Notes under the pieces: generated by a model | Databases searched by the model: none | What the model saw: only the letters and a program-made list of their open reading frames with translations | Told to the model about the DNA's origin: nothing | Translations under genes and position numbers: made by a program | Part shown: one piece after another, positions 1 through 64,000 of the stretch | How positions within the stretch are numbered: the stretch's first letter is position 1 | Layout: every line of letters starts with the position of its first letter | Assembly: GCA_017621845.1 (NCBI GenBank) | Contig: JAGASI010000025.1 | Span: 7,619-71,618 of the forward strand | From: Muribaculaceae bacterium | Lineage (GTDB): Bacteria > Bacteroidota > Bacteroidia > Bacteroidales > Muribaculaceae | Length of the DNA: 64,000 bases | Direction: 5' to 3'

Positions 1-2
1 AA

Positions 3-1247
3 GCCTTTGAAGCAGCCAACAAAGTCACCCTCAAGGATGGACAATGGGACGCCGATAACAAAGCCGTGTGGGTATTTGATGTCACCGACCCTAAAGCCGT
101 ATACTTTCCCAAAACAATGCTTGGCATCGACTGGGGTGAGGGCGAAATGTATCTCGGCATCCCCTCTACAGCCGACCCCGTATGGAACAACGGCGTCATG
201 ACTGCTCCTCCACGAGGCATAGCTATCGGTGACAACACCGGCGCCGTAGCCGTAAACATGCGTGGCCAATTCCGCCTCACCATACCCGGAACCACAGAAC
301 TCGACTACCGACTCTCACTAACTACCGATGACGAGTGTCTCTCCAACCGCAAAACACAAGGTCAGCTATTTGTCGGATCGGACATTGCAACCGTCAAGTG
401 TGGCATCTTCAACGATGGATTTGAGGACGAGATGATCTCAATGTACAAGACCACCGTTTCCAACGGCTCGACAGTCACCTTCAGCGGTAATGTCTCTATC
501 GAAATGGAACCCGAAGTCAACAAACTCATCATTGTATTTGTGGGTCTTGACGCATCAGGCTCTCAAGTGGCACAGACATGGAAAACATTCTACTATGTCG
601 ACTCAGCCGACAACGCCGACTGGCAAGACGAGGGTATCGCCAAGTTTACCAACTCACTCACAAGCACTTTTTATAACACTCCCGTCGAGACATACGAGTG
701 CCGACTCCAACGACACAAATACCGTCCCGGCTACCTGAGACTCGTCAACCCATTTGAAAAGAGTCCATACAATCAAGACCGATATATGCATCGCGGTCAT
801 GACCACTTCATCTATATTGTTGCCGATGATCCCGAGCTGATTTACCTCGATCAATCACCTCTTGGACTCGACTTCGGCCATGGGCAATGCCGTGTATGGA
901 GCGATGTCGGCTACTACCTGGCTGCCGGATTTGACCCTGATGAATGTAAAGAACTCGAGATGGGTATCAAAGTAGATGGCCAGACCTGGGTCTGCCCTGA
1001 CGAACATGCCCAGTTCTCAGCCCTCGATTATGACAACGCCGACTGGTATTATGCCCCTACCGGCACCACCATCGAGATGCCCGAAAACTTCTCACTCGGT
1101 GTCAAGGACATCATCGCCAACGATGACAACACCAATGCTCCTGTAGAATACTTCTCCATCGACGGCCGTCGCATAAACCCCGCCGAGACACGAGGTCTGG
1201 TAATACGCCGTCAAGGCTCTAACGTCACCAAACAAGTCATCAGATAA
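3..1247 (+). CDS. Secreted protein with Bacteroidales T9SS-type C-terminal sorting domain; 5' end truncated by the window edge
   Basis: Frame is open from base 3 (AFEAANKVTL...) into ORF 66..1247. It ends VEYFSIDGRRINPAETRGLVIRRQGSNVTKQVIR, a CTD-like tail. No catalytic motif recognised. Confidence 0.7.
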   Translation, partial: AFEAANKVTLKDGQWDADNKAVWVFDVTDPKAVYFPKTMLGIDWGEGEMYLGIPSTADPVWNNGVMTAPPRGIAIGDNTGAVAVNMRGQFRLTIPGTTELDYRLSLTTDDECLSNRKTQGQLFVGSDIATVKCGIFNDGFEDEMISMYKTTVSNGSTVTFSGNVSIEMEPEVNKLIIVFVGLDASGSQVAQTWKTFYYVDSADNADWQDEGIAKFTNSLTSTFYNTPVETYECRLQRHKYRPGYLRLVNPFEKSPYNQDRYMHRGHDHFIYIVADDPELIYLDQSPLGLDFGHGQCRVWSDVGYYLAAGFDPDECKELEMGIKVDGQTWVCPDEHAQFSALDYDNADWYYAPTGTTIEMPENFSLGVKDIIANDDNTNAPVEYFSIDGRRINPAETRGLVIRRQGSNVTKQVIR

Positions 1248-1271
1248 CCCAACAATAGCCTAAATTACCAT

Positions 1272-1314
1272 ACGTCCCGACCGTGCCTGCCCCACGGTCG
1301 GGACGTGTTTTTTT
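1272..1314 (+). terminator. Rho-independent terminator
   Basis: 14-bp stem acgtcccgaccgtg/cacggtcgggacgt (1272-1285/1293-1306) followed by a T-rich tract, just after the stop at 1247. Confidence 0.9.
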
Positions 1315-1364
1315 CTTTCCGTGCGACTTTTTATAACCGCCCAAATTTTGTAAAAATTTGCTAA

Positions 1365-1396
1365 TTTGGTGGTTTAAAGTATTTTGCTTAACTTTG
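1365..1396 (+). promoter_or_regulatory. Bacteroidetes primary-sigma promoter for the muramidase gene
   Basis: TTTG (1365-1368), 20-nt spacer, TAACTTTG (1389-1396). Confidence 0.7.
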
Positions 1397-1473
1397 CCGA
1401 ACATTAACCTCTCTTATTTCGTTCTCATCTCGGGATGCGTGGAGCATCTCACTGAGTTTTATTACACATTTTT

Positions 1474-2292
1474 ATGAATAGACTTGTTACAATATTACTG
1501 ACATGCGTTGCCGCGCTATTGCCGGGATTCATGCTCATGAGTTCAGCCAAGTCGTCATCCATGACTACTCCTCACCGCCCCGGAAAAACCGAGGCCCAAG
1601 AACAACATCATTACAAAATTGTCAACGGCGACACCATATATCTCGAGGTAGACCCCGAACAGCGTCACGGCCGTCTCTCAGAAGATGACTACCGCGAGGT
1701 TGCCCAAGAACTCGGTGTCGAGGTTGCCGCCATCAAGGCTGTCGTCGATATCGAGGCCGGACGTTCACATGAGGGCTTCTGGGCTGAAGGAAAGCCCCTC
1801 ATCAACTTTGACCTCGCGATGTTCCGCCGCTTTGCCGCCAAAAACCGTGTCAACCTCGGCAAATATGCCTATTCTCACGCCGTAGTGTTTGCCCGGCCCA
1901 ACGTTAGACGATATGGCTCCCAACAAGCCGGACAACAGGCCCGACTCGATGCGGCGCGTTCTATTCACAACCTCTCGGCAATACAAGGCACATTCTGGGG
2001 AATGTTCCAGATTGGAGGATTTAACTGGCAACGTTGTGGCACATCATCACCCGACGAATTTGTTACTCTCATGAGCCGTTCTGAGCGAGACCAACTCGAG
2101 CTGTTCGCCAACTTTATACGCAACAGTGGCCTGCTACCCCACCTCAGGAACAAAAACTGGTCGGCTTTTGCCAACGGCTACAACGGTTCAAGCTATGCCG
2201 CACGCGGATACCACACCCGATTGGCCTCTTCCTATGCCAAGCATAAGCGCTCTGAGCCTGCGACTCCCGTACATTCCTCTATCCAAAATTAA
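1474..2292 (+). CDS. N-acetylmuramidase family protein (DUF3380-like) with N-terminal signal/membrane segment
   Basis: AQELGVEVAAIKAVVDIEAG (catalytic Glu region), WGMFQIGGFNW, NWSAFANGYNG and YHTRLASSY match the DUF3380 pattern. N-terminus is hydrophobic. Confidence 0.8.
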   Translation: MNRLVTILLTCVAALLPGFMLMSSAKSSSMTTPHRPGKTEAQEQHHYKIVNGDTIYLEVDPEQRHGRLSEDDYREVAQELGVEVAAIKAVVDIEAGRSHEGFWAEGKPLINFDLAMFRRFAAKNRVNLGKYAYSHAVVFARPNVRRYGSQQAGQQARLDAARSIHNLSAIQGTFWGMFQIGGFNWQRCGTSSPDEFVTLMSRSERDQLELFANFIRNSGLLPHLRNKNWSAFANGYNGSSYAARGYHTRLASSYAKHKRSEPATPVHSSIQN

Positions 2293-2326
2293 CACGCTTT
2301 AGTGACCTCCTGTCATAATTATTTGT

Positions 2327-2334
2327 TACTTTTG
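2327..2334 (+). promoter_or_regulatory. -7 promoter box for galE
   Basis: TACTTTTG 22 nt upstream of the ATG. Confidence 0.55.
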
Positions 2335-2356
2335 TGACACATAAAAACACCCCACT

Positions 2357-3388
2357 ATGACTTCCAACAAGACAGTACTCATCTCAGGTGGTGCCGGATA
2401 CATCGGCTCCCATACAGCCGTCGAACTCATCAACGCCAACTATGATGTAATCATCATTGACAACCTCTCCAACTCCGAGCTATCGGCAATCGACGGGATT
2501 AAGAAAATCACCGGTCGACAAGACTTGACATTTATTCAAGTCGACACATGTGACTATGAGGCACTGAAAAAAGTATTTGACAACTACCAATTTGACTCGG
2601 TAATACACTTTGCCGCGTTTAAAGCTGTCGGGGAGTCAGTCGACGAGCCCTTGAAATACTACATGAACAACCTCATGTCGTTCATGAACATCATTGACCT
2701 GATGAAAAAATATGAACGCCCCAACGTTCTGTTCTCATCATCAGCCACCGTTTACGGCGAGTCGGACGACCTGCCCGTTACCGAGGAGTCTCCCCGCATG
2801 CCGGCCACATCTCCCTATGGCAACACCAAACAGATGGCCGAGGACATCCTGCGTGACTGTGCCAACGCCTACAAGGGTCTCCACGGCATCGCACTGCGAT
2901 ATTTCAATCCTATAGGCGCTCACCCCTCGGCTCTCATTGGCGAGCTACCCCGCGGTGTCCCCAACAATCTTGTACCATACATCACACAGACCGCCGCCGG
3001 CATACGTGAATGTCTCAATGTCTTTGGAGGAGACTACCCCACTCCCGACGGCTCGTGTCTAAGAGACTTTATCGACATCGTCGACCTGGCCAGAGCCCAT
3101 GTCGCAACTATTGATCGAATGACACAAGGCAAAATGGAAGCCCCATACGAAATTTTCAATATCGGCACCGGACGACCCGTATCGGTACTCGAGCTTATAA
3201 CGACATTTGAACACGTGAACAACCTCAATCTACCATACCGCATCACCGACCGACGTCAAGGCGACATCGCCGCCCTTTGGGCCGACGTGACCCGTGCCAA
3301 CGAAGTCCTCGGATGGAAAGCCTCTCGCTCCCTCGACCAAACACTTTCAGCGGCTTGGGCATGGCAAAAACACCTCGCCCAGATATAA
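2357..3388 (+). CDS. galE: UDP-glucose 4-epimerase
   Basis: GGAGYIGSH, FAAFKAVGES, SSSATVYG, YGNTK (YxxxK), LRYFNPIGAHPS. Confidence 0.96.
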   Translation: MTSNKTVLISGGAGYIGSHTAVELINANYDVIIIDNLSNSELSAIDGIKKITGRQDLTFIQVDTCDYEALKKVFDNYQFDSVIHFAAFKAVGESVDEPLKYYMNNLMSFMNIIDLMKKYERPNVLFSSSATVYGESDDLPVTEESPRMPATSPYGNTKQMAEDILRDCANAYKGLHGIALRYFNPIGAHPSALIGELPRGVPNNLVPYITQTAAGIRECLNVFGGDYPTPDGSCLRDFIDIVDLARAHVATIDRMTQGKMEAPYEIFNIGTGRPVSVLELITTFEHVNNLNLPYRITDRRQGDIAALWADVTRANEVLGWKASRSLDQTLSAAWAWQKHLAQI

Positions 3389-3415
3389 GAGCTTGTACCT
3401 GACAGATTGCACATC

Positions 3416-4321
3416 CTATCGCCTTGAAGCGAGAATACCAAGCAATCGGTGTGTAAACTGATAATTCTTCAACCCCCAGCGGGGATATATCAATAAATCG
3501 GCCGGTGACTGGGAGACAAATCGCTCTATAGCTATATCCTTTCTCAGCCGACCTATAATCGTTGCACACAAGTCAAGATACTTCTCTACTGTCAATTCCA
3601 TCATTCCACAACCCTGTAAGCCTCCACTCTCATACATCCTTGCCAACCGGGTTCCCTTTACCACCTGCAACTGATGGAATTTCACGGTACTCACCGGCAA
3701 AGTATTAATTCGCTCTATAGTCTTGAGTATCATCGGCTCCGTCTCGCCCGGCAACCCCAAGATAAAGTGCAATCCCACGTCAATACCGACATCACTCGTC
3801 CGCATGACGGCATCCTCGGTCACCGCCCATGTGTGACAGCGATTTATACGAGCCAGCGTTTCATCATGACTCGACTCAGCCCCATATTCTATTATCACAC
3901 GCTTAGCTCCACCATTAAGTATAGCAAGTTCTTTCAATAGTTCATCGGGCATACAGTCGGGTCGCGTGCCAATTATCAACCCTATCACATCATCTACCTC
4001 CAGAGCTCGACGATACATAGACATCAGCCGGTCCATATCACCATAAGTATTGGTATACGACTGGAAATAAGCCAGGTATCTCATGTCGGAATACTTACGT
4101 CCAAAAAAACACCGCGAGGCTTCCAACTGATCTACAATATCATCACCCACACCCATCTCGGGCGAAAAAGCAGTGTTATTGCAGTAAATACAGCCACCGC
4201 GACCGATGGTTCCATCCCGATTGGGACAACCAAGACGCGTGTTCACCGTAAGCTTCTGTATCTTGCCGGGACCAAAAGTATCGGCAAGATAATCAGAATA
4301 ATCTCTATAATAGGAATTCAT
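3416..4321 (-). CDS. TIGR01212-family radical SAM protein (YhcC/YtqA-like)
   Basis: [16 protein letters not shown] cluster motif, [16 protein letters not shown]. Start overlaps the aroC stop (ATGA). Confidence 0.88.
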
Positions 4322-5397
4322 ATCCGAGAACTACGACCAAGAAGTACAGCATCCAATATGGTCATCGCAGCCATCGCCTCGACTACCGGTACAGCTCTTG
4401 GCACCACACATGGATCATGACGCCCGCGAGCCCGTAGTTTGACATCTACTCCATCACGGTCTACCGTTTCCTGCTCACACAATAACGTTGCCACCGGCTT
4501 AAAAGCCACTTTCAGATATATCGGCTCGCCATTGGAGATGCCACCCTGTATGCCCCCGGAATAATTAGACCGGGGTGTGATACCACGCGGGTCGTGAGGA
4601 TTACTCATCCATGTGTCATTTACCTCACTGCCACGGTGACGCGAGCCTTCAAAGCCCATGCCTATTTCAACGCCCTTGGAGGCATTTATCGACATCATGG
4701 CCATGGCAAGTCTCGCCGAGAGCTTGTCAAAAATAGGCTCACCAATGCCGGCCGGGACTCCGGTGATGACACATTTAACAACTCCGCCAACGGTGTCACC
4801 TTCACTTTTGACCCGTCGTATCAATGCCTCCATCTCGGTGGCCTTATCGGCTACAGGACAACGCACAATGTTAGATTCTATATCGCCTTCTTTATAAGTG
4901 TACGGTTCTTCAAGTGAAATATCCCCTATCGAATAGGTATAAGCCTCTATCTTGATACCCATCGTGGCAAGTGCTTGCCGTGCCAAGGCTCCCCCCACAA
5001 CTGCAGCAATGGTAACACGTGCCGATGACCGTCCACCGCCACGATGATCTCTGAAGCCATATTTGGCATCATAAGTATAATCGGCATGGGATGGCCGGTA
5101 AACATCCCTGAGATTATCATAATCTACCGAATGTTGGTCCTCGTTCCTGACGATAAATCCTATTGGCGCTCCCGTCGAGCGACCCTCAAAGATGCCCGAC
5201 AACAACTCCACGCGGTCTTTCTCGTCTCGGCCGGTGACTATGTCTGACTGACCGGGACGGCGGCGTCCAAGCTGATATTGTATAGCATCGGCATCTATAA
5301 GTACTCCGGCCGGCATACCGTCGACCACACCGCCGATTGCCGCGCCATGACTCTCGCCAAATGCTGTCAGCCTGTATATCTGTCCTATCGTATTCAT
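4318..5397 (-). CDS. aroC: Chorismate synthase
   Basis: [43 protein letters not shown]. Confidence 0.97.
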
Positions 5398-5885
5398 TTT
5401 ATCAAATCTGTTACCGTAGCTCCTACATAGTCTGCCAAATCCTTGGGTGCAATCTCAATCTGCAGTCCACGTTGGCCGGCACTTATAAATATCGTTTCAT
5501 ACTCCATTGCCGACTCATGGATAAACGTCGGAAACGGTTTTTTCATCCCTATCGAGGTGCAACCGCCACGTATATACCCGGTCAACGGCAACAACTGCTT
5601 CATCGCGATCAGGTCGGCCTTCTTGGCACCGGCAACCTTGGCGGCCTTCTTCAAGTCAACCTCGGCATCTCCCGGCACCACACATACAAAATACCCGGCG
5701 CGATCGCCTTCAAGTACCAATGTCTTGAAAACCCTCTTTATATCCTCGCCAAGCTCCTCGGCTACATGCGTGGCCTCAAGATGGTTTTCATCAACCTCAT
5801 ATGGCACCAACCTGTAATTAATCCCGGCACGGTCAAGCAATCGTGCCGCGTTGGTCTTGGAAATATCCTTACTTTTCTTATTCAT
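5394..5885 (-). CDS. ybaK: Cys-tRNA(Pro) deacylase
   Basis: [37 protein letters not shown]. Confidence 0.92.
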
Positions 5886-5979
5886 TAACTATATCTTATT
5901 CTTATGTAAGTTGTATAAACAATAGTGCTGATTATGTACACGATGACCCAATCATTGCTTATACGACCCATTTAAAACA

Positions 5980-5987
5980 CAAAGGTA
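5980..5987 (-). promoter_or_regulatory. -7 box for the ybaK-aroC-radical SAM operon, divergent from polA
   Basis: Plus-strand caaaggta reads TACCTTTG on the minus strand. Confidence 0.65.
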
Positions 5988-6009
5988 ATGAAAAAACATG
6001 ATTTTTTTA

Positions 6010-6017
6010 TATCTTTG
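6010..6017 (+). promoter_or_regulatory. -7 box for polA, abutting the start codon
   Basis: TATCTTTG ends 5 nt before the ATG at 6023. Confidence 0.7.
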
Positions 6018-6022
6018 CCATC

Positions 6023-8797
6023 ATGAAAAAGTTATTCCTGCTTGATGCTTATGCGCTAATATATCGCGCCTATTATGCCTTGATACGTTCACCGCGTGTC
6101 ACTTCTGACGGACGCAACACCTCGGCCATCTTTGGTTTCTGCAACACCCTCGACGATATTCTCAAAAAAGAAAACCCGCCATACATCGCCGTGTGCTTTG
6201 ATCCACCGGGTGGTCACACCTTCCGTCACGAGATATATGACCAATACAAGGCTCAGCGCGACAAACAGCCTGAGGATATAACCATGTCGGTTCCAATCAT
6301 CAAGGATATAATCCGAGCCATGGGTATTCAGGTTATCGAGGTCGAGGGATATGAGGCTGACGATGTCATCGGCACTCTCGCCACCCGCGCCGCCGCCCGG
6401 GACATGGTGACCTACATGATGACACCTGACAAAGACTATGGACAGCTTGTAACCGATAACATTTACATGTACCGTCCGGCTCTTAAAGGACGTGACTTTG
6501 AGGTAAGAGGGCCCAAGGAAGTGTGCGAGCGATATGGCATCAGCTCACCTTCTCAGGTCATTGACCTGCTGGCCCTCGAGGGTGACGTCAGTGACAACAT
6601 CCCGGGATGCCCGGGAGTAGGAGAAAAGACCGCCGTAAAACTCATCAACGAATATGGCTCGGTCGAAAACCTGATTGCAAACGCATCTGCCATCAAAGGC
6701 GCGCTCGGACGCAAAATTGCCGACAACATCGAACAGATTAAATTCTCCAAATTCTTGGTGACAATCAAAACCGATGTACCAATCGAGGTCACGCCAGAAT
6801 CTCTGATACGTGGCGATGTTGACAACAAACGTCTTCTGGAAATATATAACGATCTGGAATTTAAATCCTTTGCACAACGCCTCAAAGGAGACAGCACCTC
6901 CACAGCCTCCACGGCACCAACCACGGCTATACACGACACCAACTCCATGGGATCGCTGTTTGACATAGACAACGACATCACAGCCGGCATACAACCCACA
7001 ACATCAACCCCGGCTATCAATCCCGAGGATGTTATAACCACCACAGACAATAGTGAGATTACACGATGGTGTGAGACTGCCGCCAATGGGCCGAGACTGG
7101 GACTGTGTGTACTCGCCGACGGAGAGGAAGCCATGAACGCCTCCATCAATGGTATTGCCATGTCTGACCACAATGGCAGTCTTATATATATACCTGTCAC
7201 CGACAACCGCTTGTCCGGTGAAATCACCGACACTCTGGCCGCAGTACTCTCACGGCCTTCCCTAACTATAATATCCCACGCCCTCAAGCGTGACATGATA
7301 TTGCTACACCGTATGGGACTACTCATCACAGCCCCCATATTTGACACCGCCGTCGCTCACTATGTGTTACACCCCGACAAAACCCATCTGTTGACCGACA
7401 TCGCCATGGCCATGCTCTCGGTAACCACCGGTGACTATGCCCTCAGCGCTCTGGAACGGCGCCGTTATCCTCTGGCGACCGGACACGACGCGGCTCCGGC
7501 GGCATGTGAACGGGCTGACGTAGCACGACGCCTCATGCTTCCATTGTCCGACGCTCTCAGGGATACCGGACAACTTGCCCTCGCCACTGACCTGGAATTC
7601 CCACTAATAGGCGTACTCGCGCGCATGGAATGGACCGGAGTGCGTGTCGACTCTCAAGAGCTTGCCAACATGTCTATAGCCATGACCGCGACTCTCCACG
7701 ACCTCGAAGAACAGGTATACTCCCTTGCCGGCTCGCGCTTCAACATCAGCTCGCCTTCTCAGGTGGGAGAAATCTTGTTTGGAAAACTTATGATTGACCC
7801 TAAGGCCCGGCGCACCAAGACCGGCCAGTTCTCGACTACCGAAGAAATTCTCGAGAAACATCGGCACCAATGGCCAATCGTCGACCTTATACTCAAGATA
7901 CGCGGCCTCAAAAAACTGCTCACAACCTATATCGACGCCCTACCTCGATTAGTCAACCCTTACACAGGCAAAATCCACACCACCTTCAACCAGACAGTAA
8001 CTGCCACAGGACGTATTTCTTCCACCAACCCCAATCTACAAAATATTCCTGTACGCACCGACCTCGGTCGCGAGATACGTCGTGCCTTTATCGCCGACCC
8101 CGGTGACATGCTGCTAAGTGCCGACTACTCTCAGATTGAACTACGACTGATGGCCCACTTGTCCGAGGATCCTACAATGATCGAGGCCTTTAACAATGGT
8201 GACGATATCCACCGCGCCACAGCGGCCAAAATATACCACCAACCCATCGACCGGGTTACCGATATCCAACGACGCAATGCCAAGACGGCCAACTTTGGTA
8301 TCATCTATGGCATCTCTCCTTTTGGTCTCAGTGAACGCCTCGGAATACCCCGCGCCGAAGCCAAACAACTAATCGACGGATACAAAACCACCTATCCTCA
8401 AGTGACCGAATACATAGACCGCGTCACCAATCAAGCGCGTAAAGACGGATATGTCAGCACATTATTTGGCCGACGCCGATACCTGCCCGAGATTAACTCG
8501 CGTAATGCCGTAGTCCGTTCCTATGCCGAGCGTAACGCTGTCAATGCTCCCATTCAAGGCTCAGCTGCCGACATCATAAAACTCGCCATGGTCAAGATTG
8601 ACAACGAGATAGAACGACGTGGACTAAAATCGCGCATGATACTCCAAGTCCACGATGAACTCATCTTCAATGTCTCTCCCGACGAGCTACCCATCCTCCA
8701 GACTCTCGTCACCGACGCCATGGAACATGCCTTCCTCGCCCGAGTCCCTCTCTCTGTATCATCAGGCGTTGCCACCAACTGGCTCGAAGCTCACTAG
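6023..8797 (+). CDS. polA: DNA polymerase I
   Basis: 5' nuclease motifs (LLDAYALIYRAY, EADDVIGT, GDVSDNIPG) and polymerase motifs (TATGRISS, ADYSQIELR, AKTANFGIIYG, LQVHDEL). Confidence 0.97.
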   Translation: MKKLFLLDAYALIYRAYYALIRSPRVTSDGRNTSAIFGFCNTLDDILKKENPPYIAVCFDPPGGHTFRHEIYDQYKAQRDKQPEDITMSVPIIKDIIRAMGIQVIEVEGYEADDVIGTLATRAAARDMVTYMMTPDKDYGQLVTDNIYMYRPALKGRDFEVRGPKEVCERYGISSPSQVIDLLALEGDVSDNIPGCPGVGEKTAVKLINEYGSVENLIANASAIKGALGRKIADNIEQIKFSKFLVTIKTDVPIEVTPESLIRGDVDNKRLLEIYNDLEFKSFAQRLKGDSTSTASTAPTTAIHDTNSMGSLFDIDNDITAGIQPTTSTPAINPEDVITTTDNSEITRWCETAANGPRLGLCVLADGEEAMNASINGIAMSDHNGSLIYIPVTDNRLSGEITDTLAAVLSRPSLTIISHALKRDMILLHRMGLLITAPIFDTAVAHYVLHPDKTHLLTDIAMAMLSVTTGDYALSALERRRYPLATGHDAAPAACERADVARRLMLPLSDALRDTGQLALATDLEFPLIGVLARMEWTGVRVDSQELANMSIAMTATLHDLEEQVYSLAGSRFNISSPSQVGEILFGKLMIDPKARRTKTGQFSTTEEILEKHRHQWPIVDLILKIRGLKKLLTTYIDALPRLVNPYTGKIHTTFNQTVTATGRISSTNPNLQNIPVRTDLGREIRRAFIADPGDMLLSADYSQIELRLMAHLSEDPTMIEAFNNGDDIHRATAAKIYHQPIDRVTDIQRRNAKTANFGIIYGISPFGLSERLGIPRAEAKQLIDGYKTTYPQVTEYIDRVTNQARKDGYVSTLFGRRRYLPEINSRNAVVRSYAERNAVNAPIQGSAADIIKLAMVKIDNEIERRGLKSRMILQVHDELIFNVSPDELPILQTLVTDAMEHAFLARVPLSVSSGVATNWLEAH

Positions 8798-8927
8798 TCG
8801 ACAGCCTGAAAACTCCTTGTCTATCAAGAAATATTGCCACTCAGATTACCTCACAGACGAGTCAGTATTACCTTGACTCGCCTTTGTCTCGTCAACCCGG
8901 TTTTTTTTGAAGTACTGAATTTCATTT

Positions 8928-8958
8928 TTTGCTATGACAAAAAAAATGCCTACCTTTG
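8928..8958 (+). promoter_or_regulatory. Promoter for the metK leader
   Basis: TTTG (8928-8931), 19-nt spacer, TACCTTTG (8951-8958). Confidence 0.8.
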
Positions 8959-8962
8959 TGGC

Positions 8963-9148
8963 CCGTGGACAAATTTGGCTGCTTGCAACCACTCAAAAAA
9001 ATGCTAAAACTGCTCGATGTACAGTCTTTCGATACCGCTATGACACGAAAGACTGTCTCCGACCTCCAAACATAGAACACGCGTTTGAGAGCATTTTTTT
9101 CAGCAGTGGTCCGTCACGGTCTATCCAGTCGGTCCACTTCTTTTTTTT
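8963..9148 (+). promoter_or_regulatory. Candidate SAM-II-like riboswitch (aptamer ~8965-9014) with terminator-type expression platform
   Basis: P1 GTGG/CCAC (8965-68/8989-92), loop AUUUG..GCUUGCA, A-rich linker and UGCUAAAA tail match the SAM-II layout as I recall it. It starts at the predicted TSS of metK. A hairpin at 9105-9138 is followed by a U-tract. Confidence 0.72.
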
Positions 9149-9174
9149 GAATTAATAAAAACTCAATCCACACT

Positions 9175-10455
9175 ATGAACAGACTATTTACCTCTGAATC
9201 AGTATCAGAAGGTCACCCCGACAAAGTCGCCGACCAAATATCCGACGCCATACTTGACGAATTTCTGGCACGCGACCCGGCATCAAAAGTCGCATGCGAA
9301 ACCCTCGTCACCACCGGTCAGGTCATCATCGCCGGCGAGGTCAGCTCCAACGCTTACATCGACCTCCAGGGGGTTGCTCGACGCGTCATCGACCGCATCG
9401 GTTATAACCGTAGCGAACTCATGTTTGACGCCAACTCCTGTGGCATCCTCGCCGCTCTCCACGAGCAGAGCCACGACATCAACCGAGGTGTAGACCGTCA
9501 TGACCCAACTACACAGGGCGCCGGCGACCAAGGCATGATGTTCGGATATGCTTGTAACGAAACTCCCTTATATATACCCTTGTCTCTGGCCCTGAGCCAT
9601 GCACTGGTTGCCAAACTCACCGAGATACGCCGTGAAGGCAAAGTCATGACATACCTGCGTCCCGACGCCAAAAGCCAAGTAACTGTCGAATATGACGAAA
9701 AGGGCAAACTCGTAAGAGTCAACACCATCGTCGTGTCTACACAGCATGACGAATTTATTAAAGCCGAGAACCGCACGCAAGAAGAAGCCGATGAACTGAT
9801 GGTGACAACCATCAAAGATGACGTCAAAAAATATCTAATCCCACGCGTCAAAGCCTCAATGCCAACCGAGCTACAACGACTCCTTGACGACAACTACACT
9901 CTACATGTCAATCCAACCGGAAAATTTGTCATCGGTGGCCCTCACGGAGACACCGGCCTGACCGGTCGCAAAATCATCGTGGACACCTATGGTGGCCACG
10001 GTGCCCACGGTGGCGGTGCTTTCTCTGGCAAAGACCCCTCTAAGGTTGACCGCTCGGCTGCTTACGCCGCACGATATATCGCCAAGAATATCGTCGCCGC
10101 AGGTCTCGCCGACCGAGTCCTTGTCCAACTCGCTTATGCTATCGGCGTCGCCCAACCCGTCAGCATCAATGTTGATACCTACGGTACAGCTCGGGTAAAT
10201 CTATCGGATGCCGAAATCTCTGATAAAATCGCCAGCCTGTTTGACCTAACCCCTTACGGCATCGAAAAACATCTCAAGCTACGTCAACCCATATACGAGG
10301 AAACCGCTTCATACGGACACATGGGACGTACTCCACACACCATCACCAAGCACTTTGAACTCACACCCGGCGTCACCACGCCCGTTCAAGTAGAACTCTT
10401 CACATGGGAGAAAACCGACGCTGTCGACACAATCCGCTCGGCCTTCAACCTCTAA
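9175..10455 (+). CDS. metK: S-adenosylmethionine synthetase
   Basis: [56 protein letters not shown]. Confidence 0.98.
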
Positions 10456-10488
10456 CCTGCCACAATCCATACATCATACCCCTAACCT

Positions 10489-10527
10489 GTCCCCTTGCTA
10501 CAATCGGCGTGAGGGGACTCGTTTTTT
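10489..10527 (+). terminator. Terminator after metK
   Basis: gtcccct/aggggac stem (10489-95/10512-18) followed by tcgtttttt. Confidence 0.6.
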
Positions 10528-10551
10528 GTTTGCTATTTCAAGAAAAAAAGC

Positions 10552-10559
10552 TAACTTTG
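10552..10559 (+). promoter_or_regulatory. -7 box for the ppiD-like gene
   Basis: TAACTTTG about 150 nt upstream of the ATG. Confidence 0.6.
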
Positions 10560-10712
10560 TGCGATTATTGGCTATGTGTAAAACCTTAGTCAAGCCAATC
10601 TTCACTCTAATCCTAAATCAATCAATAGATTAGACCTTGCAATATGGAGAGTCACGCCTCGCGTTTTTCTCCTTGGTTTTTCGATAATTATAAACTTAAC
10701 TCTTAAATATCA

Positions 10713-12902
10713 ATGGCAGTACTTGAAAAAATCAGAAGCAAATCGGTGTTGCTTTTCACAATCATCATCGTTGCACTTCTTGCTTTCATCCTGGGCGACT
10801 TCTTAAATTCAGGATGCTCACGTCGTGGCGACACTGTAGCTGAAGCCGCGGGCGTCAAAGTCAAATATGACCAATACAATACCACACGCGAGCAGAACTC
10901 CGAGCTGTTCAAACAACAACTTGCCATGGCTCGCCAACAGAACCCCTACCTCCCCGGCGTTAACGAGGACGAGGTTTCGGAATATACCATTTTCAACCTT
11001 CTCTCCCAAGGCCTTCTCGATGAGGAATTTGACCGCCTCGGCATCGAAGTCACCGACCAAGAGCTCTCGGCCTTCAACCTCGACCCCAAGAACAACGCCA
11101 TGGTGATGTCAATGTTCGCCCAGAAATTAGGCGCCGACCCCACCGCTCTCGCCCAGATGGGACTGGCCAACGTCAACTCTATACTTGACGCACTCAAGAA
11201 CCCCAAACAGTACCAACTCGACGAGCGCTCTCAACAGATGTTTGAAAACGCTTGGAAAAACTATGAAGACGAGCTTGCAATCCAGCTCAAACGCAAACTA
11301 TACATGGACCTGCTCGGTGGACTGTTCACCGCCAACAAGATTGACGCACGCAACACCTATGACGAGCGCAACACCTCAATATCATTCCAGTATGTAAATG
11401 CCGACCTCGCTTCAATCGCCGACGACAAAGTTAAACTTACCGACGCCGACTACGAGAAAGTTTACAACGAGTACAAGGGTCAATTCAGAATTTACGAGCC
11501 TAAACGCTTCATAAATTATATCACCGCCAACATCGCTCCATCTGACGCCGACCGCACCAAGATGGACGCCACCGCCAACAAGCTCATCGCCGACCTGAAT
11601 ACTCTCGGTGGTGACTCGGCAATGGCCAAGAACAACACTTTTACCCATCAGACAGTAACCCTCACACGCGAGAACCTCTCGAGATTTGATGACGTGCGCA
11701 CCCTCGCCGCCAACATCGACTCTATGGCTGTCGGCTCGGCCAAACAGACCTTAGCCCTCGGAAACCACTATGCCATTGCCAAGCTCCTCGAGAAAGGCAC
11801 CGGCATCGACTCCGTGTCATGCTACCTCATCCCCGTTGAAAATGTATCCAAACTCGACTCTGTAGCCGCCACCTACACCGTTGCCAACATCGACTCCCTC
11901 GCTGCCAACGCCAAGCTCGAGACTTCGCTCATCAACCCTTCCATCCAAGGCATGACCGACCGCATCAAAGCTCAACTCGAGAACGCACCACTAAATCAGA
12001 TTGTAACATTTGTTGACACTATCCAGACCCAACAAGGCAAGACCCCAATGGGATTTGTATTCAATGTCACCAAACGTTCACTCCCTGTCACCACATACAC
12101 GCTTCTCGTTGCCACAGCCGACCTCACTCCCTCCGATGCTACAATCAGCGAAATATCCCAAAAACTCCACAACTATATAGCCAACAACAGCACCGCCGCC
12201 GACTTTGAGAAAAACGCCACCAAAGCCGGTTATAACGTTGGCAAGGCTCTCGTCTCAGCTTCCGATCCCATCGGATTTGCCGCACCAAACTCAATGGTCG
12301 CTGTACGATGGGCTATGGTAGACGCCAAGGTCGGACAAGTATCAAACGTATTCTCGCTCAACCTCCCCGAGGCTCAGAACGGTACATCTCAATACTTCCT
12401 CGCTGTCGCTGTAGCTGAAGACTATGATGACGACTTCATCCCCGCCAACAGCCAGTATGCAAAAGAAGTCCTAAAACCCATTTGCATGCGCAATAAGAAA
12501 GCCGAAATGCTTGCCACTCAATATAAAGGACAAGCCGGCTCACTCGAGTCTCTCGCATCGGCCCTGAAGACCCAGGTTAACACCGCCAACTCTTCATTCG
12601 GAGCAAACGCCGTTGCCGGTAGCGCCAACGCCAATGTACTCGCTGCCATCGCCACTGCCAAGCCCGGTACCGTTACCGGCCCCATCACCGGTGATAACGG
12701 CGTGTTCTATATCAAGGTTCAGAACCGTAAGACCGAAGGTCGTCCTTATGATTTCCGTGAGAATGCCAACACATTCCTCGGTCGCGTCCTCAACTCATTT
12801 GTCGAGCAAACTATCAAGGGCGAGATTGTTCCATCATTCCAGCTCCTGAAGGGTGACGACGAGATCGAGAACAATATTCTCCAATTTACCCGCGCCGAAT
12901 AA
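10713..12902 (+). CDS. PpiD-like membrane-anchored periplasmic chaperone (SurA N-terminal domain; degenerate rotamase domain)
   Basis: N-terminus MAVLEKIRSKSVLLFTIIIVALLAFILGDFL and the 729-aa size are typical of Bacteroidetes PpiD homologues. Confidence 0.8.
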   Translation: MAVLEKIRSKSVLLFTIIIVALLAFILGDFLNSGCSRRGDTVAEAAGVKVKYDQYNTTREQNSELFKQQLAMARQQNPYLPGVNEDEVSEYTIFNLLSQGLLDEEFDRLGIEVTDQELSAFNLDPKNNAMVMSMFAQKLGADPTALAQMGLANVNSILDALKNPKQYQLDERSQQMFENAWKNYEDELAIQLKRKLYMDLLGGLFTANKIDARNTYDERNTSISFQYVNADLASIADDKVKLTDADYEKVYNEYKGQFRIYEPKRFINYITANIAPSDADRTKMDATANKLIADLNTLGGDSAMAKNNTFTHQTVTLTRENLSRFDDVRTLAANIDSMAVGSAKQTLALGNHYAIAKLLEKGTGIDSVSCYLIPVENVSKLDSVAATYTVANIDSLAANAKLETSLINPSIQGMTDRIKAQLENAPLNQIVTFVDTIQTQQGKTPMGFVFNVTKRSLPVTTYTLLVATADLTPSDATISEISQKLHNYIANNSTAADFEKNATKAGYNVGKALVSASDPIGFAAPNSMVAVRWAMVDAKVGQVSNVFSLNLPEAQNGTSQYFLAVAVAEDYDDDFIPANSQYAKEVLKPICMRNKKAEMLATQYKGQAGSLESLASALKTQVNTANSSFGANAVAGSANANVLAAIATAKPGTVTGPITGDNGVFYIKVQNRKTEGRPYDFRENANTFLGRVLNSFVEQTIKGEIVPSFQLLKGDDEIENNILQFTRAE

Positions 12903-12936
12903 TTTCACTATAACAATTATTTGCCAATCCTCATAG

Positions 12937-12970
12937 CAGAGGCTGACCCCCATATCCGGGTCAGCCTCTG
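12937..12970 (+). terminator. Strong hairpin after the ppiD-like gene
   Basis: 13-bp perfect stem cagaggctgaccc/gggtcagcctctg with a weak U-tail. Confidence 0.65.
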
Positions 12971-13007
12971 TGCATTTAATACACCACACACAATATTAAC
13001 TTCACGT

Positions 13008-13245
13008 CTCGCCGGCATATATCAACACCTGACAAACAGGCCCGGGTCGAAGCCTGTCAGTGATAAACAATGGGTCAGCTGACAGGAGCAGTTGGTAGCC
13101 CCCCCTGATTGAACAGCAAACTCCCAGACACGGAATGTAGGCGCGGAGAGCCTCAGTCACCACAACCCGACCCTCAGGGCCTAAGACAATAACACGTTAA
13201 AGTAGGTTAAAAACACACAACGGGGGATTGCCCCGTTGTGTGTTT
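13008..13245. ncRNA. Unassigned GC-rich structured intergenic element (candidate ncRNA)
   Basis: No long ORF. Several complementary segments (cctgtcag/ctgacagg, ccctga/tcaggg, gggtcg/cgaccc) and a terminal 15-bp hairpin. Strand and family not established. Confidence 0.35.
13211..13245. terminator. 15-bp perfect hairpin, possibly a bidirectional terminator
   Basis: aaacacacaacgggg-gattg-ccccgttgtgtgttt. Confidence 0.65.
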
Positions 13246-13258
13246 AAACGGAAAGTTG

Positions 13259-13266
13259 TACTTTTG
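13259..13266 (+). promoter_or_regulatory. -7 box for the SRP RNA
   Basis: TACTTTTG ends 4 nt before the SRP 5' stem. Confidence 0.8.
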
Positions 13267-13270
13267 CCAC

Positions 13271-13372
13271 GGGTAAGTCCTACACGACCAGCTCCCTCCA
13301 ATCCCCCAGGTCCTGACCGAAGCAAGGGTCCGAGGTTGTAGCGGTGCGATGTAGTAAGCTTACCCTTTTTTT
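13271..13372 (+). ncRNA. ffs: Small bacterial SRP RNA (4.5S)
   Basis: Rod-like fold: gggtaag/cttaccc, ctaca/tgtag, cctc/gagg, ccc/ggg, with helix-8 symmetric-loop nucleotides CAGG...AGCA. It has its own promoter and a U7 tail. Confidence 0.85.
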
Positions 13373-13415
13373 ATTCCATACACATTCTCTCCATCTGTTG
13401 CCAACTTATGCCCCC

Positions 13416-14438
13416 ATGAGATTACTCATATCATCAATTATCCTGTTTATAGGCGCTGTAGCATGCTCATCAGCCACCGATAACAAACCGGCCACCGATG
13501 CAACCAAAAATGCGCCAAACAGCCACCAATCCCCCTCAGAGTCATCAGCCATGACCTTCAATAAAGACTCGGCTTACAAATATGTCGCCGACCAGGTAGC
13601 CTTCGGCCCACGCGTCCCGGGCTCACCGGCTCACAAAGCCTGTGCTAAATACCTCATTGACCGACTTTCGGGATATGGCGTGAACGTCGAGACCCAACGC
13701 ACCGACCTCACCGACATCTCGGGCAATACATTTGAAATGATCAACATCATCGGGCATATAAACCCCGAGGCCTCAAAACGCATATTACTACTAGCCCATT
13801 GGGACTCAAGACCCTGGGCCGACAACGACCCCGACCCCGCCAACCACAAGACTCCAATCGATGGTGCCAATGACGGCGCAAGTGGCGTGGCTGTAATCCT
13901 CGAAGTTGCACGCCAACTCCAACTCTCCTCCCTTGACAACCTGGGTGTCGACATACTACTGACCGATGCCGAAGACTCCGGTCTCTCAGCACCTGAGGAC
14001 GCAACCCCCGACCAGGTACAACAATATGAAAATTCATGGTGCCTCGGCACACAACACTGGATTAAGTCCAACCCGTGGCGCGACACCCCACGTCCTCAAT
14101 TTGCCATACTTCTTGACATGGTAGGCGGACGTGACGCCACATTCCCCATCGAATACTTCTCTTACCAATATGCCCCCGACATCGTAAACCTCGTCCTCGA
14201 GGCCTCACGAAAGGCCGGTACTACCGACCGATTTCCAACCCAAATTGGAGGTGCCATTAACGACGACCACATACACCTTAACTCGGCCGGAATTCCAACA
14301 GTCGATATAATCCAAACTTCTCACAGTGGTTTCAACCCCACATGGCACACCATTCAAGACAACCTATCCAATATCGACCGCGCCACACTTGCCGCAGTCG
14401 GCCACACTATCCTGACTCTCCTCTTACAACAACAATAA
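13416..14438 (+). CDS. M28-family Zn lipoprotein, probable glutaminyl cyclase
   Basis: Lipoprotein signal MRLLISSIILFIGAVAC; FGPRVPGS, LLAHWDSRPWAD, GANDGASGVA, DAED, LLDMVG, DDH, WHT. Start moved from 13344, which overlaps the SRP RNA, to ATG 13416. Confidence 0.85.
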   Translation: MRLLISSIILFIGAVACSSATDNKPATDATKNAPNSHQSPSESSAMTFNKDSAYKYVADQVAFGPRVPGSPAHKACAKYLIDRLSGYGVNVETQRTDLTDISGNTFEMINIIGHINPEASKRILLLAHWDSRPWADNDPDPANHKTPIDGANDGASGVAVILEVARQLQLSSLDNLGVDILLTDAEDSGLSAPEDATPDQVQQYENSWCLGTQHWIKSNPWRDTPRPQFAILLDMVGGRDATFPIEYFSYQYAPDIVNLVLEASRKAGTTDRFPTQIGGAINDDHIHLNSAGIPTVDIIQTSHSGFNPTWHTIQDNLSNIDRATLAAVGHTILTLLLQQQ

Positions 14439-14450
14439 AATCTTTCCCAA

Positions 14451-14879
14451 ATGACTATAGACGACAAACAACAAGAAATCATTGACGAATTCAGCGAAAT
14501 CAACGACTGGATGGACCGCTATGGCTACATAATCGACCTTGGCAACAGCCTGCCACCCATAGACGAAAGCCTCAAGACTCCCGACCGACTAATTGAAGGC
14601 TGCCAGAGCCGGGTATGGCTCGACGCAACTGTAGACAACGATGGCAACATCCACTTCAGCGCCGACTCAGACGCCATAATTGTCAAAGGCATCATTTCCC
14701 TCCTGATAAGCGTTCTCGACAACCACACACCTGACGAAATCATGGGTGCCGACCTCCACTTCATTGACGACATCGGCCTTGGTGAAAATTTATCACCTAC
14801 CCGCTCCAACGGACTATTAGCAATGATTAAACAAATCAAAATGTACGCCATGGCGTTCAAAGCCAAGCAACAATCCTAA
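14451..14879 (+). CDS. sufE: SufE-family Fe-S sulfur-transfer protein
   Basis: IEGCQSRVWL, ADSDAIIVKGI, LSPTRSNGL. Confidence 0.92.
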   Translation: MTIDDKQQEIIDEFSEINDWMDRYGYIIDLGNSLPPIDESLKTPDRLIEGCQSRVWLDATVDNDGNIHFSADSDAIIVKGIISLLISVLDNHTPDEIMGADLHFIDDIGLGENLSPTRSNGLLAMIKQIKMYAMAFKAKQQS

Positions 14880-15107
14880 TCCACCCTACCACTCTCCTCA
14901 CTCTCTTTTTCACTCACCCTACCCCTACACATAACCAATACAATTTTATTACAATTGTGTGACACGAGCAACCGCTTTCCTCCCTCAAAAACCAATATTT
15001 TTGCCAATGTAACAATATCGTAACAAAAATTCAACAACTTACACCTTTGGTTTACAGCTATTTATATACCCTAAATTCATGTTTTACGGTTTTTAACATA
15101 AAAAGCA

Positions 15108-15138
15108 TTGACACGCCGCTCATCGAGATATAATTTTG
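15108..15138 (+). promoter_or_regulatory. Promoter upstream of the ECF sigma gene (about 250-nt leader)
   Basis: TTG (15108-10), 20-nt spacer, TAATTTTG (15131-38). Confidence 0.55.
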
Positions 15139-15390
15139 AGATGTCAATAGATGACAACACATTTCAACCTACTGACATACATTCACCCCGACGAACTGAT
15201 CCCTCCGGTCTTTTAAGAATTCCTCTTCCTCTACTCCTCCAATTCTACATTGACACCCTATTCCAACGCTCCAAAGCGTTAACAACAAGAGCTTTTAAAT
15301 ACTACTTCCCTAAGCTTTAGGACCAACCTTAAAGCAGTTATAAAAGCCACTACAAAATTTTATTACTCACAAGCTTAAATTCTTACTACT

Positions 15391-15894
15391 ATGGCTACCT
15401 CTCAGTTCCAAAATTCACTAATGGCCCTACAGGACAACCTCCTGAACTTTGCATACATGCTTACATCCAACCGTGATGACGCATACGATCTCCTCCAAGA
15501 CACCACCCTCAAGGCGCTTGACAATGAGGACAAATACACAGCCAATACCAATCTCAAAGGCTGGGTGTTTACCATCATGCGCAATATCTTTATCAACAAT
15601 TACCGTCGCACCACACGTGCCGCCACAATCATCGATACCACCGACAACCTGTATCACCTCAACCTCTCCCAAGAATCGGGACTCGACTCTCCCGAAGGCT
15701 CTTTCGGCGCTCGCGAAATAACCGAAGCAATCAACGCTTTCAGCGACGAATACCGCATCCCGTTCTCAATGCACGTTGCCGGATACAAATATAACGAGAT
15801 TGCCGAAAAAATGAATCTTCCTCTCGGCACCGTCAAAAGCCGTATCTTCCTCGCCCGCAAACGCCTGCAGGCCCAATTCGCCGACTACAGGTAA
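15391..15894 (+). CDS. ECF-family RNA polymerase sigma factor
   Basis: DAYDLLQDTTLKA, LKGWVFTIMRNIFINNYRR, GYKYNEIAEKMNLPLGTVKSRIFLAR. Confidence 0.93.
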   Translation: MATSQFQNSLMALQDNLLNFAYMLTSNRDDAYDLLQDTTLKALDNEDKYTANTNLKGWVFTIMRNIFINNYRRTTRAATIIDTTDNLYHLNLSQESGLDSPEGSFGAREITEAINAFSDEYRIPFSMHVAGYKYNEIAEKMNLPLGTVKSRIFLARKRLQAQFADYR

Positions 15895-15903
15895 ACACCC
15901 CGC

Positions 15904-15932
15904 CTGAGAGGCAATGACCTCTTGCCTCTCAG
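15904..15932 (+). terminator. Hairpin after the ECF sigma gene
   Basis: 11-bp stem ctgagaggcaa/ttgcctctcag 10 nt after the stop; no U-tract. Confidence 0.55.
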
Positions 15933-16170
15933 CCACTCACCCTCACAAGAGAAAAACTTCACCAAACTTTTTCCAACACCATTTGTTTAACAATATATCA
16001 GGTGTTTAACACAATACACTGACTACTTACCCATAAACATTCACAATACACACTCAACTAACACAAAAACTTATTTATTGAATTAATATTTGATTGATTG
16101 GTTAATTGTTAATTAAGATTAAAACCACAAAATAATACCACAAAAACATGTTATATAACATAAAAATCAC

Positions 16171-16178
16171 TATCTTTG
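16171..16178 (+). promoter_or_regulatory. -7 box for a small RNA; perfect 14-bp palindrome at 16148-16161 just upstream
   Basis: TATCTTTG, with atgttatataacat in the -33 region. Confidence 0.7.
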
Positions 16179-16182
16179 CAAC

Positions 16183-16251
16183 GTGTTTTTCATGGTATTA
16201 GATTTAAGGTTAAGAAAGGTTACCCGTCGTGATGACGAGTAATTTTTTTTT
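16183..16251 (+). ncRNA. Compact Bacteroidales sRNA (~70 nt)
   Basis: Promoter, then GTGTTTTTCATGGTATTAGATTTAAGGTT, then terminator ttac-c-cgtc-gtgat-gacg-a-gtaa with T9. No ORF. The core is one I recognise from Bacteroidales intergenic sRNAs, but I cannot name the family with certainty. Confidence 0.7.
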
Positions 16252-16661
16252 GCACCTAATCCACCCTTCACAACTCATACGGGCGACAGAATTGCCTGTT
16301 GATTAAAATATGATGCTTAAGGACGGGACGGCCGAATTGTAATTAATTGTGATTAACTGCGTGTGTAAGGTCGGCAGGCCATCGTCACTAATGACAAAAC
16401 TAACAACAAAATCCCACCATTCTAAACATATAAACCACTAATTTTCAGTCCATTTTAGCCCATTTTACCCCCTACCCGAGCCACAACTGCGCATGTACCT
16501 CACCGTGGCGTCTCTACTGATAGCCCCGTATGCCGGTCGCCATATAGTGGTGTATACCAGCACATCCCCATCCCGTGCACCGCTTCGTAGTGCACCGGGG
16601 TTAACCATATAACAATATTTTGTATAATCTAATTCCCTAAAGCTCCTGATTAAAAGCCTGT

Positions 16662-18149
16662 CTAAAACTTAGGCATAACAATAAGTCGAGCTTTGGCATT
16701 GTCCATCTTAGGCATAGTAGTACCTATACCGGCATAAAATATCGTTGGGTCGCAAACAGTAAATTTTCTTCCATCCACCATGATATATGACCCATTGATA
16801 GGCTCGGTAAAAGACACTGCGGCGGCTAAATGTCCCGGGTAGTGTATCAAGGCTGTGGGCAGATGCATCAAATCATTGACAATTCTAACAAATAAAATAG
16901 CGTGGTCCTCACAGTCGGACTTATGATAATGTAAAGTCTCCTCGGGGAAGAACGCTCTATCATGCCCCCACATCTTGTCATCATATTCATAGGGGAAACT
17001 CTCGACAAAATCAATGATGATATTGGCGGCATCACGTTGTGATTTTCCGGCTATAGCATGTCTAAGAGTTGGATAAATCTTATTCAACACATTGACTGAC
17101 AGAGGGGTCATTGCATATTTACCCCAGATATTATAATTCCCCATTGAGACAGTACCGACCGGATAATCTTCAAAAAATTTCATCAGATTGCCATCTGTGG
17201 TGTAATTGCACACTACCGACGGATAATGTACCGCTGTGACTGTATGGTTTTGGATTATACCTGATGCAAGCAGAGGTAAATGGTTAATACCCAGTCTCAT
17301 CGGTGAGGTATTGGGATAAGACATATCCATGATATAAAGTCGGTCCGGCGTGGTTTCAAAGGGAAAATAATGTCTGCCGTTCACCTCATAATAATCAGAG
17401 CGCTCCAATATAATCTCATCAAAAGCCACCATGGAGTACAATCGACTATTGGCCTGAGCGAACCTCACGTCATACCCTGCCTGGGTAAGAATATATCCTT
17501 CCAGCACACGAGCTGTATTATCGCCATCGGTCACTTTTTGAGCGAATGTGCGCACCAATTTGAACACCATCCAATCAGGCAGATTGGAATTGTCTCTAAT
17601 GCTTAAAATGCCCAAAATTGCACGGTCAATCTCAACATTATCAGCCATTGCGCTCCAACAAACACTTACCACCTCAGGAGAGACGCCTCTGAGAGGGACA
17701 TCAACATGACCCGAACAAGGTACCTCAAACTTAGTACCATACAACATAACATCTACAAATAAGGGTGTCTGCTGAGGTACAGGCTGTAGAATAGGAGCCG
17801 GGGGAGTGGGTGCAGGACGTGGTACCGGGGTTGGGGGAGCCACCGGTATAATTATAGGCGTATCCTTGAGTGGCGTGGGGTTATCTTCTCGAGGTATAAC
17901 AAGCGGCGGGACAGGTTCTTCGTTAGGTTTAATATCGGCCGGTGTTATTAATTTGAACGTCCAAGGCTTGGAGAGAAATTCGGCATACTCACGGTTCATC
18001 TGTTGCCTGAATGTTTCCATCTCCTTGTCAGCAGCTTCTACAAAACCCTGTAAATCATTCCCCGCTTTTTTCATAAAATCGTCAATTTCATCGGCTCTCA
18101 GCCACAAGGCTGAGATACCGACAAAACATAACGTTATCAACTTTTTCAT
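16662..18149 (-). CDS. Secreted protein with C-terminal transglutaminase-like (Cys-His-Asp) domain and Pro-rich linker
   Basis: Signal peptide; KSDCEDHAILF, YPGHLAAAV, VCDPT; Pro-rich segment PVAPPTPVPRPAPTPPAP. Confidence 0.7.
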   Translation of the reverse strand: MKKLITLCFVGISALWLRADEIDDFMKKAGNDLQGFVEAADKEMETFRQQMNREYAEFLSKPWTFKLITPADIKPNEEPVPPLVIPREDNPTPLKDTPIIIPVAPPTPVPRPAPTPPAPILQPVPQQTPLFVDVMLYGTKFEVPCSGHVDVPLRGVSPEVVSVCWSAMADNVEIDRAILGILSIRDNSNLPDWMVFKLVRTFAQKVTDGDNTARVLEGYILTQAGYDVRFAQANSRLYSMVAFDEIILERSDYYEVNGRHYFPFETTPDRLYIMDMSYPNTSPMRLGINHLPLLASGIIQNHTVTAVHYPSVVCNYTTDGNLMKFFEDYPVGTVSMGNYNIWGKYAMTPLSVNVLNKIYPTLRHAIAGKSQRDAANIIIDFVESFPYEYDDKMWGHDRAFFPEETLHYHKSDCEDHAILFVRIVNDLMHLPTALIHYPGHLAAAVSFTEPINGSYIMVDGRKFTVCDPTIFYAGIGTTMPKMDNAKARLIVMPKF

Positions 18150-18213
18150 AAAAGACGTTTTAGGAATTAAGCTAACAAACCGTCATCTTGTAAATGGCAA
18201 TGTCTACCAACTG

Positions 18214-19938
18214 TTAGAACATTACTCCTAAGTTGACGGTCATTTTGCGCTGATGGCACTTAGCCTCCTCAATAACCATATTGGGATTATTCGTCAAACC
18301 CCAACCATAATTAAACGAACACTGTAAAGCCTTAAATCTTAAGCCGACCTGAACCTCGCCATTAAGTTGAAACGCATTCCATAGTCCATATTCCTTACGA
18401 TCAATATCATATTTTTCGTCTCCATACTCGAGTTCAAGGCCCAAACCTATATCCATACCTATACCACCGGTAGCATATATGGCAAAGTTACTTGTAAATG
18501 GTAATTTATATCCAATCTGTGCCGGAATGTACAAGTTATACTCTGTAAAATCCATTCCGTCACTGCTGCTAAAATAAAATTCAGCAAACAGACCGGTATT
18601 AACAATAAAGCCTTTGCCCAGCTCAGGCATGATGGGTACACCTATTTGAACACCATTGAGCGTTTTAACAGGATCCTCCCATAGCAATTCCAGTGTCTCT
18701 TTACGCGAGTCCATCGAACCGACATATTGCTTGCTGACCCAAGCTGCCGACATACCCCAAATACGTTTTTTATAATCAACGTCGAGAGGATTCCACCGTT
18801 CACGACGAGGAGTGAGTGCCATTGTAAAATCTGACGGAGTAGCCTGATTTACTTTAAGGGTTTTGGTGCTACGTGAGCCTGCATAAACCATCTCAACCTT
18901 ATACTTACCATAAGGGAGGACGCGTGTGACCGGGGTCTGTCCTATCTCAGTATTCTTAAAACCCTCCTGGGGGTTAGTTATCGTTACATTGATGCCCGAT
19001 GTCGGAGTGTTGGCATAGATACCGCTGAACTGAATAGTACGTGTCTGCGAAGCCTTGATATTAAAATAGTTTTGAGTGGGAGTGACAGTTATAGGTCGCT
19101 CAACACCACCTTCCCCACCTTGTTTCAGTGAACGTACAGTAACCGTATGTTTACCTTCAAACAACTTTAGAGTATAGACTCGGGTTGTCGGGAAATAAGC
19201 TTCAGGCTCATTATCTATAGTAATACCGGCTCCGGCCTCATCAGTCTCAAAAGTCACGTCTATTGGCGTGCGCGTATCGGCATTGAACGTGGTGGTGTGT
19301 TTGGACACTTCAATATTTTCAGTCTTTGAACGACCGTCTTTCATATACTTGACAGCATGGCTGCCAAGATTTATATTATTGACAGACAGGGGCTCGCCGG
19401 CTTTAGTGACACCCACGCTTTTGCCGTCGAGTATAACTTCAGTTCCACCAATAGGGTCTGTAAAACTTATAGTTGTCAAATCGACTCCCTCAAGCGTGAG
19501 GGTATACATCTGTTCCGATTCATAGTCATACTCGGGGACACGCACCTTGCCAAGGCCGTCAATCTGATCAAAATCTATCTCACACTTTCCGGAATCAAAA
19601 AATATCCAATACTCAATTTGGCCGTCCCACTCATGGTACTCCGTCTTGACAACATGTTTGCCATTATTGGGTGTTGCCCTAAATTTGTCACGTATATCAC
19701 TAAACGCCAATGTCTTAAATTTCACTCTCAATAAAGTTGTTTTCTTGTTACCATCATGATCCATTGGGAAGTCCACCAACGACGAAGCCATATTAGTTTG
19801 TCCAAGGTCATTCTTGGTCTGCTTTATGTCCGAGCTGTTGGTAAGTCTTAACGACCCATTCACATACTTTATTTCTGCATGAGCGCCTAAAGTAGAAAGC
19901 GCTATAATTAACAATGCGATTATATTTTTAAATTTCAT
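18214..19938 (-). CDS. PEGA-domain protein with C-terminal outer-membrane beta-barrel
   Basis: Signal MKFKNIIALLIIALSTLGAHA (start moved to ATG 19938); PEGA-like repeats (VILDGKSVGVT, EIGQTPVTRVLPYGKYKV); alternating beta pattern ending ...NLGVMF. Confidence 0.7.
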   Translation of the reverse strand: MKFKNIIALLIIALSTLGAHAEIKYVNGSLRLTNSSDIKQTKNDLGQTNMASSLVDFPMDHDGNKKTTLLRVKFKTLAFSDIRDKFRATPNNGKHVVKTEYHEWDGQIEYWIFFDSGKCEIDFDQIDGLGKVRVPEYDYESEQMYTLTLEGVDLTTISFTDPIGGTEVILDGKSVGVTKAGEPLSVNNINLGSHAVKYMKDGRSKTENIEVSKHTTTFNADTRTPIDVTFETDEAGAGITIDNEPEAYFPTTRVYTLKLFEGKHTVTVRSLKQGGEGGVERPITVTPTQNYFNIKASQTRTIQFSGIYANTPTSGINVTITNPQEGFKNTEIGQTPVTRVLPYGKYKVEMVYAGSRSTKTLKVNQATPSDFTMALTPRRERWNPLDVDYKKRIWGMSAAWVSKQYVGSMDSRKETLELLWEDPVKTLNGVQIGVPIMPELGKGFIVNTGLFAEFYFSSSDGMDFTEYNLYIPAQIGYKLPFTSNFAIYATGGIGMDIGLGLELEYGDEKYDIDRKEYGLWNAFQLNGEVQVGLRFKALQCSFNYGWGLTNNPNMVIEEAKCHQRKMTVNLGVMF

Positions 19939-20028
19939 GATTATTTTATTCTGGTTAGGGTTAAAATATTTTTTTACTAACATAATTTATACTTATTGTC
20001 AAACATTTATCAATAAGTTTGAACCTGT

Positions 20029-21987
20029 TTATTCCACGGGGTAGTGACGTTTTAAGAGTTCAATATCAAATTTTTCAGGTAGCCATGTGCGCACCCTGAT
20101 TTGAGGGTTCTCTCCACGCATATCAAGCATTAGCGCAAGATAACCTATGTCAGAGTAGTTTGATGAGTTATAAAACTGCTTAAGTTGGATCCAATAGATA
20201 TTATTGAACATACAGGCAACAGACTGTATCTCGTTTTCCTCAAACTTAATTTGAATATACTTTTTAAATTTAAAGTCATTGGACAGCTTTTTCATATATG
20301 AATCCTTGGTATAAGAGGTATACTCAAAACCACCATTGCTGAGTCCATCCACTCCATTATCAAGTCGTCGGCTGGCTGATTGTTGGGGAGTAATCCTTTT
20401 ACCGGTGATAATTATGGCTCCGTCTGAAAATATACTCCGGATATAATCCTCACGTTTCAAGGCAAAAGCCGTCTGATAGTCTTCCATAAACTGCTTGATG
20501 GCATACCTAACATCCAAGCCCCAGCTGTTATCTCTAAAGATGTCTTGTTCAGCACGTTGACTTAATGCAAAAGCAACACTCTGAATTTTGTTCTCAACAT
20601 TAAATCTCAAAACAATGCGCTCGTTAACCTTATGCCCTGAGGCATATTGTAATTGCACCGGTATATCCTTGGCGACAATAAAGTTGCCCGACTGCTCTAT
20701 TGTTACAGGGGTATTTAGACCCTGGCTGAGTATAACTCTACCCTTACGGTGATTATTTTCATTTACAGCTGTCATCATTTTCAGAAACAAGGCATAACCC
20801 TCAGGAGTAAAACTGTTTTTGACAGAGCTATAATCACCTGACCTTATAGCCGCTTTAACCATCTGCACAACATCAATCATAGGCATAGCTTCTGTTGTGT
20901 CCATTGCTTGGCGGTCGGTAGTCTGCTTGCGGGGAGGCGCAACCATTGGAGATACTACCGCTACACCTTTCTTATCGGTGACACCCTCGGCAACATCTTT
21001 ACCGATTTTAAACTTCTTTGTTATCGTGCCCGAGCATTTCACCTCATGATTGGATTGTGAAAACGTTGGAGTCGGCTTGACCGGAAAAATTGATTTAAGA
21101 TCCTCGTCCATGTTCATTCCTTCTTCCTCATATTTATATCTATATTGGAGGTCAAAATTTTTGGGAAGAGAAGGGAAAGCAAGAGTTGCCTCTCCATTGG
21201 TGGCGTGCATGTTTTCAATTTTTTTCAATCCATTATTGTAAGAAAAATCGAGGTCAACAACCGGATACCCACCATAGGTAAACTTTAGGGTGACAAGATA
21301 AGGGTCAAGTTCTCCGGGCTGTTCTATGACATCTTGCAATGAAACATGTATGGATGACAGTATATCAGAGATATGTGATTGCAACCACACCTTGGCGGTC
21401 ACTGACTCTCCACCCACATCAATCTTGATGGCCTCGGGATGCATACGTGCGATGGCATACGCCCAATTGAAATATCTTAGAGCCGAGGCCACCGCTGCTT
21501 TTTGTTCTTGTTTAATACCCTCGGCCGCATACTCTTTTACCCGGTCGGCAAGATAAACAAATTGTTCTTGGACATCTGTTTTGCGCACATACCTGAACAC
21601 CACACAGTTAGGTTCTTCGCTCAGAACAATTTCCTCAGTAGGACCAAGAAAAGCAACTGACGAGATGGTCGTTGATGAGTGCATCTCCTCGACATCACCT
21701 TCGGCTCCATCCGACAACTTTTCAGAATAATTTGAGTAAATCTTTGCATTTACACTGCGGGCAAGATTAGCAAGAGCCTCCCTGTCTGCATCATCATGGG
21801 TCACGCCCGACCCCTGTCCATAGTAATAAATGTTGGAGGAATTTTTAATTTTCTCCACAAGACTTTGTGCCAAATCATTATTAGCCCGAACGTTATAATT
21901 CAAACAGCAAAAAAGCATCAAGGACACTATTGCCCTTAAAAGCCTACAGATTTTATATTTATACTGAGAATGCATAACGATAGACAT
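20029..21987 (-). CDS. LPP20-like domain envelope protein with C-terminal NTF2-like/unknown domain
   Basis: N-terminal YYYGQGSGVTHDDADREALANLARSV resembles the LPP20 family. The C-terminus (DYQTAFALKREDYIRSIFSD...YSDIGYL) is of unknown function. Confidence 0.55.
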   Translation of the reverse strand: MSIVMHSQYKYKICRLLRAIVSLMLFCCLNYNVRANNDLAQSLVEKIKNSSNIYYYGQGSGVTHDDADREALANLARSVNAKIYSNYSEKLSDGAEGDVEEMHSSTTISSVAFLGPTEEIVLSEEPNCVVFRYVRKTDVQEQFVYLADRVKEYAAEGIKQEQKAAVASALRYFNWAYAIARMHPEAIKIDVGGESVTAKVWLQSHISDILSSIHVSLQDVIEQPGELDPYLVTLKFTYGGYPVVDLDFSYNNGLKKIENMHATNGEATLAFPSLPKNFDLQYRYKYEEEGMNMDEDLKSIFPVKPTPTFSQSNHEVKCSGTITKKFKIGKDVAEGVTDKKGVAVVSPMVAPPRKQTTDRQAMDTTEAMPMIDVVQMVKAAIRSGDYSSVKNSFTPEGYALFLKMMTAVNENNHRKGRVILSQGLNTPVTIEQSGNFIVAKDIPVQLQYASGHKVNERIVLRFNVENKIQSVAFALSQRAEQDIFRDNSWGLDVRYAIKQFMEDYQTAFALKREDYIRSIFSDGAIIITGKRITPQQSASRRLDNGVDGLSNGGFEYTSYTKDSYMKKLSNDFKFKKYIQIKFEENEIQSVACMFNNIYWIQLKQFYNSSNYSDIGYLALMLDMRGENPQIRVRTWLPEKFDIELLKRHYPVE

Positions 21988-22012
21988 TAAAATAAAATGT
22001 TAACTCTAAAAC

Positions 22013-22654
22013 TCAATTTGAGCTATCATCGTTAATCCATTCCTCTATAGAGCGAGCAACTTCTATCGCAAGTTTTTGTTTTTCGGCCGTTTGTTTAAGG
22101 GCTCTTACAGCCGCTGAGTTAGCTTTATCAATATCCACGACAAAAAACACTTGCACGTCATACAAGCCATTTCTTTCGCGCACATATTGCAAAGATTGTT
22201 GCAACTCACCTTTAATCTCGGTTGTATATAGTGCGGTAAAGGCATTCATAAAATTTTCAATCTCCACCTCACTCATATCGCCTACAGCATCGGTTATTTT
22301 CCCTTTAACAGCCATGTGTTGCTCTTCAGCATATTTACGCACAGCCTCGGCACGAGCCTCGGAGACTGCAACACGTACCTTTTTCTTACCCATGACTTCA
22401 CCAATAACTTCTGTACCGTTACCGCCAAATTCAGCTAATTTCTGACAATGTTTAGTGAGAGCAATCTCGTCGTCAAGACTACCTTGGACCTGCCACCCCT
22501 CTTTTTTTAATTTTTTTGCTCGTTTTTTGGCATTTTTTTGAGCATCCTTGCGATTTTGTTTTTGCTCTTTGGCAACGTTATCGGCATTTACTGACACCGG
22601 TAATACTGTTGCAGCGCTCATGATGATAGCGAGTGCAAGAATTAGTTTTTTCAT
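22013..22654 (-). CDS. Secreted hypothetical protein, LPP20-like fold suspected
   Basis: Signal peptide; AKKRAKKLKKEGWQV; ARAEAVRKYAE..VKGKI pattern. First gene of a four-gene co-oriented cassette. Confidence 0.6.
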   Translation of the reverse strand: MKKLILALAIIMSAATVLPVSVNADNVAKEQKQNRKDAQKNAKKRAKKLKKEGWQVQGSLDDEIALTKHCQKLAEFGGNGTEVIGEVMGKKKVRVAVSEARAEAVRKYAEEQHMAVKGKITDAVGDMSEVEIENFMNAFTALYTTEIKGELQQSLQYVRERNGLYDVQVFFVVDIDKANSAAVRALKQTAEKQKLAIEVARSIEEWINDDSSN

Positions 22655-23107
22655 AATAATTGGTTTTATTTGTTAATGAATAAAATTAATGTCATTCTTG
22701 AGGGCTGACCCCAAGCCCTTAACTCATTAATTTTTGACATTAACATATATAAAACCAAAATGCGTGGGATCCTTACCTTTGCCCGTCTCCGGGTCGAGAG
22801 GCCTTCGCATTGCCCTATGCCTTGGAGACGAGCAACGCAGAAGCCCACGCTCTGGTTATATAAATAAACCTACCCAATATGAACTTTTCTGTAGCCATCA
22901 TCGGCTTCAGGCGGCTCATATATGTCAGGGCGGCTCTTTAGATACCAGCCATGAACATCTATCGTTGCCATGTCCTTGAAGGCATTTTGTGAGGAAGTTG
23001 CGAAGTTTCTCAATCCCAAGAACAAAGCGCTGATAAACGCTATTTTATGATATGTCCTATCCCACCAGCTCACAGTCCCCGTGGGTTCTGCTTTAGGTAA
23101 GATGTCA

Positions 23108-23115
23108 CAAATTTA
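23108..23115 (-). promoter_or_regulatory. -7 box probably driving the four-gene cassette
   Basis: Plus-strand caaattta reads TAAATTTG on the minus strand, about 450 nt upstream of ATG 22654. Confidence 0.5.
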
Positions 23116-23209
23116 ACAATAAAAATATATTTCCACAAAATAATAAATATATTTTTCTTTTTGCTCAATAATATCTCTCAATAATACACCAAATAGTGGT
23201 TACAAATGT

Positions 23210-23249
23210 GCGCCGGGCTTGGTAACACAGTGTTTACCAAGCCCGGCGC
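23210..23249 (-). terminator. Terminator after porZ
   Basis: 16-bp perfect stem gcgccgggcttggtaa/ttaccaagcccggcgc. Confidence 0.85.
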
Positions 23250-23276
23250 TCAATGTTTATAAGTTTAAGCTACGGA

Positions 23277-25724
23277 TCAATTGATGACGACAATCTTGGT
23301 GACGGCGGCCGAGGAGGAGCCGTTCTCGTTCTGGGAGGCAAACACAAGGTAGACACCTGTGTGAACACGATTGCCGGCGGCATCGCAACCATCCCACGCT
23401 ATCATGCCGCCTTCAGAACGGCCTTGGTACAACACATTACCGGCGGTATCGGCAATCTTGACAAGTGAGTTGTCCATGAGACCGGTGATTGTAATCCAAC
23501 CCGTATAGTCGGGACGAACAGGATTGGGGTAGGCATATACTTCAGAATAGTCTTGATGGGACGGTGAAGCGGTCGAGGAATAACGCACCAGACCGGTTGC
23601 CAGTCCGATATATACATAGTTGGACTTGGGGTCACATGCTACAGAATATACCGCGTTGGAGGGTAATGGTGAGTTATCGGCAGTAAAATGCTGGAGTATC
23701 TGGTCTCCATCCTCGCTGACAAGATAAAGGCCCGAGCTCTCGGTGGCAATCCACTTGCGATTGATACCGTCAACGGCTATACAGTTGATTTGGTCGGTCG
23801 ACAGCAGGTAGTCGGCCAGACCGGTACCGTCGTTACGGGGTACTTTGAGACGTTTGACGCGAGCTGTAGCGTTGGTAAAGTCATCCGGGCGGGTGAGCTC
23901 GACTATACCGGTGGTTGAGCCCAACCACACACGGCCTTTCTGATCCTCGACGCCACAAACCCAGTGTACAGGGGCAAAGGTATTACCATCCTGGTCGGTA
24001 AATGATTTCCATGACATGAATGTATCATCACCGGTATTGGTATATGTACCCTTGGTATCATAGGCATAGACCGGGAAACTCCAACCGCCGTCCCATATAA
24101 TAACCATATTGGATTTTTTACATATCACCGAGCCCATATCCTGAGCTCCGATATATGTTCCGGCGAGCTTGGTTTTAATCCAGTCATCCTTGGTTACCTT
24201 TGACAGGTCGCCACGCACTTTTTCGCGTGGCAGGATTATGTATGACGGGTTATTGGTGTTATTAGGGAACCAGCTGCCTACCCACAGGTTGCCCTCGGGG
24301 TCAAAGTTGACATCATATACACGAGGCGTTGGTGGACGGTTGACTGTCCACTGTGCCAACATAGGCGTATTAGATGAATTGAAATATTGTATCTCTTTGC
24401 CATCTTCACATACAAACAATCCCTGGGTAGCATTGCCTTGGTAGTATCGACGTGGATTCTCGGGGTCGACAGTCAGTCGTGAAGGTCCACCGAACATATA
24501 CTTGGTATTAGTCGTTGCCTGCATATCGGCGCTACTTCCGGCCTGAGCATTGGTAGCTTCTGTAAGAGCGACACTGAAAGGCCGACCGTTCTCAATACAA
24601 TCGGCATACTGTCTCAACCAGAGTGCACCGCCGTTCCATCCAACAGTTTTGAAGCCGGTATCGCCGATATTGGATGCATAGATGCGTGACCCGTCGGCCG
24701 ACACATTAAGATAAGCAACCTGGTCTACAGTGGTGGCTTCGGGTTTCATCTTGTCGGCCAGCAAGGTGGGTGTACCACTTGAGAGATCATAATTGGCGAC
24801 GCCCGAGGCATCAATACCCCAAACCGAGTTGAAGTCTTTATTCCACACCAACAACTGATTCTTGACTGTGTCATCAAGACTTTTGCGTGCCACGATATTA
24901 CCTGTCCTGTCAAGAGTAATAATCTCGGTGTCGGTCTGGGTATGGATATTACCATCGGCTCCTTCCTGTAGATATTTACCGCCCAGAATTTCAAGGGCTG
25001 TACCGTTATAATCGCTCATATCGGCAGTCACATCAATATAATACAGGTTATTGTTAGAGCTGTTGATGTAATAAAAGTCATCGCCTGTCGTGATAAAGCA
25101 CTGGGGGGACATGCCATACCATTTATTAAAGACATCCCAGGTATTATGACGTCCCTCAATTGGAGCGCGATATATAGTATAGCTTTCACGGGGATAAACC
25201 ATGATATTACCATTGCATATAAATACAAACTGTAAATCTTGATTGTAGACTCCCGACTCGATGACCTGATGTTTACGGCTATCAAATATTACAAGGCCAA
25301 AGCTTGTAGCGACATATATTTTACCATCATTGAAAGTCACATCGTTAACTGTCTTGACAACCGACAATGCCGCATCCTTGATATCGGGGAGGTTGACAAC
25401 ACGACCGTTATCATACACCATGTCAATGTTGGCATTGTTGTATACCACCAACAGATATTTTTCTTCAGGGTTATATTTGGCAAGCGTGATATTGGTATCA
25501 GCGAGCTTGTTCTGGGTCGAATAGGTATAAGACTCGTTGGTGTCTTTATTATAGCTGTAAAGACTGCCACCCGAGACATAATAGACCATAGACTGTGTGT
25601 CATAGAATGACTGAACCTCACCGGTGAAGCGGGGGAACACATACCACTCGCCTACACTCTGTCCCTGAGAGGATTGTGCCAGGGCAACAATAGCACATAA
25701 TGTTATTAGGACTTGTCTGAACAT
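23277..25724 (-). CDS. porZ: T9SS component PorZ (beta-propeller protein with CTD)
   Basis: Propeller repeats (AVDGINRKWIATESSGLYLVS, SPLPSNAVYSVA) and C-terminal VYAYPNPVRPDYTGWITITGL...GVYLVF. Adjacent to a HAM1/RdgB gene. Confidence 0.85.
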   Translation of the reverse strand: MFRQVLITLCAIVALAQSSQGQSVGEWYVFPRFTGEVQSFYDTQSMVYYVSGGSLYSYNKDTNESYTYSTQNKLADTNITLAKYNPEEKYLLVVYNNANIDMVYDNGRVVNLPDIKDAALSVVKTVNDVTFNDGKIYVATSFGLVIFDSRKHQVIESGVYNQDLQFVFICNGNIMVYPRESYTIYRAPIEGRHNTWDVFNKWYGMSPQCFITTGDDFYYINSSNNNLYYIDVTADMSDYNGTALEILGGKYLQEGADGNIHTQTDTEIITLDRTGNIVARKSLDDTVKNQLLVWNKDFNSVWGIDASGVANYDLSSGTPTLLADKMKPEATTVDQVAYLNVSADGSRIYASNIGDTGFKTVGWNGGALWLRQYADCIENGRPFSVALTEATNAQAGSSADMQATTNTKYMFGGPSRLTVDPENPRRYYQGNATQGLFVCEDGKEIQYFNSSNTPMLAQWTVNRPPTPRVYDVNFDPEGNLWVGSWFPNNTNNPSYIILPREKVRGDLSKVTKDDWIKTKLAGTYIGAQDMGSVICKKSNMVIIWDGGWSFPVYAYDTKGTYTNTGDDTFMSWKSFTDQDGNTFAPVHWVCGVEDQKGRVWLGSTTGIVELTRPDDFTNATARVKRLKVPRNDGTGLADYLLSTDQINCIAVDGINRKWIATESSGLYLVSEDGDQILQHFTADNSPLPSNAVYSVACDPKSNYVYIGLATGLVRYSSTASPSHQDYSEVYAYPNPVRPDYTGWITITGLMDNSLVKIADTAGNVLYQGRSEGGMIAWDGCDAAGNRVHTGVYLVFASQNENGSSSAAVTKIVVIN

Positions 25725-25796
25725 GTATAGTATTTATTGGTTTTATTATTATTCTTTGGTTTGATGTTATTGAAGTAATGGGGAGAGAATAGTAGG

Positions 25797-26387
25797 TCAA
25801 GTTGACAGATAGGCGACGAGACCGGCCGAAGCACGCGCGCGGTGGGATATGGAGTTTTTCATTTCGGGGGATGCCTGACCAAATGTTATCTTCCAGTCGG
25901 CCGGGCGGAATACCGGGTCATACCCAAACCCGCCTGCTCCTTGTGGAGCCTCGGTGATAAAGCCTTCGACACGGCCCTCAAACAATTGTGGGTCACATCC
26001 ATGCTCAATAAGCGCGATTACAGTGCGAAAACGCGCCGAACGGTCTTGATCTTTGACGCCCTCGAGATTGTGCAACAACAGTCGGGTATTGGCCTCGGCA
26101 TCATGTCCTGGACCGGGAGCATAGCGAGCCGAGTGAACGCCCGGTGCTCCGCCAAGGGCATCAACTTCAAGCCCCGTATCATCGGCGATACAGTCGAGAT
26201 TATATCGCTCGGCAACCCAGCGGGCTTTTATCACGGCGTTTTCTTCAAGAGTAGTGCCATCCTCGGGGATATCTACCCGGCAACCGATATCGGCCAGCGA
26301 CAACACCTCATAGCACTCGCCTAACAGGGAGCGCATCTCGTCGAGCTTATGTGTATTGTTTGTGGCAAATATTATCTGTCGTGCCAT
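25797..26387 (-). CDS. rdgB: Non-canonical purine NTP pyrophosphatase (RdgB/HAM1)
   Basis: FATNNTHKL, ADDTGLEVDALGGAPGVHSARYA, GFGYDPVF, ISHRARA. Confidence 0.95.
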   Translation of the reverse strand: MARQIIFATNNTHKLDEMRSLLGECYEVLSLADIGCRVDIPEDGTTLEENAVIKARWVAERYNLDCIADDTGLEVDALGGAPGVHSARYAPGPGHDAEANTRLLLHNLEGVKDQDRSARFRTVIALIEHGCDPQLFEGRVEGFITEAPQGAGGFGYDPVFRPADWKITFGQASPEMKNSISHRARASAGLVAYLST

Positions 26388-26450
26388 AGCTTATCGGTGG
26401 ATTTTATTCTATCTATATTTAACGTCAATATCAGGTGGTTTATTGTATAA

Positions 26451-27017
26451 TTACAGTCGTGTCAAAATAGTCTGTCGAGGCAGGTTATGACGTCTTACCG
26501 TCAATGCTACTCCGGCTCGTGAATCTATCGTCATAGCATTGTAACCCGGTGCCTGTACAACTGCGTTCCACGACTGCCGCCTCAGATGTCGGTTCAACCC
26601 TAAGGTTATTGTCCAATTGCCCTTGTTGCTGTGGGGCCGAGAGACCGGCAATCCGGGTATTTTGTCGGCATCTATTATTGTCATATCGGCATCATCAAGC
26701 TCCACTCCTGAATAGACAGTCACGCGACAATTTTCAGACACAATTGAGGATATGACTGTCAGCCATGCAGTGACATGTCCGGGATTGTCACATACCAGCA
26801 CCACCGATTGTGGACTACGCGCCGAGACTAATCTATAGGCGACTCTCACGTCATGTCTTTTAAGATGTCTTATCACCTCGGTAGCGGCCTCCTCATAGTA
26901 ATAGCAGGCATAACGGTCACGCACCACATTTTTTATCAAGTGGTAGGCCAACGGAGAGTGCACCCCGAAGCCGCGCCCATGACGCCACATTTTATATGAC
27001 CGCCAGGGATTGAACAT
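26451..27017 (-). CDS. Conserved Bacteroidales hypothetical protein (methyltransferase-like N-terminus)
   Basis: RGFGVHSPLAY motif. No SAM-binding GxGxG motif is visible. Start overlaps the yfhO stop by 1 nt. Confidence 0.6.
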   Translation of the reverse strand: MFNPWRSYKMWRHGRGFGVHSPLAYHLIKNVVRDRYACYYYEEAATEVIRHLKRHDVRVAYRLVSARSPQSVVLVCDNPGHVTAWLTVISSIVSENCRVTVYSGVELDDADMTIIDADKIPGLPVSRPHSNKGNWTITLGLNRHLRRQSWNAVVQAPGYNAMTIDSRAGVALTVRRHNLPRQTILTRL

Positions 27018-29677
27018 TATTTTTCAGATGAGTTGTCATCATTTTTACATGCTGCCTTGTCTGACGGCTTTGCTCTATCCTTGGATAAAGGTATCAGCCC
27101 GGGGCATAACAGAGTAAACAGATATCCCAGCACCAGGAGATATATCAGTGTCACCGCACCATACGCCATGTTTGTGGTGACATGTATCGAGTCGGGGTCA
27201 AATGTCATTGACACCTCATGGGTCCCGGCAGGGATTTTCATGGCTCTCAGGACATAGTTGACACGTCCCAACTCGGCAGGCTTGCCATCGATGGTAGCTT
27301 TCCATCCCCAGGGGAACCACACCTCGGAGAATACCACGACACCACCCTTAGCGGTAGTAACCTTATAGGATACCGTATTGGGGTTATAGGATGTCATGAC
27401 AACAGTATCGCCGGGAACACGCGAAGGACAATTTGTACCCAAGACTTCTTGAAATTTCTTGTCAGCGACTGCAACACTCTCGGGATCTATTGTCTCCAGG
27501 GCGTTAAACTCGTCATCGGCCTTATCGACCCATTTCAGTGAGTCAATAAGCCATGCCGGTCCCAATGCCGATTCATTAGGTATCACCTGACCTCCTTGGA
27601 TAAAGTAGCGAGTATTAAGCATGTCAAGAACACGGCCCTTGGTCAACATGCCACGATCAATCAAGTCGTTGTAACGATTGAGCTTGGCAGCATGATAGCC
27701 GGTGACCATGTGATGATGGAATGAACGGGCCGCTCCTCCGGGATTGTCCATGTCGAGGACTCTATAATATCCTTTATCGGCCGATATAGCCTTATCTATT
27801 TCATCGGGGGCCAAGGGGTCGTTGAAAGTCATTACATCCTTGACAAACGAGTCTGACGCCACATAGCGTTTGTCAACGCTCCACAGGTCAAACGTGGTAA
27901 TCACGCCAACCGAGGCCACGACAGCCACGCGTCTCACCCGGCCCATGGCTCCAAGCACAATAATGCCACCACCCAAGAGCAGTATCAACAGCGAGCGTCC
28001 GGCATCGGCACTTATCATCTCGCCGCGCAACTCCCTGGCTGCCTTGATGGCATCAGGTACCGACTGCTCGATAACTGTAAGGGTCTGCCGCACATCGGCC
28101 TCACTGATTTGGCCATATTGGTAAGCCATGATATATGGCTGTGCGGCTTGAGCCAATACATTATCAGGATTATCGGCTCTCTCATGAACCGGGTCACCCA
28201 GGAACGAGGGTGCCATCCACAGTATCATGCATAAAAATGCCGGAATACCCAACGACAATATCACCTCCTTGCGGTACACCTTGAAAGCGTCGGGTGTAGA
28301 CAATAACTTCTGTAAACCGAGCATACCTACCAACGGCATCGTCAGACACACGATTATCAATATCGTCTCGGCTGCGCGGAATTTATTATACATCGGCACA
28401 TAGTCAATGAACAAGTCGGTAAAGCCCTGGAGATGGCTACCCATAGCCAGCAACACAGCGATAATTGTCACTGTCAGCAACGCCCATACCTCAGGTCCTT
28501 TGACAATACAGCATCCGAGGATAAACAGCGCGAATATCAGCACCCCGACATAGAATGGGCCATTGGTGCCACCGCTGTCCATTTTACCGCCAAAGTATTG
28601 GGGCATAGTAGAAAGTATATAGTCTACGACTTGATCATTACTCTCATAAGAATCACTTTCCTTGGCTATCTTGTCAAGTCCTTCACGTTGCATCTGACCT
28701 TCAGTCAGACGTCCTGAAGCACCGCCCTTGAGGTTGGGGATTAGCAGGGTGAATGTCTCGGATGGGGTATTGCTCCAGCCACATATTTCGGCCCGCGGGA
28801 GGCCTCCGGTGGGTTTTTCAGTGAGTTTACCTTCATCCTCGGGGTTGACAACAGGTGTCAACTCGCTTGCCGAGCGCTTGGTTTCCTTGGCATATTCGTA
28901 TGTGTTATAAAGGCTCGGGGCGTTGGCCGCGAGTCCTAACAGACCGGCTCCCAGGCACACGGCCGAGGCGGTCAGCCATTGTTTCATCTTATGCTGACGT
29001 ATTGCCTGCACAAGCCAGCCGATGACCAACGCCAACATGATGAATGTCGAGTAATATGTAATCTGGGGATGGTTGGCATTAAGCTCAAGCATTGACATGA
29101 TGCCCATGAGGGCCGCGCCCGAGAGATAACGTCCGCGGTAAGCGAGGGCCAAGGCACCGATTGTGGGAGGCACATAGGTCAGCGCCATGAATTTCCATAT
29201 ATGACCGGCTCCGACAATGATTATAAAATAGGATGACAAGCCCCATGCCAAAGCGCCAACAAGCGCATACCACCATCTCAGTCGCCAGCAATAGAGCATG
29301 ATAAGCATGCCCATCATCATCATGAACAGCAAGTTGGAAGGCGCCGGAAGGCCTAAGCCATAGACCGAATTAAGCCAGTCAAACAACGAGTTGGAGTCAT
29401 AGGATGGCGAAATCTGGAATGTAGGCATACCCGAGAACAACGAGTTGGTCCACAGTGCTTTTTCACCGGTTGCTTCCTCATATGCACGGCCCTCCTCGCC
29501 ATTGGCGGCGCCTTGTACCATATCATTCTGGGACAAGTGGTTGCCCTCAAAGTTATCAGGCATAAAGTAACCCACCGATACAATGGCCATAATCGTCACC
29601 GATACCATAAATCCCCACACCTGTTCCTGTTTAAGCCAGGCTAATAACCGGGTGGATAATGTCTTATTGTCGTTCAT
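27017..29677 (-). CDS. YfhO-family polytopic membrane protein (GT-C-like glycosyltransferase)
   Basis: LWTNSLFSGMPTFQI, ANHPQITYY, many TM helices, VFSEVWFPWGWKATIDGK, RVNYVLRAM. Confidence 0.88.
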   Translation of the reverse strand: MNDNKTLSTRLLAWLKQEQVWGFMVSVTIMAIVSVGYFMPDNFEGNHLSQNDMVQGAANGEEGRAYEEATGEKALWTNSLFSGMPTFQISPSYDSNSLFDWLNSVYGLGLPAPSNLLFMMMMGMLIMLYCWRLRWWYALVGALAWGLSSYFIIIVGAGHIWKFMALTYVPPTIGALALAYRGRYLSGAALMGIMSMLELNANHPQITYYSTFIMLALVIGWLVQAIRQHKMKQWLTASAVCLGAGLLGLAANAPSLYNTYEYAKETKRSASELTPVVNPEDEGKLTEKPTGGLPRAEICGWSNTPSETFTLLIPNLKGGASGRLTEGQMQREGLDKIAKESDSYESNDQVVDYILSTMPQYFGGKMDSGGTNGPFYVGVLIFALFILGCCIVKGPEVWALLTVTIIAVLLAMGSHLQGFTDLFIDYVPMYNKFRAAETILIIVCLTMPLVGMLGLQKLLSTPDAFKVYRKEVILSLGIPAFLCMILWMAPSFLGDPVHERADNPDNVLAQAAQPYIMAYQYGQISEADVRQTLTVIEQSVPDAIKAARELRGEMISADAGRSLLILLLGGGIIVLGAMGRVRRVAVVASVGVITTFDLWSVDKRYVASDSFVKDVMTFNDPLAPDEIDKAISADKGYYRVLDMDNPGGAARSFHHHMVTGYHAAKLNRYNDLIDRGMLTKGRVLDMLNTRYFIQGGQVIPNESALGPAWLIDSLKWVDKADDEFNALETIDPESVAVADKKFQEVLGTNCPSRVPGDTVVMTSYNPNTVSYKVTTAKGGVVVFSEVWFPWGWKATIDGKPAELGRVNYVLRAMKIPAGTHEVSMTFDPDSIHVTTNMAYGAVTLIYLLVLGYLFTLLCPGLIPLSKDRAKPSDKAACKNDDNSSEK

Positions 29678-29743
29678 TGATTAATATTTAAGTCTTATTT
29701 TTAGCAGTCGTGTAATCAAGCTTTTTGACTCAACGTCAGATTG

Positions 29744-30466
29744 TTAACTTAACAAAGTTGAAAGAGCAGGTATTTGAGCCTCGTCGGTGAGTGCATCTTC
29801 CTTCTCATCCCAGCCACGCCCCTTAATCCAGGCGGTCTTGCAACCTATCGAGCGGGCGGGGAGTATATCTTTTCTCAGAGAGTCTCCCACGACGAGCACC
29901 TCGTCGGGATTGAGTCCGAGAGCTACCACGCCAAGCCTGAAGATACGTGCATCAGGCTTTCTGACACCCACGACAGCACTCTCTATAATGCCTTGGAAGT
30001 ACTTTCTGATACCGAAATCACGTATCACTTCGTCAACATTGCCATAAAAATTGCTCACCAATACCATAGGATAACGCTCGGCCAGACGCTTGAGCACTTC
30101 GGCAGCCTCGGCGACACACTCGTGGGCATATTCATAGCAATACCCGGCAGCCACCCGGGCCTTGGCCTCAATTTCATCAGAATCAATACCTCCCATCATG
30201 GCGAGATGTCTGAACTCAATGACAAGTTTCTTGTCCATCAGAGCCGAAAAGTTGTCGCCGGGCAAGATGATACGCTCACGTGCCAAGGCACGCTCGCCCT
30301 CGACATAACACACACGGAAAGTCTCATCATCAGCCTCGACACCGGCACGTCGCCAACCTTCTCTGATAACATGGCTCCAGTGGTCGCCACGTGTGTCGAT
30401 AGTGCCACCGTAGTCAAAGATGATGCCTTTGATTTCTGTATCACTGAGTGGATTAGTATTTCCCAT
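29744..30466 (-). CDS. HAD-superfamily hydrolase
   Basis: IIFDYGGTIDT (motif I variant), LVSNF, RKPDARIF, VGDSLRKD. Confidence 0.88.
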   Translation of the reverse strand: MGNTNPLSDTEIKGIIFDYGGTIDTRGDHWSHVIREGWRRAGVEADDETFRVCYVEGERALARERIILPGDNFSALMDKKLVIEFRHLAMMGGIDSDEIEAKARVAAGYCYEYAHECVAEAAEVLKRLAERYPMVLVSNFYGNVDEVIRDFGIRKYFQGIIESAVVGVRKPDARIFRLGVVALGLNPDEVLVVGDSLRKDILPARSIGCKTAWIKGRGWDEKEDALTDEAQIPALSTLLS

Positions 30467-31406
30467 CTTTAAGCTCTAAGGTAAATTTACGGCATATCTT
30501 TTCATGACGCACAACCATATATACAAGCAGTGTATTGAACACTGTCAACTCGGCCGCAAAGTACAGCCACGGCATCTTGAGGAACAAGGCTGTAAACAGA
30601 GTGATTGTACGCCAGTTAAAAGATAATATGTTGGTAAACTTCATCAACGGTAATGATGCACGGCGGAAAGCACGGCGCATGGCACTCGAGGGCGTTCCCC
30701 CGGGCCAACGGCGGGCTATCTCGGCACGCAATGATTGCATGGCAGGTGTCATCGCTTCTTGACTTACCGTATAGTTGGTATAGAAAGTCAGCACCAACTT
30801 ACGGAAAAAGTTTTTACTCCATGACAACGATGCAAGCTTAGTCTTGAGATGTCCGGCATTTTCCAACTCACTACCATCACTGCCTTTAAGAAAGTATAGA
30901 TGGAATTGACGATAATAGTCGGCCATGGCCGCCTGCTTGGCGTGACACATGCCGGTAACTACTGCCATCACCCATATCACCCAGCTGTGGTCCATGAAGA
31001 ACTCGCTGGTAACATTCTCACGCAGGCATATGGCAACATATATCGTGGCAAACCATACATCTCCGGCCATGCCATCGAGAATACGGCCTATACGTGAATA
31101 CTGCTTGGTCATGCGGGCAAGCTGACCGTCGGCACTGTCAAACGAGTTGGCCCATATCAACAGCACCATACCCAAGACGTTGATCCAGATATTATCAAAG
31201 TAGAAAGCCACACCGGCACCTATGCCCAAGAATATCGAAGCTATAGTGATCGCATTGGGAGTCACGCCAAGGCGACGGGCAAGACACGCCCACCCATATC
31301 CTATAGGCCGGTAAAACGCCAGGTCTATATGTTCCTCGGTATCGGCACTTTTAAGTGTATCGCGATAGGAAACGCGTGTTGACGATTGCTTATCAATACC
31401 GCTCAT
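30453..31406 (-). CDS. CDP-alcohol phosphatidyltransferase
   Basis: Complete family signature DSADGQLARMTKQYSRIGRILDGMAGD. Overlaps both neighbouring genes. Confidence 0.92.
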   Translation of the reverse strand: MSGIDKQSSTRVSYRDTLKSADTEEHIDLAFYRPIGYGWACLARRLGVTPNAITIASIFLGIGAGVAFYFDNIWINVLGMVLLIWANSFDSADGQLARMTKQYSRIGRILDGMAGDVWFATIYVAICLRENVTSEFFMDHSWVIWVMAVVTGMCHAKQAAMADYYRQFHLYFLKGSDGSELENAGHLKTKLASLSWSKNFFRKLVLTFYTNYTVSQEAMTPAMQSLRAEIARRWPGGTPSSAMRRAFRRASLPLMKFTNILSFNWRTITLFTALFLKMPWLYFAAELTVFNTLLVYMVVRHEKICRKFTLELKDGKY

Positions 31407-32272
31407 TTCTTTTTATTTTGTTTGATTGCTGAAAGTATACATTTGGCGATATACGGCCCGGCTTGTTCGCGGCAGGGGGCAAATGACGGCCAATCATTAA
31501 AATCGATTATACGTATCTCACCCTCTGATGATATGATGCAGTCACCGCCATATATCTTGACGTCAAGCTCTTGACATGCGCGCGCACATATATCCTTGAG
31601 CGCGTCTTCACTGAATTTGATGCCACGGGCGGCACCGTTGATAGCCTCATGACCATATTTGCTGTGTCCGGCCTCAAATGGATAGAACCAATAGAAGAAG
31701 TCGGTATCGGCCACGCCGTAAAACTTGATAAGATCACCCTCGAGGTGTCGGTTGATGACAGCACGTTTAATTCCGCGCAAAAAATATTCCTGGAGTACTT
31801 CCTGGGCCTCGTCGGCATGACGCACAAATGACACATCTTCTTTGTGCATGGCATGAAAATCGCCACGTTTAATCCATACCCGGTCCATTCCAAGACGATT
31901 CATGGCATCGATGACCCCCTCGTTGGTATTGACCATGAGTGACTCGGGATAAGGTATATCGCTACCTATAAGGATACGAGTCATGCGCTCACGGGTACAA
32001 TTCTCGATACCATAACCCGAGTTAATCACCAGACAGCCCGCGTCTTCAAGTTGTTGCAACTTGGCTATAGACTGCTGTTCCCGGCACATGTTGACGATGA
32101 TTTTCTCTTTTACCTCACCGGCGATAAACTGCTCCTCGGAATAGATACTTACCTCACATCCGCGTTTTCTCAATTGATCGGCAACTATATTGAATATTGC
32201 CGCATCATTGCCGATATGATTGGGAGAGTAGGCACCGGCTCTCATAATGCCGGCAATCTTGATATCTGCCAT
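31403..32272 (-). CDS. ATP-grasp-fold protein with ITPK1 (inositol phosphate kinase)-like motifs
   Basis: VWIKRGDFH, HLEGDLIKFYGV, IYGGDCII, IIDFNDWPSF. ATP-grasp fold is well supported; the kinase specificity is inferred. Confidence 0.65.
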   Translation of the reverse strand: MADIKIAGIMRAGAYSPNHIGNDAAIFNIVADQLRKRGCEVSIYSEEQFIAGEVKEKIIVNMCREQQSIAKLQQLEDAGCLVINSGYGIENCTRERMTRILIGSDIPYPESLMVNTNEGVIDAMNRLGMDRVWIKRGDFHAMHKEDVSFVRHADEAQEVLQEYFLRGIKRAVINRHLEGDLIKFYGVADTDFFYWFYPFEAGHSKYGHEAINGAARGIKFSEDALKDICARACQELDVKIYGGDCIISSEGEIRIIDFNDWPSFAPCREQAGPYIAKCILSAIKQNKKK

Positions 32273-32306
32273 TTTATGTATAGATTATTAGAGATTGTTT
32301 CAGAAA

Positions 32307-35300
32307 TTATTTAATAACAGGCACCTCAAGACGGCGGGTGGATACCTGGGCATCCTTATCACCCGCAATCACAAATGCCGAGTAATGACCATCGGCCACG
32401 AGCTGACCGTCATTATTTTTGAGATCCCAACGATAGGGGAACGTGACACCCTGACGCGACAGCACGGTGTTGCCCAGCTCATCCTCAATGACAAGACGTG
32501 GCGAGACGAGCGAGACTGCCGACTCTACATTCAATATGATGTATGAGCGGTCGGCGGGGTCGACAGTATCCATACTGAGAGTTGCTTGGCCTATCTCGGG
32601 GGATACTACAAAGTTGATAGTTCGCTGAGCCGAGCGATTAGCATTATCTTTAACTGAGAATGTCAATGAATGTCTACCGGCAGCAAGCGATGACAATGGC
32701 ATGTTCAAAGTCCATATACCATCATCCTGAGAGTCCATTTTAAGCGAAGCATCAACGCCATCGACATTATTGACGTTGTCAAGAATCAAGCGGGGGGCAC
32801 CACCAATGGCAGTACCGAATTTTAGACCTATATCGCTGACCTTGACCTTGGCGACAAGTTCTGCGTCAGATTTCACCATATCCCCATCAGTAAACAGGGG
32901 GGTATCGAGATACATATCAGTAATCATCGGGGCATCACCCAAGTCTGAAACTTCACCGGCATCAGCCGCCACCTTGACCAACGCCGTAAGACCGGCCGCC
33001 GAGAGGGTTTTGGAATCATCATATGTAGCAGTAACAACTATACGGTTGGTCTCACCGGGATAGGACGGGTATCCTACTGTCACCGGCACTTCAAAGTGTC
33101 CATTGACAACACGGCCTTGGGCTTGGGACAAAATCTCTTGGTCAAGAGTAAGCTCCAGACCCGTCTTGTCATTGCTGTCAGGCGAAATAGTTGTCTTAAC
33201 CTGAGTCTTGGTAGCTATAGGTGACTCATAGATTGTTACTGTTAAATCTCCGTTAAATGATCTGATTACATTACCGTTACTGTCTTTGACGTCACCCTTT
33301 ATAATGTATTGTGTCAAAGGATTGATAGTGACAATCTCGGGATCGGGACCGCCATACACCGGATAATCCGGCAGTACTTTATCCGAGACACCATTGATAG
33401 TGATTCTATAAGTAGGAGCCGAGACTTTCAACGCCGGGTCTCCACACAAGTTGTAACAAAGGGTGTTGACTCGGCTACCCTCGGTATATCTATTAGAGGT
33501 GCGCACCGAGTTGGATGCTTGTCGGAAAATTTCACCGATTGTTGTAGTGCTGTTGGCATTGGCATATGCCTCAGCCACGGCGAGGTTCAAGTGTTGGTTA
33601 TAGTCCATATATACGGGGCGACAGGCAGCCACCGCTCCTATCATGCCTCCATTGGGTTGAAATACCATCAGTGAGGCAATACCGAGGTCGGTATCGGGAC
33701 GGTCAAACTCATAGGTGGTACACGTTGACAATAATGCCAATGGCGGGACATCATAGGAGGTATTACGCACATTGGAGCGACGCCACAGGTTTTCACCCGA
33801 AAATCCATCATGGTCACCATGTCCCGAATAGGCAAACAGTCCGGCACCTCGTTTCAACTGATTGGAGACGACCTGCCTCAATACCTGGGCATCATTATTG
33901 GTCCATGGATAGACCAAATTATGACCTTGGGTCATAGTCATAGTCGGACGTTTGTTAATCATTTTGGTTATTAATTCCCTTGATTGCGTGAAATGGGTAT
34001 TACGGTCTCCATCATCACTCATGGCAATGATGTTAAGATAATTGTCGACCGATGGTGGCGTCTCAAGGTACTTGGCAATCTTCTTATTGACCTGAGCTGC
34101 CATAGTGGGGTCGGACAAAGGAAGACGGCCAACTGCTATAGTCTGGGGCTCAGAACTGATTGCAGAAATTCCAAAGTAGTCACTAAGCATACCGAAAAAG
34201 CCGTCATGGGTATAAGAAGTAGATATACGGCTGGCATAATAAGCATTGTGACACTGGAAAGTCAACATATGATCGTCATCGGGTAAGACGATGTGTCGAT
34301 TGTCCCATACTCCGGCTCCATATATCAACAGATATTTAAATATGTCGGGGGAACGGTCATAGAACATCTTACACAACTTGGAGTAGGCAAAGGCATGAGG
34401 AGTACCGGAGGAGAACTCATTAAATACATCATCTTGGGTGAAAACTATTGTTTCGACACCATGGTTAGTGTGTATGTCAGCCAGTTCCTTGGCTTGCTCA
34501 AGAAGACGCGGAGTGGTGATGATGACCATTTCGGGTGTGCCTTTGCCATGAATATTCTGGTTGGCAACCTCGCCGATGATGACAGGCTGTTTAGACACCG
34601 ATGAACGTCTGAAAGCAATCAAGCGGCAGGGGTAATCGCCGTAGCTGGGACAACGTTCACTAAAACTGCCGGTGACCTCTCGGGTATCACTATTATAATT
34701 CAATTGGTGGAAATAGGTATTATAGGAGTCTGACACATTGACCACCATCACATCTTCGTCGGCATTGCCAATCGTAAAGTTGTTGCTGTCCGAGATGTCT
34801 ACATATTGTAACAACTTAGGAAGTCCTGTATTGTCTAATCTGGCATACTGAAGGAATGAAAAGCCGACATAATCCACACCAAAGTAACTCTGTCCGAGGA
34901 ACGTTTTGTTTTTTAGCACAAAATCATAGGTTCCGCCTTCACTTATGTCTCCCTCGGGCACAAAACGTGCGTTGGTTGACACCACGTTATACACGATACC
35001 GTCATAGGAGTTGTTATCAAACGTGGTCCTGCCTACTTGTTCCTTGCTGAACTGCTCGGGACCTTCGAGACTTACCTCGGGCCCCTGAGACGTGCATTTG
35101 TAAGCAAACGCGGCAGTCATCCACAGCTTGTTATTGCTATCCATGACATAGCCTGTCATGTCAAGAGGGAAGGACATGCTTTCTCCCATCTCAAGCTCCC
35201 GGCCCTGGTAGTAGGTGCCGGCATTTGAGGGGTTCTGCAAGTCTTCTTCATACCATGTTGTACTCAAGTGGGTATTTTTGGTCGCTGACTCGTCTCTCTG

Positions 35301-35771
35301 TGTCACGGGGTATGTGACAGGCTCCTTCTCGACAGGAATATCTGAGAGGAAATAATAGCCGGCCGTGTGGTACATATTACGGCGAACAATGATTTTCTCG
35401 GCGGCCGATGCAATCACTCTGCAGTCTCCCTCGCCATAAAAGTAGAGTCGTCGGCTTTGGGGATCATTATAAGAGGCTGTCAACACCATATCATCGGAGT
35501 TATCTTTATAGAACGCATAGTCTGACAGCGCATTACCGCCCCAACCATAGACATGAACTTTCTCGGGCTCATTAAAGCCCAAGTCGATAAGCTGGTCATA
35601 ATCCAGCGTGTATATATTTTCTTCTTTAACTTGAATTTTAACCCAATGTCCTTGGGCGAGCTTGGACCGGGAGGCATACTTATCGGACGAAAACGAGTAA
35701 GCGTCATTGACTGACAACATCATGGCCGCGAATACCAGAAGGGCGTGCCTGAGGATGATCTTCTTTTTCAT
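32307..35771 (-). CDS. porU: Second PorU-like C25 (gingipain-clan) sortase paralogue with CTD
   Basis: YASRSKLAQGHWVKIQV, HVYGWGG, AVGRLP, AYSGHG (His), LSTCTTYEFD (Cys), LCGDPALK. Start moved to ATG 35771. Confidence 0.8.
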   Translation of the reverse strand: MKKKIILRHALLVFAAMMLSVNDAYSFSSDKYASRSKLAQGHWVKIQVKEENIYTLDYDQLIDLGFNEPEKVHVYGWGGNALSDYAFYKDNSDDMVLTASYNDPQSRRLYFYGEGDCRVIASAAEKIIVRRNMYHTAGYYFLSDIPVEKEPVTYPVTQRDESATKNTHLSTTWYEEDLQNPSNAGTYYQGRELEMGESMSFPLDMTGYVMDSNNKLWMTAAFAYKCTSQGPEVSLEGPEQFSKEQVGRTTFDNNSYDGIVYNVVSTNARFVPEGDISEGGTYDFVLKNKTFLGQSYFGVDYVGFSFLQYARLDNTGLPKLLQYVDISDSNNFTIGNADEDVMVVNVSDSYNTYFHQLNYNSDTREVTGSFSERCPSYGDYPCRLIAFRRSSVSKQPVIIGEVANQNIHGKGTPEMVIITTPRLLEQAKELADIHTNHGVETIVFTQDDVFNEFSSGTPHAFAYSKLCKMFYDRSPDIFKYLLIYGAGVWDNRHIVLPDDDHMLTFQCHNAYYASRISTSYTHDGFFGMLSDYFGISAISSEPQTIAVGRLPLSDPTMAAQVNKKIAKYLETPPSVDNYLNIIAMSDDGDRNTHFTQSRELITKMINKRPTMTMTQGHNLVYPWTNNDAQVLRQVVSNQLKRGAGLFAYSGHGDHDGFSGENLWRRSNVRNTSYDVPPLALLSTCTTYEFDRPDTDLGIASLMVFQPNGGMIGAVAACRPVYMDYNQHLNLAVAEAYANANSTTTIGEIFRQASNSVRTSNRYTEGSRVNTLCYNLCGDPALKVSAPTYRITINGVSDKVLPDYPVYGGPDPEIVTINPLTQYIIKGDVKDSNGNVIRSFNGDLTVTIYESPIATKTQVKTTISPDSNDKTGLELTLDQEILSQAQGRVVNGHFEVPVTVGYPSYPGETNRIVVTATYDDSKTLSAAGLTALVKVAADAGEVSDLGDAPMITDMYLDTPLFTDGDMVKSDAELVAKVKVSDIGLKFGTAIGGAPRLILDNVNNVDGVDASLKMDSQDDGIWTLNMPLSSLAAGRHSLTFSVKDNANRSAQRTINFVVSPEIGQATLSMDTVDPADRSYIILNVESAVSLVSPRLVIEDELGNTVLSRQGVTFPYRWDLKNNDGQLVADGHYSAFVIAGDKDAQVSTRRLEVPVIK

Positions 35772-35935
35772 ATTGGTTTTTGTCATCAGATGATTGGTAT
35801 CGACTTCTTTTAATTTTAGGATTACGGGAGTAACCATAATCATACTCCCGATTGTAACTGTTTCTTTTTATGACTTTGGCGAATGTATCGATATGTACTC
35901 GTGGTACACCTGTGAAACATTCTTGTTATTTACAT

Positions 35936-36478
35936 TTATCTTGTTTTAAACAATAGGCAGTGTTGGTTGTCGATATTGATATCAACATCGATATGAAGAG
36001 TCAACGGGACCACCGGAGCAATATTGAGCGGGATGGCAATGATATCACCGGTCTTGACTGTATGGAGATCTGAAGCAACCCCAAGAGCATGGTCAACGGT
36101 ATTTCTGAGCCAATCGGCGGCGAGTGTCAGTCTATTCTCCCCGTCAGCCGAGACAGTAACATCGTCCAAGGTGAGAGATACAAATTTACCACACATGGCT
36201 GCACCGTCACGGCTGAACTCAGACTCTGTGTCTCCCTCAACATGCGAGGGATGCATTATGATGGTCACTGCGTCATAGTAGCGAGAGGCAAACTTCTCTG
36301 CAATCTTCATTCCCAGGCGACAAACTCTGACTCCAAGCCACCATGTGGCTTGCCACTCACGCTCATCGGGCTTGAACCATGGGTTATCTCTGAGTATCAG
36401 CGAGGAATCGGTGCCCACATCGGCAACTTGGTGTTGGTCAGCTGTCATCCAGAATATCTTCATACCTGTCTTTGTCAC
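35936..36478 (-). CDS. Degenerate fumarylacetoacetate-hydrolase-family protein
   Basis: RVCRLGMKIAEKFASRYYDAVT and TVKTGDII match Bacteroidales FAH proteins, but the metal-binding residues appear to be absent. Confidence 0.7.
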   Translation of the reverse strand: MTKTGMKIFWMTADQHQVADVGTDSSLILRDNPWFKPDEREWQATWWLGVRVCRLGMKIAEKFASRYYDAVTIIMHPSHVEGDTESEFSRDGAAMCGKFVSLTLDDVTVSADGENRLTLAADWLRNTVDHALGVASDLHTVKTGDIIAIPLNIAPVVPLTLHIDVDINIDNQHCLLFKTR

Positions 36479-37140
36479 TGTTTGAGTCGATTATACATCA
36501 CCGCCAGGTGGGAATATATCGACGTATTCTGCACTACAACATTGGGACGCACCATAATACGACATGGTGTAAAATTCCATATCGCCCGTATACCAACATC
36601 CATAATAGTGTCAGCCACCACTTGAGCCGCATCTACAGGCACAGTGACTGCCGCTATATTGACCTGACGGTCTCGGGCTATCTCGCCTAAACGGCTGATA
36701 TGATAGATGGGAATACCTCGTATCTCGCCTCCTACAATCTGTTCATCTATATCAAAAGCGGCTACCAGATTGAGCCCATACCTTAGCAATCCCGAGTCTC
36801 TCATCAACGCCGAGCCCAACGATCCCGCACCGATAATCACGGCATTATGTTGTTGGTCAAAACCCAGAAAATCTCTTAATCGACTCTCCAGACGCGCGAC
36901 TTCATATCCAATACGCGTCTTACCCTTGATATTCAGGAATGACAAATCCTTGGCTATCTGGGACGCATCGACACCCACCTCGGCCGAAATGCGTGTCGAT
37001 GAAACATATTCTACATTTTCCCGACGTAACGTCGTGACGTATGCCAGATACCACGGCAGTCGCCTCAACGTGGGCTCGGGAAGTCCTGTGGCTGTGGTGT
37101 CCATCGCGGTATTGACTGGCGTTGTTTGTTGCTTATTCAT
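36475..37140 (-). CDS. rex: Redox-sensing transcriptional repressor Rex
   Basis: PTLRRLPWYL, QIAKDLS, GKTRIGYEV, IGAGSLGSAL, IWNFTP. Start moved to ATG 37140, just downstream of a -7 box. Confidence 0.95.
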   Translation of the reverse strand: MNKQQTTPVNTAMDTTATGLPEPTLRRLPWYLAYVTTLRRENVEYVSSTRISAEVGVDASQIAKDLSFLNIKGKTRIGYEVARLESRLRDFLGFDQQHNAVIIGAGSLGSALMRDSGLLRYGLNLVAAFDIDEQIVGGEIRGIPIYHISRLGEIARDRQVNIAAVTVPVDAAQVVADTIMDVGIRAIWNFTPCRIMVRPNVVVQNTSIYSHLAVMYNRLKQ

Positions 37141-37149
37141 TTCAAAGCA

Positions 37150-37157
37150 CAAATTTA
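37150..37157 (-). promoter_or_regulatory. -7 box for rex (very short leader)
   Basis: caaattta reads TAAATTTG on the minus strand, 9 nt upstream of the ATG. Confidence 0.65.
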
Positions 37158-37245
37158 CAAAAATTTTTCTTAGCAATCCCAACTTGCCTTATACAATGGA
37201 CTGACAATGTATAGACGCTCAATCGACAATAGTCTGCACCTGATA

Positions 37246-40200
37246 TTATTCGGCGGCTACCGCTATTCTCTTGGATGCGGTCGAGTATGTCACTCCATCG
37301 GTGGTAATGGCGGCACGATACAGATAGATGCCACGTTCCACGCGATGTCCGGCGTTGTCTGTCAAATCCCACACCACGGGGCTCGAGGTAAACATATCGG
37401 CCGGACCGGTAGATGTTCCTGTCCAAACAGGAGAACCGTTAAGGTTGTAGACAGTTATCGACACTGTAGCAGTCTGGTCAGGACGGTTGTGACTGACATA
37501 AAATCCGGCTGTGGTGGTTGCCGGATTGGCATCGGTCCACACATCATATATCGTTGGCGCCATATTGGCCGAAACCACAAACGATATCTCAGCGGCCGCT
37601 GAATTTCCAGAGGTATCCCACACCCTCAATTTCAAGGTATGCGGTCCTTCGGTAAGCTCGTCCATAGGATAGGTGATTGTTCCCTGGGGAGAGCCGTCTG
37701 ATGAGGGTTGCCAGTAAGACACCACGTTATTGTATGTTTTCTTGCCATCAAGCGTCAAGGTCATCTGATGCCCGATACCGGCTGTCGAAATATTGATACC
37801 GATATTGTCGCTGACACGTGCCAAGACGGTAGGTGTGGCGTTGACAACACCTCCGTCGACAAATGACGAGTGATTAAGCACAAACATGTCTATATCCGGA
37901 GCTATCGTATCGGGAACCTCCGGGGTATGATAGCCATACACATAGAAGCGATTATTGGCTCCTGAAGCTTCCACAGCGGGCGTTGATGTGCTGTAGGCAT
38001 ACATGCCGGCAAATGCCGGACGGAAATTCTGGGAAATTTCAAACGGCATGTTTACCGTTGTCTTCCATTGGCCGCCCTTGACTTCGGCGACACCGGTATA
38101 TAACTTGCCGCCATGCCTGTCATAGAGGTCTTTGTTGCCTTGTTCACCATGACCCTGGGTCTCGGTCGTATAGGTGGCATCATATATGGACAGTGTCAAA
38201 AGCCCGTCAAAGTCGGTCAAGGCGTTACCATCGGCATCTGAGACATTTCCACTGAAAACTGCCGGCTGGAGGGCCTTGACTACAGCTTGTTCGCCATCTT
38301 CTCCACTATCGGCCGATACATCAACACCATCAATGCTCAACAAGTTGACGCGATTATAGGGCATCGCAATCTTAAGTGCCGGGTCTCCCATGAGGGCATA
38401 GCGCAAACGATTGGAATTGGACTCATGCTTATTGTCTGAATTGCGTATATCGTTTTTGGCTTCACGATAGAAATCTCCCACACGTTGCATTGTCGGCGAC
38501 GAGCCCAAATTGGCAAATGAGCGGCCTATAGCTGCGGTGAATTTTCCATTCTCGGTGATATATACCGGACGTGTAGCACTTATCATACCGATGACTCCTC
38601 CACGGGTGTTGTGATACATAATCTCGGCACCACATTCTTCGCGGGAGTCCCATCGCTGGAAATCACATGTGCCGGCAAACACAAACGGCCAAGCTTTATA
38701 GTACAAGCGGTTGTTGATATCGTTATAGGTCAACTGGTGTTCGTGACCCCATGAAGTAGGGTTGGCATGTCCAAGGTATATCCACAGCATGGTGCCATCG
38801 TCCAAATTCTTGAACATTTCTTCTCGAGCCAATGGGAAAGAGCCGTTAACCAGATCATAGGCATCAAGATATATCTTATTGATAACATATCTCGGTGCTG
38901 ACTCGGGATTAAGGTAAGACTCAAGACTCTCGGCTTGTTTGAGATGCTGGCTGCTGTCCTGGTCGTCGGCTACAATCATTACTTTGTTATGCCACTCGTT
39001 ATTAGGCATGGAGTTGACATAGTTTAATATCTTGTCAACGTTTTCCTGGGCCTGACGGGCCGAGGAGACGGGAATACGTCCCACTGCTACATTGAGGTCA
39101 TCATAGGCCATATCATAGGCACTGTTATCTTCAAGCATACTGAAGAAATCATCGCCGGGATATCCTACATTATCGCTAAGCGCATGGGACATCATTGACG
39201 AGTACCATGTAGGCAGCGTCGTGGAGGCATATTTGGCGCCACCCTCAGTCTTAAAACGAGTGTCGTAGGTGATGTCCCCCATAAGCAAGACATATCTCAA
39301 CGGACTACCCTCGACCTTGGCTCGGTCATAAATCATCTTAAGATAGGCCCGGATTGCCCATGGGTCACCTGTTCCTGACCCAAACTCGTTGTATATCTCG
39401 TTGGCATCAACCACCGTGACAGTCAACGAATCGGGTTGCTCTTTGCGATGCAACTCAGCGAGACGGTTGGCCTGGGTCTTGAACTGGGGCAAGGTGACAA
39501 TCACCATATTGACACCCTGATGGGAATGGAGGTCCTGGTTGGCGACGACACCTTCTACTACAGGCTCGGGTAAACGCGCGTTATCAGTCCATGCAACGTA
39601 TGTCGCAATGTTGTTGTTATCGGGAGTCCATGTCACCGCTCCATCCATGACTTCACTGACATTGACGGTCTTGACATTCTCGGGGTCTGTGACATCCCAC
39701 ACATGCACTCCGCCTGTTCCAACGCCCGAGAGTCGGCGCGCCCCATAGGAGACACCATTGTTGTAAATTGTAAGATAGCCTGTCGACGGCATCTGTTGAC
39801 GACGCAGGTAATTGATCGTGATATAGTTGAGCCACGCGCCATGAACACTCACCGGTGAACTGTGTTTGATGCCCAGGGCAAGTTTCTCGCCACTGAGAGT
39901 CAGCCTGCGTCGTCCTATGCCTTCTTGACCATGATAATGCTCGTCATTGGCTGTCGAGGCTATACGGTCACCTCCAACCATGGGCAACTTGATGCCATTG
40001 GCGGTGACATCGATTATTGAGCTCTGTCCAAGCGTGCGGGCGACAAAAGAGATTTCCATCCAGGCATTTTCGCCCTCGGGATTTTCCACAATACCGGGGA
40101 GATTGAAGTTGAACGTGCGCGAAGGCGTGAATTTAAAATCCTCACCTACCAACTGGGCCCCGGACTCGCCGGGTGACACAAGGTCTACCTCATGGTGAAC

Positions 40201-40722
40201 ACGCTCCCAATATGTATCATGGACAAGTGTAACCTGTGCGCCGGCTCGTCCTGTAGTATTCATCGGACGATTGGCAACACTGTCAGCAACCTCGGTAACA
40301 TAATAGACGCCCTTGGTCGCATAGAGGTTGTTCTCGGCCGTGAAATAACCCGATTGACTCATGCGCCATTGATAATAGGACTGCCCATAAAACACCACTG
40401 TGCCGTCGGGACGAGTCACACTCTGTACCATCGGCAGATCATCGCGATAGGTAGTGTGGGCCAAACGATCGTTCTTAACAGGCGCTCCATAGCCATAAAT
40501 TCTCACTTGCTCGGGATTATTAAACCCCATCGAGCGCAGTGTCGCGCGACTCAAGCCATACACTCCATTATCGGCAACTGTAATCTTAACCCAACGGCCG
40601 TCGGAGAGCACCGATTTAGAGGCATATGTGTTGAGCGGAAACGCCACACCGGGCATTTTAGCCACCATCAGCAATATCAAGAGTGATAAGAGACGAGCTA
40701 TTTTGATGATATATCGGTTCAT
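37246..40722 (-). CDS. porU: T9SS sortase PorU (C25 family)
   Basis: YASKSVLSDGRWVKITV, AVGRIPV, IYLGHA (His), FAGTCDF (Cys), LMGDPALK, C-terminal CTD ...GIYLYRAAI...SKRIAV. Confidence 0.88.
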   Translation of the reverse strand: MNRYIIKIARLLSLLILLMVAKMPGVAFPLNTYASKSVLSDGRWVKITVADNGVYGLSRATLRSMGFNNPEQVRIYGYGAPVKNDRLAHTTYRDDLPMVQSVTRPDGTVVFYGQSYYQWRMSQSGYFTAENNLYATKGVYYVTEVADSVANRPMNTTGRAGAQVTLVHDTYWERVHHEVDLVSPGESGAQLVGEDFKFTPSRTFNFNLPGIVENPEGENAWMEISFVARTLGQSSIIDVTANGIKLPMVGGDRIASTANDEHYHGQEGIGRRRLTLSGEKLALGIKHSSPVSVHGAWLNYITINYLRRQQMPSTGYLTIYNNGVSYGARRLSGVGTGGVHVWDVTDPENVKTVNVSEVMDGAVTWTPDNNNIATYVAWTDNARLPEPVVEGVVANQDLHSHQGVNMVIVTLPQFKTQANRLAELHRKEQPDSLTVTVVDANEIYNEFGSGTGDPWAIRAYLKMIYDRAKVEGSPLRYVLLMGDITYDTRFKTEGGAKYASTTLPTWYSSMMSHALSDNVGYPGDDFFSMLEDNSAYDMAYDDLNVAVGRIPVSSARQAQENVDKILNYVNSMPNNEWHNKVMIVADDQDSSQHLKQAESLESYLNPESAPRYVINKIYLDAYDLVNGSFPLAREEMFKNLDDGTMLWIYLGHANPTSWGHEHQLTYNDINNRLYYKAWPFVFAGTCDFQRWDSREECGAEIMYHNTRGGVIGMISATRPVYITENGKFTAAIGRSFANLGSSPTMQRVGDFYREAKNDIRNSDNKHESNSNRLRYALMGDPALKIAMPYNRVNLLSIDGVDVSADSGEDGEQAVVKALQPAVFSGNVSDADGNALTDFDGLLTLSIYDATYTTETQGHGEQGNKDLYDRHGGKLYTGVAEVKGGQWKTTVNMPFEISQNFRPAFAGMYAYSTSTPAVEASGANNRFYVYGYHTPEVPDTIAPDIDMFVLNHSSFVDGGVVNATPTVLARVSDNIGINISTAGIGHQMTLTLDGKKTYNNVVSYWQPSSDGSPQGTITYPMDELTEGPHTLKLRVWDTSGNSAAAEISFVVSANMAPTIYDVWTDANPATTTAGFYVSHNRPDQTATVSITVYNLNGSPVWTGTSTGPADMFTSSPVVWDLTDNAGHRVERGIYLYRAAITTDGVTYSTASKRIAVAAE

Positions 40723-40850
40723 TAGTCAGGTTTTCTTTTTAAATCAATAGACTTACTGCCGGGATAACGACCTTGTCGCCACCTCGGCTAATAATCTAAC
40801 GCTGATTTAACATATTTATTGCATCTTACACGATTTCAGATAAAAGTTTC

Positions 40851-40858
40851 TATCTTTG
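40851..40858 (+). promoter_or_regulatory. -7 box for the GH9 gene
   Basis: TATCTTTG 25 nt upstream of the ATG. Confidence 0.65.
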
Positions 40859-40883
40859 TACATTATCATCAATCTTCACATTA

Positions 40884-42665
40884 ATGAAACATCTTATCAC
40901 TACAATCGCCATCGGTTTTGGTCTGCCGATGAGCCTCCTCGGCGCTCAAGGCATCGATGCTGTGCGTGTCAATAATATCGGCTACCTCACCGATGACATC
41001 AAAGCCGCCGTCTTAATGCTCCAAGACCCCTCCTCCCCGGTCGGAAATATCATGATTGTCGATAACAATGGCAACAAATTCAGGCCTGACTCTATAGTAT
41101 CCAAGGCTTCATGGCAACCGATGGGGGCCACCTACCGCATATATTTCACCTCACTCACCACTCCCGGCTCATACCGTGTGATATCTCCCACCGCCTCATC
41201 TCCCGAGTTCAAGATTGGTGACGAGATATACCGTGGAGCAAACGAGATTCCTCTCAGATACATGCGTCAGCAACGATGTGGTTACAATCCTTCATTGGAT
41301 GCTTGCTGCCATCAGCATGACGGCTATATAGTGATATGTGACTCTCTTGAGGGGAGACATATAGATGTTACCGGTGGGTGGCATGATGCCAGTGACTACC
41401 TGCAATACCTCACCACCTCGGCCAATGCTGTCTACCAGATGCTGTGGGCCTATCGCGAAAACCCGACAGTGTGGGCCGACACTTATGACGCTGACGGACG
41501 TCCCGGAGCCAACGGTATACCTGACATCCTCGACGAGGCTCGATGGGGTTTGGAGTGGATGTTGAAGATGAATCCCCACGAGGGGTTATATTTCAACCAG
41601 ATAGCCGATGACCGCGACCACCGCTATGCCGGGCTCCCGGCCGGTGACAATGTGGACTATGGATGGGGTCCCGGTAACGGACGTCCGGTATATCCCTGCT
41701 CGGGCAAGCCATATGGTCTCATGGATAATAAGAACCGTTCACGAGGCCTGGCGTCTTCGGTTGGGAAATTTGCATCTTCGTTTGGGCTCGGAGCTATTTT
41801 ATTCAAGGACCACGACCCTGAATTTGCCGCGTTGCTTTCCGACCGCTCGGCCAAGGCCTATGAAATCGCCGCCGCCAATCCCGGTGCATGTCAGACGGCT
41901 CCATGTGCCTCACCTTATTTCTATGAGGAGGACAACTGGGTCGATGACATGGAGTTGGCTGCTGTCACACGTCACTTACTCACAGGCGACATCTCGCTCA
42001 AGCGTGATGCTGTCAACTATGGCCGTATGGAGCCGGTCACACCCTGGATGGGAGCTGACTCGGCACGTCATTACCAATGGTATCCGTTTGTCAACCTCGG
42101 TCATGTCCTGCTATCTCGGGATGCCGACCCTAAAGTAGCGCGTGAGTTTACCGCCAACATGCGCTCGGGACTCGCCCGTATCCTGGACCGCGCCGGGAAT
42201 AACGCCTTTGTCTCGGGTGTCCCCTATATATGGTGCTCAAACAATCTCACCGTCGCCCTTGTCACCCAAGCCATGCTATACCGCGATATCACCGGTGACA
42301 CGCGTTATCAGGAGCTGGAAACTGCTGCCCGCGACTGGCTGTTTGGAGCCAATCCTTGGGGCAAATGTATGATTGTAGGTCTTCCCTCATCCGGTGACTA
42401 TCCTCGTGACCCTCACTCAGCACTAACCAATCTAGAGGGCATAGAGGTTACGGGTGGCCTCGTCGACGGTCCGGTATATGCCGGCATCTTCAACTCGTTG
42501 CGCGGTGTACACCTGCGCAATAAGGACCGATATGCTCCCTACCAAAACTCCACCGTGGTATATCACGATGACTACCACGACTATTCTACCAATGAACCGA
42601 CAATGGATGGTACTGCATCGTTGTCCTATATGCTCGGGCGTCTCGCTTCATGTGCTTCCAAATGA
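40884..42665 (+). CDS. Glycoside hydrolase family 9 with N-terminal Ig-like domain
   Basis: VRVNNIGY, MRQQRCG, DVTGGWHDASDY, WLFGANPWG, YSTNEPTMDG. Confidence 0.9.
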   Translation: MKHLITTIAIGFGLPMSLLGAQGIDAVRVNNIGYLTDDIKAAVLMLQDPSSPVGNIMIVDNNGNKFRPDSIVSKASWQPMGATYRIYFTSLTTPGSYRVISPTASSPEFKIGDEIYRGANEIPLRYMRQQRCGYNPSLDACCHQHDGYIVICDSLEGRHIDVTGGWHDASDYLQYLTTSANAVYQMLWAYRENPTVWADTYDADGRPGANGIPDILDEARWGLEWMLKMNPHEGLYFNQIADDRDHRYAGLPAGDNVDYGWGPGNGRPVYPCSGKPYGLMDNKNRSRGLASSVGKFASSFGLGAILFKDHDPEFAALLSDRSAKAYEIAAANPGACQTAPCASPYFYEEDNWVDDMELAAVTRHLLTGDISLKRDAVNYGRMEPVTPWMGADSARHYQWYPFVNLGHVLLSRDADPKVAREFTANMRSGLARILDRAGNNAFVSGVPYIWCSNNLTVALVTQAMLYRDITGDTRYQELETAARDWLFGANPWGKCMIVGLPSSGDYPRDPHSALTNLEGIEVTGGLVDGPVYAGIFNSLRGVHLRNKDRYAPYQNSTVVYHDDYHDYSTNEPTMDGTASLSYMLGRLASCASK

Positions 42666-42734
42666 TTTTCATGTGAGTGCTTGATTGAGTAGAGAGTTTA
42701 GACTTTAATTTTTTTGTAATCTATAGATAATAAG

Positions 42735-42742
42735 TAAATTTG
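42735..42742 (+). promoter_or_regulatory. -7 box for tsaE-birA
   Basis: TAAATTTG 15 nt upstream of the ATG. Confidence 0.6.
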
Positions 42743-42757
42743 TAAAAAATTTCATCT

Positions 42758-43195
42758 ATGACTTCCACCACTATTCATATTCCCACGCTCGAGGCTCTTC
42801 CCGAGGCAGCACGCGAGTTTGTCGCCGCCATGGGAGACAACACTGTATTTGCATTTTATGGCGAAATGGGTGCAGGTAAAACCACATTTATCGCCGAGTT
42901 AAGTCATGCTCTCGGCGTCGAGGATGATCCTACAGGGTCGCCCTCGTTTGCCATCATCAACGAGTATCGCTCCGACACTACTGCCGAGCTTATATATCAC
43001 TTTGACCTCTATCGTCTCGAGTCGCTCGAGGAGGCATACGACATAGGCATCGAGGATTACTTTGACTCGGGAGCGTTATGTCTGATTGAATGGCCCGAGC
43101 GCGTCGATACCATTCTTCCTGACGATACAGTGCGTGTTGATGTGAAAGTCAACGATGACGGCTCACGCACTCTCACCCTTGGCCCTCTGGAATAA
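42758..43195 (+). CDS. tsaE: t6A biosynthesis ATPase TsaE
   Basis: [34 protein letters not shown]. Confidence 0.96.
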
Positions 43196-43197
43196 TC

Positions 43198-43998
43198 ATG
43201 TTGACACCTGATAATAAGGCACGCCTCATCGGGGGCGTGCCTTGTATCATACGAGCCACATGTGAGTCAACCTCATCAGACGAAGCCGTTCTGGCGGCTG
43301 ACGCGCGTCACTCGCTTACTGTCGCCACCATTGAGCAGACTGCCGGGCGAGGTCAGCGCGGCAATAAATGGGAGTCGGCTCCTGGTATGAATCTGTCATT
43401 CACCACAGTCCTACGCCCCGACACAGTAAATCCTCGTGACCAATTTGCCATCTCGATGGCTGTATCTTTGGGTATTGTCGATGCTATTGATCCACTGCTG
43501 ACCGAAGCTTTAGGAATTGGCGCCTCTTCCCGCCTCAAAATCAAGTGGCCTAACGATATATACTATAACGACCTCAAACTTGCCGGTATTCTTATCCAGC
43601 ATAGCATCTCGGGCTCAGTCATTGACCGCACCCTTGCCGGCATCGGTATCAACATCAATCAACGTGAGTTTACATCTCCGGCTCCCAACCCGGTGTCGCT
43701 GTCTATGATTACAGGTAGGGAGTATGAGCTGGATGAATTGCTCGGACTGGTATTAAAGTCTATAATGGGCCGTATCAACATGCTCATGGCGTCAACAGCC
43801 ACGTCAATCGACAATCTGCTTGATGATTATCACCGGCGGCTATGGCGCCATGATGGTAACAGTTACCGTTGGCTGGTTACAGCCGACTCTTCAATCATCA
43901 CCGGTGCTCTCGACCATGTGGGCCGCGATGGTATGCTCCATATCTCAGGACATACGAGAGTCTTTGCGTTCAAGGAGATACACCCTCTGTTGGGTTAG
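43198..43998 (+). CDS. birA: Biotin-[acetyl-CoA-carboxylase] ligase (group I, no HTH)
   Basis: QTAGRGQRGNKWES, KWPNDIY, KLAGILI, GIGININQ. Confidence 0.92.
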   Translation: MLTPDNKARLIGGVPCIIRATCESTSSDEAVLAADARHSLTVATIEQTAGRGQRGNKWESAPGMNLSFTTVLRPDTVNPRDQFAISMAVSLGIVDAIDPLLTEALGIGASSRLKIKWPNDIYYNDLKLAGILIQHSISGSVIDRTLAGIGININQREFTSPAPNPVSLSMITGREYELDELLGLVLKSIMGRINMLMASTATSIDNLLDDYHRRLWRHDGNSYRWLVTADSSIITGALDHVGRDGMLHISGHTRVFAFKEIHPLLG

Positions 43999-44002
43999 CA
44001 TG

Positions 44003-44851
44003 TTATATGGTAAGTTGCTGAGCCTCAACGCAGTGACCCATAAAAGGCGTTGCCAGATGTCCAAATGCTTGGGCATCTCCCGTGGTATAGAAACAGCAGG
44101 TACCACCATTGGACAAACGGTTATCCATCTCGGGATGACGCCTGAGATAATCGGCAAGCGACTGTGCCACAATGGCTCCTTGGCTCAGCAATGTGACGCC
44201 TTCGGGTATGACTTTCTTGATTTTGTCATACAGCAACGGGTAATGTGTACAACCAAGGATTATTGTATCTATCTCCGGATCTTCCTTAAGCAATGAGTCG
44301 ACCTCGACTTTCACCAAGATATCAGCCTCGTCACTATCGGCCTTCCCCGACTCTATCAACGGCACCCATGTTGGACAAGCATGTCCAGTGGTCTTAAAAC
44401 TCGGACATTGATGGGCTATTTCAATGTCATATGAGCCTGAGGCAATTGTTCCGGGCGTGGCAAACACGCCTATATGGCCGGTATGTGAAACAGTGCCTAA
44501 ATATTCGGCCGTAGGCCTTATTACTCCCAATACGCGGCGGGAAGGGTCTTCACTTACCGGCAGGTCATTTTGCTGAATTGTTCTCAGGGCCTTGGCCGAC
44601 GCAGTGTTACACGCCAGTATCACCAAGGGACATCCCATTGACTGCAACTTATTGACAGCCTCGAGCGTAAAACAATACACTTGGTCAAATGTCCGCGTTC
44701 CATATGGAGCACGTGCATTATCCCCGAGGTATATATAGTCATAACCCGGCAGCACATTTCTCAGGTCTCTGAGTATAGTAAGTCCCCCATAACCCGAGTC
44801 GAAAACTCCTATCGGGCCACGGGGGACTATTTTATTGTCATGTTTTACCAT
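44003..44851 (-). CDS. murI: Glutamate racemase
   Basis: GVFDSGYGGL, LGDNARAPYG, LACNTASA, LGCTHYP. Confidence 0.96.
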   Translation of the reverse strand: MVKHDNKIVPRGPIGVFDSGYGGLTILRDLRNVLPGYDYIYLGDNARAPYGTRTFDQVYCFTLEAVNKLQSMGCPLVILACNTASAKALRTIQQNDLPVSEDPSRRVLGVIRPTAEYLGTVSHTGHIGVFATPGTIASGSYDIEIAHQCPSFKTTGHACPTWVPLIESGKADSDEADILVKVEVDSLLKEDPEIDTIILGCTHYPLLYDKIKKVIPEGVTLLSQGAIVAQSLADYLRRHPEMDNRLSNGGTCCFYTTGDAQAFGHLATPFMGHCVEAQQLTI

Positions 44852-44952
44852 GTCACGTCATGTGATATATCTATTTTAACGACATCGATTGTCATATAAG
44901 ACAGATTATATTATCTCGATACATCACGATTTTATCAGTTTATTCAATCTAT

Positions 44953-46290
44953 TTATTTCAAGCGCTCCTTGATAGCTTCGGTCTCAGCCTCATAGCCGGG
45001 CTTCTCCAACAGCGCAAACATATTACGCTTATAGTTCTCGACACCGGGCTGATTGAAAGGATTGACACCAAGCAGGTAACCGCTGATACCACAAGCCTTC
45101 TCAAAGAAATATATCATCTGGCCCAGATAATACTCGTTAAGAGCGGGGATAACAATCTGGATATTAGGCACACCGCCATCGACATGAGCCAGACGGGTAC
45201 CCAGTTCGGCCATCTTGTTAACTTCATCTACATGTTTGCCTGCTATATAGTTAAGTCCGTCAAGGTTGGCATCGTCCTTAGGTATGATTACTGAATGACG
45301 TGTCTCCTCGACTGACAGTACTGTCTCAAAGATAGTGCGTTCGCCATCCTGAATCCATTGTCCCATCGAGTGCAGGTCGGTGGAGTTGTCAACAGCGGCA
45401 GGGAATATACCCTTGTGGTCTTTTCCTTCCGACTCGCCATAGAGCTGTTTCCACCATTCGCCGAAGAAGTGGAGCTTGGGATTATAGTTGACCAGAATCT
45501 CTATTTTTTTACCGGCACGGTAAAGGGCATTACGAGTAGCGGCGTATAGGGCGGCAAGATTGTCTGTCGAGTTATTGACGGTACTTTTCTGCATCCGTGC
45601 GGCCCCTTCCATGAGCTTGGCTATGTCATAGCCGGCAACAGCGATAGGCAACAAGCCTACAGGTGTAAGTACCGAGAAACGACCACCTACCGAGTCTTCG
45701 ATGACAAATGTCTTATAGCCTTCTTCGGTTGCCAACTGACGCAGAGCGCCACGGCGGGCATCTGTGATAGCCACAATGAGTTGGGATGCACGCTCGCGTC
45801 CTACCTGTGACTCAAGCATCTCCTTGAGCAGACGGAAAGCGATAGCAGGCTCGGTAGTTGTACCTGATTTGGAGATGACGATGATACCAAATTTCTTACC
45901 CTTGAGGTAATCCATCAATTCATACAGGTAATCCTCACCGATATTATGGCCGGCAAAGAAGACCTTGGGATTATTATTGGGCAGATAAGCGTCAAACGTG
46001 TTATTAAGAGCCTCGATGACGGCCTTGGCGCCAAGATATGAGCCACCGATGCCGACACATACAACGGCCTCACATTCGTTGCGCAGTCTTTCGGCAGTGT
46101 CTTTGATATCTTCAATCAGCGACTCGGGTGTGCGTGTAGGCAGGTCGAGCCATCCCAGGAAATCATTTCCCAGGCCTGTTGCATTATGTATTTTAGTTAA
46201 TGACTCGGCTACTTCCGGGTCGAGAGTGCGGATATCGGCCGGGCTTACGGTCTGATATACGTTTTGGATGTTAACTTGAATTTCTTTCAT
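44953..46290 (-). CDS. pgi: Glucose-6-phosphate isomerase
   Basis: [41 protein letters not shown]. Confidence 0.97.
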
Positions 46291-46389
46291 TTTCGTTATT
46301 GTGTTTTAATATTGTTATACTATTTGTTCTATTAGAAGTTATTGTTAAATGGGACACGGTGCTGTCAGCATCACCGCTGTGTCAATTGA

Positions 46390-47385
46390 CTAAGAGAATG
46401 TTTCGGACATGGCTCGCAGTGCCTTTGCGGCCGACACTCTTCTGTATAATATGTCATAGACACCGTCAAGTATTGGCATCTCTACCTCATATTTCTTATT
46501 GATGTCATAGATGCACTTGGTACCATAGTATCCCTCGGCTGTCTGTTCCATCTCCATCTTTGCAGCAGTCACTGAGTAGCCTCGGCCAATCATTGCGCCA
46601 AAGTTATGGTTGCGTGAAAACCGTGAATAGGCAGTCACCAGCAGGTCACCGAGGTAGACCGAGTCACATATCTGACGTGGGCGGGGATATACTGCATTCA
46701 GGAAGCGGTCCATCTCTCTGACAGCGTTGGATACCAGCATCGCTAATAAGTTATCACCCGACTTGGAGCCATGAACGATGCCTGCGGCGATAGCATAGAT
46801 ATTTTTTAGCACTCCGGCATACTCGATGCCGTCGACATCTGACGAAGTGATTGCCTTGGCATTTTTGGCCGTGATACGGTCGGCCATAGCTTCGGCACGG
46901 CCCATATCGGTGCATCCGATTGTCAGATAGCACGGACGTGACAGGGCCACCTCCTCGGCATGACATGGTCCACTCAGCACAAGCAGATTGTCGCGCTTGA
47001 TGCCAAATTTACGCGCCATGTAGTCTGTAACCAATTCGTTGGTCTCGGGCACCAATCCCTTGACTGCTGTCACTACTGATTTTTGGGAGATGTCTACTTC
47101 AATCTTATCCATGTGGGAGGTAAAGTAGGGTGACGGCACGGCCAACAATAATGTGTCGCATCGCTTACACGCTTCATTGATGTCACTCGAAAAATATATA
47201 CGGTTGACGTCAAAGTTAACGTCTGTCAGATAGGCCGGATTATGCCCCAGACGTATGAATTCTTCGATACGGTCATCACGGCGCATATACCAGTGTATGG
47301 TCTCACACCGCTGCAACAGCAATTTGGCAAGCGCAGTAGCCCAACTTCCACCGCCTAATATACATATTTTACCGGGAAATTCCAT
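46390..47385 (-). CDS. gpsA: NAD(P)H-dependent glycerol-3-phosphate dehydrogenase
   Basis: ILGGGSWATALA, SGPCHAEE, VLKNIYAIAAG, LGDLLVTAYSRFSRN. True start taken as ATG 47385 because the longer ORF overlaps lysS. Confidence 0.93.
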   Translation of the reverse strand: MEFPGKICILGGGSWATALAKLLLQRCETIHWYMRRDDRIEEFIRLGHNPAYLTDVNFDVNRIYFSSDINEACKRCDTLLLAVPSPYFTSHMDKIEVDISQKSVVTAVKGLVPETNELVTDYMARKFGIKRDNLLVLSGPCHAEEVALSRPCYLTIGCTDMGRAEAMADRITAKNAKAITSSDVDGIEYAGVLKNIYAIAAGIVHGSKSGDNLLAMLVSNAVREMDRFLNAVYPRPRQICDSVYLGDLLVTAYSRFSRNHNFGAMIGRGYSVTAAKMEMEQTAEGYYGTKCIYDINKKYEVEMPILDGVYDILYRRVSAAKALRAMSETFS

Positions 47386-47419
47386 GGTAGTGTTTGTATC
47401 AGTTAGATAGAAGCCCTGA

Positions 47420-49168
47420 TTATTCTGCTGAGGCTGCTTTAGTGGCATTATCAATCCACTCTTGTACAACTTCAACCTTAACGGGTGTAAGTTGTAACTT
47501 GTGCTTCTTATTAAGGCCACAGATGTCTTGATGCAACTTTCCGGCAGTTGCTTTGGAAAGGGTCTCAACCGTGAGTACACCTGCCTTGGCAAGCACCGGT
47601 ACCCAGTCGGCCTCGACACCAACGGCGGTAAACGCTTGTTCAGGGTCTCGCTTGGCAACCTTCTCGGGGCGCATCTGGGGGAAGAATAATACCTCTTGTA
47701 TGGTGGTTTGTCCGGTCATAAGCATCACCAGACGGTCCATTCCTATACCCATGCCCGATGTCGGTGGCATACCGTATTCAAGAGCGCGTATAAAATCTTT
47801 GTCGATAATCATTGCCTCGTCATCGCCCTTTTCTCCTAAACGCATCTGCTCGACAAAACGTTCATATTGGTCGATAGGATCGTTAAGCTCTGAGTAGGCG
47901 TTGGCAAGTTCTTTGCCATTGACCATGAGCTCAAAACGCTCGGTAAGTTCAGGATTATTGCGGTGACGTTTGGTCAGAGGTGACATTTCGATGGGATAGT
48001 CGGTAATAAACGTTGGCTGGATATACCGGCCCTCACATTTCTCACCAAATATTTCGTCAATGAGTTTTCCTTTACCCAATGAGTCATCAACCTCAATGTC
48101 AAGTTTTTTACATACCTCACGCAACTGGTTCTCGTCCATGCCTGTAATATCAATACCTGTATACTCTTTGATGGCATCAATCATGGTCACACGCTTGAAC
48201 GGGGCCTTGAAGCTGATGACGTTATCGCCAACCTTAACCTCGGTCGAGCCATTGACCTCAAGGCATATACGCTCGAGCAGGCGCTCGGTGAAGTTCATCA
48301 TCCAGTTATAGTCTTTATAGGCGACATAAATTTCCATACACGTGAACTCGGGATTGTGGGTGCGGTCCATACCCTCGTTGCGGAAATTTTTGGAAAACTC
48401 ATATACGCCATCAAAGCCACCAACAATCAGGCGCTTGAGGTACAGCTCATCGGCGATGCGAAGATACAGGGGTATGTCGAGCGCATTATGGTGGGTGATG
48501 AACGGACGAGCCGAAGCTCCACCGGGGATAGACTGCAGTATCGGAGTCTCCACTTCCATATAACCATGCTCGTTGAAGAAGTTGCGCATCGAGTTATAAA
48601 CCTTTGTGCGCTTGATGAATATCTCTTTTACACCATCGTTGACGACCAGGTCAACATAGCGACGTCTATAACGCAACTCGGGATCATCAAATGCATCATA
48701 TGTCACGCCGTCCTTTACCTTGACTATAGGCAGTGGGCGCAGTGATTTACTGAGTACAGTGAGCTCTTGGGCATGAACTGTAATCTCTCCTGTCTGGGTA
48801 CGGAACACATAGCCTCTGATGCCCACAATGTCTCCTATATCGAGTAATTTCTTGAACACGACGTTATAAAGGTCTTTATCTTCACCGGGGCATATCTCGT
48901 CACGTGAGACATACACCTGAACACGGCCACATGAGTCTTGCAACTCGATAAATGAGGCCTTGCCCATGATGCGACGCGACATGATGCGACCGGCAATCGA
49001 CACCTCGCGCTTGGGCTCGAGGTTATCATCAAAGGTCTCTTTAATTTCTACCGTGTTGCCGGTGACGGGAAATTCAGCTGCGGGATAAGGCTCGATGCCC
49101 ATCTGGCGCATTGTCGCCAATGACCCGCGTCGTATAATCTCTTGTTCGCTCAGTTCAAGTGGATTCAT
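47420..49168 (-). CDS. lysS: Lysine-tRNA ligase with Bacteroidales C-terminal extension (DUF4332-like)
   Basis: [51 protein letters not shown]. Confidence 0.97.
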
Positions 49169-49255
49169 ATATGCTTATATATTTAAATGCTTATTGTTCA
49201 ATGGTGAAGCTATACATAATAGCTGGAGTAAGTGCCTATCACGGCAATTAACCCT

Positions 49256-49263
49256 CAAAGGTA
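49256..49263 (-). promoter_or_regulatory. -7 box for lysS-gpsA-pgi
   Basis: caaaggta reads TACCTTTG on the minus strand. Confidence 0.65.
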
Positions 49264-49301
49264 CAAATTTTTTCTCAACTTGTCAAGTCTATACATAATG
49301 T

Positions 49302-49336
49302 CAACGGCGTGTCCTGTTTAATGGGACACGCCGTTG
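49302..49336 (-). terminator. Terminator after secDF
   Basis: 13-bp stem caacggcgtgtcc/ggacacgccgttg. Confidence 0.75.
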
Positions 49337-49433
49337 GTAGTATTGTTGGCGGTTGGAGACCGACTTTAAAGATACTCTTGATTAAGAGTGTGTTTAAAAT
49401 TCATGCTGTATTATCACGTGGTCTCCATACAGG

Positions 49434-52373
49434 TCATGCACGTGCTTTCTTAGCGTTGCGACGGGCGTCGGTGAGGTATGCAACGGGGGATGCAATGTAG
49501 ATAGTGGCGAGTGTGCCTACTATAACACCCATAATCATTGCAAAGACAAACGAGCGGATTGAATCTCCACCGAGGATAAAGATACACAGCAATACCAACA
49601 GGGTCGAGGCCGAGGTCATGATTGTACGGCCAAGGGTTGAGTTGATAGAGCGGTTGATGGTGGTGAAGAAATCTTGTTTGGGGTAAAGACCGACATTCTC
49701 ACGCACACGGTCAAAGACTACCACGGTATCATTAATCTGATAACCGATAACGGTCAGGATTGCCGCGATAAATGTCTGGTCAATCTCCATGGCAAACGGG
49801 AATACACCCCAGAAGATTGAATAGAAGCCGATAATCGAGAAAGCAGTGAAGGCCACAGCGGCAAGCGCGCCAATCGAGAAGGCCACGTTACGGAAGCGCA
49901 ACAGGATGTACAAGAACATCGCTATCAAGGCGAGAGTAACGGCGATATATGCATCGGTGCGCATATCGTCGGCCACTGTAGGACCTACTTTTTGGGATGA
50001 CACGATGCCATGGTCGGTATCGGCCGAGTCAAATTGTTTCTCGGTCATATCCTTATCGATAAAGCCACCTTTCTTGAGTCCGTCGAACAACATCTTCTGG
50101 ATCTTGGCCTCGGTCTCGGGGGTGTCATATTGTTTCTCAATCATATAGTTGGTTGAGATACGCACCTGATTGGAGCTCTCGATAGTGATAACTGAAACTT
50201 TACCGTCAAATTGGTCAGAAAGTGCATCCTTGACTTGTACGGGATCAACCTCTTTTTCAAATTTGACAACATAGTTGCGACCACCCGAGAAGTCGATGCC
50301 GGGGTTAAGGCTCTTGGTGAAGAGTGATACGGCAAATGCGGCTACAAGCAGTGCAGCGATGGTGAAAGTCACCTTACGTTGACCAAGGAAGTTAATCTTG
50401 GCGTCGGTAAACATCTTGCGGGAAACAGCGGTTGTGAAAGTCAGGTTCTGCATTGCCTTGGTCTTGCCAAACCAGATAAAGAACAGACGGCTCAGATATA
50501 CTGCTGTAAAGAACGAGCATACGATACCGATGATAAGGGTGGTAGCGAAACCCTGGATAGGACCGGTACCAAACTTCAAGAGTATCAGACCGGTGATGAT
50601 TGATGTCAGGTTGGAGTCAAAGATGGCCGAGAAAGCGTTGCTGTAACCGTCGGCAATAGCCTGACGTGAATTCTTTCCGGCACGGAGTTCTTCCTTGGCA
50701 CGCTCAAAGATAAGCACGTTGGCATCCACTGCCATACCTAACGACAGCACGATACCGGCAATACCAGACATTGTAAGCACTGCCTGGAATGAGGCAAGAA
50801 TACCAAAGGTAAAGAATAGATTGAATACCAAGCACAGGTTGGCTATCATGCCGGGAATGACTCCATAGAACACACACATGAAAATCATCAACAGCACGAG
50901 AGCTACAACAAACGATATCATACCATCGTTGATAGCCTGTTGACCCAGCGACGGACCAATAACCAAGTCAGACACCACGTTGAGCTTGGCGTTCATCTTG
51001 CCGGCCTTAAGCACATTGGCAAGGTCCTTGGCCTCTTCAACAGTGAACTCTCCGGTAATTGATGAGCGTCCACCGTCAATCTTACCATTGACGTTGGGTG
51101 CCGAGTATACTTGGTCGTCAAGGACGATGGCGATAGCCTCTCCAACGTGGTCGCCGGTGATGCGTGACCACTTGGAAGCTCCCTCTGAGTTCATGGTCAT
51201 GGATACTTCCTGACCACGGAAGCCTTGCTGGTCGTAGTCGGCTGATGCGTCAACCACTACATCTCCACCGAGAGCGGCTTGGCCGTTCTGGAGCTTAAGT
51301 GCATAGAGAGCATATCCGAGCTCGGTTGTCTTGGCGTTCTCGCCCTCGCCCTCAGTGCGGGTTTCAGGTTTCACGCCCCAGCGCAATACCAGATCGGGGT
51401 GCTGGATTTGGGTTTTATAACGTGTGAACAGTGAGTCGAGATCTTTGGTCTCTTTGGCTGTGGGAACATAGCCAAGTACAACATAGTTGGGGTTGATTTG
51501 AGAAGCCGAAGCCATCAACTTGCCCATGACACCGACAGCGGGATCTTTAGCGGCCTGGGCTGCTTGCATGACATTGGCGAGATCGCTCTGCACCTCGGCT
51601 GCACGGTAGGTCAGATAAAACTCAAGGTTGGCCGAGCGTTGCAACAGGTCTCGAACACGTTGGTGATCCTTAACACCGGGAAGTTCAAGAAGTACTTGAC
51701 CTACCTTACCCTCAAGTACCTGAATATTGGGTGATACCACACCAAACTGGTCGATACGTTTTCTCAAGGTCTGTGTTGCCGAGGTCTCGGTGACATCTTT
51801 AATCGCGGCCTTGAGGCTCTCAGCTGCCTCAGCGTCACTATTTTTCTTTACCACATTGGGGAAGATTACGGTAAGGTCGCCGGTAGAGTTGACTTTACGA
51901 TACTCTTGTATGAAATGTACAACATAGTCACCGTTAGGTGTATCTTTAATATATTCCTCGGTAGCTGTTATTGCTTTGTCAAGCTTCTCGTCGTTCTTGA
52001 CCGAAGCGAGCTGACGTATCATGTCGGCCATGTCTACCTGCAAGGTGACACTCATACCACCCTTAAGGTCAAGACCGAGGTTTACGCCCCATTTACGTAT
52101 TTCCTGGAGTGTGTATCCAAGATAAACTTTTTCGTTGGCCAACGAGTCCATATAATATTTATAGGCATCGTTGTAAGCCTGGTCGGCATTGAAGCCGGCC
52201 GACTTGACATTAGCAGCCTTCTGTACATTAACCTGGGTCTTGGCATATTCGTCAGCCTGGGTCTCATACTTGTCATTGACAAACGTGAATGATAAGTAGA
52301 AGCTACATACCAGAATAAGGAATATGGCAATCACTCCGGCCAGGATGCTGCCTAATTTTCCATTGCTTTGCAT
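49434..52373 (-). CDS. secDF: Fused protein translocase subunit SecDF
   Basis: LGLDLKGGM, RIDQFGV, AIVLDDQVYSAP, GMAVDANVLIFER, GIDFSGG, NDTVVVFDRVRE. Confidence 0.97.
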   Translation of the reverse strand: MQSNGKLGSILAGVIAIFLILVCSFYLSFTFVNDKYETQADEYAKTQVNVQKAANVKSAGFNADQAYNDAYKYYMDSLANEKVYLGYTLQEIRKWGVNLGLDLKGGMSVTLQVDMADMIRQLASVKNDEKLDKAITATEEYIKDTPNGDYVVHFIQEYRKVNSTGDLTVIFPNVVKKNSDAEAAESLKAAIKDVTETSATQTLRKRIDQFGVVSPNIQVLEGKVGQVLLELPGVKDHQRVRDLLQRSANLEFYLTYRAAEVQSDLANVMQAAQAAKDPAVGVMGKLMASASQINPNYVVLGYVPTAKETKDLDSLFTRYKTQIQHPDLVLRWGVKPETRTEGEGENAKTTELGYALYALKLQNGQAALGGDVVVDASADYDQQGFRGQEVSMTMNSEGASKWSRITGDHVGEAIAIVLDDQVYSAPNVNGKIDGGRSSITGEFTVEEAKDLANVLKAGKMNAKLNVVSDLVIGPSLGQQAINDGMISFVVALVLLMIFMCVFYGVIPGMIANLCLVFNLFFTFGILASFQAVLTMSGIAGIVLSLGMAVDANVLIFERAKEELRAGKNSRQAIADGYSNAFSAIFDSNLTSIITGLILLKFGTGPIQGFATTLIIGIVCSFFTAVYLSRLFFIWFGKTKAMQNLTFTTAVSRKMFTDAKINFLGQRKVTFTIAALLVAAFAVSLFTKSLNPGIDFSGGRNYVVKFEKEVDPVQVKDALSDQFDGKVSVITIESSNQVRISTNYMIEKQYDTPETEAKIQKMLFDGLKKGGFIDKDMTEKQFDSADTDHGIVSSQKVGPTVADDMRTDAYIAVTLALIAMFLYILLRFRNVAFSIGALAAVAFTAFSIIGFYSIFWGVFPFAMEIDQTFIAAILTVIGYQINDTVVVFDRVRENVGLYPKQDFFTTINRSINSTLGRTIMTSASTLLVLLCIFILGGDSIRSFVFAMIMGVIVGTLATIYIASPVAYLTDARRNAKKARA

Positions 52374-52428
52374 GTTTAGATGTATGTTAAAATTAGTTAA
52401 TTATTATTTTCGGATAGATTTCAGCGTG

Positions 52429-52436
52429 CAAATATA
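52429..52436 (-). promoter_or_regulatory. -7 box for secDF
   Basis: caaatata reads TATATTTG on the minus strand. Confidence 0.6.
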
Positions 52437-52638
52437 CAATTAATTTTTCTTAAACACCACGTCTCGGCCCATTTTTAGTGGTTTTTAGGGATAAGAGTCT
52501 CTATTTTTTCATCAATAGCATCGAATATCGCGAGAGAATAAGGCAATAAACACAAGCTGAGGACGAGCAACTGTGCCTCGAACCTTGGGTCGAAACCTTG
52601 GTGAAGCGTAGCGACACCGTGATATTTCAATAGCTTTA

Positions 52639-54399
52639 TCAGAATTTATAATTGACACCTACCAACCCGTTTATTCTCTGCGAGGCAACAAGCGAGATGT
52701 CAATATGACGACGACACAGCAGGTTGCCTACCCTACCGAACACACTCAACTCGGGACTGAAGCTATATCTACCTTCAACAGAGAGGTCGGCGATATTTCC
52801 AAGGGTCATATAATCATTGGCCTCATACCAGGCAATAGGCAACACGTCGGTAGACGCGGAGGTGAGTATCCACGAACGGCGAGAAGTGGCGAGCTTATAG
52901 GCCAACGTTACTTCAAGAGCACTGACAGGACGAGCCGTCACCGAGGCATCAAGATGATACTTGGCACGATCGGCCCACAGATAATATCCTTTATCGTAGT
53001 CGCCATGACTTGCTCCCTCGACACCCAAGCTGGCTGTCACCTTATCCTGCCAGTCATAACTCAATTTAACTCCATAATGAGCGCCTCTCATGTCTGTGGC
53101 TCGATAGAGTGCCGTTCCATCAACGATATATGGCATCAGAGCATTATTGACCACGGCATATCCTCCAAACAATTCAGCGCTAAATCCATTCCACGGACCA
53201 ATATTGATACCGGCATCGGCGATAACCGGAGCATAGGTCGAGGTGTAGGAGTAAACCGATGGCATCCATGGTGACTGATGGTATAGTTCATTGAACCGCG
53301 TAGGTGCATCACCGCCTCCGGCCTTAATCCATAGCGAGAACGCTGAGGCCGGAGCCCAGTCCCAACGCACGGCCGGTGACAGATGTATGTGGTTGTCGGG
53401 ATCATTCACAACCCACGCCACATTCAGACCAAGTTGCAATCCCCATTTTTCACGGTTGATTTTATAGGATGGAGTCAACATTATGATACCGGTCGACAAA
53501 CTACCCTCGCCTAAAAGCGCATTATAGCTGTCGGTAGCTCCATTGAGCGATGGTGCCGGCAACAGAGTGGCCCGGTGGTTGAGATTGGCAACAGAGGCAT
53601 CCAACGCTATATTGAAATTGGAGAATGTCACATCTCCTGTCAAGGCAATAACCGACTGTTTAATCGGCTTGAACTTTTCTTGGGGACTAAGTCCGGCCAC
53701 AGGTATAATCTGTTTTTTGCCATAGCCGAGATAATCCAAGTCAAAACCAACATTCCATGACACTCTACCTGTATTATGGTATCCTATCGTCAGGTCAACG
53801 ATGTTAGCACTCTGACCTTGAGTTTTTAACAGTGCCGCCAACGGAGTGGTGGTTGCCCCATAGGAGTAGGACATAGACATATCGATGGCATTGGTCTTGT
53901 TGAAACGATGTCCTGCGTCAAAGCCTACTGTAGCCAAGTGGAGTGCCGCTGTCAATGACTTGTCATCACCATCGGGCAACAAGGTTCTGAACCCATGATG
54001 AGACTCACCGTCATACTGCAAGAACACCCCCAGGCGAGTGTCACGACTTGACAACAGGCTATAGCCAGCCGACACGCCGAGATTATAAGTCGGGAAATAA
54101 CCAGCTGATACATAACCCTTATATGGTGACACATCAAATGTATCGGCATAAGCTGCGGGCTCAAGTCGAGTAAGTGTCCGTGTCAATGTACCACGGCCGG
54201 AATATTCGGCACTTTTAAGGGGTGTGAGCCTTAACTTTGGGACATAAGGGGTCGGGGTCACACCCGACATACGCGTAGCCATGCGTGTCGCAGGCTCAAT
54301 TTCGCGATCTACCGTAACCTCTCGCTGGAGATCCTGGGCTTGGGCGCCGAAAGCACTCAGGGCCACGGCACACACATATATATATCGTGATGACTTCAT
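52639..54399 (-). CDS. Outer-membrane beta-barrel protein (commonly annotated TonB-dependent-receptor-like)
   Basis: Signal peptide with Gln at +1 (AQA-QDLQ), amphipathic beta pattern, C-terminal ...LVGVNYKF. Located 8 nt downstream of the TPR gene. Confidence 0.75.
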   Translation of the reverse strand: MKSSRYIYVCAVALSAFGAQAQDLQREVTVDREIEPATRMATRMSGVTPTPYVPKLRLTPLKSAEYSGRGTLTRTLTRLEPAAYADTFDVSPYKGYVSAGYFPTYNLGVSAGYSLLSSRDTRLGVFLQYDGESHHGFRTLLPDGDDKSLTAALHLATVGFDAGHRFNKTNAIDMSMSYSYGATTTPLAALLKTQGQSANIVDLTIGYHNTGRVSWNVGFDLDYLGYGKKQIIPVAGLSPQEKFKPIKQSVIALTGDVTFSNFNIALDASVANLNHRATLLPAPSLNGATDSYNALLGEGSLSTGIIMLTPSYKINREKWGLQLGLNVAWVVNDPDNHIHLSPAVRWDWAPASAFSLWIKAGGGDAPTRFNELYHQSPWMPSVYSYTSTYAPVIADAGINIGPWNGFSAELFGGYAVVNNALMPYIVDGTALYRATDMRGAHYGVKLSYDWQDKVTASLGVEGASHGDYDKGYYLWADRAKYHLDASVTARPVSALEVTLAYKLATSRRSWILTSASTDVLPIAWYEANDYMTLGNIADLSVEGRYSFSPELSVFGRVGNLLCRRHIDISLVASQRINGLVGVNYKF

Positions 54400-54407
54400 A
54401 ATATTTT

Positions 54408-57400
54408 CTATTTTGTAGACAGACGTTCTTCAATCATGGTGAATATATCGGTCTCTGTTCCGGGATAATTGGTTTTCAATGCCTTAAGGAATGCATCAGC
54501 CTCATAGGTATTACCTTGGGCTCGCGATATATCGCTAAGAACGATAAATCCACGCGCCAGCCAATAGGTCTGGGATGTCCCGCTATTTACAAATTTCTGG
54601 GCCACTTTTCGCCCCTCGGCAAGTTGCTTGTCATCAAGAAGGCTTTGGGCCAGGAACACCGAGGCACGGGCACCATAGGCATCTTCGTGGAGAGATGTTA
54701 TTGATGACCATTCCTGACGGGCGCCGGCGTTATCGCCACGAGACTGCAATGCCAAGCCCCGGGTAAAGGTAGCCTCAGTACGATCGTTCTGTTCGGCGGT
54801 AGCCGATGCCAATACTTCATTGGCTCGGGTCATCATCTCATCGGTATCACCCAAGTCACGCGCGATTCTCATAAGGCCCAGGCGAGCCATATCGGCATTT
54901 GAAGCTGTTGAGGCACGGCGGGCAAGTTCGTTCCAGGAATCACGAGCATCAGCCGACAGACCACGGTCATATTCGATATCGGCCTTGATTGCCAAGGCGT
55001 CTTCAACAACCGCATTATCAGGCCAGCCTTCAACTATACGTGTGGCATATCCCAAAGCCGCATCATCATCGCCCTGTTGGTCGGCATAATCCATGAGGTA
55101 GGCGAGGGCTCTTACCATGGCTTTACCTTGGGGATAATCCTGAACATATTTTTTCATCAAGGCAATATTGTCTTTTTCAAGCCAAGCCTGTTCGGCGGCA
55201 TCAAAGCTTATACGGTCGGCTTCAGTTGTGTCCACCTTAGGTGCATCAGCCTGGGAATTGGCCCATGTCATGAGCTCGTCCATAGTGCCGGCGGCAGCAG
55301 CACGTCGCTTGAGGATTTCAAGAGCCTGTGCAGCCTCGTCACTCGTGGGATAGGTAGTGATGACGCGACGATAGGTCTTGTTGGCATTTCCCTCCTGACC
55401 AAGTTGCTCCTGCACCATGGCAAGCTGTATCATCGCCTGGCGCCCCTGGGCAGTCGAGCCATACTTGGAGATTATATTGTTAAGTGTGGTGACAGCCTTG
55501 TCGGGATTATCCAATCTCAGATAGCTCTCGACACTCTCAAGCATGGCCTCGGGTACTAATGCCGAATTGGGATACTTCTCGGTAAGTGAAGTCATCTTGG
55601 ACAACTTCCCGCTGAAGTCTCCCTGATAACCGTCAATCACACCCTGTTGAAAAAGCACATAGTCACTGACAGCAGGATTTTTCTCAGCGGCATGGGTATA
55701 TGCTTCTTGGGCCCCGGTCCAGTTTTTACTATAAAAACGACAGTCGCCAAGTCGGTTATAAGCATCGGCGATAACATCATCTGACAATTTTCCGGGGTGT
55801 TTGATAAGCCGTTCAAAGTTTGTCGCGCCCTTGCTCCAGTCTTTCTGTCCCATACGGGCATATCCGAGGTCATACAACGCGACAGCACGGTTGGGATCAT
55901 TCTCGGATGTTGCCTCAAGGTAATCGAGCAGATGTTTGACGGCCTTGTCGTTTTGTCCGTCACGCACATAGGCTTCACCCAATGCCAGACGGTTGTATCG
56001 TGCCACCTCACTATTGTGAGCACTCAGTGCATCCGCTTGTTCAAGTGACTTGATAGCTTGTTTGACTCGACCGCCCTCAAGGTCTCGGCTACCAACAGCA
56101 TAGAGCACCTGTTGCTTGGCAACAAGTATCTTATTGGTAGGATTTTGGATACGATTGATAGCTGTTAACGCGGCATCATAATTGCGATCGGTCATATAAC
56201 CTTCTACCAGATATCCGCGCACATCGTCGGCATAGGTGCTGTTGGGATAAAGCCTCAGGAATTCCTCAAACGTGTTGACCGAAGACCCAAAGGGAACGCT
56301 TCCACCCATATACCGTGCCACAGCATAGTTATAGTAGGCATTCTCACGTGCCTTGGGATCATAATCAAGTTTCAATGCGTTGTCAAAAGCCATGATGGCG
56401 GCATCTTTTTCGCCAAGCTTCAACATTGCCTGTCCGACATATACCAACGCGTTCTGGCCCATCGATGACTCTTGGGAGGTCACCGCATTGAGCGTATTGG
56501 CGGCATCCTGGTACAGGCCCTGCTGATATTCGCTCAATCCAAGGATATAAAGAGAGGAGAGCTCGGGAGTTTCAACAGCCTTGACATATTTTTTAAGATA
56601 GGGTATAGCCTCACCGGCATTGTCCGTGAGATATAACGACTCGCCGGCCAGACGGTTGGCCTCGGCCTGGAACATAGGGTCTATACCCGACCGGCTGAGC
56701 AGACGCCGTGTCATAGCCAATGTCTTATTATATTCACCACGACTATAATAAATCTGAGCTAAGTAATAGTCAGACATATTACCCGGAGCCTCGTTGGTAT
56801 TTACCTTGCTGAACAGACTGATGGCCTTGTCATAGTCTTTCTTGACATAAGCTACATACCCTTGATAGAACACTGCAGCCTGACCATAACGGGAAGTATT
56901 TTCGAGTTGATCGAAGATTGCCAATGCCTTGTCATATTCGCCCAACTTGAGATAACAATACGCCGTACGGTAATTCAAGTCGAGACGGCGCGAAGCATTA
57001 AGCGCCTCGGGATTGACCTTGAGATATTGGGCCAACGCCTCGGCATAATTCTCGGTAAACAAGCAATCACCAAGATACATACGCGCATCCTCTCGTTGTA
57101 TCGAAGCCGGATAGGCCGCTAAAAAATCAACAAACATTTCACGAGCCTCATCATGATGACCGAGGTTGAACGCCGACAGAGCCCTATACCACCGGGACCG
57201 TTCCTGCTGCTCACGGGTGAGACCCGCATTTTCAGCCAACGTCAATTGGTCGATACAACCACGATAATTGGCATCCTGATACATCCCTACCGCACGTGAA
57301 AGATAATCACCGGGCTTGGCACCATTATTATCGGCAACAGCCGAGGCCACGGCACTCATCATCAATGCCGTCACCACTACGCGGGCTCCATGCCCTATAT

Positions 57401-57446
57401 TGCGATTGGTTCCTTTAGCCATTCTACAATATTCTTTTTTGTTCAT
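54408..57446 (-). CDS. Large periplasmic tetratricopeptide-repeat protein
   Basis: More than 15 TPR-like units (e.g. YRTAYCYLKLGEYDKAL, AYNRLGDCRFY, YPNSALVPEAM) and a signal peptide. Confidence 0.9.
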   Translation of the reverse strand: MNKKEYCRMAKGTNRNIGHGARVVVTALMMSAVASAVADNNGAKPGDYLSRAVGMYQDANYRGCIDQLTLAENAGLTREQQERSRWYRALSAFNLGHHDEAREMFVDFLAAYPASIQREDARMYLGDCLFTENYAEALAQYLKVNPEALNASRRLDLNYRTAYCYLKLGEYDKALAIFDQLENTSRYGQAAVFYQGYVAYVKKDYDKAISLFSKVNTNEAPGNMSDYYLAQIYYSRGEYNKTLAMTRRLLSRSGIDPMFQAEANRLAGESLYLTDNAGEAIPYLKKYVKAVETPELSSLYILGLSEYQQGLYQDAANTLNAVTSQESSMGQNALVYVGQAMLKLGEKDAAIMAFDNALKLDYDPKARENAYYNYAVARYMGGSVPFGSSVNTFEEFLRLYPNSTYADDVRGYLVEGYMTDRNYDAALTAINRIQNPTNKILVAKQQVLYAVGSRDLEGGRVKQAIKSLEQADALSAHNSEVARYNRLALGEAYVRDGQNDKAVKHLLDYLEATSENDPNRAVALYDLGYARMGQKDWSKGATNFERLIKHPGKLSDDVIADAYNRLGDCRFYSKNWTGAQEAYTHAAEKNPAVSDYVLFQQGVIDGYQGDFSGKLSKMTSLTEKYPNSALVPEAMLESVESYLRLDNPDKAVTTLNNIISKYGSTAQGRQAMIQLAMVQEQLGQEGNANKTYRRVITTYPTSDEAAQALEILKRRAAAAGTMDELMTWANSQADAPKVDTTEADRISFDAAEQAWLEKDNIALMKKYVQDYPQGKAMVRALAYLMDYADQQGDDDAALGYATRIVEGWPDNAVVEDALAIKADIEYDRGLSADARDSWNELARRASTASNADMARLGLMRIARDLGDTDEMMTRANEVLASATAEQNDRTEATFTRGLALQSRGDNAGARQEWSSITSLHEDAYGARASVFLAQSLLDDKQLAEGRKVAQKFVNSGTSQTYWLARGFIVLSDISRAQGNTYEADAFLKALKTNYPGTETDIFTMIEERLSTK

Positions 57447-57557
57447 AAAACTATTTTAGAGAGAAAATTCTTTATTTTAAGGACCATAACGTCTTTAATA
57501 TTATTGTTTCAAACCCATAAGCTCTAAAGCCGGAGCCCAATCATCCACAATAACTCA

Positions 57558-57565
57558 CAAAGGTA
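57558..57565 (-). promoter_or_regulatory. -7 box for the TPR-OMP operon
   Basis: caaaggta reads TACCTTTG on the minus strand. Confidence 0.6.
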
Positions 57566-57783
57566 AGAAATTCCCCCGATATTCCACCACCCCACCCCTC
57601 ACCTTTTTCCATAACAAACATCCAGGTCATCCACACTACGACATCCACAGCACACAGTAACCATCTGAATTAAGACGCCTCTTGGTAATAAAGAATCTCG
57701 GTAGTTAATCTTGAGATTATTCGATGTTAAAAAAAGACTTATTTCAGATGGTTACGCTACACCTCTGACAATCCCATAAGTGA

Positions 57784-57825
57784 CGCGTGCCTGACATCCC
57801 TCGTGATTAGGATGTCAGGCACGCG
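57784..57825 (-). terminator. Terminator of the alpha operon
   Basis: 16-bp stem cgcgtgcctgacatcc/ggatgtcaggcacgcg 30 nt after the rplQ stop. Confidence 0.8.
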
Positions 57826-57854
57826 CCTATAGGTATGATAACCGCTCGCGGTTA

Positions 57855-58343
57855 TTATTCAGCTTTGGATTCCTCAGCCTTGGGGGCCTCGGCGGCAGGA
57901 AGTTCAGCCTCGGCTTTGGGGGTAGCTTTGCGGCGTGAACGACGTGTCTTAGTCTTAGCCTCTTTCTTGTCACCGAGCATAGCCTCGTTGTAGTCTACGA
58001 GCTCGATAAAGCAAGTTTTGGCGTTATCACCAAGACGGTTGCCGGTCTTGAGAATACGTGTGTAACCACCGGGACGGTCGGCGATTTTTTGAGCTACATC
58101 ATTGAAAAGTTCTTTGATGGCCTCTTTGTTCTGGAGATAAGAGAAGACCAGACGGCGGTTGGCCATGGTGTCTTCTTTGGCGCGGTTGATCAGGGGCTCA
58201 GCGTATACGCGGAGGGCTTTAGCCTTGGCCAGGGTCGTGAAAATGCGTTTGTGCATGATCAGCGAGACGGTCATGTTGGCGAGCAACGCGTCGCGGTGAG
58301 CTTTGGTGCGACCCAGGTGATTAAATTTTTTATTATGTCTCAT
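57855..58343 (-). CDS. rplQ: 50S ribosomal protein L17
   Basis: [24 protein letters not shown], Lys/Ala/Glu-rich tail. Confidence 0.98.
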
Positions 58344-58348
58344 CGTTG

Positions 58349-59341
58349 TTACTCTTTATCTAATTTGTATTTTGAAATATCCATTCCGAACGAAAGGTTC
58401 AGGCTCGAGAGGAACTCGTCGAGTTCTGTAAGGGATTTTTTACCAAAGTTACGGAATTTAAGGAGGTCATTTTTATTGAATTGCACGAGCTCGCCGAGAG
58501 TCTCGACTTCGGCACTTTTCAAGCAGTTGAGAGCGCGCACCGAAAGGTCCATGTCAACCAATTTGGACTTAAGGAGTTGACGCATATGAAGTACTTCTTC
58601 ATCAAACTCTTCATTCTCAGCCGTGTCAATGGCCTCATGTGTAATCTTCTCGTCTGAGAAGAGCATGAAGTGGTGGATAAGAATGTGAGCGGCGTCCTTA
58701 AGCGCGTCCTTGGGATGGATGGAGCCGTTGGTTGTAATTTCAATAATCAGCTTGTCGTAGTCGGTTTTCTGGTCTACACGGAAGTTTTCAATCGTGTATT
58801 TGACATTTTTGATAGGGGTGTAGATTGAGTCGATGGCGAGGATGTTGACATCATCGGTAGGGACATCATTTTCCTCGGCCGGGACCCAACCGCGACCTTT
58901 GTTGATAGTCAGTGCGATTGTAAAACTTGCCTCAGAATCCAAGTGACAGATGACGAGGTCGGGATTGAGAACTTCAAACCCGGTGAGAGCCTTGCCAATG
59001 TCGCCGGCCGTGAACTCCCGGGTGCCCGACACGGTGATGGTAGCCTTTTCTGAATCGGTATCTTCGACAATTTTTTTGAGGTCAACCTTTTTAAGGTTAA
59101 GGATGATATTGGTGACATCTTCCTTAACACCGGGGATGGTATCAAACTCGTGTTTCACGCCATCGATACGTATCGATGAGATGGCATAGCCCTCAAGAGA
59201 CGAGAGCAATACACGACGCAGGGCGTTGCCCACGGTGATGCCATAGCCCGGTTCCAAAGGTTTGAACTCGAATTTGCCGTAGAAGTTGTTGGCTTCCAAC
59301 ATGAGCACTTTGTCGGGTTTTTGGAATGTTAATATAGCCAT
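58349..59341 (-). CDS. rpoA: RNA polymerase alpha subunit
   Basis: [48 protein letters not shown]. Confidence 0.99.
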
Positions 59342-59364
59342 GGATCTGGTTGTTTATTAGTTTA

Positions 59365-59970
59365 TTATTTAGAATACAACTCGACAATAAGCTGTTCCTT
59401 GATATTCTCGGGTATGTCTTCGCGAGCGGGGAGGTGAAGGAATTTACCACCTTTGAGGCTCTCGTCCCACTCTATCCAGGGATATTTGGTGTGGTTGAAG
59501 CCGGCGAGGTTGTCGTTGATAACCTCAAGTGATTTGGATTTCTCGCGAACGGCAACTACGTCACCGGGTTTTACCTGATAAGAGGGGATGTTGACGACTT
59601 GACCGTTAACAGTGATGTGACGGTGGAGTACTATCTGACGGGCGGCAGCACGTGTGCGGGCCAGACCCAGACGATATACTACGTTGTCGAGACGTGACTC
59701 CAGGAGTTGGAGCAGAATCTCACCGGTAATACCTTTCATTGAAGATGCTTTTTCAAACAGATTGCGGAACTGTTTTTCGAGTACTCCATAGGTATATTTT
59801 GCTTTCTGTTTTTCGCGGAGCTGAACGCCATACTCTGATGTTTTACGACGTTTGTTCTGTCCGTGCTGGCCTGGAGGGAAGTTACGCTTAGCGAGAACTT
59901 TGTCGGGGCCATAGATGGGTTCGCCGAATTTACGGGCAATTTTGGTCTTGGGACCTGTGTATCTAGCCAT
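59365..59970 (-). CDS. rpsD: 30S ribosomal protein S4
   Basis: [29 protein letters not shown]. Confidence 0.99.
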
Positions 59971-60414
59971 TGTGTTTGTTAATCAGTTTGTAGGGGTAAT
60001 AAAGCCTGTCGACGGTAATCACCTGGACGATTGTCGGCGAGCGTTAGATTTTTCTCGCTTTATCGGTTGGCCGGTGATGACGGGTAGTTGGAATTGTTAG
60101 TGCAGCCGCGACCATTGAGAGGTGATGTTTAATGGTCTATTCACGTTCTAATTCCGGTGGCCCGGGTCATCATTTTGCTTTTTGTTATCTGGGAGAGTCT
60201 TCTCGAGGCTTTACGGCTGTCGCCGCGTTTACCCTTTTGGTTGATGATGTTATGTTGCTATTTACTAAAAGTAGTTAGAGTCTCTCGCTCTGTCTCACCT
60301 TCCTTGGGGTGTCTGACACCGGCCTCTTTTACGAGTGCCTGAAGGACGTGATTGTCAGTAGGATATTACTGATCAGGAGCTTTAAGGCTCTTTTGGATAA
60401 TCCGGAGACGGGGA

Positions 60415-60804
60415 TTATACGCGACGGCGTTTGGGAGGACGGCAACCGTTGTGGGGCAGTGGAGTGACGTCGATAATCTCGACTACTTCGATGCCGGCAC
60501 CATGCACGGTGCGTATTGCTGATTCACGGCCGTTACCGGGACCCTTGACATAAGCCTTGACTTTGCGCAAACCGAGATCATAAGCGATCTTGGCGCAATC
60601 TTGGGCTGCCATCTGGGCGGCATACGGTGTATTTTTCTTTGAGCCACGGAAGCCCATCTTGCCGGCCGATGACCAGGAGATTACCTGGCCCTCGCTATTG
60701 GCTAAGCACACAATAATGTTGTTGAAAGATGAGTGTACGTGAAGCTGGCCCTCGGCCGATACTTTAACGTTTCTCTTCTTTGCTGCGACTGTCTTTTTTG
60801 CCAT
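60415..60804 (-). CDS. rpsK: 30S ribosomal protein S11
   Basis: [39 protein letters not shown]. Confidence 0.99.
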
Positions 60805-60822
60805 AATTTCTGATTATGTTTT

Positions 60823-61203
60823 TTATTTGGTAGCTTTCTTCTTGTTAGCAACGGTTTTCTTGCGGCCCTTACGGGTGCGAGCGTTGTTTTTAGTTGATTG
60901 TCCGCGAACGGGGAGACCGTTACGGTGGCGCACGCCTCTGTAGCAACCGATATCCATCAATCGCTTGATGTTTAATTGGATCTCGCTACGGAGGTCACCT
61001 TCTACTTTGTAATCGCTGCCGATGACTTCACGTACTTTGGCTGCCTGGGCATCTGTCCAGTCTTGTACTTTGATGTTAACGTCGACACCGGCCTTCTCGA
61101 GGATGGTCTTGGCGGCGCTACGTCCGATGCCAAAGATGTAGGTCAGGGCGATTTCACCTCTTTTGTTCTGGGGGAGGTCAACTCCCACAATTCTTACTGC
61201 CAT
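60823..61203 (-). CDS. rpsM: 30S ribosomal protein S13
   Basis: [37 protein letters not shown]. Confidence 0.99.
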
Positions 61204-61251
61204 ATTAATTCTTTAGGTATTGACTATTTTTTTTGCAAAAATAATAAAAAA

Positions 61252-61368
61252 TTATCCTTGACGCTGTTTATACTTGGGATTTTTTTTATTAATCACGTAC
61301 AGGCGACCCTTGCGACGAACGATTTTGCTGTCCGGGGTGCGTTTTTTGACAGAAGCTCTAACTTTCAT
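61252..61368 (-). CDS. rpmJ: 50S ribosomal protein L36 (38 aa, Zn-free type; missing from the ORF track)
   Basis: Hand translation: [38 protein letters not shown]. Confidence 0.96.
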
Positions 61369-61510
61369 TTTAGTATTTTCTTTTAGTAATTTGTTATTCT
61401 ATGTCTATTATCTGCACTTTTTACACGTCAACATGCTCGCCGATATGCCATAAATAATGACACATTGGCCAAATTCAATATTTTCAACTGTTGACTCGTG
61501 TTAAAAATAC

Positions 61511-61729
61511 TTATTTATATCTAAAAGCAATGCGTCCCTTGGACAAATCATACGGCGACATCTCTACTCTTACTTTATCACCGGGCAGGATTTTGATGTA
61601 ATGCATTCTCATCTTGCCTGAGATATGGGCTGTAATCTGATGTCCGTTCTCGAGTTCAACGCGGAACATGGCGTTGGACAATGCCTCGACGATAGTTCCG
61701 TCTTGTTCGATAGCTGCTTGTTTTGCCAT
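61511..61729 (-). CDS. infA: Translation initiation factor IF-1
   Basis: [11 protein letters not shown]...[19 protein letters not shown]. Confidence 0.99.
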
Positions 61730-61870
61730 AAAGAGGTTATAGTGTTTGTTTGATTTGTTATAGGTGTATTGTTTTGCTTAAAGATTATGTTTTCGGTGGG
61801 AGGAATGGGTTGCTTCACTTAGGGAAATCCATGTCAATATGTGATTATGGCTTCTCGGGGAGTGTCAATA

Positions 61871-62653
61871 TCATATAAACCGGTCTCCCAGGGCTTGTTT
61901 GATATAGTCAAACGTGGTGAGCACCTCGGTCTGTCCATCGATGATAGCCAGGGTGTGCTCATAGTGTGCCGAGGGTTTACGATCTTTGGTACGACAGGTC
62001 CAGCCATCTCGCTCGATGACTATATTACGTGACCCGAGATTAATCATCGGCTCTATACACAGGCACATACCGTTACGTATCACCGCTCCGGTACCGCGGC
62101 GGCCATAATTGGGCACCTCGGGGTCCTCGTGCATCGAACGTCCTATACCGTGACCACACATTTCACGCACTACCGAGTATCCTCTATGCTCACAGTAGGT
62201 CTGTACCGCGTTTGCAATATCTCCGATACGATGTCCGGCACGACATGCTTCGATACCGACATAGAGAGACTCCTTGGTGGTAAGACACAGGTCCAGCACT
62301 TTGGAATCTACATCTCCTACAGGGAACGTGTAGCACATGTCTCCCATAAATCCGTCCAGCTCTACAACCAGGTCTACACCGACTATGTCGCCCGACTTTA
62401 ACTGATATCCCGAAGGAAAACCATGAACAATAACATCGTTTACCTCGATACATACAGCTCCGGGAAAACCTTCATAACCAAGGCAGGCGGGTGTGCCACC
62501 GTTATCGCCGATAAATGTGCGGGCGACTTGGTCAAGATGAGCGGTAGTGACGCCTTCCTGGACGTGACGGGCAATCTCGCCCATAGTGCGCGATGTGAGT
62601 TCACATGCTCGGCGCATCTGTTCCATTTCGGCCGGTGTTTTAATGTATATCAT
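61871..62653 (-). CDS. map: Methionine aminopeptidase type I
   Basis: IVHGFP, GDIVGVD, CGHGIG, IEPMIN, SAHYEHT. Confidence 0.97.
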   Translation of the reverse strand: MIYIKTPAEMEQMRRACELTSRTMGEIARHVQEGVTTAHLDQVARTFIGDNGGTPACLGYEGFPGAVCIEVNDVIVHGFPSGYQLKSGDIVGVDLVVELDGFMGDMCYTFPVGDVDSKVLDLCLTTKESLYVGIEACRAGHRIGDIANAVQTYCEHRGYSVVREMCGHGIGRSMHEDPEVPNYGRRGTGAVIRNGMCLCIEPMINLGSRNIVIERDGWTCRTKDRKPSAHYEHTLAIIDGQTEVLTTFDYIKQALGDRFI

Positions 62654-62846
62654 TGTCGCGGATTGTGTCGGTCAGCAGTGACTGAAGTGTTGGTTTTTAG
62701 TGGGGGATGTTGATGGAATATCAAGCGAAGTATTTCCCACCGCGTTGGCCACGACGTGTCTTGGAAGCGTCGTGGCCTTGGGTGGCTGTTAGGGAATTCC
62801 GAGGTCATGCCGACCTCAGGCTATAAGACCATTGATGATGTCGAAA

Positions 62847-64000
62847 TCAATATGCCGAACCGGTTGTGCGACCTTTAATCTTGCCTTCTTTCATCAGGCC
62901 GTCATAGTGGTGCATCATCAGGTGAGACTCTACTTGCTGGAGGGTGTCAAGAACAACACCTACCATAATCAGCAGTGATGTACCGCCAAAGAATTGAGCA
63001 AAGCCGTTACTGATACCAAACATGCGGGCAAATGCAGGCATGATGGCTACCAAGCCCAGGAAGATTGAACCGGGTAAAGTAATACGTGACATAATGGTGT
63101 CGAGATACTCGGCTGTCTTTTTTCCAGGTTTGACGCCAGGGATAAAACCATTGTTGTGCTTCATGTCTTCAGCCATCTGGGTAGGACGTACTGTGATGGC
63201 GGTATAGAAGTATGTAAACGCAACAATCATCACAAAGAAGATGAGGTTGTACCAGAAGCCGTTGATATCAGTCAGTGCACCGACAAATCCTCCGCCCTCG
63301 CTGGCAAAGCCTGCAAGTGTGATTGGGATGAACATGATAGCCTGGGCAAAGATGATGGGCATTACACCGGCAGCATTAACCTTCAGGGGAATATACTGAC
63401 GGGCACCACCATATTGACGGTTGCCGACTATGCGCTTGGCATATTGTACGGGCACTTTGCGTGTACCTTGAACCAGGAGGACAGCTCCGATGGTGACAGC
63501 AAGTAACAGTACTATCTCAATGAGGAACATTACCAGACCACCTTCTGAACCTTGAGCTCCAGGCATACGAGATGTAAGCTCATAGAAGAAGGCTCCCGGG
63601 AGACGGGCGATAATACCTACGAGGATGATAAATGAAATACCGTTACCGATACCGCGGTCGGTGATACGCTCACCAAGCCACATGATAAACATGGAGCCAG
63701 CGGCAAGGATGACTGTCAGATAGGCAATGGTCCAGAATCCAAAGGCTACATTGGCACCGTGTGAAGCTTGTGCAAACTGATATTGAAGGTTGGCAAGGTA
63801 AGCCGGTGCCTGCATCAACAGAATAAGAACTGTGAGATAACGGGTGTACTGATTAAGTTTCTGACGTCCGCTCTCGCCTTCACGCTGCATTTTCTGGAAC
63901 GAAGGCAGTACCATACCTAACAATTGTATCACGATGGATGCAGTAATGTAAGGCATAATACCAAGGGCAAAGATTGAGGCCTGTGAAAAGGCTCCGCCCG
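62847..64000 (-). CDS. secY: Preprotein translocase SecY, 5' part outside the window
   Basis: Frame is open to the window end (GGAFSQASIFALGIMPYITASI); GIGNGISFII, FIPGVKPGK, GGTSLLI. Confidence 0.98.
   Translation of the reverse strand, partial: GGAFSQASIFALGIMPYITASIVIQLLGMVLPSFQKMQREGESGRQKLNQYTRYLTVLILLMQAPAYLANLQYQFAQASHGANVAFGFWTIAYLTVILAAGSMFIMWLGERITDRGIGNGISFIILVGIIARLPGAFFYELTSRMPGAQGSEGGLVMFLIEIVLLLAVTIGAVLLVQGTRKVPVQYAKRIVGNRQYGGARQYIPLKVNAAGVMPIIFAQAIMFIPITLAGFASEGGGFVGALTDINGFWYNLIFFVMIVAFTYFYTAITVRPTQMAEDMKHNNGFIPGVKPGKKTAEYLDTIMSRITLPGSIFLGLVAIMPAFARMFGISNGFAQFFGGTSLLIMVGVVLDTLQQVESHLMMHHYDGLMKEGKIKGRTTGSAY

Follow-up and report, generated by a model that had tools for sequence, protein, structure and literature searches.

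A SAM-II long-loop aptamer followed by a candidate intrinsic terminator in the metK leader of a Muribaculaceae bacterium

The metK leader in the window (the whole 64,000-nucleotide stretch of Muribaculaceae bacterium DNA analysed here) contains an element that is, by family membership, a SAM-II long-loop aptamer (RF01726) and that presumably binds SAM. Taking the leader sequence together with its modelled folds, we consider it likely that this aptamer belongs to an OFF switch that controls metK through intrinsic transcription termination, with termination expected to depend on SAM. The leader runs in the order promoter box, SAM-II aptamer, spacer hairpin, antiterminator 3' strand, terminator candidate and metK (Table 1).

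Table 1. Predicted elements of the leader and the gene that they precede (positions in the window).
Feature	Start	End	Strand	Description
Bacteroidota-type promoter	8928	8958	+	TTTG at 8928-8931, 19-nt spacer, TACCTTTG -7 box at 8951-8958; read from the sequence
SAM-II long-loop aptamer	8959	9017	+	Rfam RF01726, 54.9 bits, model positions 1-60 of 60
Spacer stem-loop	9012	9062	+	11-bp hairpin (9021-9031/9046-9056) on a short UCG/CGA base
Antiterminator 3' strand	9090	9110	+	AGCAUUUUUUU (9090-9100) with 8995-9005; AGUGGU (9105-9110) with 8988-8993
Intrinsic-terminator candidate	9102	9148	+	Stem 9102-9113/9130-9141, 16-nt loop, U8 at 9141-9148
metK (S-adenosylmethionine synthetase), presumed regulated gene	9175	10455	+	All three Pfam S-AdoMet_synt domains, E = 3e-64 to 2.9e-40

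A Rfam scan of the whole window matched the aptamer to RF01726 over the full model and above the curated gathering score of 44 bits (E = 8.8e-08), which bears out the initial annotation in its proposal of a SAM-II-type aptamer. That annotation had also regarded G-to-A changes as the mark of a variant; the alignment to the RF01726 consensus is near-identical base for base, AAAAAAAUGCUAAA included, and the element is therefore the normal Bacteroidota form. It had pointed to the Rfam models SAM_alpha and SAM-V, neither of which identified the element: the alpha-proteobacterial model SAM_alpha (RF00521) reached 14.7 bits (E = 0.64; curated gathering score, 36 bits), and SAM-V and the remaining SAM classes had no match in the window at E ≤ 10. 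No competing Rfam family was found at the aptamer site. With the long-loop group the aptamer shares, besides the full-length covariance-model match, the blocks GAUUUG, UUGCAACC, the A-run and UGCUAAA and a position just 3' of a UAnnUUUG promoter and 5' of a Met/SAM gene. It differs from that group in nothing essential, although the lineage of the window has C-U at the fifth P1 pair and no long loop insert. Classical SAM-II (RF00521) is the same riboswitch class with the same H-type pseudoknot logic, but L3 in the window is a pure A-run.

P1 is formed by GUGG (8965-8968) and CCAC (8989-8992), giving four pairs in the window, with a C-U mismatch as the outermost (fifth) pair and an A-A juxtaposition (8969/8988) at the inner end. 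These strands enclose AUUUGGC (8973-8979) and GCUUGCA (8981-8987, core UUGCA at 8983-8987), and are followed by the L3 A-run (8995-9001) and the pseudoknot 3' strand GCUAAA (9003-9008), which could pair with UUUGGC (8974-8979) to form P2 through six pairs, including one G-U. The pseudoknot positions were near-invariant in our leader set, and Infernal does not model pseudoknots. P1, in turn, covaried across 125 distinct leaders: GUGG/CCAC accounted for 114 leaders and GAGG/CCUC for 9, and the fifth pair was A-U (61 leaders), G-C (20), U-A (11), G-U (7), U-G (3) or C-G (1), so that four Watson-Crick types are represented at this position.

The TACCTTTG box (TAnnTTTG type) ends 6 nt before the start of P1, transcription is predicted to start at about 8963-8965, and given this spacing the aptamer should form the 5' end of the transcript. 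In the nearest relative (locus L192) a TAnnTTTG box likewise lies 6 nt 5' of P1, and TTTG directly precedes the aptamer in the remaining loci compared. The aptamer lies 158 nt upstream of metK. No Shine-Dalgarno sequence was seen upstream of the metK start codon (9175); Bacteroidota are a phylum that does not use such sequences. A 73-aa open reading frame at 8934-9155 was rejected as a gene, since its start precedes the predicted transcription start and it overlaps the riboswitch; the equivalent 69-aa frame in a strain copy (L191, 971-1180) is annotated as a gene in one public assembly and is almost certainly spurious. The gene upstream of the leader is polA, 3' of which a branched hairpin (GACGAG...CUCGUC, 8853-8909) is followed by AACCCGG and U8; this is likely the polA terminator, and the region is highly variable among strains sharing an identical MetK. 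Elsewhere in the window, Rfam matches were obtained for the Bacteroidales small SRP RNA (13264-13369, 103.7 bits) and the FopS sRNA family (16183-16252, 74.3 bits), both consistent with a Bacteroidales origin.

Downstream of the aptamer, several segments are complementary to aptamer strands: ACCACU (8988-8993) to AGUGGU (9105-9110), AAAAAAAUGCU (8995-9005) to AGCAUUUUUUU (9090-9100), and GUGGAC (8965-8970) to GUCCAC (9132-9137). An inverted-repeat search recovered CTCAAAAAAATGCT/AGCATTTTTTTCAG (8992-9005 with 9090-9103, 93%), ACCACT/AGTGGT, GTGGAC/GTCCAC and the perfect 11-bp hairpin. By direct reading and by this search, every string and complementarity quoted in the initial annotation was found in place, including the middle hairpin with all 11 of its pairs. 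GUGGAC/GUCCAC had been counted there as a separate observation; the match is present, but the 5' arm of the terminator mimics the P1 5' strand, so this match follows automatically and is not independent evidence.

The antiterminator would be a 17-bp interrupted helix that closes over the spacer hairpin, its strands 84 nt apart. Its 3' strand (9090-9110) includes the 5' arm of the terminator, and it pairs with 8988-9005, a stretch that runs from the P1 3' strand through the L3 A-run to UGCU. The segment containing this helix (8985-9112) folded at -35.9 kcal/mol (z = -4.3; 0 of 200 shuffles as good), and, relative to dinucleotide shuffles, the spacer hairpin (-13.9 kcal/mol, z = -3.7) and the terminator hairpin at 9102-9141 (-14.5 kcal/mol, z = -3.3) were also more stable. 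The core stem of the terminator (9105-9113/9130-9138) is followed by UUCUUUUUUUU, as described initially, but forms eight of nine pairs, the exception being a previously unmentioned U-U mismatch (9110/9133). This mismatch mirrors the A-A juxtaposition in the aptamer, so that full complementarity of each terminator arm to an aptamer strand is kept, and the terminator itself bears the cost. The hairpin at 9102-9141 escaped a consensus terminator scanner, because its 16-nt loop exceeds the scanner limit of 8 nt.

The unconstrained minimum-energy fold of the leader, taken from the start of P1, was the antiterminator (-49.6 kcal/mol), with 8988-9005 paired to 9090-9110 and 8965-8970 paired to 9132-9137. 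When the aptamer was masked, which mimics the ligand-locked state, the best fold (-37.4 kcal/mol) consisted of the spacer hairpin and the terminator. Together with the conservation in strains and relatives described below, these constrained and unconstrained folds support the earlier proposal that the 3' half of the aptamer is able to act as an antiterminator.

The aptamer segments that the antiterminator would use (8988-9005), which end in the first bases of the pseudoknot 3' strand, are those that the H-type pseudoknot of SAM-bound SAM-II sequesters. In the mechanism that we propose, transcription would begin at about 8963-8965 and produce the aptamer first. With SAM bound, P1 (8965-68/8989-92), L3 (8995-9001) and the pseudoknot (8974-79/9003-08) would be locked, leaving the strand at 9090-9110 free for its 3' part to pair with 9130-9138, and the resulting terminator hairpin and U8 would stop the transcript near 9145, before metK. 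Without SAM, 8988-9005 would pair with 9090-9110 in the interrupted helix over the spacer hairpin, and by holding the 5' arm of the terminator this antiterminator would allow RNA polymerase to read into metK. As the antiterminator strands lie so far apart, kinetics could favour other folds.

The MetK cluster of the window is rare, its nearest relative (L192) having 83% MetK identity. Six contigs encode an identical MetK, one of which matches the leader of the window throughout. In the five variant leaders all substitutions fall within 9014-9066, so that, homopolymer-length changes aside (the U-run at 9094-9100 is one U shorter in two variants), the aptamer, 9067-9113 and the terminator are free of substitutions. 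These strain substitutions disrupt 2 of the 11 pairs of the spacer hairpin, and relatives have a shorter hairpin (GCUCGG...CCGACC) at its position. In L192 the spacer is unalignable, yet UUUUUC-A-AGUGGUCC...GGUCCGC-U7 is kept and ...GAUUUUUCAAGUGGUCC...CCGGUCCGCUUUUUUU is retained. Both helices are kept in this relative, the free fold is again the antiterminator, and G-C, a compensatory double change, takes the place of A8995-U9100. The initial annotation had looked to covariation of P1 and the antiterminator among relatives, and the antiterminator is thus retained alongside the covarying P1. The L192 terminator has U-G in place of one U-A pair and still has the U-U mismatch; the terminator is conserved across L186-L192.

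It is scarcely credible, in our assessment, that the downstream complementarities arose by chance or from composition (an A-run facing a U-run) and that only the aptamer is functional. This explanation gains from a duplex-only shuffle test with the U-run preserved, which was weak for the sequence of the window, scored as strain copy L186 (7 of 100 shuffles reached the observed value, z ~ -1.5), and from the automatic nature of the GUGGAC/GUCCAC match. The duplex test (RNAduplex) discriminates poorly, however, because low-complexity A7/U7 pairing survives dinucleotide shuffling, and the stability of 8985-9112 relative to shuffles, the pattern of strain substitutions, the compensatory G-C pair of L192 and the surplus of anti-aptamer motifs in terminator 5' arms across leaders (see below) all argue against chance.

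A SAM-II aptamer could also be real while the hairpin and U-tract serve as a constitutive attenuator or RNA-stability element, with SAM acting on the initiation of translation or on mRNA decay. The terminator of the window is not a textbook one, given its long loop and the mismatch within its stem; in S. meliloti, the metA SAM-II leader has a downstream terminator that is not predicted to be SAM-controlled and appears ligand-independent (PMC9373788); and other Bacteroidota lineages carry the same aptamer with no terminator and seemingly with start-codon-proximal hairpins or anti-aptamer strands. We nevertheless judge this arrangement unlikely, since the strand that includes the terminator 5' arm is complementary to the ligand-locked 3' half of the aptamer and L192 keeps this complementarity with a compensatory change. 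Translational sequestering is further disfavoured by the stretch between the U-tract and the AUG (9149-9174), which is A-rich and predicted to be unpaired in either state, so that a sequestering helix is not visible here. Mainly Rho-dependent or dual control, in which SAM would alter the leader structure, Rho would terminate and the U-tract hairpin would be minor, seems very improbable. The 166 nt between GCUAAA of the aptamer core and the metK start codon are untranslated, as such control would favour, but no C-rich unstructured rut-like tract was evident at 9010-9100, which is largely paired, and the hairpin with its U8 tract is present and conserved. SAM-dependent intrinsic termination remains our preferred reading of the leader.

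Beyond L192, the leaders of relatives with 77-79% MetK identity (L194, L195, L196/197, L199, L200 and L203) all have a strong hairpin with a U-run downstream of the aptamer, and a terminator 5' arm with GUGG, the mimic of the P1 5' strand, occurs in most of them, L200 being the exception. Overall, a hairpin and U-run were found in all nine close-relative leaders. In L196, L199, L200 and L203 the lowest-energy fold retains the terminator even without ligand, which counts against the proposed switch. A BLAST search with the platform (9010-9175) found no match in any of the fetched loci. Its divergence is too rapid for conventional alignment-based covariation analysis, and its conservation was therefore assessed from the strain variants, from L192 and by folding each locus separately. 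Among these relatives, L195 has a 334-nt leader in which the 3' tail of the aptamer is repeated three times at ~880-960 (GCUAAAACCGCUCGGCG, GCUAAACCGCUUGGCG and UAAACCGCUCGGCG), and these repeats could be decoy or alternative pseudoknot strands. L196 and L197 (MetK P0029) have the aptamer and terminator and then an AT-rich insert of ~250 nt before metK, whereas L198, with the same MetK, lacks the aptamer, and the sequence upstream of metK is a different, GC-rich one, a difference that may reflect a rearrangement or a second promoter.

The aptamer was next to metK well beyond these relatives. Among the matches listed, 30 of 80 Bacteroidota loci had its core motif immediately before metK, in a set with MetK identity of ≤69%; closer relatives were obtained through a homologous-protein search, and all of those with enough upstream sequence had the aptamer upstream of metK. 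Scanning metagenomes with the 24-nt aptamer core yielded 105 further loci, and all 20 loci sampled were RF01726 matches above the cut-off. Of the 125 distinct metK leaders, 68 had, between aptamer and start codon, a hairpin that folds at -8 kcal/mol or below and abuts a U-run (4/29 from named genomes, 55/87 from metagenomes and the 9/9 from close relatives). An anti-aptamer motif (scored as GUGG, RGCAUU or AAGCAG) occurred in the terminator 5' arm, or in the 14 nt before it, in 47 of these 68 leaders, whereas reversing the segments left 1 of 68 and 200 shuffles averaged 10.4, with a maximum of 18; the sequences are related and the motifs were picked after inspection.

Terminators downstream of SAM-II aptamers have been described before. 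Corbino 2005 (PMC1273637) reported putative intrinsic terminators for many SAM-II representatives and listed a Bacteroides thetaiotaomicron example; both that study and Barrick and Breaker 2007 (PMC2258182) described many members followed by intrinsic terminators, as OFF switches. Weinberg et al. 2010 (PMC2864571) defined the SAM-II long loops from Bacteroidetes and marine sequences/metagenomes, with a UAnnUUUG promoter in the alignment notes. Scheuer 2022 (PMC9373788) restated the presence of SAM-II terminators and studied the terminator-type S. meliloti metZ SAM-II, and the main text of the TaRTLEt paper (PMC12121620) makes no mention of SAM-II or Bacteroides metK. The initial annotation had regarded a transcriptional SAM-II switch as a notable rewiring, a premise taken from the structural rather than the comparative literature; with terminators already stated in PMC1273637, PMC2258182 and PMC9373788, a terminator-coupled SAM-II is no rewiring. 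Novelty is unsupported, as SAM-II terminators were already known and Bacteroidetes members entered the catalogues in 2005 and 2010.

A close parallel in output is the S. meliloti metZ SAM-II, whose platform is likewise predicted to form a Rho-independent terminator on SAM binding, which would leave a short riboswitch RNA (PMC9373788). It comes from another phylum and precedes another gene, however, and its antiterminator uses only the pseudoknot strand, whereas that of the window would use the P1 3' strand and L3 and would span an 84-nt loop with an inserted hairpin. The Sargasso Sea metX SAM-II and SAM-V (PMC6061858) have the same ligand-binding architecture but sequester the Shine-Dalgarno sequence, unlike the window, which has a terminator and no Shine-Dalgarno sequence. 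Annotation of the leader as SAM-II long-loop with a terminator-type platform is of little import alone. In the literature cited here SAM-II termination has little direct experimental support, and none for Bacteroidota, which makes this compact leader a reasonable test construct.

A modest lead is that the same aptamer is found with quite different platforms across Bacteroidota, a diversity that could help to explain riboswitch control in a phylum not using Shine-Dalgarno sequences. We tentatively suggest, as a possibility for which we would claim less than even chances, that a single aptamer family has platforms split by lineage, with terminators in Muribaculaceae-like leaders as opposed to start-codon-proximal elements elsewhere. 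Under such a split, the terminator 5' arms of Muribaculaceae-like leaders would have been repeatedly rebuilt to pair with different aptamer segments, namely the P1 3' strand, L3/P2 (AAUGCU) or the loop (CUGCUU), while Bacteroides, Prevotella and Flavobacteriia appear mostly to be without terminators and to carry anti-aptamer strands and hairpins beside the start codon. The window, if this were true, would be one of a natural series in which riboswitch outputs were re-invented without Shine-Dalgarno sites.

Individual leaders from these other lineages had the following features. Prevotella-like metK leaders (L058, 1385-1500; L064, 1036-1222; L176; L149; and the L092/L093/L144 group) contain the aptamer and no terminator; a downstream strand (e.g. 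GUUUUUCCAC) could pair with the P1 5' strand or, alternatively, with UGGAAAAA right at the AUG, an arrangement that, from its sequence, looks like start-codon sequestration. Downstream of the aptamer, Flavobacteriia leaders (L022, L023, L034, L048, L067 and L072) have CUUUAGC and UGCAAUC, which are the complements of its GCUAAAG and GAUUGCA, and then a U-rich stretch; if a terminator formed here in the absence of SAM, its sign would be wrong for metK. No terminator was found in the Bacteroides/Mediterranea metK leaders L002, L004, L005 and L014. In the first three, the variable loop bases of the aptamer (UGAGUAG) have their complement in a CUACUCA-type strand further downstream, and in L014 the downstream strand CCCAAUUU matches its different loop (AUUUGGG), which suggests covariation between loop and strand; a long A/U-rich run then extends from the anti-loop strand to the AUG. 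Three MAGs labelled Staphylococcus, Christensenella and Verrucomicrobia (L009, L019 and L046) carry a Bacteroidota-type metK, the first two also with a SAM-II long-loop aptamer, and these bins are probably mislabelled or contaminated. Finally, the aptamer in L150 (2788-2879), which narrowly passes the cut-off at 45.2 bits, carries an insert in its A-rich L3, a 32-nt hairpin (GCAUGCGACG...CGACAUGC) that illustrates the name "long loop".
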